Part shown: piece by piece, positions 1 to 28,690 of the stretch | How the letters are laid out: every line of letters begins with the position of its first letter | Numbering within the stretch: the first letter of the stretch is position 1 | DNA from: Candidatus Methanomethylicus sp. | GTDB lineage: Archaea > Thermoproteota > Methanomethylicia > Methanomethylicales > Methanomethylicaceae | Direction of reading: 5' to 3' | NCBI GenBank assembly: GCA_028683025.1 | Contig: JAJRAB010000074.1 | Location: forward strand, 1-28,690 | Length of the DNA: 28,690 bases | The notes under the pieces: generated by a model | Told to the model about the DNA's origin: nothing | Databases searched by the model: none | Seen by the model: only the letters and a program-made list of their open reading frames with translations | Made by a program: the position numbers and the translations under genes

Positions 1-633
1 CAAGTTTTTGAGTATCTCCCTGGTATCAGGGCTAATCAGCTTCACAAACAGCGTCCCCAAGGCCATCACTGGGATACAGGTTAGCAATATGAGAACATAG
101 GTCCCAAGACCAATGAAGGTAAGGTAGGGTGCAAACGCAGACAGCAGTGGAGCCATGAAAGTCCCAACAACGCTGCCAGTAAGGAGGAATCCCATGCCTT
201 CGCCTCTGCGGCTTGCCGGGTACATATCGGTCACGGGTACTCTGAGGAGGTTCATGACCCCCGCTCCTGTGCCAAAGGCGAATATCCCAAGCCAGAATAG
301 CCAGGAGAGGGATGATTGGAGGGCGTAGGCCATGACTAAAAGCGCTGTGCAGGTGACGACTATTCCGGCATAGAGCACGGTTTTCCTTCCAACCCGATCC
401 ATCAGTCTTCCTGCGCCATAGGCGACCAATACCCGCCCCCCAATGGCAACTGCTGAAGCCAAGCTTCCAAGAGTGGCAGATTGGGTAAAGAAAAATACCC
501 CAAGGGCCGCTATAACCATGGCACTCTGGAATACTCCAGAGAAGAGGGCTTGGGTAACCGTGAGCATTATCGTATTCCGCTTGATTGCAGGAGGGATGGA
601 GGGCTTAACCGCATTACTAGTGATACTTGTCAT
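1..633 (-). CDS. MFS transporter, N-terminal part (runs off window edge)
   Basis: Not in the ORF track; translated by hand from ATG at 633: MTSITSNAVKPSIPPAIKRNTIMLTVTQALFSG...AYGAGRLMDRVGRKTVLYAG...VTDMYPASRRGEGMG. Contains MFS motif A (GRLMDRVGRK) and successive hydrophobic helices. GAGG lies upstream of the ATG. Confidence 0.88.
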   Translation of the reverse strand, partial: MTSITSNAVKPSIPPAIKRNTIMLTVTQALFSGVFQSAMVIAALGVFFFTQSATLGSLASAVAIGGRVLVAYGAGRLMDRVGRKTVLYAGIVVTCTALLVMAYALQSSLSWLFWLGIFAFGTGAGVMNLLRVPVTDMYPASRRGEGMGFLLTGSVVGTFMAPLLSAFAPYLTFIGLGTYVLILLTCIPVMALGTLFVKLISPDTREILKNL

Positions 634-765
634 TTCAATTCCTCAGAAGCTGAAGTTCGGGCAGTTTAATCGAAATGCGCTTAGGCTCATTGTTACGAGA
701 GCGTCGATCATGCACATTTCAACAATGTACATACTGCCAAACACTAAAAGCTTCTTTTCAATGCC

Positions 766-833
766 TTTTAAAAATGATTGTTGTTATTACTTGTTATAAA
801 TTAACAGTATGAAAGAACAAAAAATCATTTAAA
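766..833. promoter_or_regulatory. Back-to-back promoters for the MFS gene and the corrinoid/methyltransferase operon
   Basis: TTTTAAAA at 766-773 and TTTAAA at 828-833. Each is preceded, on its own strand, by a similar AACAA(N)AATCA element. Confidence 0.5.
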
Positions 834-871
834 CATATCTAGCATTGTTTATGATCAGGGGTAAAGTAGCT

Positions 872-1513
872 ATGAAAGAAGAAATTTTAAAGGGATTAGC
901 CCAAGCAGTTATTGATGGAGATCTGGACAAGGCACAGCATTTTTCCAAGGAAGCCATTGCCAATAAAATTGATGCCTATGAGGCAATTATGGAAGGTTGT
1001 GCCAAGGGGATGAACATTGTAAGCCAGAAGTATGAGACAGGTGAATGTTTTGTCCCGGAGGTTCTGTGCTCTGCTGAAGCCATGACAACAGCCATGGATA
1101 TGCTGAAGCCCTACCTGAAGGCAGATACCACAAATGTGCCGAAGAAGGTAGTCATTGGCACAACCCAAGGCGATGTCCATGAGATCGGAAAGAACTTGGT
1201 GACGCTCATGCTCGAGGCAGGCGGATTCAAGGTCATAGATCTTGGTCCAGATGTCTCTGTTGAAAAATTTGTCGAGACGGTGAAGAAAGAGAATGCGGAC
1301 ATCTGCGCCATGTCCTCGCTGATGACTACTTCCATGATCTTCATGCCGGATATAATCAAGGCCGTTAAGGCGGCCAAACCAGACACAGTAACCATGGTTG
1401 GAGGCGGCCCCTTGAGCCCTTCAACTGCGGAAACCTATGGCGCAGACGGCTATGCCAAGGATGCCTCTGTTGCAGTTAAAGTAGCTAAAGAATTGACTTC
1501 AAAGAGGGATTAA
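872..1513 (+). CDS. Methyltransferase corrinoid protein (MtaC/MtbC/MttC-like)
   Basis: N-terminal B12-binding_2 cap (EAIMEGCAKGMNIVSQKYETGECFVPEV), His-on motif GDVHEIGKNLV, SSLMTTSM, MVGGGP and YGADGYAKDA. ATG at 872 preferred over TTG at 845. Confidence 0.93.
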   Translation: MKEEILKGLAQAVIDGDLDKAQHFSKEAIANKIDAYEAIMEGCAKGMNIVSQKYETGECFVPEVLCSAEAMTTAMDMLKPYLKADTTNVPKKVVIGTTQGDVHEIGKNLVTLMLEAGGFKVIDLGPDVSVEKFVETVKKENADICAMSSLMTTSMIFMPDIIKAVKAAKPDTVTMVGGGPLSPSTAETYGADGYAKDASVAVKVAKELTSKRD

Positions 1514-1517
1514 AAAA

Positions 1518-2588
1518 ATGAAAGACAGACTATCAGGCGGAGAGAGGATGTTTGGCCTCCTGACAGGCCAAAAGATTGATCGAATACCCGTAAGTCCCTT
1601 TGCCGAGGGCTATGCTGCCAAGGTGTGCGGCGCATCGATAGGGGACTTTTACTCAAACGCCAAAACCAATTTCTGGTGCCAGCTGATGGCTGCAGACATG
1701 CATGGCTATGATTCATCACCGTTCTACGGCTATGCCAGCGTAGGTGCCTGGGAGTTCGGCGGCAAGATCGAGTTCCCCTACGGTGTGGGCCACGGCGCAC
1801 CTTATGTGACAAAGCATCCCATCGAGACTCCCGAGGATGTGGATAGGATGGAGATACCAAATCCCAAGACTGCTGGGGCTGTGCCTCTTACCATGGATGT
1901 CGCAAAGATGTGCAACTCATTGGGCATGCCAGCAGTATTCCAAATTGGCGGTTTCATAACCTACTGCGGCAATGCCATGGGTCCTGCAAAGATGCTGCTG
2001 TGGATGATCCGCAAGCCGGACGTCGTCCACAAGATGATTGCCAAGATAGAGGAGTTCCAAAAAGGAGTTGTTGACTACTTCGTTAACACCTTCGGAGCTG
2101 ATAAGTGCATGGCATTCAGCGGCGGCGCTACTGAGTCCAATAAGCTCATCAGTCCGAAGCAGTTTGAAGCCTTTTCCCTGCCCCACGAAATAAGCATGAG
2201 CAGATACATCCTTGACAAAGGTGTGCATATAGTGCTGGCGCATCCGTGCGCTGACCAGAACGGCAACCTGCCTTTCTACAAGAAGATGAGGGAATCATGT
2301 GGTTGGAAAGGGAAATATGTATGGAACTTCGGTCCCGAAACACCTCTGGAAAAGCAGATCGAAACCTTTGGAGCCCACGATGTAATTGGAGGCAATGTGG
2401 ATCCACCGTCGTTCCAGGTAAAGACCTTTGACGAGGTAGTAGCCCTTTGCAAGGACAATATCGAAAGGGGGATGAAGAACCCATCTGGCTATGTGCTGAT
2501 GCCAGGCTGCGAGATGCCACCCCTCACGCCGCCGATAAACGTCCACGCCATGATGGTTGCAGCAAGGAAATTCGGCGCCTACGAGTGA
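1518..2588 (+). CDS. MtaA/CmuA-family methylcobamide methyltransferase (uroporphyrinogen decarboxylase fold)
   Basis: Zn-ligand pattern H-x-C (AHPCAD) plus C-terminal GYVLMPGCEMPPLTP, LISPKQFEAF and GGNVDP. Starts 4 nt after the corrinoid gene. Confidence 0.88.
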   Translation: MKDRLSGGERMFGLLTGQKIDRIPVSPFAEGYAAKVCGASIGDFYSNAKTNFWCQLMAADMHGYDSSPFYGYASVGAWEFGGKIEFPYGVGHGAPYVTKHPIETPEDVDRMEIPNPKTAGAVPLTMDVAKMCNSLGMPAVFQIGGFITYCGNAMGPAKMLLWMIRKPDVVHKMIAKIEEFQKGVVDYFVNTFGADKCMAFSGGATESNKLISPKQFEAFSLPHEISMSRYILDKGVHIVLAHPCADQNGNLPFYKKMRESCGWKGKYVWNFGPETPLEKQIETFGAHDVIGGNVDPPSFQVKTFDEVVALCKDNIERGMKNPSGYVLMPGCEMPPLTPPINVHAMMVAARKFGAYE

Positions 2589-2647
2589 TATTGTCGAAAG
2601 AATTACTAACGGTGCCAGGTTACAACCATCCTGGCAAGTGTCTTTTT

Positions 2648-3247
2648 TTATAGCAGGTCCTTGAAGTTTTCGGGTATCATTATGGCAACATAGTCTTCTG
2701 AAACCCTAATCATGTCCTCGGGGGGTCTCCTGATTCCAAAGAATTCTGGCAGGGCTGCCTTCAGGTATTCAGCCATGAAAAGTGACCATTTCTTTCCAAG
2801 TTTATGCCAGAGCATGATCGTATTGCCTTTCTTGAAGTCCTTACAGACTGCCCATTTGGCATGCGAGCAGAGAAGGCTTCTCACCAACCAAATGTAAGTG
2901 CTGAAGTTTCGGGGTAACGAGTTGTACATTATTGTTTCCTCCCCCATGGTAGGTCCCAACTTTTTTGCAATAGCTGTAATATCGGATTCGCTAAGCCCAG
3001 AGAGCAACTCCTTAAAGACTCTCAGCGATAGTGATATGTGCCCATGGGCTTCAGCTTCCAGCTCGTAACCCACATAATTTTCAAGGAGGGAGTTGACAAG
3101 GGCATTTATCGAGGTATCTTTCTCCTCAGCCACTGTCCCGAGCTTGGTCAAAACCTTGGAATCGATCGAGAAGCTCCTTATTTGGTGGCTCGCCTTCTGC
3201 CCCTCGTTTTTTAAGACCCTTACCCTTTTTCCCTCCGGGGGACTCAT
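2648..3247 (-). CDS. Ribbon-helix-helix domain protein, probable transcription regulator
   Basis: N-terminal IRSFSIDSKVLTKLGTVAEEKDTSINALVNSLLENYV fits the beta-alpha-alpha RHH pattern. The alpha/beta C-terminal domain has no assigned function. Confidence 0.6.
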   Translation of the reverse strand: MSPPEGKRVRVLKNEGQKASHQIRSFSIDSKVLTKLGTVAEEKDTSINALVNSLLENYVGYELEAEAHGHISLSLRVFKELLSGLSESDITAIAKKLGPTMGEETIMYNSLPRNFSTYIWLVRSLLCSHAKWAVCKDFKKGNTIMLWHKLGKKWSLFMAEYLKAALPEFFGIRRPPEDMIRVSEDYVAIMIPENFKDLL

Positions 3248-3420
3248 ATTTTCCTTAACACCTCATTATTATTCATTGCAGGGAATTATAATCTTTTTTT
3301 AATGCTGATGTCAGTGGGGGCTTATAATGGTCTGATCTACATACTTGTGGATGGGATTCATGGGGCAATCTTAACTTTTCTATAGTCATCTTTCCTAAAA
3401 CCTGGATCTAGCAATCCGAG

Positions 3421-3734
3421 TCACTTGTATTCTTTCAACAGGATATCGGAGACCTCTCGCTTTTGTTTTACAATGGTCCTATATCGGCATGCCTCCTCCC
3501 GCTCAATCTTGTTCAGCTTTTTAGCATTTTTGAGAAAACGGCATGCCCTCAAATGGAAAAAGCTTAGCGCATCCAGAGCTTCATCGAACTGCAGGAGCAT
3601 CAATATAAAATCATCCTCAGAGGTCATATCTACAATGTTAATGTCAAAATGACGCTGTCCATCAATTGAAATATGCCACTTACCTAGGCTTCAACATCTA
3701 GCAAAATTGATTGGACTTCCTCATCTTCAGGCAT
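3421..3734 (-). pseudogene. Small hypothetical gene interrupted by a 1-nt frameshift
   Basis: GGAGGT, 9 nt, then ATG at 3734 gives MPEDEEVQSILLDVEA*. Adding one base at GAAGCC^TAGG joins it to the open frame LGKWHISIDG...MTSEDDFIL...KEYK (314+1 nt, 104 aa). Confidence 0.45.
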
Positions 3735-3849
3735 TGATTTTTAACCTCCGATGAAGTTCCAGGATTATTGCATATTTCATTTTAATGGTTTTACTGGTGC
3801 CTTTTCAATATGTCATTTCTGATCAGAAACCTTCTACCGTAATAGCTTT

Positions 3850-3867
3850 AAAAAAAAATAAAAAAAA
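3850..3867 (-). terminator. Oligo-T terminator candidate (T8-A-T9 on minus strand)
   Basis: AAAAAAAAATAAAAAAAA on the + strand, 16 nt downstream of the YegP-family stop codon. Confidence 0.55.
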
Positions 3868-3883
3868 GGCATTTATGATGTGC

Positions 3884-4069
3884 TTATTGTATCTCTTTTA
3901 CCGAAGCCTTTGGTGCATTCTTCTTCACGGATTCGATGCCGTTCATGCAGCTGTCCTTGCTCTCATAGGCTTCACTTGTGGCAATGATCTGCCCGTTCGA
4001 AGCCTTTAATCTGAACCTATATTTTCCCGCCTTATCTACGGTCACTTCAAAGACTGGTTCTGCTGGCAT
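3884..4069 (-). CDS. YegP/DUF1508 (UPF0339) family protein, single domain
   Basis: FEVTVDKAGKYRFRLKASNGQIIATSEAYESKDSCMNGIESVKKNAP matches the family signature. Confidence 0.93.
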   Translation of the reverse strand: MPAEPVFEVTVDKAGKYRFRLKASNGQIIATSEAYESKDSCMNGIESVKKNAPKASVKEIQ

Positions 4070-4204
4070 TTTTTATCACTACTTAATCATTGTTGATTTC
4101 ATGTATTTTAATTATATGATGGGATTGCGACCATTGATGTCGATACTGCGACGGCCAAGTGAGCTTTTATTTACCCTTATATATAATCTAAAACAGGTGA
4201 TTTT

Positions 4205-4528
4205 ATGGGAGTCAACCCAAAAATATCCAAAATAGAATGGAAGAGGACAACTTCAGCTGGATGCGTATCTTGCTCTGGGCAACTGGAAATTACCATAACC
4301 AATGATGGTGATGCAGGATCCATCAGAATATTGATCGAAGGAACAGGAGTGCAGTTGATGGATCCGAAGATCTACGACCAGCCCTTCAATATCAACAAGG
4401 CAGTCTCAAACACCTGGACATTTAAAGTCCCCTACTGGAGCAACAAGAGCCCTTCAGTTACCGCAAAGACAGGTCCTGCCGGCTCGGTTGCCTGGACAGA
4501 TCAGAAGACCGTAATCCCCACAGCTTAA
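4205..4528 (+). CDS. Hypothetical beta-sandwich-like protein with CxxC
   Basis: AGGTGA RBS and a TATA-like TTATATATAA near 4175. Beta-strand periodicity (LEITITNDG, TWTFKV), GCVSCSG, T-tract after the stop. Confidence 0.6.
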   Translation: MGVNPKISKIEWKRTTSAGCVSCSGQLEITITNDGDAGSIRILIEGTGVQLMDPKIYDQPFNINKAVSNTWTFKVPYWSNKSPSVTAKTGPAGSVAWTDQKTVIPTA

Positions 4529-4576
4529 TCTCCTTTTTTCATTTCCTTAAGGAAGCAGCCAAGCCTGGCGCTCAAA

Positions 4577-5566
4577 TCAATATTGATCTTTGAAATCCTT
4601 CCAGCGCAGCTTGGCATAGACATACGTTAAGGGCCAGAGTATGGCGACCGAGAGTACGCTCAGTATTAGGGCGGTCGTATAGTTGGGTGGCAAGAGGGCT
4701 AGCTTCAAGAGCACTGAAAGGATCAACATGTGCCCGAAGTAGACCCAGATCGCAGATCTCGCCAATGCCAGAAACGGCAGTGGCTTCCAACCGCGTTCAT
4801 CAGCTAACCTCAGGAGGGCAATGGCAGCAAATCCTTCGAAGAGGACTACAGGGAAGGCGAAGTAGTATATCCCCCGGGTATATTCAATGCTTCTACCATC
4901 GATAAAGGTCCCCACAAGAAATAGGACAAATATCCCAAAGCCGAGTGCCAGAAGCCACTTCTTGGCAATCCTGCCTTTTGCCAAAATGTAGCTCATGAGG
5001 CTGGCACTGGCTAGTACCACAGGTACCATCTTGAGGATCGAGAAAGGGCCCGAAATGGTTATGGGGGCGGCAACGCTCGATAGGGGCAATGAGGATGGCA
5101 GCCAGATAAGTATCGCACTGACTGCAGCATATATTGCAACCGAGGCAACCGCTAGCTTCTTCCATGAAAAGTAAATGAGTAGCGGGAGAACAACAAGGTC
5201 AGTAATGCCAAGCATAGAAACCGGCTCCCTTCCCTTTAGGAAGAAGTCAAGGGTGCCGTCAAGGCTCAGCGATGTGATTATGCCAACAGCCGTGAAGGCG
5301 GCAGCCCTAAGGATGGAATGCCCAGTAATATTTCCAAGGGACTGGCTCTCCTTCCTTCTTTGGAGTGCCAGGATCATGCTCATGCCAGTGACGAAGAAGA
5401 AAACAGGATCTGACGAGGCAAGGGGGTCCCCGGGCGCCCTCCAAACCGGGTAATAATTTGCAAGCTGCGGGTTCATCTCAACAAGGATCACGCCAAGCCC
5501 GTGAACAAACATAACAGAAAGGATCGCCACGCCCCGGAAAAGGTCCACCGATACTGACCGTTTCAT
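4577..5566 (-). CDS. DUF1624 / heparan-alpha-glucosaminide N-acetyltransferase-like membrane protein
   Basis: SVDLFRGVAILSVMFVH, PVFFFVTGMS, ILRAAAF; about 9-10 TM helices. Confidence 0.75.
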   Translation of the reverse strand: MKRSVSVDLFRGVAILSVMFVHGLGVILVEMNPQLANYYPVWRAPGDPLASSDPVFFFVTGMSMILALQRRKESQSLGNITGHSILRAAAFTAVGIITSLSLDGTLDFFLKGREPVSMLGITDLVVLPLLIYFSWKKLAVASVAIYAAVSAILIWLPSSLPLSSVAAPITISGPFSILKMVPVVLASASLMSYILAKGRIAKKWLLALGFGIFVLFLVGTFIDGRSIEYTRGIYYFAFPVVLFEGFAAIALLRLADERGWKPLPFLALARSAIWVYFGHMLILSVLLKLALLPPNYTTALILSVLSVAILWPLTYVYAKLRWKDFKDQY

Positions 5567-5645
5567 AGAAAAGCAGTTGTTCTAAGAGGTTATAACGCTT
5601 TTTGGAAGTTCCTATAATGGGCTTCCTGCTATCCACTGCCCGGAG

Positions 5646-6770
5646 CTAGCCTAGGATATCCTTTGCCCGCTGCATCTCCACTTCAACATCGACGCTGAAG
5701 GGGCATCTGTCCGAGCAGGCGCCACAGCCGTTGCAGTCCGAAGCCTTTGCTCCAAGGGCGCCATAATCCTTCCTAATACGGGCAGTCACCCCACCGGATG
5801 TGGCATCAAGGAGGCGCAGCACTTCGCCGATCTCGATGTTCATGGGGCATGGGAGGCAATGGTCGCAGTAGACACACTCTCCTGCAGAGTACTGCTGGAA
5901 GTCTTTGAGCAGGCCTGAAAAATCTTTTTCCTCTGGGGCAGCATTGCCATAGCTCAGGATCTCATCCAACTCACTCAGCTTCCTTACGCCAGCTACCGCC
6001 GAGGATACTCCTATCTGAGAGAGAGTGTAGCTGAGGCATCTGGCTACCGATGTAGAATCAGGAACCCTCTGCTTGATGTGCGAACTGCCTCCCCTAAGGT
6101 AGCCATGGAATCGGATTGTCTTGTCCCTCATCAGAAGCCTCCCTCCGGCAAAAGGCTTCATGGCAAGAACCCCTACCCCATTACGCATGCAGGCAGCAAG
6201 GGCGTCGTCCCTCCCAAGCAGTGAATTGTTGGCGAGGTTGATCTGGAACATTACTACATCAAACCTCCCACTCTCGGCAGCCTGCTTAACCACTGAAATG
6301 TCATGTGTGCTGATCCCTACGAATCTGGCAAGCCCCTCCTCCTTTAGGTGCGAGGCCAAATCCAGCACACCTCCATCCGCCGCCACATCAGCATACTCCT
6401 TGGCGGTCTTGACAAAATGCACGTTTGCCACGTCAATATAATCGGTTTTCAGTAGGGATAGAGCGTTATTCAAGACCTTTTCGCATAGTGCCGGCTCCCG
6501 TGTTTTCATGTATCTGCCATTCCTTTCGGCAGAACCCAGGTGGTGGGAGAGCATGATGTCACCCCGCCGGCCTTCAATTGCGTTTCCGTATGCCCTCAGG
6601 TAGTCAGGCAGATTGAAGACGAGGTCAAGATAATTAATCCCACCATCCAGAGCCCTCCGGACAACCTTGGCTACGGTACTCGGTGGCTTTCGGAGATGCT
6701 CAGTCCCCAAGGAGACCTCGCTGATCTTAGACCCTGTACGCCCCAGCTCGCGGTATCTGATCCCAGGCAT
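5646..6770 (-). CDS. Aldo/keto reductase with C-terminal 4Fe-4S dicluster domain
   Basis: YRELGRTGSKISEVSLGT, GISTH, AMKPFAGGRL; C-terminal CVYCDHCLPCP and CNGCGACSDRCP. ATG at 6770 preferred over 6791. Confidence 0.88.
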   Translation of the reverse strand: MPGIRYRELGRTGSKISEVSLGTEHLRKPPSTVAKVVRRALDGGINYLDLVFNLPDYLRAYGNAIEGRRGDIMLSHHLGSAERNGRYMKTREPALCEKVLNNALSLLKTDYIDVANVHFVKTAKEYADVAADGGVLDLASHLKEEGLARFVGISTHDISVVKQAAESGRFDVVMFQINLANNSLLGRDDALAACMRNGVGVLAMKPFAGGRLLMRDKTIRFHGYLRGGSSHIKQRVPDSTSVARCLSYTLSQIGVSSAVAGVRKLSELDEILSYGNAAPEEKDFSGLLKDFQQYSAGECVYCDHCLPCPMNIEIGEVLRLLDATSGGVTARIRKDYGALGAKASDCNGCGACSDRCPFSVDVEVEMQRAKDILG

Positions 6771-6884
6771 AGTACAGAATTCAGCTCCCACACTAATATC
6801 TGATAACGATCATGTTGAAAAAAGGTCAATAAAACAATGAGTTTGTGAGAGCCGAAAAAAGATTGGAAGACGATGATAATCCAC

Positions 6885-7226
6885 TCAGGGATTTCCTGGT
6901 AGTTTTGCACCTAGCCCATACCGCTTCGCCCATGCATCAAAGATCTCCATTTCCTGGCTGCTCAGCGTCCTGCTGGTCCGGAGCCACCCATCTTTCTCCC
7001 TGCTCTCGGCGGGTGCGTCCTCTGGCTTCCAGATGCAGCCAACGGGGCAGTTCACAATGCAGCTGAAATCGTCCTGACACTTGTCCCAGATGAGCCGGGC
7101 TTTGTTGTTATCGTCCATCTCCCAAGCCTCAAATGGGCACACTGCAGTGCAGATCTTACACTCTACGCAAAGGTACTGGTCAACGACCACCCTCTTGAAT
7201 TTCTCCAGGTCTCCACCCTTTACCAA
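6885..7226 (-). CDS. Dicluster ferredoxin with C-terminal extension
   Basis: CVECKICTAVCP and CQDDFSCIVNCP motifs. The TTG start has GGAGG about 9 nt upstream. Confidence 0.85.
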   Translation of the reverse strand: MVKGGDLEKFKRVVVDQYLCVECKICTAVCPFEAWEMDDNNKARLIWDKCQDDFSCIVNCPVGCIWKPEDAPAESREKDGWLRTSRTLSSQEMEIFDAWAKRYGLGAKLPGNP

Positions 7227-7340
7227 GTGAAACAGCCTCCCTTGATCTTTGCAATGCGGTTTTTAATAACGCATCGGTCTTCAGGAGTTGGCATATCATT
7301 ATATTCTCTTAACAAGGATGGTAAAAACGGTGTGCAACCG

Positions 7341-8627
7341 ATGATGCTTTGGGACCCTGTACGGAGAAAAAAATACAACCAGTATACGTTGATCTTATTC
7401 CTGGTCGTGTTTCTTCTAATAATATTGCAGATAGCATCGCCCGGGCAGCCATTCTATTTCTTTGCGGTCTTCGGGATCATCATCCTGTTTGTGGCGGCAA
7501 GGTGGATCCTAAGCATAAGGGACATCACCAAGGGGGCATCCAAGCCTGGCAGCGGAGGCATCCTTGGCTCCATAGTGTCAAACGTGACCGGTGCAGGGGC
7601 TGCCGAGGAGGTTGCCCAGAGCCTGAGGCAGTTTGGAGTTAACGCAGATGTGATCAAGCTAGATTCGCCTAACATCTATGGGGGGAGCGCCAATACCGGC
7701 AGGATCGGCAACCTCTCATTGGTGGCTGTTAAGGTCGAAGGCAGGAACATTGACAGGATTGAGCCCAATTGGACCCGAAGCGGGAAGCACAGCTACATAA
7801 CCTTCAGTTACCAGGTCAAGGCGGATCCCAAGGATCTCCAACAAGATCTCACATCGGTCCTCATGCCCAAAAGGGACAGGTCTGTACTGGGGAGCATAGT
7901 GGATTACAAATGGGTGGACACAGTTCCAGGTTTCCCCGGGGGGTGGGGCATCAACCTCGGCCTCTTCCTATTCGGGTTGGTCTTCATGGGCTTTGGCCTC
8001 TTTGAGATCATTCTTATGCTCAACACAATAGCTGAATTTGAGATTGCAATGGTGCCATTGGCTTTGGTGCCAACATTATTTGCAGCTATTGGATTCTTAC
8101 TGAGCTTTGGGCAGATCTTCTTCCTAAAGCGCCGCAGATACGAGGGGAACAACCTGCTTAGCAGGGCGCTCAATGCGGATTTCAGTTTGAAACAGATGCT
8201 TCTGAATGCGCACCATACGGATTGGACCACGGTTGCTCCAAGCTTGGATGGCAGCTCTGTTTCCATAGGCGGGAGCTTCCCAACCAGGGAAAAGTTTGAG
8301 ATATACGATGCCATAGCATCCCATGTCCTAAGCCTTGTGCCTGATTCTTCGTCCTTCGGAGAATATCTACCCCACCAGAGCGTTGAAGGTTCGGAAATCA
8401 GGCAAAAGGTGCCCTACCGAACGGTTAGCACAAGGCAGGTGATCATAGGTCCTGTATTCATAATTGCCTTTGCCCTTTGCTGGTTCGGCGCAGCCTTTTT
8501 CATCACCGGGGGGAATATGGAGGAGCTACTCATCCCGCTGCTCATGGCTGGTTTGTTCATAGCAATAGGCGTTGTGGCCTTAATAACCCAGATAAGGAAT
8601 CTTGCGAACCAAAACAAGAGCCACTAA
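7341..8627 (+). CDS. Hypothetical membrane protein (three TM hairpins separated by soluble segments)
   Basis: Long ORF with about 6 hydrophobic helices. ATG at 7341 with GGTG upstream is preferred, because 7227-7340 looks like a divergent promoter region. Confidence 0.7.
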   Translation: MMLWDPVRRKKYNQYTLILFLVVFLLIILQIASPGQPFYFFAVFGIIILFVAARWILSIRDITKGASKPGSGGILGSIVSNVTGAGAAEEVAQSLRQFGVNADVIKLDSPNIYGGSANTGRIGNLSLVAVKVEGRNIDRIEPNWTRSGKHSYITFSYQVKADPKDLQQDLTSVLMPKRDRSVLGSIVDYKWVDTVPGFPGGWGINLGLFLFGLVFMGFGLFEIILMLNTIAEFEIAMVPLALVPTLFAAIGFLLSFGQIFFLKRRRYEGNNLLSRALNADFSLKQMLLNAHHTDWTTVAPSLDGSSVSIGGSFPTREKFEIYDAIASHVLSLVPDSSSFGEYLPHQSVEGSEIRQKVPYRTVSTRQVIIGPVFIIAFALCWFGAAFFITGGNMEELLIPLLMAGLFIAIGVVALITQIRNLANQNKSH

Positions 8628-8688
8628 ACCTATCATTGGCTGCCAGGTATGCCCTAACTCATTTGGGAATTTAATTGCGGATCATCTC

Positions 8689-9291
8689 TCAGAGCCGATT
8701 GGCCCTGACCATATTGGCCAGCAGGCGGATGAGCCTTGCAACGACCGGCGTGGCTAAAAATAGGGATATAAGGGATGTTGTTGCAAATGGCAGCAAATTG
8801 TAGAGCAGGGTCGGGAGTTGGTTCTGGCCTGCTATGTAGACCAGCCCTGTGTAATAGGCGATGACCAGAAGTGCAAAGCCTATCATCGTGAAGGCCAATA
8901 GTTTTCCGAGGGTTCTGCCAGAGGCAAGGTCTTTGTAGCGCGGGAGTCCAGCAAGAAAACCAAGCAACCCATAGCCTAGATTGATGATCCCGAGCGCAAT
9001 GATCTGGTGACCAAACAACATATCTGCACCTGCGCTGCCCAGAAATCCTCCCAGGAATCCAGCCGTAGGTCCAAAAAAGGCGCTTATGAGGGGGATTACT
9101 AGGATAGCGGGCACGAACTGGACAGTGATCATACCCATAAGCTTGTAACCCGGCAGGTTGATGGGTGATAGGGCTATGTAGAGGGCTACTCCCATCAGGG
9201 CGCCCAGCAGGCTCCAGAGCGCATCTCGCCTGGTTTGGAGTCTGAGTCGGCTGAGGATTTTCCCTTTCAAACCTTTTAAGGCAACGGCCAT
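8689..9291 (-). CDS. ECF transporter S-component
   Basis: About 6 TM helices, about 200 aa, motif ISAFFGPTAGFLGGFLGSAGADML. GGAGAGGAG RBS precedes ATG 9291 (alternative start 9306). Confidence 0.75.
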   Translation of the reverse strand: MAVALKGLKGKILSRLRLQTRRDALWSLLGALMGVALYIALSPINLPGYKLMGMITVQFVPAILVIPLISAFFGPTAGFLGGFLGSAGADMLFGHQIIALGIINLGYGLLGFLAGLPRYKDLASGRTLGKLLAFTMIGFALLVIAYYTGLVYIAGQNQLPTLLYNLLPFATTSLISLFLATPVVARLIRLLANMVRANRL

Positions 9292-9319
9292 AGTTCTCCT
9301 CTCCATTTTTTTAATTCAT

Positions 9320-10990
9320 TCAAATAATAACGAAGGAATAGGTACCCGGTTCCAGGTTGAGCAACAGCTGGTTGCTGTCAAGTGTCCAGTCGATGTAGGT
9401 ACCCTTGGACGTGTAAACTCCTTGGATGCCCGCTGCGTTGTCAATGGTCAGAACCTGCGAGTGCTCGGTCTCTACGGTCAGGATGAAGGCTTCCCGATCC
9501 TCATCATAGCAGGCTTGGTAGACGTAGAGACCGTCCATCCTGGACTGGTTCGAGATGTAGGGCTTCGCGAAGAAAGCATCCCCTCTGGGGGTCATAAGGT
9601 CCGAGAGGGTAGAGTTGGCATGGCCCCATGCCCAAGCGAAGTTGATCACGGGATAGGTGAATGCGCTGAGGCTGCCGAGGGCGCTCGTATCAAATTCGTA
9701 CCTGTCGCCAATCCACTTCCCTTCGAAGGGCTTGTAGAACCAGTTCTCCAGCTTTGCGTTCAGCTCCGAGTCGCCCATCTCCCGGGAGCAGAAATAGGCA
9801 AAGAGGTTGGCCACGTACTCTGAGGCCCCAAAGTCATGGGGGAAGTAATAGGATTCGACCACGTAGGCCGTATTGTCGGCACTGTAATGGACGAACGCTG
9901 ACTTCCAATTCCCATAAAGGCTATCGGCCAGCGGCTCCATCCCCATGGCATTGTAGAACATGGTGATCCAGGCTGAACCGTAGGCAGAGACCTTCGGGGC
10001 GTCAAGCCCCTTCGTCATGGCCGGTCCCGGGTAGATCTGGAAGCCACCCCCCTGGGTTCTGTGCCTCTCCAGGGGCTGCATCACATAGTAGCCGTCTATC
10101 GGAATCCCGCGGGGATCCATCATGTGCTCCTGCCACCAGGCTATGCCGGGCAGGCTTGCCTCCTGGTAGGAGGTCCCGTGGAGGTTGTCATAGAGGCGCA
10201 TCGTATAGAATGGGATGGCGTTACACTGGACAAATACAATATAGGGCTCGCAGGGGATCAGACCAGTTCCCCATCGCCCCAAGTCTCCCGAGGGGTTACC
10301 GTCCCAGGCAGTGCTGGAGGTCAGGGACGAGTTCCACTGGTCCAGGTAACCTGTAATCTCACTGCTGTAGGTATTATCCCGGTAGATGCTCTCGTAGAAT
10401 AGTTCCATGAGCGTAAAGTGGCCTGTCCACATAATGTTGGTTGGTCCCCGGAAATCGTTGCCAGTGCCGGCATAGCTGGAGTTGGTGAAGCCGGGCTTGA
10501 CCCACTCGAGCTGCTCCATGGCTGAACTGTTCATCATGGCAATCAGCTTGTGGAAAATGTCCTTGTAGTAGTCCGTCCTGAAGCTGGGGGTGGAGTCAGC
10601 TATCATGGCTATGCCGTAGGTTGTGAATGGGAGGAAATAGTGGGTGTAGATGGGCGGCAGCACGCTCAGGTCGTTGACGCTCGCATAGGAGAGGTTGGTC
10701 ACATCATAATAGTCCCTGAAGAGGTTCACCAGCCCTATAACTCGGCGGTCAAGCGAAGGGTAGTCGTTGAGGTCGAAGCTACCCTTGCCTGCAACAGTAA
10801 TGGTGGGGAGCTCAAGGCTGGGATGCTGGGACGGCGTAAGTATGAAGGTTGAGTTGGCAACCAATATGGTCATAATCAGGAAGCATGAAAACAGCTTGTT
10901 CCTAGAGATCCAGCCTGAAAAACGATTTGCCACCTTCCCCCCTCCCATCGCTGGATCATTCTCGCACTCTTGGTCCTTATTAGGGTGCAC
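9320..10990 (-). CDS. Linalool dehydratase/isomerase (Ldi/LinD) family protein, secreted or membrane-anchored
   Basis: Collinear motifs recalled from LinD: YFLPFTTYGIA, NIMWTGH, GLIPCEPYIVFVQCNA, YDNLHGTSY, VSAYGSAW, REMGDSEL. N-terminal basic-hydrophobic anchor and 7 N-glycosylation sequons. Confidence 0.85.
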   Translation of the reverse strand: MHPNKDQECENDPAMGGGKVANRFSGWISRNKLFSCFLIMTILVANSTFILTPSQHPSLELPTITVAGKGSFDLNDYPSLDRRVIGLVNLFRDYYDVTNLSYASVNDLSVLPPIYTHYFLPFTTYGIAMIADSTPSFRTDYYKDIFHKLIAMMNSSAMEQLEWVKPGFTNSSYAGTGNDFRGPTNIMWTGHFTLMELFYESIYRDNTYSSEITGYLDQWNSSLTSSTAWDGNPSGDLGRWGTGLIPCEPYIVFVQCNAIPFYTMRLYDNLHGTSYQEASLPGIAWWQEHMMDPRGIPIDGYYVMQPLERHRTQGGGFQIYPGPAMTKGLDAPKVSAYGSAWITMFYNAMGMEPLADSLYGNWKSAFVHYSADNTAYVVESYYFPHDFGASEYVANLFAYFCSREMGDSELNAKLENWFYKPFEGKWIGDRYEFDTSALGSLSAFTYPVINFAWAWGHANSTLSDLMTPRGDAFFAKPYISNQSRMDGLYVYQACYDEDREAFILTVETEHSQVLTIDNAAGIQGVYTSKGTYIDWTLDSNQLLLNLEPGTYSFVII

Positions 10991-11072
10991 ATAATCCCTG
11001 CCTGGAGCGGTCAGGTCGGGGGGCTCTGGCTATGCCAATTAAGGTTATATTCTATGCGGGCATGGTCTATGC

Positions 11073-11735
11073 ATGGACAATAACAAAGCCACAGGGGCAT
11101 TCCTCTTTGCAGGGGTTTCCCAGTTTTTGGTGATGCTAACCATTGCTGAAACCCAGTTCCCAGGCTACAGCGTAGCATTAAATTACATTAGCGATCTGGG
11201 CCTCTGGAGCTACCCCTCGGCCATCATATTCAACACTTCTGTAGCCCTGAATGGGGTGTTTGTCCTGGCAGCAGGTTATCTGGTGATCGCAAAGTTCGGC
11301 TGGCGCATCCAAGGCCTGCTCCTGGCTTTATCGGGGATGGGAGCCGTTGGGGTCGGCTTCTTCAATGAGCTGGTGCTAGTCCCCCACGCCATATTTGCTA
11401 TGATGGCTTTCGTTGGCAGTGCAGCTGCCGCGATTGCCTTCAGCAGGAGGCTCAGGGGATTCATGGGTCTGGCGGGGATCGCACTGGGCAGAGCTTCGCT
11501 ACTTGCCCTTTTCGCGATGTTGGCAGGCTTTGACTTCGGCCTGGGTCCAGGCGGGATTGAGAGGATGGTAATGTACCCATCATTGATCTTTAGCTTCGGT
11601 CTTGGTGGATACTTCCTGGCAGGTCAAGAAAATAGAGGGCTGAAAGATCTAGGGCAGGGGCTTAAAAATCAGAAAACATCGCATGGAGCTTTACACATTC
11701 TCAGGTCTTGGCCTTCGTTTTCTCTGAAGCCCTGA
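11073..11735 (+). CDS. DUF998 family membrane protein
   Basis: AETQFPGYSVALNYISDLG, GAVGVGFF, HAIFA, GPGGIERMVMYP. Confidence 0.82.
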   Translation: MDNNKATGAFLFAGVSQFLVMLTIAETQFPGYSVALNYISDLGLWSYPSAIIFNTSVALNGVFVLAAGYLVIAKFGWRIQGLLLALSGMGAVGVGFFNELVLVPHAIFAMMAFVGSAAAAIAFSRRLRGFMGLAGIALGRASLLALFAMLAGFDFGLGPGGIERMVMYPSLIFSFGLGGYFLAGQENRGLKDLGQGLKNQKTSHGALHILRSWPSFSLKP

Positions 11736-12042
11736 CCATCTGCTGGCACCGGGGGCATCTCAGGTAGGTCCAGCCGCCATTTGCAGTCCCATGGGGGCTG
11801 ATCAGATCAGCCACGGGTGATATCTCAAAGTCATTGCCGCAGTTGGGGCAGTGGTATAAAGTGTTCTTGGCATGCCATCTCACCAGCAGGAGCAGCATCC
11901 CAAACACGAGGGCAATCCAAAGGAGAAAGCCGATGGGCCAAGCCATAGATCCCAAAGGGAAGGCCGTCAGGGCAATGACAGCCACAAATGGGACTAGTAT
12001 GCGGGCGGATTTTTTCAACTCTGCAGTTCCATCTTCAGGCAT
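11701..12042 (-). CDS. Two-TM protein with C-terminal zinc ribbon
   Basis: Two hydrophobic helices followed by YHCPNCGNDF and YLRCPRCQ. Confidence 0.75.
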   Translation of the reverse strand: MPEDGTAELKKSARILVPFVAVIALTAFPLGSMAWPIGFLLWIALVFGMLLLLVRWHAKNTLYHCPNCGNDFEISPVADLISPHGTANGGWTYLRCPRCQQMVRASEKTKAKT

Positions 12043-12109
12043 GGTATAGGCTTACGAAACATGGAATATTTATCTGATCACTTGCCTGCCAGAGCCGTTT
12101 TTTACAGGT

Positions 12110-13075
12110 TCACCTCAGGAAGTCGATCAGCTGCTGGCGTGCGTCGATGTCCCTGTTCAGGGTAGAGAGCTTCGACTCTATGGGATTTGCCTGCTCCAAG
12201 AATGTCTTCTTATCCATGGCCTTGTTGAAGAAGCTTGCCCTGAGAGAGTCCAGCTGTGCTGCGATCGATTGCCTATCCATCTTGATGGCCTCCATCTCCT
12301 TTGCCACCTTTGCACTCTCCTCGGCCAGGGTTTTGCCGATCTCCACTATCTTTGCTTCCATTGTCTGCTTCTTGGACTCATAGGTTCCCTGGTCGATCTC
12401 CGCCCGGGCTAAATATCCGTCCAATTCCTTGAGCTCCTCTTTAACATTGGCCCGGTCCAGGACCAGGAGGGCGCTCTTGTCCGTGAACATCATGGGAGTC
12501 CGCTCCCAGGCTATGGCCAGTGAGATTTCGCTGATCGATGTTATGCGCTTGAAGAAGCCTCCAGTCTTTTCCGCGATTGCCTTAAGGATTGGCTCTTCGG
12601 GTTTTACACCTAGCCCAAGCACATCAATCCTCACGCCTTTCAGCAACGCATCTGAGGTCTCCAGCAGTGGATCTTCCCCAACGCTCTCGGAGCCGTCAGT
12701 GATGAGCACGATGCCCTTGCTTGGCACTTCGCTCAAAGCTAGGATACGCACAGCCTCCTTGATTGCAGCTCCCAGGGGCGCACCGCCCTCACCCGTCACC
12801 TTTCCCAGGGCATCTGAGGGCAACCTCTTCTGGGTAATCATCGCAGAGACATCCTCCAACGGCATTATCAAGTTGAGGTTTGCCAGGTTCACCTTCTTCT
12901 GGTTGAGGCACAAGATGCCAACTCTATCTCCAGGCTTGAAAGCCCTCGGGTTACCCAGCAGGTCCAGGAGGTACTTCTTCACCAAGTTTAGGTTAGATCC
13001 GACGGAGTCAGCAACCCCTTTGCTCTTATTCATGCTGCCCGAGCAGTCTATGAGATAAAGCAGGCTGTAGGTCAT
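12110..13075 (-). CDS. von Willebrand factor A domain protein with C-terminal coiled coil
   Basis: YLIDCSGSM (DxSxS), IVLITDG, IDVLGLG, LKAIAEKTGGFF; C-terminal ~120 aa is heptad-like. Confidence 0.85.
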   Translation of the reverse strand: MTYSLLYLIDCSGSMNKSKGVADSVGSNLNLVKKYLLDLLGNPRAFKPGDRVGILCLNQKKVNLANLNLIMPLEDVSAMITQKRLPSDALGKVTGEGGAPLGAAIKEAVRILALSEVPSKGIVLITDGSESVGEDPLLETSDALLKGVRIDVLGLGVKPEEPILKAIAEKTGGFFKRITSISEISLAIAWERTPMMFTDKSALLVLDRANVKEELKELDGYLARAEIDQGTYESKKQTMEAKIVEIGKTLAEESAKVAKEMEAIKMDRQSIAAQLDSLRASFFNKAMDKKTFLEQANPIESKLSTLNRDIDARQQLIDFLR

Positions 13076-13179
13076 TTCTCATTCCCACCAATACAAAATA
13101 TGGGGATTTGCTTAATTAAATAATCGAATCCATACCCCAGGTTTGGACCAAAAAAGGGCGGAAATCGGTCAGAGGAAAC

Positions 13180-14055
13180 TTATTTTGTCGTAACGTACAT
13201 GCCTATTATGACGAGTAGGGCTCCGATACCAAACATCAGGTCTATGGTTTCGCCGAGAACCACGGCCGAAGCTATTATGCCGATCAGGGGAGTGAAGAAG
13301 AGCGCGATGCCAGCCTCGTAGGCTGATACCCCTTTCAAGCCAACAAACCAGAGCAGGTAACCGACTCCGGACGCCCCCAGCCCAATGAAGAGCAGGATTG
13401 CCCATCCGTTGAAGGTTGACGGTAACGTCACACTTTCAAAGCCAAATGCCAATGGCAGAAGAAGAGCGGTCCCCAGCAGCGACGAGTATGCAGTCATGTC
13501 ATAGGGGCTTATCTTTTCCAGGACCTTCTTTCCGTAAACCGAAAAGACCGCCCAGCTGAATGCTCCCCCGATAGCCAGAAGATCGCCGAAAATGGCTCCA
13601 GAGTTGAAGGTAAAGCCTCCGCCGCTGCCCCTCAGGACAATGGTGGAAACGCCTGCAAAGGCAATGACAATGCCGGCTATCTTCCTGGCAGTAAGCTTTT
13701 CCTTTAGGTAGAGCGATGCCAGAATGGCAATGTAGATGGGGTCGCTGTTTAGCAGTACGCTGGACTCCGAGGCGGTAGCGTAGGTAAGGCCAAAGTTCTG
13801 GAGCAGCTGGTAACCGACTGTACCGAATGCGCCCAGAAGCAGAAGGGCTTTCCAATTCTTCAGCAAGGTCCTAAGGTCAGGGTTAAGGTAATAGGCCACA
13901 GCCACAAGAAGCGGAAGTGAAATGAGGGACCGGAGGAACGCCATAGTTATGGGCGGCATTTCGGCAAAAGCGATCTTAATGAAGGGGTAGTTGGCTCCCC
14001 AAAGGGTGATGCAAATTGCCAGCGCTATGGCGCTTTGGTATCGCATGAACATCAT
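13180..14055 (-). CDS. DMT/EamA family transporter
   Basis: LWGANYPFIK, FLRSL, TYATASESSVLLNSDPI, GDLLAIGGAFSWAVFSVYGK; 10 TM helices. Confidence 0.93.
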   Translation of the reverse strand: MMFMRYQSAIALAICITLWGANYPFIKIAFAEMPPITMAFLRSLISLPLLVAVAYYLNPDLRTLLKNWKALLLLGAFGTVGYQLLQNFGLTYATASESSVLLNSDPIYIAILASLYLKEKLTARKIAGIVIAFAGVSTIVLRGSGGGFTFNSGAIFGDLLAIGGAFSWAVFSVYGKKVLEKISPYDMTAYSSLLGTALLLPLAFGFESVTLPSTFNGWAILLFIGLGASGVGYLLWFVGLKGVSAYEAGIALFFTPLIGIIASAVVLGETIDLMFGIGALLVIIGMYVTTK

Positions 14056-14162
14056 CTACACATGGTTTAGCTAATAAGCTTTGAAGCAGTTCCTGCCGGG
14101 GTGTAACCAGCCTTATGGGACTGCCAAAATCCATTTAGGTGTTTATTTGACATACGTTGTTT

Positions 14163-15074
14163 ATGAAATTCCTAGTGACTGGTGGTACCGGATTCATAGG
14201 CTCGAACATTGCTCGACGGTTAATCCAGGAGGGAAACGAGGTGCTGGTCCTGGACGACATGAGCCTTGGCAATGAAGCCAACCTGCCGGGCTTGGTGCCT
14301 GTCAAAGGCGATGTACGCGATTCAGTGCTTGTGGACAGGCTTACCAAGGGAATAGATGGCGTCTTTCATGATGCTGCCCGAAGCTCCTCCCCTATGTTTA
14401 GCCCAGACCCAAGGGAGGGCATAGATGTCAATCTTAGGGGCTTCTTGAACGTAATAGACTCCGCCAGGAGGAACGACTTTCCTGTCGTTTATGCCTCAAC
14501 CAGCAGCCTCTACAGCAAACTAGAGCCCCCCCACCGAGAGGACATGGACGTCGAGCCTGGTTCCTTCTACGAGTACTCCTTCCATGCCAGGGAGCGGGCG
14601 GCATCGCTCTGTGCCGAACTCTACGGTCTCCGAGCGGTCGGGCTCCGATACTTCAGTGTTTACGGTCCTCATGAGGAATATAAGAGGAGCTATGCCAACA
14701 ACATATCCCAATTTGCCTGGGAGATGATGGCAGGCAAGGCTCCAGTGATCTTTGGTGACGGCAGCCAAACCAGGGATTTCACATTTGTAGATGATGTAGT
14801 TGAGGCTAATGTGCTGGCCATTAAGTCAGGTTTTAGAGGGGAAGTCTTCAATGTGGGCACAGGGGTTGAGACCTCTTTCACGCAGATCGTCGACCTGCTG
14901 AACGAGTCGCTTGGGACCTCGCTGAAAGCCAAGTATGTGCCGAATCCAATCAAGAACTATGTCTATAGAACCAGGGCAGACACGTCGAAAGCAAAATCTG
15001 GTCTTGGGTTCTCAGCCAGGATAAGCCTGAAAGAAGGAATCGCAAGGGTTGTGGACTACTATAAAAACCGTTAG
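14163..15074 (+). CDS. NAD-dependent epimerase/dehydratase (extended SDR)
   Basis: LVTGGTGFIGS, YASTSSLY, LRYFSVYGP, IFGDGSQTRDFTFVDDVVEAN. The YxxxK position reads YEYSF. Confidence 0.9.
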   Translation: MKFLVTGGTGFIGSNIARRLIQEGNEVLVLDDMSLGNEANLPGLVPVKGDVRDSVLVDRLTKGIDGVFHDAARSSSPMFSPDPREGIDVNLRGFLNVIDSARRNDFPVVYASTSSLYSKLEPPHREDMDVEPGSFYEYSFHARERAASLCAELYGLRAVGLRYFSVYGPHEEYKRSYANNISQFAWEMMAGKAPVIFGDGSQTRDFTFVDDVVEANVLAIKSGFRGEVFNVGTGVETSFTQIVDLLNESLGTSLKAKYVPNPIKNYVYRTRADTSKAKSGLGFSARISLKEGIARVVDYYKNR

Positions 15075-15161
15075 CCTTTATGGCCCCCCAGAGAATGTAG
15101 AATCAATTTAGCTGATCGTTTGGGCACAGCTCCCCTTCGCTTCTGCCAGGGCTGATAGCTT

Positions 15162-16052
15162 TCAGCTCCCTGCTTTAGGGGCTATCTCAAGCGTTACTCT
15201 ACCGATATCAGAATCGTTTTTCATGATTAGGGATTTCAGCTCTTCGGTTATCTTGTAGGCGTCACCGACAGATCGCTCTCCATCCAGCTCTACTACTGCC
15301 TCCAGTAGAAAATCACGGCCGAATTTCCTGAATTTTATGTCGCGAATTCCCTTGATGCCTTTTAATGTGCTTGCAAGCGACTTCACTGCTTCATGGCGGT
15401 CTGTGCAGATGCAGCCATCCATCAAGACAATGGAGGATTCCCTTATGGAGATATAGCCAACTATTATGATGAGAAGGGAAATGACCATTCCGGCAATGGC
15501 GTCGAAGTGAAGGTAGCCCAGAGAGGACATGCCCAACCCGACCAGGACGACCAGCGATGCTGCGCCATCCTTCATCGAGTTCAGCGCATCCACCCTCAGG
15601 GCCTGGGAACCAGATCTCTTGGCCAACCGCGACTTGTAGAGCGCGATTATTGTCGATATGACAAACGATACCAGGGCAACCGCAGCCGCATAGTCAGTGA
15701 ATTGGAGCAGCTCGGGGGTCATCAAGGTGAGGTAGGATTCATAGAGGACAATGCCTCCAACAGTTACCATCACCATGGCAGCCAGCAGGCCAAAGAGGTT
15801 CTCAGCCCTGCCATAGCCATGCCTGAACCAGCCGTCTGGAGCCTTCTTGGAGAGGCGTATGCCCGAGATCACCAGAATTGACACGAGGGAGTCGGCAAAG
15901 GAGTGGGCGCCATCGGCCATGAGACCGATGCTGTTGGCAAAGAAGCCCATCGTAAGTTCAGCTATGCCTATGCCTATGAATGCAATAATTGAGATAAGCA
16001 GGACCTTCTCCTCTATGCGTATCGGCGAGTTTCGGGCGACGTACAATTTCAA
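15162..16052 (-). CDS. Cation diffusion facilitator (FieF-like) transporter
   Basis: SIGLMADGAHSFAD, FRHGYGRAE, DALNSMKD, DAIAGMVIS, C-terminal dimerisation domain. Confidence 0.92.
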   Translation of the reverse strand: MKLYVARNSPIRIEEKVLLISIIAFIGIGIAELTMGFFANSIGLMADGAHSFADSLVSILVISGIRLSKKAPDGWFRHGYGRAENLFGLLAAMVMVTVGGIVLYESYLTLMTPELLQFTDYAAAVALVSFVISTIIALYKSRLAKRSGSQALRVDALNSMKDGAASLVVLVGLGMSSLGYLHFDAIAGMVISLLIIIVGYISIRESSIVLMDGCICTDRHEAVKSLASTLKGIKGIRDIKFRKFGRDFLLEAVVELDGERSVGDAYKITEELKSLIMKNDSDIGRVTLEIAPKAGS

Positions 16053-16055
16053 GGA

Positions 16056-16949
16056 TCACCTATAAAATAGGACGCTCTTCAAGCCCTCTTCCAATGATAT
16101 ATTGGGAACGAAACCTAAAAACTTCTTCGCTTTTTCGATGTCTGCGTAACTGTACATTATGTCGGCCGGTCTGATTGGGGCATGGGTCGGCTTTAACGGT
16201 TTGCCAGAAAGGGAGATCATCAAGTTGGCGAGCCCTTCGACGGTGATCGGGTTTCCTGAAGCCACATTGAAGGTCTCCCCGCCTATGCCAGGCCTCTCGA
16301 TCGCCAAGGTTATGGCATTCAGAACGTCTTTTATGTGGATGAAGTCCCTGGACTGGAGCCCCGTCCCCTGGATAACTGGGGCTTTGCCCTCCCGCAGCCG
16401 CTCCAGGAACTTGGTTATGACCCCAGAGTAGTCATTGTTTGTTTGGTTCGGGCCATAAACGTTGAAGAGCCTCAGGACTACAGCCTCCAGCCCGTAGGAC
16501 CTGGTGAAGGCTGCGGAGAAGAATTCTGGCGCCAATTTGGAAGCCCCATAGGGTGACAGCGGCGAGGCTGGGCTGGTCTCCTTGAGGGGCAGCTCGGCAG
16601 GGTTGCCGTAGACCGCTGCTGAAGATGTGTATACGAACCTCTTGATGCTAGCATCCACGCAGGCTTTCATCACATTGAACGAGCCCGTTACATTTACCCT
16701 GTAATACTCGGCAGGCTTTTCCACTGATTCGGCTACGCTCGTCTTTGCTGCAAGGTGGATAACAGAATCGTATCCCTTGATTGAGGACAGGACATCATCA
16801 TAGCAACAGATATCCCCCTCTACAAAATCGACAGCCTTTTGCTTGGGCTTCTTAAGATCGAATACCCTCACCGAGTGTCCCTGCTCTAGGAGGTAGGGAG
16901 TTAGCCTGCTTCCTATGAATCCAGAGCCCCCGGTCACAAATACTTTCAA
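16056..16949 (-). CDS. UDP-glucose 4-epimerase-like NAD-dependent epimerase
   Basis: VTGGSGFIGS, HLAA, SSAAVYG, SPYGASK, LRLFNVYGP, RDFIHIKD. Confidence 0.92.
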   Translation of the reverse strand: MKVFVTGGSGFIGSRLTPYLLEQGHSVRVFDLKKPKQKAVDFVEGDICCYDDVLSSIKGYDSVIHLAAKTSVAESVEKPAEYYRVNVTGSFNVMKACVDASIKRFVYTSSAAVYGNPAELPLKETSPASPLSPYGASKLAPEFFSAAFTRSYGLEAVVLRLFNVYGPNQTNNDYSGVITKFLERLREGKAPVIQGTGLQSRDFIHIKDVLNAITLAIERPGIGGETFNVASGNPITVEGLANLMISLSGKPLKPTHAPIRPADIMYSYADIEKAKKFLGFVPNISLEEGLKSVLFYR

Positions 16950-17084
16950 AAAGGATGCACCAATCTCGCCTTTTGTTACAATATGGATGATCTCCCGTTT
17001 AATAGGGTTTGGTTTCTTACCCTTAATTCATCAAAAGGTCTCTTTTTACAAAGTAAAAAATTATGATTTTAGTTAGTAAAATGT

Positions 17085-18404
17085 TCAGTTACCTGATTTG
17101 TGCGAGTCTTGTTTTGCCTTCATTTTCTTCAATGTGCTGTTGAGTGCCTGAACTGAGTCCCTCAGGTCTGAGATCTGCTGGTTGAAGTCGTCCTCATTCC
17201 TGGCGGGTTTTGCCACTGCTGGCTTTACTGCCGGTAGCACTTCTGGAGCCGGAGTAGTAGCTTGCGTTTCTTGAGCAGATACGGCTTTGGCTGGCTCTGG
17301 TTGGTCAAGTTCCTTTATCGCCTCCTCTAACGGGGTGGCTTTTGGCTGTGGCTTGGCTTTTATCTCAAGATTGGTGATCTCGGCATCAGCGGTAACAGTC
17401 GCATCAGCTGATTTCGGTGAGGGTATAGGCTCTGCTTTTTTGGGTTCAGCCGTTTTGGGCACTGCCTTGGGCGGCTTCTGGAGCTCTTTCACCACCTCCT
17501 CCAGCTTCACAAGAGACACCTGAATATCCTCACCCGACTCCTGGGTTTTGGCTTCTGCCTCCTTCTCCATCTGAGCCTTCTTGGCGATGATCTTTTTAGC
17601 TTCCTCAAGACTGCAGAGCGGCTTTACCTTAATTTTGGGTTCGCCGGGTTCGGCATCCTCATCTCCCGCTTTCTTTGAAGGCTGATCCAGTTCTTCCGGG
17701 GCAATGCTCTCGGGCTCGGTTCTTTTTTCCAGTATGGATTCAGAGATTACATCTCCCCTAAGCGGCATGGGTACCCTAGTCTTTGATTCAGATGATGCTT
17801 CGGACAGGGTGCCATTTTGGCTCAATGTGCTGGAGCCCATCCCGCCGGCATTTGGAGCGTCAAGGATTGTAACCTTCGGTTTTGCGTTTTGGACAGTCCA
17901 CTGGAACATGGTTTCCATTAACTTGTCGTCGTTAATCACCATCTCCTGCTTTCCGTCAGCCTTTGGAGATGACCTTGCAACCAGTGGCGGTTCACCGGCA
18001 GAAAGGCGCAGTGTCTCCGGCTCCTTCTTGGCAGTGGGTGCAGGTGCGCCCTTCTGGGGGCTCTTTACCTGGATACCCAGACTCGGTAACCGCCGTTTTT
18101 TACCCCGGGTCCATCGAAAGAGGAGATCTGCCAGCGTCTTCCGATCGCTGAGCTTCATCCCGCTGCCGCTGACAGTGGGTATCCCCTGGACATCTTCGGG
18201 TTCGAGGCCCCATGCCCTAAGTTCTTCCACGTCCGTGAGGGGGGAGGCGGGGGTGCCGTTCTTTTGCCTAGCTTTTTTAGCCCTTGTCTCCTTCTGGAAC
18301 CTCAGGTAATCCATGAAAAGTATGGCCAGCACGCCCGAAGCAATGGCCAAGCTGAATGCCACTATGAGCGGCATCATGTAAGGCATCAGTGACTCAATAT
18401 CCAC
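17085..18404 (-). CDS. Membrane-anchored, largely disordered protein with C-terminal coiled coil; probable archaellum accessory
   Basis: One N-terminal TM helix, P/E/K/A-rich low-complexity body, C-terminal heptads (FNQQISDLRDSVQALNSTLKKMK). GAGGAGG RBS before GTG; 66 nt downstream of arlJ on the same strand. Confidence 0.75.
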   Translation of the reverse strand: MDIESLMPYMMPLIVAFSLAIASGVLAILFMDYLRFQKETRAKKARQKNGTPASPLTDVEELRAWGLEPEDVQGIPTVSGSGMKLSDRKTLADLLFRWTRGKKRRLPSLGIQVKSPQKGAPAPTAKKEPETLRLSAGEPPLVARSSPKADGKQEMVINDDKLMETMFQWTVQNAKPKVTILDAPNAGGMGSSTLSQNGTLSEASSESKTRVPMPLRGDVISESILEKRTEPESIAPEELDQPSKKAGDEDAEPGEPKIKVKPLCSLEEAKKIIAKKAQMEKEAEAKTQESGEDIQVSLVKLEEVVKELQKPPKAVPKTAEPKKAEPIPSPKSADATVTADAEITNLEIKAKPQPKATPLEEAIKELDQPEPAKAVSAQETQATTPAPEVLPAVKPAVAKPARNEDDFNQQISDLRDSVQALNSTLKKMKAKQDSHKSGN

Positions 18405-18470
18405 TACCCACTTCCTCCTCTCTTTCTGTCTTTGGCCTTTCCCGCAGCTTGTCTATGTCGATCATGAGTA

Positions 18471-20075
18471 TCACACAGTCGGGGTTGTAAGGTTCCCTAA
18501 CCCGATCCCCTGGAGGTATCCTATCACCGATGTGAGGCATACCAGGTAGGTCAGCCATCCTGATACCACGAACAGACCCAGGTAGAAGGACAAGTTGAAT
18601 TCCTGCTCTCCACTGATCTCGTATATCAGGAGGGCATTAATGAAAGTGAGGGCTGTCACGATAAGGTAGATGTAGACGTCGATCAGGTTCAGGTCCGGCA
18701 CCATAAAGATGACAGGCATGCCCGAGCCTTGGAACGTCTTGAAAATCTCTACGAACTGGGTTATGATCGCCATAATAAGCCCCATTATTGCGCAGAGGAT
18801 AGGGTGCATGGGTATGATTATCCCCTTCATTAGGGCTGAGACCTCGCTGAGCCTCCTCCGAAGGGTAAGCATGAACAGAGAAGAGTTGGCTACCAGCGGA
18901 CCAAACTCCTTGGCTGGCGCTCCGTAGGCATTGGCCTTTGAGAATGCCTCGGAATGGATCCGCATCATGTCGCTCGAGGTCTCGGTCTCGAAAGACTCCC
19001 AGCTTACGTTCTTGTCTATTCCAAGCTCCAGCTTTGCACTCATGCCTCGGACATAGGGGGAGAGCTTGCCGAAGTCCAGGCGGGAAACATCCCGGAAAGC
19101 ATAGATTATGGAGGTCCCCATGGTGGATAGGGAGGTGGAAAGCATGGTGGCGAACTCTGGGAACCTCTCGTCAATGGTCTCCACCCTGTTGGAGGCGTTT
19201 ATGCCCATGAAGCCGATTATGAGGCTCGGGAATCCAGAAAGACCGGCTGCCAGGAGACCCAGATCCCTCGGAACTATGTGGAGTGTTATTAAAAAGACAA
19301 AGACCAGGTTCACAAGGAACGTAAACCAGACCACATAACGGTTGATCTTTGTAAGCCTCAACAGCTGCCGCCTCTTCTTGGTCAGGGATATGACCCTGAT
19401 GACTGGTGACGAGATGTAGAAGATTAGAGCAAACATGCCGTACATTACCACGATTCCAGGCACGATGACGCCCACCATACTCATGCCAGAGCCCCAGAGG
19501 AGACCTGTGAAAGTGAGGATCATGACAATAAGCACAGAGGAGGATAGGACAGCGCTGTAGGCCTCGGTGAACCTCTTGAAGCGGATGAAGGCGCGCTCCA
19601 TGTCGCTGGAGTACATGGTCATGAAGGTATTGTACTCCTTACCAAGGAAGACAATCATGTCCTCGCCCAATTTAGCTATCTGGGCAAAGCGCTGCAGGAA
19701 ATCCTGGAGGTAAAGGAGCTTCGCATCCTTCCTCGTGATCTCGCAGGCACGGCTCAGGTCGATACCCAGATTCAACATTGCTGTAATCTTGCGCATAAGC
19801 TTCGTGATCTCGCCGAACTCGGTCCTGCTGCTGGCCCTAACAAGCTCTATGGAAGAGATGTCGGCGTAGGAGCAGGCGAGCATGTGCATTAGAAAGAAGG
19901 GCATCGCATGCCACATTCTCTTGTTGCTGCGGATGTACTTAAGGGAAACCAGCTGCTCCTTCAGGGAGTGCCGGAACTTCTCGTGGGCCCTCTTCGCCTC
20001 CAGGTTCTTGATCTCCTCCTGGGTCTTGGAAGGCATCCAGCGGGGCATTTCCTGGGCAGCCTGGCTCTGGCTCAT
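18471..20075 (-). CDS. arlJ: Archaellum motor membrane platform protein ArlJ (FlaJ)
   Basis: Two cytoplasmic T2SSF-like domains (LQDFLQRFAQ...GED; DERFPEF) with TM blocks; directly follows arlI. Confidence 0.88.
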   Translation of the reverse strand: MSQSQAAQEMPRWMPSKTQEEIKNLEAKRAHEKFRHSLKEQLVSLKYIRSNKRMWHAMPFFLMHMLACSYADISSIELVRASSRTEFGEITKLMRKITAMLNLGIDLSRACEITRKDAKLLYLQDFLQRFAQIAKLGEDMIVFLGKEYNTFMTMYSSDMERAFIRFKRFTEAYSAVLSSSVLIVMILTFTGLLWGSGMSMVGVIVPGIVVMYGMFALIFYISSPVIRVISLTKKRRQLLRLTKINRYVVWFTFLVNLVFVFLITLHIVPRDLGLLAAGLSGFPSLIIGFMGINASNRVETIDERFPEFATMLSTSLSTMGTSIIYAFRDVSRLDFGKLSPYVRGMSAKLELGIDKNVSWESFETETSSDMMRIHSEAFSKANAYGAPAKEFGPLVANSSLFMLTLRRRLSEVSALMKGIIIPMHPILCAIMGLIMAIITQFVEIFKTFQGSGMPVIFMVPDLNLIDVYIYLIVTALTFINALLIYEISGEQEFNLSFYLGLFVVSGWLTYLVCLTSVIGYLQGIGLGNLTTPTV

Positions 20076-20124
20076 GGATCATCCCTCCTGAAGCAATTTA
20101 CCAAGGACGACGAAATATTGAGCA

Positions 20125-22065
20125 TCATTTGCCCTCCAGTATCTTGTCGATGGCGCGCATTGTCACGTTGTCAAAGTTCATTGAGGCAACGTAGGGGTTC
20201 TCGTAGACTTTTGACAGGGCATTGTATACCTCGTAATAGTCCATGATGTTGAGCTCAATCATCTTCTTGATGATGTAGGTCCTGATGTCAAGCTCACTGT
20301 AAATTTTCCGTGAATCAGAAAGTGCCAGACCTTTACTGGGAGCCACCTTATATTCCAGGAGGTAGCTGTTGCCCACTCCCCTGAAGGTGTGCTTGTCAGT
20401 GACCGGATCCCAGGAGAAGATCTCAATATAGTTGTAAGACTTCTCCACCGGGTCTACACCGATCATCTCGCATATACCCGTAACCCGCCTCTCAAAGCGG
20501 TTTGTGACAGAGGACTTTACGCTGCTCTGGAAGAGGACCACATTGAGGTTGTCAACATAGGCCGAGGGAATATTGATGGGATCGCCGGTGATCCTCTGGA
20601 TGAGCTTGACCATGGATGCGGCGTGGAATGTGGAGATAACCGGGTGACCGGTCTGGATAGCCTGGAACGCTACCGCCCCCTCCTTCCCCCTGATCTCGCC
20701 CACTATGATGTAGTTGGGCCTCTGCCTCAGGGCAGACTTCAGCAGGTCGAAGAGCTCGATGGACGATTGCTCAGTCTCGCCCTTCCTGGTGCATTCGCTG
20801 ATCCAGTTGGGGTGGGGGATGTAAACCTCAGGAGTGTCCTCTATTGTGATTATCTTGGCGTTGGGGCGGATGAAGACGGTCGAGGCGTTGAGGGTTGTGG
20901 TCTTCCCCGAGGCGGTCTCTCCGCAGATGAACATGGACATGCCGTGTTCGAGCATCATCCATAGGTAGGCCGCCATCTGGGGGCTGAGCGTGCCGAACTT
21001 TACCAGCTGGGTTATGCTCATGGGTATCTTGGAGAACTTACGGATGGTGAAGTTGGAACCACGCCTGCTCACATCGGTCCCAAAGACAACGTTGAGCCTC
21101 GAGCCATCCTGGAGAGTGGCGTCGATTATGGGCCGGCGCGGGCTGCAGGGTCTCCCTATCTTCTCGCACACCCTGATTACGAAGCCGTCCAGGTCCTGGG
21201 GAGTTGGGAACGCAATGGCAGCCCGCATCGAGCTGAAGACCTTATGCTCCACGAAGATTGGACCTACTCCATCACAAGAAATATCCTCAATGTTCGTGTC
21301 CCGAATTAGGGGCTCTATTATGCCGAAACCTATCTTCTCGGTCATTATCTCGTAGCGAAGGCGGTTGTACTCATCCTCGTTTACCCTGATGATCTCCTTA
21401 ACGCCCTTGGGAGGCGAGGCAGCCGATCCTCCGACCTTGACTAAGCTGTCGAACATCTCTTTGAGCATTTCTTCCTTGTTCTCAGCGATCTTAGTCGCCA
21501 TCTGGTCAGTTATCATCGAGGCGAAGAGCTCCTCGACCTTCTTTATCAGGTCACTCTTCTCTGGGGGAAGGCGGGGCTCTATGGGAGCGTAGACCCCGGC
21601 AGGCTCCCTTACGTTCTTGTACAGGTGGACGAAGATGCCCTCGTTGACGGGATAGATAAAGTTGAACTTCTTAAGGGACCGCATGTCCCTCGTCAGAGCT
21701 GTCTTGAACTGGAGCGGTTCGCCGATTGGGTCAGCCACCTTGGCCTTCTGTTGGACATACTCTACAAGGTGGGGATTCTTCTTGGCGTACTCCTCGTAGG
21801 TGGGCCCCATGGATGCTGGCGCTACTTCGCAAGCGCTTTTTGCCCTCGCGTCGGCAGGCTGGGGAGCTGCAGGAGGGGGAGGGGAAACGGCCGTCTGTAG
21901 TGGGGCAGGAATGGTCGTAGATGGGGATTTTGGGGACTGGGTAGCAGGCGCGGGGGATGCTGTTGCCTGTGGCACGGAGCTGGCAACCAGTTTGGCTTCG
22001 GGTGTAACCACGACCGTCTTGTCATCGGGTTTATCTTTCTTGGTTACCACCTGCGCCTGTGACAT
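20125..22065 (-). CDS. arlI: Archaellum assembly/rotation ATPase ArlI (FlaI)
   Basis: DISCDG, Walker A GETASGKTT, IEDTPE, ALRQRPNYIIVGEIRG, TGHPVISTFHA. Confidence 0.95.
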   Translation of the reverse strand: MSQAQVVTKKDKPDDKTVVVTPEAKLVASSVPQATASPAPATQSPKSPSTTIPAPLQTAVSPPPPAAPQPADARAKSACEVAPASMGPTYEEYAKKNPHLVEYVQQKAKVADPIGEPLQFKTALTRDMRSLKKFNFIYPVNEGIFVHLYKNVREPAGVYAPIEPRLPPEKSDLIKKVEELFASMITDQMATKIAENKEEMLKEMFDSLVKVGGSAASPPKGVKEIIRVNEDEYNRLRYEIMTEKIGFGIIEPLIRDTNIEDISCDGVGPIFVEHKVFSSMRAAIAFPTPQDLDGFVIRVCEKIGRPCSPRRPIIDATLQDGSRLNVVFGTDVSRRGSNFTIRKFSKIPMSITQLVKFGTLSPQMAAYLWMMLEHGMSMFICGETASGKTTTLNASTVFIRPNAKIITIEDTPEVYIPHPNWISECTRKGETEQSSIELFDLLKSALRQRPNYIIVGEIRGKEGAVAFQAIQTGHPVISTFHAASMVKLIQRITGDPINIPSAYVDNLNVVLFQSSVKSSVTNRFERRVTGICEMIGVDPVEKSYNYIEIFSWDPVTDKHTFRGVGNSYLLEYKVAPSKGLALSDSRKIYSELDIRTYIIKKMIELNIMDYYEVYNALSKVYENPYVASMNFDNVTMRAIDKILEGK

Positions 22066-22093
22066 TTTGCAAACTCCTAAAGTTATCCAGTAA

Positions 22094-22819
22094 TCATGCC
22101 TTTACAGCTGTGAAGGGGAGTATCCTTATCCCCATGTTCGGTTCCACCTTGAAGGTAGCCATGTTGTTGGTTGCCTTCATGGCGCCCCTCAGCTTCAGTA
22201 TCTCAACGCTCCTGGCCGTCTCGTTGCTGGGAAGCGTCTTAACCTTGAACACGAAGTGGCCGTCGCACATCGAGCGGATCCTGATGAGGAGGTTTGTGTC
22301 GAAGGCAAAAGGGTGGAGGGTCACCAGGATCACCCTTCTCCTCTGGTCCACAAAATTGCGGAGCTCTGAGAGGAAGTTTAGTAGGTCGTTCTGTGAAGAG
22401 TGGGTTGCGATGTAGGTTACCGAGTCGAAGATTATTACATCCGCGTCACCCTTCTTCTTTATGTAGTTGCTCATGACGGCGAGGTAGTTGGAGGTTATGT
22501 TCTCGTCCCAGTCTATACCCTTGGAGTGGAATGCGGTTATCTTGAATTTGCCCTTGATGAAGTAGGGCAGGGCGTCAAAACCAAAACTCTCGAGCTGACT
22601 CAGGGTAGAGGTGGTCGTCATTTCAGTCGTGACGTAGCGGACCGACAGGTCAGATTTCAGGGCGCCAATTATGACATCCTGGCAGAATACGCTCTTGCCA
22701 GTATCGTTCTCCCCTTCGATGAGGTTCATGGAGGGTATGGGAAGGCCACCCATCATCCTGTCCAGCTCTCCATTGCCCATCTTTACTGATTCAGCCCTTT
22801 TTACATCGACAACTGCCAT
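22094..22819 (-). CDS. arlH: Archaellum accessory RecA/KaiC-like ATP-binding protein ArlH (FlaH)
   Basis: ELDRMMGGLP, GENDTGKS, IIFDS, TLHP, RIRSMCDGH, KLRGA, FKVEPNMGIRI. ATG at 22819 lies 2 nt after the arlF stop; the ORF-track extension is a shadow of arlF. Confidence 0.93.
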   Translation of the reverse strand: MAVVDVKRAESVKMGNGELDRMMGGLPIPSMNLIEGENDTGKSVFCQDVIIGALKSDLSVRYVTTEMTTTSTLSQLESFGFDALPYFIKGKFKITAFHSKGIDWDENITSNYLAVMSNYIKKKGDADVIIFDSVTYIATHSSQNDLLNFLSELRNFVDQRRRVILVTLHPFAFDTNLLIRIRSMCDGHFVFKVKTLPSNETARSVEILKLRGAMKATNNMATFKVEPNMGIRILPFTAVKA

Positions 22820-22821
22820 TC

Positions 22822-23358
22822 TCAGGAACCTCCTGGGCCGAATGCCCTGCTGCTGGTCCCACCGTCTATAGTTATCATAGTGATGTACCAGCCTCGGTTG
22901 GAGTCGATCGAGTCCGAGACTGCCAGTGAAAGCTCCAGCGTTTCGCCAGGGTCCCACATCCCTGTCCCTAGGGCAAGGCTGACGGGATTCACAAGGTCCC
23001 CCACCAGATTGCCAACGAGAATGCGATTGATAGACCAACCGTCAGAAGCTGCCAGGTAGTCAAGGCGCTTCGCTACCCTAGTTCCGTTATCGCTCACAAA
23101 GACAACAAACACATCGCTGTTCTTCAGTTCGGCTACGCGCAGATTTTTGGTGCCCTCCAGTGTAACATTGACACTGAAAGTTGAGGGCAAAGAGATGCTT
23201 CCCCCAGAGTCCATGTGAGGCGATGAGATGGATTTCTCACTTTGAACTGTGGAGAGCAGCAGGAGCGAGTTGGTGGAGGAGTTTATTATTGAGGTCATGG
23301 CGACTGTGAAAACGATCCCGATTGTTATCGCCCCAATCACCCCAGCAAAGCCGCTAAT
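22822..23358 (-). CDS. arlF: Archaellum stator protein ArlF (FlaF)
   Basis: N-terminal hydrophobic helix (SGFAGVIGAITIGIVF), VNVTLEG, WDPGETLEL, ITIDGG; lies between arlG and arlH. Start inferred at ATT 23358; the ORF track uses GTG 23340. Confidence 0.78.
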   Translation of the reverse strand: MSGFAGVIGAITIGIVFTVAMTSIINSSTNSLLLLSTVQSEKSISSPHMDSGGSISLPSTFSVNVTLEGTKNLRVAELKNSDVFVVFVSDNGTRVAKRLDYLAASDGWSINRILVGNLVGDLVNPVSLALGTGMWDPGETLELSLAVSDSIDSNRGWYITMITIDGGTSSRAFGPGGS

Positions 23359-23371
23359 CTAATCCATCCTC

Positions 23372-23857
23372 CTAGACTGCAAAGTAGAACTCGGCGTTCA
23401 CCCCGTTGCTGGTGATGATCTTGAGGTAGTAGTCCCCTGGCGAGATGCTATAGGGGAGGAGGAGGGTAATTTCTATAGTCTCGCCAGGGTCGAACCTCAG
23501 ATCCGAATCGCCATTATTCACTAAACTGTAATTCCAGGTGGGGGAAAGGGTCTGATTGAATATCATCAATGAGAAGTTTCCTCGGGGACCAAAGAAAACA
23601 TTGAAATCGGATAATGCATTTGGAGAAATTTGACTCTGTCCAGTATTCTTTACCCAAGCTTTCATTATGTTTTGGGACGAGTTTGTGGCAAAAATTACTT
23701 TGATTGAAGTTGAGACAGTTTCAGTTGCATCGTTAATGGCTGAGAGTTGGGCACCATTCAACCTCAAAGATCCCTGCATGAATATGAAGGCTGCAGTGGA
23801 TGCTACAACAACAACTGCGATTGTGATGATTGCTTCAGTTATTACGTTTGTTGCCAT
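23372..23857 (-). CDS. arlG: Archaellum stator protein ArlG (FlaG)
   Basis: MATNVITEAIITIAVV, AWVKNTG, DPGETIEI, GDYYLKIITSNGV. Confidence 0.85.
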   Translation of the reverse strand: MATNVITEAIITIAVVVVASTAAFIFMQGSLRLNGAQLSAINDATETVSTSIKVIFATNSSQNIMKAWVKNTGQSQISPNALSDFNVFFGPRGNFSLMIFNQTLSPTWNYSLVNNGDSDLRFDPGETIEITLLLPYSISPGDYYLKIITSNGVNAEFYFAV

Positions 23858-25040
23858 TAATCTTCACCATTTTTGAGCCATTCCCATTTCCATTGCAGTC
23901 GCCATTGCCGTTTCCATTTTCTGTATAGTTGCTATTTTTCAGCATGAGAGAAGAGGATGTCTTCAGGAGGTTCAGGACAACCAAGAAGTCCAGATCAGAG
24001 CTTCCCTTTTTCAGCTTGTCAAACAGGTAAGCTATTGTGATGTGATCACTAATTGCGACCTCTTGCTCTTCGGGGATGTCCTTTGAATTCACTACAGATA
24101 CCACGTTTAACAGGGCAGATTTGACTTCCTCAGAGAACCAACCTTTGCGGTAATAATCTTCAATTACATTTTGGGCACCTTTCCTGCCAAAGATCTTCAT
24201 TAGAGCAGCAGCACAGGCAGTCAATCCAACTATACTTACGCCTACGACAGGCGTGGGTTCATTGGTTGAAAGCAGTGCATTATCTTTTATTGTTGCTTCA
24301 GGAGTTGTGCCCCCTCTGTTTTTTGGTTGTTGGAAAGCGAAACTGGATTGATTTAATAATGGTGCTGTGCCGCCTTCAGGCAGTGGAGGTGAGCCTCTGA
24401 ATAGTTTCATTGATTCTTGCAGGACTCCGCCTTCCTTGAGTATTTCCTCAAGCTCTTCCTTTACTGAGTCCTTAAACTGCTTCTCCAGCTTTTCCTTGAT
24501 TTCTTTCTCCAACCGTTCCTCCAGTTCAATCTTGAAATATTCTTTCATCCGGCTTTGCATATCATCTTGCATTTCAGGGCTGTTTAGAGCTTCGCCTAGC
24601 TTCTCCCCCAAAGCTGCTTTGAGGGCGTTCATGTCAATCGGGACGTTCAGCATCCCTTTATCCTTGAGCTCACTCACTTTCAACTCGATAATTGATCCAA
24701 GTTGCTCATCGATGAATTTAGCCATTATCTCATTGACTGCCTGCTTCATTTTTCCATCCACAATAGTCTTGACAAGCGAGTCGACCCGTTTTTCCATGAA
24801 TTCTTTGAGCTTATTTTCTACGATGTTATCGGCCATTGTTAGAATTACTTCATCAATCCCCAGGCCTTTAAGGTAGTTTAGGGGGTTATCAAGGTCAGTT
24901 AGAATGTTCCTGACATCGCTCAAAACAGCACGAGTCTCATGGGACATCTCGGATACGGTATTCTCTAGCTTTGAAGTCTTCTCTTCTAGCCTGAGAACTT
25001 TCATCCCAACGTCTTCTGATTCCTGCTGCTGTGATGTCAT
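23835..25040 (-). CDS. ArlC/D/E-like fusion protein with central helical-repeat region
   Basis: N-terminal ArlC-like coil (LEEKTSKLENTVSEM...LDNPL) and a C-terminal ArlD/E-like signature (IFGRKGAQNVIEDYYRKGWFSEEVKSALL). GAGGT RBS before ATG 25040. Confidence 0.65.
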   Translation of the reverse strand: MTSQQQESEDVGMKVLRLEEKTSKLENTVSEMSHETRAVLSDVRNILTDLDNPLNYLKGLGIDEVILTMADNIVENKLKEFMEKRVDSLVKTIVDGKMKQAVNEIMAKFIDEQLGSIIELKVSELKDKGMLNVPIDMNALKAALGEKLGEALNSPEMQDDMQSRMKEYFKIELEERLEKEIKEKLEKQFKDSVKEELEEILKEGGVLQESMKLFRGSPPLPEGGTAPLLNQSSFAFQQPKNRGGTTPEATIKDNALLSTNEPTPVVGVSIVGLTACAAALMKIFGRKGAQNVIEDYYRKGWFSEEVKSALLNVVSVVNSKDIPEEQEVAISDHITIAYLFDKLKKGSSDLDFLVVLNLLKTSSSLMLKNSNYTENGNGNGDCNGNGNGSKMVKINGNKRNN

Positions 25041-25214
25041 TTTTGTTTTACCTCGTTTTATCACTCAGCGAAAATAGGGAATGTCCTACTGTCCACTAGT
25101 GCTAATTATGAATTGTTTTCAGATACTCTTTAAAGAGGATTATCAAAGGCGACTGCAAATCACTAAAAGAAAGGATAAAGGCAAAAAAATTAAAGTTTTT
25201 CTAACGAGAGAATG

Positions 25215-25230
25215 AAAAAAATAAAAAAAA
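25215..25230 (-). terminator. Oligo-T terminator candidate after arlB (T8-A-T7 on minus strand)
   Basis: AAAAAAATAAAAAAAA on the + strand, 27 nt downstream of the arlB stop. Confidence 0.55.
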
Positions 25231-25257
25231 TATTTAATTGTTGGGGGATTTGGAGGG

Positions 25258-25881
25258 TTACGCTACTAACAAAGTCATTACTGATTGGATGTCACCAGGT
25301 ATGCTTGCACTGATAGTAAGTTTTGCACCGGTCATAGGAATTAGATCAACATAGAAGTGCTCATATTTTGCAATGTTGCCATCGGTGGCATCTATTTGGG
25401 CTAGATTGAGAAGTACTGCAAATTCTTCCCCTTGTTCAAGTACTGTATCACTGTCGCCTTGTACTACCATCACTGTACATTTTGCAGATGGATCATCAAG
25501 AATTGTTTGGTTGTAAGCGCTTTCAAAGTCATTGGCCGCATACACATCTGCTACAAGCACATCATTGTTCTTATAGGATACGGTGAGCTTTGAATAGTCG
25601 AAGTCTATTGGTGTATTACCTGGTGCTAGTTTCGCTAATATTATAATATCGGTAGCTTCACCTGATGTTGTATTTCCATAGGCCCATAGAGTTTGAAGTT
25701 GAAGTGCAGAAGTTGCCTGTCCCGTACCTGAAGTTATTGCTTCCTGGGCTTTTTGTGTTGTTAATAGGCCCATGTTAAGTATGGCAAATGCGAACACCGA
25801 AGCTGCAATTACGAATGCAATGACAATGATTGCCGTTTCTATGCCTGTCATGCCTTTACGATTCTTTCTGAGAGTTCTCAT
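25258..25881 (-). CDS. arlB: Archaellin ArlB (FlaB)
   Basis: Class III signal peptide MRTLRKNRKG|MTGIETAIIVIAFVIAASVFAF; sequons NTT and NQT. Confidence 0.96.
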   Translation of the reverse strand: MRTLRKNRKGMTGIETAIIVIAFVIAASVFAFAILNMGLLTTQKAQEAITSGTGQATSALQLQTLWAYGNTTSGEATDIIILAKLAPGNTPIDFDYSKLTVSYKNNDVLVADVYAANDFESAYNQTILDDPSAKCTVMVVQGDSDTVLEQGEEFAVLLNLAQIDATDGNIAKYEHFYVDLIPMTGAKLTISASIPGDIQSVMTLLVA

Positions 25882-25889
25882 TTTTATTT

Positions 25890-25988
25890 ACCTTGTTCAT
25901 GACTTTTACTAAAAGTATATATAATATTGAGATTCGATGGCGAGCTATGACGGCAGTCAATGTGGTATTGGCGACCAAGCATCGCCAA
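25890..25988 (-). promoter_or_regulatory. arlB promoter with TATA box and two inverted repeats
   Basis: TTATATAT at about 25918-25925; ACTTTT-N3-AAAAGT at 25902-25916; TTGGCGA-N7-TCGCCAA at 25968-25988; RBS AAGGT at 25890-25894. Confidence 0.6.
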
Positions 25989-26033
25989 AAATTAACTATA
26001 AAAAGTTAAAAAAATCAATACAAATGTGTATTT

Positions 26034-26938
26034 TCAGAAATAAATTGAGGACTGGCACATTAATAGATTTAGTATAGCTATAATGCCAATAGAAATTGTG
26101 AACAGAAGCCAAAAAGAGGTTAAAACCAGACCCAGTGGGAAAAGGATACTTAAAAGTGAAGCCCCTTCCCCAAGACATAGCACCCCAAGTATTCGATGAA
26201 ACATATCCCTTGGGCTGGAGGTCCTAGTCAGCCTGCTGAGGACCTTGTAGGTTATCGAGTCCTTGAGCTTGCGGTAGGCCGGCAGGCGGTAGAATTGCTG
26301 TATGCCCTCATTGGTCAGGGCATAGACTGGCTCTTGCTTCTTCGTCTTGCTCTGGATGCCAATTTTTTTAAGTAACTTTACTGAGCGGGGCTCGTCCATG
26401 TAGCGCCTAAAGAGCTTTGGCCCCTGTTCAAATATACATCCAAGTAGCTCTCAGTGCGTTGGGTACTCAAACCAACTACGCCTGCCAATTTTTTGATCGC
26501 TAGGCGGTTTCCTTTAGACGTTCCTAAGGCTAATAGCAACTGGGCAGTAACTGAGGCCATTGAGAAGGCGCCAGGATCTAGCGCTGTGGGTTGGGTAAGC
26601 GTAGGCGACTCGATCAAGGGTGTTTGGGATTCTTTTTCCTCTATGAATCGTATTAGCGAAGATATGTTTTCCAGCCCAGTAGATGTCAATTTGTACGTAG
26701 GGTAACTCCCATTTCCAGAAATGGACTCTATAAGCTCTTTATTTTTGAGCTTTCGTAATGAGTCGGTGACAGCCTTTCTCCTTTGACCAACTGCCTGAGC
26801 AATATCTGCTGCAGACATCTCCTTTTGAGAGAGAGCCATCATAATATCAAGCTGCAATGAATCTTTAGATATATTCACAAAGCTAACTACATATCTAAGC
26901 TGGTTTATGCGATCAGCGATCATTCCGTAATCAGACAT
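26034..26938 (-). pseudogene. Membrane-anchored wHTH regulator (ArnR-like), copy 2, split by a 1-nt deletion at about 26421-26424
   Basis: ORFs 26378..26977 and 26034..26399 align end to end with the 302-aa paralogue. TTGGCCCCTG here versus TTGGCTCCCTG in the paralogue; restoring one base gives 301 aa. Confidence 0.8.
26224..26473. repeat. Direct repeat unit shared with 27188-27438
   Basis: 26224-26267 is identical to 27188-27231 (44 bp); 26353-26473 is identical to 27317-27438 apart from the one deleted base. Confidence 0.9.
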
Positions 26939-27003
26939 GGGCATCACCCAACTGCGATCGCTTGGAATTGAAGCCATATGACCAGTAAGATGGGATATTT
27001 TCC

Positions 27004-27912
27004 CTATCCGACTGCTTTGTAAAGCATGAAGTCAGCAAGAGTAATGCTCCCTACAAGAGTTGTGAAGAAGATCCAAACGCAGAATGAAAATGGCCCTAAA
27101 GGCAGCATGACACCGAGGGCCGAAATTAGGCCTCCAGAACAGAGCACTATTGCTAAACGTTTGAACATCTCGCGGGGATTCCCAGTTCTAGTCAGCCTGC
27201 TGAGGACCTTGTAGGTTATCGAGTCCTTGAGTTTGCGGTAAGCTGGCAAGCGGTAGAACTGCTGAAGGCCTTCGTTGGTCAGGGCATAGACTGGCTCCTG
27301 CCTTTTGGTTTTACTTTGGATGCCAATTTTTTTAAGTAACTTTACTGAGCGGGGCTCGTCCATGTAGCGCCTAAAGAGCTTTGGCTCCCTGTTCAAATAT
27401 ACATCCAAGTAGCTCTCAGTGCGTTGGGTACTCAAACCGATTGATCTGGCAAGTCTTTTTACAGGTAGGCGATTTTCTTTGGATGTCCCTAACATGAGCA
27501 GTAGTTCTGAAGTAACAGAAGCCACAGGAAGATTTTCGAGTCCCATATCTTTGGAAAATGGTGTAGAGGGCGAAGCTGTTGGAAGATTGGGCGCAGCATC
27601 AGCTTTCTTCACATCCATAAAATCCATTAGTGTTGTTACGCAGTTCTCTCCAGTTGAGGATAACTTGAATGCAGAATTCTTACCCTCATCCGAGACAAGT
27701 TCCACCAGGCCCTTGTTCTTCAGCTTCCGCATTGCATCTGTAACGGCCTTCCGTCTCTGGCCGACCTCTTTGGCTATCTCAGCTGCAGATAGCTCCCCTT
27801 TGTTACTGAGGGCGATTACAATGTTAAATTGAAGAGTGCTTTTTGAGATGTCTATTAGCCGATCTACATCCCTAAGTTGATCCAACCTCTGCATTACGGC
27901 TGCTAATGACAC
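27004..27912 (-). CDS. Membrane-anchored wHTH transcription regulator (ArnR-like), copy 1
   Basis: N-terminal wHTH (LSAAEIAKEVGQRRKAVTDAMRKLKNKGLV), a second HTH-like segment (LPVKRLARSIGLSTQRTESYL) and two C-terminal TM helices; upstream of arlB. Confidence 0.78.
   Translation of the reverse strand: MSLAAVMQRLDQLRDVDRLIDISKSTLQFNIVIALSNKGELSAAEIAKEVGQRRKAVTDAMRKLKNKGLVELVSDEGKNSAFKLSSTGENCVTTLMDFMDVKKADAAPNLPTASPSTPFSKDMGLENLPVASVTSELLLMLGTSKENRLPVKRLARSIGLSTQRTESYLDVYLNREPKLFRRYMDEPRSVKLLKKIGIQSKTKRQEPVYALTNEGLQQFYRLPAYRKLKDSITYKVLSRLTRTGNPREMFKRLAIVLCSGGLISALGVMLPLGPFSFCVWIFFTTLVGSITLADFMLYKAVG
27188..27438. repeat. Direct repeat unit shared with 26224-26473
   Basis: See the partner repeat; identity includes synonymous positions. 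Confidence 0.9.
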
Positions 27913-27946
27913 CCACCTTTACACCGTTTGATAGTTTACTCTAATA

Positions 27947-27960
27947 TTATTTATAAAACT
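27947..27960 (-). promoter_or_regulatory. TATA box for the ArnR-like copy 1 gene
   Basis: TTTATAAA at 27950-27957, 37 nt before the GTG start, preceded on the minus strand by A-rich CAAAG. Confidence 0.55.
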
Positions 27961-28029
27961 TTGTATTGTATTGTGAGTGCATGTCGCCTTAGCAGATTAT
28001 ATGAACAAATCAAAAAAATATTAATTGTT

Positions 28030-28356
28030 CTAAGCAATTTTTTTATAATTCCCACAACTCACCTCATCCAGAATTTTCTTTATTTGAGTCACATAATTTT
28101 CCGCATTTACATCGCTCGCGAGGCCAAGCATCAGAAACTTTACACTGCTCATGGGTATTATCACATACTTGTGGTTTGGTGTCGAGAATATGCAGTAGTG
28201 CATCTGTGGCAACCTACCCACAAGAAATGAAGCCATCCTTTTCATGCCCTTATCAAGATTGGGTCCCTTGTACAGCAGTTCTTCGCCTTCGGTATGGTCA
28301 ACGAGCATCGCTTCTTTGACAACTTCGCCATCTACAAGAACGTCTAGGAATGTCAC
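28030..28356 (-). CDS. Small hypothetical protein, possibly roadblock/longin-like
   Basis: 108 aa with a helix-strand-strand-helix-strand-strand-strand-helix pattern (AMLVD, YCIFS, KYVIIP, FLMLG). Confidence 0.5.
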   Translation of the reverse strand: MTFLDVLVDGEVVKEAMLVDHTEGEELLYKGPNLDKGMKRMASFLVGRLPQMHYCIFSTPNHKYVIIPMSSVKFLMLGLASDVNAENYVTQIKKILDEVSCGNYKKIA

Positions 28357-28543
28357 TCTTACTGCCTCTGGGGGACACTTATGGCTGAAATATTATAACC
28401 ATATGCAACTTCGGCGATGACCCGCCACCTTTTTTCCATTGTGGCTAGCGAGTGCCAGTCGCCACCTGCGATCATGAGAAGTCATCAGAGTCATCTTGGT
28501 TACGGCGGAGGCTGGCGCCTTCCTTTCTCTTTCTCATGGTGTT

Positions 28544-28690
28544 TCAGATCTCAAAAAGGTCTGGATCTACATTGCGGGTCATGCCTGTCCTCATTAGCCT
28601 CGAGGAATCCCTGAATAGGATTACTGCCCAGATCCCAAGTAGCAGAACTACCGTTCCGATTATGACACCCTGGCCTATGAGGAAGTCTGT
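28544..28690 (-). CDS. C-terminal end of a membrane protein (runs off window edge)
   Basis: Hand translation TDFLIGQGVIIGTVVLLLGIWAVILFRDSSRLMRTGMTRNVDPDLFEI*; one TM helix. Confidence 0.55.
   Translation of the reverse strand, partial: TDFLIGQGVIIGTVVLLLGIWAVILFRDSSRLMRTGMTRNVDPDLFEI

Follow-up and report, generated by a model that had tools for sequence, protein, structure and literature searches.

A long-form linalool dehydratase/isomerase-family protein with a predicted membrane anchor and an S-component-like partner in a Methanomethylicaceae archaeon

The window analysed here, a 28,690-nucleotide stretch of a Candidatus Methanomethylicus contig (JAJRAB010000074.1), contains a reading frame that had been predicted to encode a surface-exposed archaeal homologue of linalool dehydratase/isomerase (LinD). 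This raises the questions of what such a protein is, what it may do at an archaeal surface and how it came to be in this lineage. LinD is valued as a cofactor-free catalyst that turns alcohols into alkenes, and it is, to our knowledge, the only member of the Ldi family with a measured activity. It has been called almost alone in sequence space (PMC6600392). Our literature search linked neither linalool dehydratase nor its Pfam family (PF18566) to archaea or Asgard archaea. NCBIfam holds no model for an Ldi-like enzyme, and the NCBI pipeline labels some homologues as linalool dehydratase/isomerase domain-containing protein.

The reading frame runs uninterrupted on the minus strand from a GTG at 10990 to the stop at 9320 (556 aa) and is the longest in its frame. 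These are also the limits given in the original prediction; the open frame was confirmed, but the gene probably starts further in. GTG 10933, giving 9320-10933 (minus strand, 537 aa), is likely the true start, since it follows a GGAGG-like run, agrees with the database gene call on the contig (P0002, 537 aa) and coincides with the N-termini of 31 of 31 aligned homologues. The GC content is even across the gene region. Residues are numbered from the 537-aa protein; adding 19 gives the 556-aa frame.

9320-10933, minus strand: gene of the Ldi family, read from GTG 10933 (537 aa) to the stop codon at 9320-9322.
10934-10946, minus strand: purine-rich run resembling GGAGG, 7 nt ahead of GTG 10933, seen in the sequence itself.

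The protein belongs to the Ldi family. An HMM search matched it to Pfam Ldi (PF18566) with 77.4 bits, where 26.1 is the cut-off, and to no other Pfam family at E values up to 1. Solved LinD chains, about 20-22% identical to it, were matched at an E value of 2e-15 in a single-sequence search and at 2.4e-26 with a profile of 32 relatives. The AlphaFold2 model made from the relatives' alignment (mean pLDDT 88, pTM 0.87) consists of a membrane helix, a short hairpin, the twelve helices of an (alpha/alpha)6 barrel and eight beta strands. In a Foldseek search against the PDB the first 27 matches were all LinD chains (E about 1e-14; TM by target 0.78-0.82; rmsd 3.3-5.5, and 3.3-3.9 for most chains). 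Chains of complement C5 (thioester-domain barrel) and of GH105, GH88 and GH127 followed with E values above 7e-5 and much lower TM. Thus LinD of Castellaniella defragrans (PDB 5G1U, 5HLR, 5I3T) shares family and fold (TM 0.80) with an archaeal protein, as had been predicted, and the Pfam search and structure prediction proposed as checks gave the same answer. A generic glycosidase reading was rejected because the GH-type fold scores fell far below those of LinD and no glycosidase Pfam family was matched.

9563-10765, minus strand: twelve-helix (alpha/alpha)6 barrel spanning residues about 57-457, its long loops all on one face, from the model and Foldseek.
10418-10438, minus strand: NIMWTGH motif, residues 166-172 (185-191 in the 556-aa frame), aligned to LinD NIMYKGH.
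10220-10252, minus strand: CEP-x5-QCN, residues 228-238 (CEP 247-249 and QCN 255-257 in the 556-aa frame).

LinD residues are given in 5g1u numbering unless said otherwise; C171 and C180 are C170 and C179 in 5hlr numbering. The HMMER alignment ran residue for residue through the CEP...QCN segment of LinD and placed the NIMxxGH histidine in register, which bears out the spacing and collinearity noticed originally. It paired Y99 with Y66, M168 with M125, H172 with H129, C228 with C171, E229 with E172 and C237 with C180, so that all six LinD residues are retained. Y99, M168, H172, C228 and C237 are invariant in the 32 relatives and E229 is nearly so; in some relatives the two catalytic cysteines are the only ones in the ectodomain. 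The key residues of LinD are H128, Y44, D38, C179 and C170 (5hlr numbering), and D38' and Y44', contributed by the adjacent subunit, are required in its active site (PMC12455561). LinD is a periplasmic pentamer that depends on a C48-C101 disulfide and has a dimer as its smallest active unit (PMC6600392). The profile alignment pairs D38 with R73 (next to D74) and Y44 with N80, in columns that vary within the family and across the superfamily, and C48 with A84, the C48-C101 cap disulfide being absent from the window protein. Judged from these alignments, the pocket core is kept, the cap is missing and the second-subunit residues have no clear counterpart in position.

Only 200 clusters among 1.84 billion representatives were matched at E values up to 0.001 in an exhaustive profile search. 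The residues Y, N-I-M-[YW]-x-x-H, C-E-P, C-N and then D and T are present in almost every full-length member. Because these residues are conserved superfamily-wide, an intact catalytic cysteine pair is a family signature; the pair predicted originally is there, but it is no pointer to the substrate of LinD. Most members are 500-600 aa long and proteins of LinD length (about 390-400 aa) are a minority, so by this sequence comparison LinD is an unusual short form. The distant long-form proteins share with the window protein a YP-LD...IGL-N N-terminal block and the full catalytic signature, but match at only about 100-140 bits. One of their clusters bears bacterial names (Pseudomonadota, MYXO-CTERM).

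10838-10894, minus strand: single N-terminal membrane helix, residues about 14-32 (33-51 in the 556-aa frame), from hydropathy and the model.
9323-9562, minus strand: C-terminal all-beta domain, residues 458-537, eight strands in the AlphaFold2 model, absent from LinD.

Outside the barrel the two proteins differ. The single hydrophobic stretch, helical in the model, follows R4, R11 and K13, in line with the N-terminal anchor predicted earlier; LinD has a cleaved signal peptide instead. The charges ahead of the helix imply a topology with the N-terminus inside and the bulk of the protein outside. An outside location had been counted as a departure from LinD, but LinD is itself periplasmic (PMC6600392), so that the window protein, by prediction, shares its extracytoplasmic setting, and reduced thiols are expected for both. 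Seven NxS/T sequons were present as described (positions 46, 99, 154, 170, 220, 459 and 481 of the 556-aa frame), one of them in the membrane helix. They are not enriched: the six in the body compare with 3.7 +/- 1.7 on shuffling (p 0.14), and conservation is limited to N154 (32/32 relatives) and N220 (26/32). The additional beta domain of about 80 residues is borne out by the model and missing from LinD, but not special to this copy, as the profile match extends into it (to position about 531) in many distant relatives of 520-600 aa.

Directly behind the Ldi gene lies a second gene on the same strand, its start 13 nt past the Ldi stop.

8689-9306, minus strand: partner gene, 205 aa, encoding a membrane protein that resembles ECF S components, with six helices plus one more at the N-terminus.

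The partner matches PF07155 at 33.7 bits (cut-off 26.7), as do 32 of 37 orthologues. Its model reached a pLDDT of 93, and the first 27 PDB matches were all ECF S components. With these (RibU, ThiT, FolT, BioY, and the UPF0397 proteins, which match at TM 0.68-0.76) it has in common the PF07155 match and the six-helix fold (TM 0.5-0.76 overall); it differs in its extra N-terminal helix, in having no adjacent EcfT/EcfA and in being predicted to bind an enzyme. Orthology to RibU, the riboflavin S component, was rejected, as the partner scored 30.6 bits on the equivalog model NF010182, for which the cut-off is 99. Translation of the partner may instead begin at the sixth codon, ATG 9291 (9285-9306, minus strand), which is preceded by a GGAGAGGAG run; the first ATG has no such run.

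Among 53 related loci from named genomes, 50 had downstream DNA, and in all 50 the partner lay directly downstream of the Ldi gene on the same strand. The deep-branching Helarchaeota variant also has a partner next to its Ldi gene; there it is longer (L070 5631-6494, 287 aa) and matches PF07155 strongly, and two Zn-alcohol-dehydrogenase genes lie 2-4 kb upstream. At two other distant long-form loci, one from the bacterially named cluster, no S-like partner adjoins the Ldi gene. The pair is doubled in tandem at two loci, both in Thorarchaeota/Promethearchaeota genomes (L022 3498-8277, L028 2055-8021), and four other MAGs carry two separate loci each. As the copies fall into different Thor sub-clades, they suggest old duplications. 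No third gene is conserved across lineages around the pair, and no ECF module (EcfT/EcfA) was next to it in any locus examined. An EcfT/CbiQ gene was not found in the window's genome (59.6% complete), whereas all five carrier genomes tested have CbiQ/EcfT away from the pair: G024 (a second genome of the host's family), two Atabeyarchaeia and two Heimdall genomes.

Joint folding of enzyme and partner gave a score of 0.75, which is the model's own confidence, against 0.01 for the best of three controls. For comparison, scores this high were obtained for 58 of 80 solved complexes and for 2 of 110 mismatched pairs, counts that are approximate because custom alignments were used. The runs share at least 88% of contacts, with a partner pLDDT of at least 86. 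In the predicted complex, the membrane helix of the enzyme (residues 12-34) lies against partner residues 51-64 and 180-191, and enzyme loops 349-357, 365-372, 398-404 and 415-419 contact the outer loops of the partner. This interface leaves out the catalytic residues; the contacts appear to lie mostly on the long-loop, active-site face, in another sector than the catalytic residues. The model supports binding, and enzyme and partner are probably bound to each other. We know of no solved complex of this kind, nor of any described S component that binds an enzyme's membrane helix and ectodomain.

The archaeal distribution survey proposed earlier found Ldi in 53 of 400 Asgard genomes as opposed to 2 of 401 from the window's phylum, and in none of five same-genus genomes (0/5). 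Among 21 relatives, the partner occurs only in the two genomes that also hold Ldi. The named relatives comprise Thor-, Heimdall-, Hod-, Loki-, Njord-, Hel- and Atabeyarchaeia. The second carrier in the host's family, G024, is 98% complete and has the pair on a 61-kb contig. It is taken to be the SPRUCE peat MAG, whose contig is labelled Methanomethyliaceae (L003), as the position of its Ldi gene on contig 14 is within the range of the MAG contig. In a maximum-likelihood tree the window protein, the SPRUCE MAG protein and three metagenome sequences formed a 5-row clade (support 99), nested in a 9-row Atabeyarchaeia/Njordarchaeota clade (98), in turn nested in a 15-row clade containing Heimdall and Hod sequences (100).

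This nesting within Asgard sequences, together with the rarity of the family in the host phylum, is best read as horizontal transfer of the cassette from an Asgard donor to the window's lineage. If the contig were misbinned Asgard DNA, there would have been no transfer; the bin is indeed fragmented (110 contigs, 59.6% complete) and the nearest named relatives beyond the host family are Asgard. However, the archaellum ATPase ArlI on the same contig is 71-72% identical to ArlI of three same-family genomes, an identity from which the contig is judged native to the host lineage. Since, in addition, the GC content is even across the region and the second same-family carrier holds the pair, we regard misbinning as very improbable. 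A DNA search with the 11.8 kb around the gene gave no conserved flanks in five same-family genomes and showed no empty insertion site.

The neighbourhood of the pair was inspected in the window and at related loci. In the window, the neighbours include an acyltransferase, an aldo-keto reductase with an Fe-S domain, a DUF998 protein and a VWA protein, among others. The gene for a multi-pass membrane protein of 466 aa that matches nothing in Pfam (7227-8627, plus strand) converges on the partner gene. At 845-2588 (plus strand), a corrinoid-binding protein with B12-binding domains is followed by a UroD/MtaA-type methyltransferase, which would fit a methylotrophic, methanogen-related host. An archaellum cluster (17085-25064, minus strand) comprises ArlH (KaiC-like), ArlI, ArlJ and an ArlD/E-like gene; five same-genus genomes have only distant ArlI paralogues and three same-family genomes have orthologues, so the archaellum is patchy too. 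At the Loki/Thor loci L060 and L061, the pair adjoins a conserved block made up of STT3 oligosaccharyltransferase, Nop10, eIF2-alpha, S27e, L44e, Sec61-beta, MazG and SHMT. A 1-Cys peroxiredoxin follows the pair at these two loci, and a peroxiredoxin is also near the pair in the SPRUCE MAG. Geraniol/geranial dehydrogenase-type genes were not consistently near the pair. Compared with LinD, the window protein thus has a constant S-component-like partner and an archaeal host, and no monoterpene pathway around it.

What might the two proteins do together? Our preferred explanation, to which as a whole we give a probability of about 0.6, is a tethered long-form Ldi enzyme with LinD-like chemistry, an S-component-like protein as its dock and route, and an Asgard origin for the cassette. 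The single N-terminal helix would tether the enzyme to the outer face of the cytoplasmic membrane. Its gene would be co-transcribed with that of the partner, and the enzyme would dock on the partner's helices and outer loops through its membrane helix and through loops of barrel helices 9-12. As the pocket core is kept, we infer LinD-type, cofactor-free chemistry, that is, acid-base catalysis assisted by thiol and histidine, in which water is added or removed or an allylic hydroxyl is shifted. The substrate would be a hydrophobic alkenol or alkene, and anoxic conditions would keep the two cysteines reduced; the isoprenoid or lipid substrate of the original prediction is pure conjecture. The partner may serve as membrane dock and as route for lipophilic substrate or product between the enzyme and the membrane or cell, the direction of flow being likewise conjectural. 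The two-gene unit would be an invention of Asgard archaea that a genome of the Methanomethylicaceae family gained by horizontal transfer. Several observations sit uneasily with this explanation: the D38'/Y44' columns hold R73/N80 and the C48-C101 cap is missing; the catalytic residues lie outside the predicted interface, which leaves channelling a proposal; and no EcfT/CbiQ was found in the host genome, 59.6% complete, nor an ECF module beside the pair at any locus examined.

Other roles for the pair were weighed against the same evidence. The enzyme could convert an external terpenoid or other lipophilic alkenol, the product being imported by the partner with energy from a shared EcfT/EcfAA' module encoded elsewhere. 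The PF07155 match and S-component fold speak for such scavenging, as do the CbiQ/EcfT genes elsewhere in the five carrier genomes tested, and LinD itself feeds a catabolic pathway (PMC4097962). An ECF module is, however, never adjacent and was not found in the incomplete host genome, geraniol/geranial dehydrogenase-type genes are not consistently nearby, and a partner held fast by the enzyme's membrane helix and its ectodomain of 500 residues might not be free to topple, a movement on which ECF transport depends; we hold this reading possible but doubtful. Somewhat less likely still, the enzyme may maintain the envelope by hydrating or dehydrating the cell's own isoprenoids at allylic or tertiary positions (polyprenyl or dolichyl carriers, unsaturated archaeol chains and quinone tails are candidates), with the partner as lipid access port and anchor. 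The predicted position at the membrane surface, docked on a membrane protein, the housekeeping neighbourhood of the Thor/Loki pair (STT3, Sec61-beta, ribosomal proteins) and the very strong conservation of the motifs over deep Asgard lineages would suit this, and the substrates of LinD include tertiary allylic alcohols as large as about C13 (PMC12455561). A core lipid function would not be expected to be so patchy (53/400 Asgard genomes, 2/401 in the window's phylum), and ready horizontal transfer better suits an accessory trait.

The barrel might also be a non-catalytic binding protein that captures a ligand and passes it to the S-like partner in the manner of a substrate-binding protein, an idea that draws on the tight pairing with a transporter-like protein and on the missing disulfide cap and the apparently missing second-subunit residues of LinD. 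We consider it improbable, as the whole superfamily, LinD included, retains the Cys pair, His, Tyr, Met and Glu with little or no variation, the pattern of a kept catalytic site. Least probable of all is a glycan-active (alpha/alpha)6 enzyme, for example an unsaturated-uronate hydrolase of the GH88/GH105 type with surface or external polysaccharide as its substrate. A barrel followed by a beta domain is a common layout among glycosidases, and weak fold matches to GH105, GH88, GH127 and GH76 were obtained, but with E values above 2e-4 and TM of 0.3-0.58 against 1e-14 and 0.80 for LinD, and no glycosidase family appeared in Pfam at E values up to 1.

The tethered, docked enzyme that we prefer allows a bolder version, which we put forward only tentatively and think rather unlikely: enzyme and partner may form a self-sufficient, transferable, ATP-free surface machine that moves isoprenoids out of or into the membrane with allylic hydration or dehydration. 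If true, the S-component fold would be newly used as the lipid port of an enzyme, and Asgard archaea and their neighbours would have a new way to edit or harvest isoprenoid lipids. For the family, the analysis surrounds LinD with a genuine, if small, superfamily of about 200 clusters, from which biocatalysis can draw new enzymes for testing and which includes one sharply conserved archaeal branch of different architecture and with a fixed membrane partner. Asgard biology gains a conserved predicted surface complex, present in about one in eight of the sampled Asgard genomes, and its spread, on the best reading, provides a clear case of a two-gene cassette passing from Asgard archaea to a methanogen-related lineage. 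Serving as the dock of an enzyme would, if true, be a new role for the S-component fold.

What the first reader, a model, noticed from the sequence alone, without database searches (positions are those of the whole stretch)
23835..25040. ArlC/D/E-like fusion with a PopZ-like helical insert at the position where Sulfolobales have arlX
The ends resemble ArlC and ArlD/E, the euryarchaeal switch proteins that receive CheY signals via CheF. The middle has stacked 4/8-residue amphipathic repeats, for example IMAKFIDEQLGSIIELKVSEL, reminiscent of the self-assembling C-terminal helices of alphaproteobacterial PopZ. It has no TM helix. It could both dock signals and polymerise into a polar-cap-like scaffold (inference). 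No che genes lie in this window.
Basis: partly seen in the sequence, partly recalled or inferred. Interest (0 to 1): 0.7.

Follow-up and report, generated by a model that had tools for sequence, protein, structure and literature searches.

The report
Archaellum ring protein with period-4 insert
This gene encodes an ArlD/E-family protein that likely forms the cytoplasmic ring of an archaeal swimming motor; it carries an unusual lineage-specific helical insert that only superficially resembles PopZ, and its relatives have chemotaxis genes but no detectable CheF adaptor, so how signals reach their motor is an open question.

Summary
The ORF is real (25040-23835, minus strand, 401 aa) and lies between arlB and arlG in a Methanomethylicia arl operon. 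Its C-terminal domain passes the Pfam ArlD/E cut-off. Its N-terminal coiled coil and Asn-Pro motif are shared with the same-slot genes of other Thermoproteota, which link weakly to Sulfolobales ArlX. No ArlC match was found on it or its orthologues. The 4-residue hydrophobic repeat is real: it is the strongest of 521 open frames in the genome, present in 29 of 29 clade members and in 0 of 124 other family members. PopZ homology is not shown: matches are sub-threshold and the layout differs. CheF was found in 0 of 62 class genomes, and none of 301 phylum genomes passed the cut-off, although 14 and 35 of them carry CheW, often beside the arl operon. Best reading: a soluble ArlCDE/ArlX-superfamily ring subunit with a lineage-specific helical stalk, likely tethered by a separate membrane protein encoded after arlJ. 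The superfamily is known; the insert and the partner genes look new.

The parts
23835..25040 (-). ArlCDE/ArlX-superfamily protein P0001, 401 aa; overlaps the arlG start by 23 nt
24861..25019 (-). Residues 8-60: heptad coiled coil with an R/K-h-x-x-h-E motif (recalled as a trimer signature), ending in the family motif D-[VI]-R...N-P-x-N
   Evidence: period 3.5; motif in 25 of 25 clade members; invariant R44, N52, P53 in 41 sequences
24636..24860 (-). Residues 61-135: conserved period-4 amphipathic insert, three similar units starting at residues 73, 93 and 117
   Evidence: 60% mean identity to orthologues
24426..24635 (-). Residues 136-205: second, acidic, less conserved period-4 helix
   Evidence: period 4.06, 30% identity; helix in the AF2 model
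24246..24425 (-). Residues 206-265: variable disordered linker, net charge 0
   Evidence: pLDDT <50; 12% identity
23955..24245 (-). Residues 266-362: ArlD/E helical domain
   Evidence: Pfam PF04659 over cut-off; pLDDT 84-95
25258..25881 (-). arlB archaellin
   Evidence: PF01917 E 1e-26
23372..23857 (-). arlG
   Evidence: NF052591 E 1.5e-7, under cut-off; PF01917
22822..23340 (-). arlF, assigned by slot and likeness to same-slot genes
   Evidence: no Pfam or NCBIfam hit; tblastn 33% to the G013 same-slot gene
22094..22780 (-). arlH
   Evidence: NF004723 over cut-off
20125..22065 (-). arlI motor ATPase
   Evidence: NF058587 over cut-off
18471..20075 (-). arlJ
   Evidence: NF004705 E 2e-67, under cut-off
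17085..18404 (-). F25: N-terminal TM helix, long disordered region, short C-terminal coil; candidate membrane tether (inferred)
   Evidence: TM hydropathy 2.6-3.2 in 8 members; follows arlJ in 10 of 11 named loci by profile, the 11th by eye; the profile hits no short-type locus
28030..28356 (-). Roadblock/LC7-fold protein that marks the che cluster in relatives
   Evidence: Foldseek probability 1.0, TM about 0.6 to LAMTOR2/3, MglB and Asgard roadblocks, 0.52 to MglC, no row at E<=0.001; present in 12 of 12 CheW-positive genomes of the family
27004..27912 (-). ArnR-like regulator; a second copy at 26034-26977 is split by a frameshift
   Evidence: NF041016 E 8e-28, under cut-off

Best explanation
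The protein is the single ArlC/D/E-ArlX-superfamily member of this archaellum operon and likely forms the cytoplasmic ring or scaffold around the ArlH/ArlI motor. Shown: operon slot, ArlD/E domain, N-terminal heptad coil with the family motif, clade-specific period-4 insert, no TM helix. Inferred: the N-terminal coil likely trimerises; the period-4 helices likely continue it as a right-handed helical bundle that acts as a stalk or spacer; the D/E domain likely contacts ArlH, as ArlD and ArlCE depend on ArlH in Haloferax; and membrane attachment, which ArlX gets from its own TM helix, is probably supplied in trans by the TM-disorder-coil gene after arlJ. Its core job would be structural. Where che genes are present it is the likeliest end point of the signal, but through a route other than canonical CheF.
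For: Slot between arlB and arlG in 11 of 11 named loci. Pfam ArlD/E over cut-off. hhalign: family vs distant same-family set 99.9%, vs short same-slot genes (F12) 90%, and F12 vs six Sulfolobales ArlX 81%, E 1.2e-5 over 149 columns. Among 40 insert-less or short relatives, 27 match Arch_fla_DE, 10 ArlX and 3 FlaC_arch at E<=0.2. Atlas nearest clusters are Arch_fla_DE clusters, score 0.87, a lead only. Makarova 2016 (PMC4858521, section 10 and supplement rows) states that every archaellum has a FlaC/D/E-type component, with FlaX and the thaumarchaeal gene as diverged members. Insert-bearing orthologues occur without che genes: G009 (92% complete) has no CheW or CheR, and loci L108, L127, L128 and L132 show none in their flanks. 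F25 accompanies the insert type only, while some short-type genes (G025, G062, G204) carry TM plus disordered linker in cis.
Against: The direct profile match of this family to Sulfolobales ArlX is not significant (about 1%), and ArlX against a larger 99-sequence F12 set gave only 36%, so the ArlX link is transitive and weak. No FlaC_arch hit on orthologues. The AF2 monomer has pTM 0.32 and no significant fold match. F25 has no profile likeness to ArlX (2.7%), so the tether idea rests on gene position and layout alone. No experiment on any member was found in the searches run.
Confidence: 0.72

Rival explanations
1. CheF-free switch: the protein itself, through the insert or the D/E domain and perhaps with the roadblock protein, binds phosphorylated CheY and switches the motor.
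For: CheW in 13 of 16 insert-bearing class genomes against 1 of 11 with insert-less forms. CheF in 0 of 62. No CheF-like ORF among 101 scanned unassigned ORFs near arl/che genes. che genes directly abut the operon in the complete genomes L106 and L109, which lack CheF over cut-off.
Against: All 16 insert-bearing ArlI rows form one side of a branch (SH-aLRT 99, quick tree), so the co-occurrence is one event. Insert-less systems (G043, G135, G062, G204) also have che genes and no CheF, so the insert is not needed for CheF-free chemotaxis. Insert-bearing loci without che genes exist.
Confidence: 0.13
2. PopZ-like polar organiser: the insert self-assembles into trimers, filaments or a condensate that builds a polar scaffold, possibly recruiting the roadblock and MinD proteins, as the RomR C-terminal trimer binds the roadblock protein MglC in Myxococcus.
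For: Real, conserved, clade-specific period-4 repeat. Weak DUF2497 hits. Roadblock, MinD-like and short coil genes lie in the neighbouring che cluster. PopZ H3H4 and the RomR C-terminal helix form trimers (PMC12999525 and PMC12719032, passages).
Against: DUF2497 scores stay 7-10 bits under the cut-off, and DUF445 matches more members. No atlas feature hit for residues 60-205. The insert is internal. No N-terminal acidic disordered region is present, and the linker has net charge 0. The roadblock profile finds nothing in G035, G009 or G050, which have the insert-type gene.
Confidence: 0.1
3. Ordinary ArlCDE that docks a CheF too diverged for the Pfam model.
For: Li 2020 (PMC7534055, passages) says all motile archaea with a che system have CheF. 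CheY candidates of G011, G018, G046 and G017 have an Asp at the start of helix 4, where five other Thermoproteota have Gly; an acidic patch there is linked to CheF binding in PMC10117864 (passages). Only one CheF model was used.
Against: The model rings in 3 of 3 euryarchaeal controls but passes the cut-off in 0 of 301 phylum genomes, 35 of which have CheW. In G011 every gene of the arl/che cluster is assigned or is a TM/disordered, coil or roadblock gene. [quoted passage not shown]
Confidence: 0.05

Closest known systems
Euryarchaeal ArlD/ArlE and ArlCE/ArlCDE fusions (PF04659, PF05377; arCOG02964)
   Same: D/E domain over the Pfam cut-off, no TM helix, slot next to arlB, N-terminal coiled coil
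   Different: No ArlC-profile match, arlG-arlF order of the crenarchaeal type, ArnR-like regulator, no detectable CheF partner, about 140-residue period-4 insert
Sulfolobales ArlX (PF24151, arCOG07206)
   Same: Same slot (arlB-X-arlG-arlF); coil ending in a related motif; linked through short same-slot genes (81%)
   Different: No TM helix; no direct significant profile match; recognisable D/E domain; insert
Thaumarchaeal and bathyarchaeal same-slot genes (family F12 here; the 'unknown gene' reclassified as FlaC/D/E by Makarova 2016)
   Same: Shared N-terminal coil and motif (94-96%); che genes without CheF
   Different: They lack the period-4 insert and the F25 gene; some carry their own TM helix
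PopZ (DUF2497) and the RomR C-terminal helix
   Same: Amphipathic helices with weak DUF2497 likeness; a predicted tendency to form trimers (inferred)
   Different: Sub-threshold matches only; the segment is internal, not C-terminal; no acidic disordered region; fused to motor domains

Membership tests
ArlC/D/E-ArlX superfamily | ArlD/E domain (PF04659) | tested here: met
   25.9 bits against cut-off 21; 23 of 27 members at E<=1
ArlC/D/E-ArlX superfamily | Encoded in a complete arl operon next to arlB | tested here: met
ArlC/D/E-ArlX superfamily | Forms a ring and binds ArlH | not testable with these tools
   needs biochemistry or cryo-ET
ArlC (FlaC_arch) | PF05377 match | tested here: inconclusive
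   none on the protein or 5 orthologues; weak in 3 of 40 relatives, best E 0.0039; no euryarchaeal ArlC sequences were available for a profile-profile test
Euryarchaeal ArlCDE switch complex | CheF partner encoded | tested here: not met
   0 of 62 class genomes; 0 of 4 named genomes over cut-off; own genome 59.6% complete; one Pfam model only
ArlX (Sulfolobales) | N-terminal TM helix | tested here: not met
ArlX (Sulfolobales) | PF24151 or profile homology | tested here: inconclusive
   direct about 1%; transitive 81% and 36%; no PF24151 hit in G000 at E<=0.01
PopZ | DUF2497 domain over cut-off | tested here: not met
   best 19.7 bits against 27; 3 of 27 members at E<=1
PopZ | N-terminal client helix, acidic disordered region, C-terminal oligomer helices | tested here: not met
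   layout is coil-insert-linker-D/E; linker net charge 0; PopZ layout from PMC12999525
PopZ | Trimer-hexamer-filament-condensate assembly | not testable with these tools
   needs mass photometry or EM

The most novel reading that the evidence does not exclude
Methanomethylicia archaella use a CheF-independent switch and positioning module. A soluble trimeric ring protein with a right-handed period-4 stalk is tethered by a split-off ArlX-like membrane anchor, and the stalk binds a roadblock adaptor that, with MinD, links the motor to the chemosensory array and passes on the CheY-P signal. This would be an archaeal analogue of RomR-MglC or PopZ polar hubs.
Probability: 0.15. Interest if true: 0.75.

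Novelty: new variant of a known kind. Interest (0 to 1): 0.4.

Why it matters
How CheY-P reaches the archaellum is known only through CheF and ArlCDE in euryarchaea. Here 35 of 301 sampled Thermoproteota genomes have a che system and none has a CheF over the Pfam cut-off. That conflicts with the statement in PMC7534055 that all chemotactic archaea have CheF, though a 2026 survey table already describes CheF as euryarchaeal (PMC13705601). Orthologues lie in the complete genomes of Ca. Methanosuratincola petrocarbonis LWZ-6 and Ca. M. verstraetei LCB70 (L106, L109; that these are cultured is recalled, not from a call), with che genes next to the operon. That gives a short candidate list for the missing link: this protein, the roadblock protein and F25. 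The insert is also a clean natural case of a 4-residue hydrophobic repeat.

Tried and rejected
Complex prediction, three copies of residues 5-135 with alignment A1: no verdict, score 0.30 against a mark of 0.42, and the job is unlike the calibration; not used as evidence either way. Foldseek PDB and VIA-align wide on the full model: nothing significant (0 rows at E<=0.001; best Z 6.5). PDB sequence searches with A1 and A2: no relative; only weak hits of the N-terminal coil to designed trimeric coiled coils, E 0.016 and above. Atlas search of the insert: no usable feature hit. The single CheF hit in the phylum (G120, 21.9 bits, under cut-off, not a CheW-positive genome) reads as a NadC-like enzyme by eye and was not scanned. 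A conserved 270-316 aa gene near other che/arl clusters, considered as a CheF candidate, is TrmB. Of 112 unassigned ORFs selected near arl/che genes, 101 were scanned and none hit CheF; of the 11 left out, 8 were already scanned or belonged to scanned families and 3 were never scanned. Attempts to obtain euryarchaeal ArlC/CheF or PopZ sequences for profile-profile tests failed, so those tests rest on Pfam models only. PMC5819425 was not held. Literature searches for Methanosuratincola with archaella and Methanomethylicia with chemotaxis terms returned 0 papers, and searches returned none on this system. Subscription papers were not searched, and one supplement of PMC13705601 was unreadable and one was cut. 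The sigma-70 promoter scan was uninformative. The ArlI tree is the quick version; the careful search did not finish. The earlier-findings look-ups returned nothing.

Full report
Observation. The finding's coordinates match an ORF on the minus strand, 25040-23835, 401 aa. It lies in the order arnR-like, arlB, this gene, arlG, arlF, arlH, arlI, arlJ. Named close homologues come from Methanomethylicia (Methanosuratincola, Methanomethylicaceae), with a few labelled Brockarchaeota, Nezhaarchaeales or Bathyarchaeota: 26 proteins at 37-48% identity. The window's genome is 59.6% complete and the window is a whole contig. None of the 5 other genomes of the same genus matched.

Anatomy. Residues 8-52 are a heptad coiled coil (period 3.5) that ends in a motif with invariant Arg44, Asn52 and Pro53 across 41 sequences. 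An R/K-h-x-x-h-E motif, recalled as a trimer signature, is present in 25 of 25 clade members. Residues 64-127 have a hydrophobic period of 4.0 (0 of 500 shuffles reach it) and 60% identity in the family; residues 137-200 repeat the period with less conservation. Residues 204-265 are disordered, and 270-360 form a confident helical domain that matches Pfam ArlD/E over the cut-off. There is no TM helix. The period-4 signal is 13.5 or more in 29 of 29 clade members, at most 9.1 in 124 other family members, and the strongest of 521 open frames in the genome. ArlI sequences from insert-bearing loci fall on one side of a branch (16 rows, SH-aLRT 99, quick tree), which fits a single origin.

Family. 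Other Thermoproteota carry shorter genes in the same slot that share the coil and motif. Profile comparisons link this family to them (99.9% and 90%), and link the short genes to six Sulfolobales ArlX (81%; 36% with a larger set). The direct link to ArlX is about 1%, and the insert matches nothing above 1%. Among 40 such relatives, 27 match ArlD/E, 10 ArlX and 3 ArlC weakly. Makarova 2016 (PMC4858521, section 10 read, supplement rows seen) already classed FlaX and the thaumarchaeal gene as diverged FlaC/D/E, so superfamily membership is not new. ArlC itself is not demonstrable on this protein.

PopZ. DUF2497 matches 3 of 27 members at E<=1, against 17 for DUF445 and 3 for V-ATPase G. In G013 the insert is the genome's best DUF2497 hit, but at 19.7 bits against a cut-off of 27; the other four genomes gave no hit on the orthologue. 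PopZ assembles through C-terminal trimer helices, terminal residues and an acidic disordered region (PMC12999525, passages); that layout is absent here. The likeness is best read as a shared helix pattern, not shown homology.

Chemotaxis. The own assembly has no CheW, CheR, CheD, MCP or CheF. The contig ends just past a roadblock-fold gene found in 12 of 12 CheW-positive genomes of the family, so the che cluster probably lies off-contig (inference). In relatives, including complete genomes L106 and L109, che genes abut the operon. CheW is present in 14 of 62 class genomes and 35 of 301 phylum genomes, but CheF passes the cut-off in none, while ringing in 3 euryarchaeal controls. None of 101 scanned neighbouring ORFs is CheF. 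PMC7534055 (passages) says all chemotactic archaea have CheF, PMC7289035 (passages) says almost all, and PMC13705601 (section 9 and supplementary table 1) describes it as euryarchaeal and reports some Asgard copies. CheW co-occurs with the insert type in 13 of 16 genomes and with insert-less types in 1 of 11. This is one evolutionary event, insert-less systems elsewhere are also CheF-free, and insert-bearing loci without che genes exist.

Partner gene. A protein with an N-terminal TM helix, a long disordered region and a short C-terminal coil (F25; window 17085-18404) follows arlJ in 10 of 11 named loci by profile and in the 11th by eye, and its profile hits no short-type locus. Several short-type genes carry a TM helix and linker in cis. 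This suggests, by inference only, a membrane anchor supplied in trans.

Mechanism. Most likely (0.72) the protein is the structural ring or scaffold subunit of the motor. By analogy with H. volcanii ArlD/ArlCE and Sulfolobus ArlX (PMC7534055 and PMC8978795, passages), the D/E domain would sit on ArlH, the N-terminal coil would oligomerise, and the period-4 helices would form a right-handed stalk. Direct CheY-P docking (0.13), a PopZ-like polar scaffold (0.10) and a hidden CheF (0.05) remain rivals. None of the binding or assembly steps is shown.

Verdict. A new variant of a known kind; interest 0.4. The PopZ and ArlC labels should be dropped unless profile or bench tests revive them. The lasting points are the clade-specific period-4 insert, its partner genes, and chemotaxis without a detectable CheF in this phylum.

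Noticed in passing
window 28030-28356 (-): Roadblock/LC7-fold protein with no Pfam hit, lying beside a short coiled-coil gene and a MinD-like gene in the che cluster of relatives; also found in G006 and G025, which lack CheW.
   Followed up: partly
window 17085-18404 (-): Unannotated TM-disorder-coil protein directly after arlJ in insert-type loci only.
   Followed up: partly
window 26034-27912 (-): Two tandem ArnR-like regulators; the second is split by a frameshift, real or an assembly error. G011 and G046 have two copies in single frames.
   Followed up: partly
window 28544-28690 (-): Partial ORF at the contig end with a weak match (E 0.024) to the Rce1-like protease gene that sits inside che clusters of G013, G014, G017 and G020.
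   Followed up: partly
window 23838-23954 (-): Asn/Gly-rich low-complexity tail of about 30 residues, absent from the 26 orthologues.
   Followed up: no
window 21800-22065 (-): ArlI has a Pro/Ala-rich N-terminal extension: 646 aa against 502-610 in other insert-type loci.
   Followed up: no
L108: Brockarchaeota-labelled locus in which arlI-arlJ and arlB point away from the ring gene-arlG-arlF-arlH block.
   Followed up: no
L064:2966-3310, L068:14711-15106, L070:13715-14152, L077:13572-13982: Conserved 114-145 aa protein with no Pfam hit, next to cheA, cheW or cheD in four other Thermoproteota; a further candidate for an unknown che component.
   Followed up: partly
window 9320-10990 (-): Linalool dehydratase/isomerase-like gene (PF18566, E 1.9e-21), next to an ECF S-component gene.
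   Followed up: no
window 845-2588 (+): Corrinoid protein and URO-D/MtaA-like gene pair.
   Followed up: no
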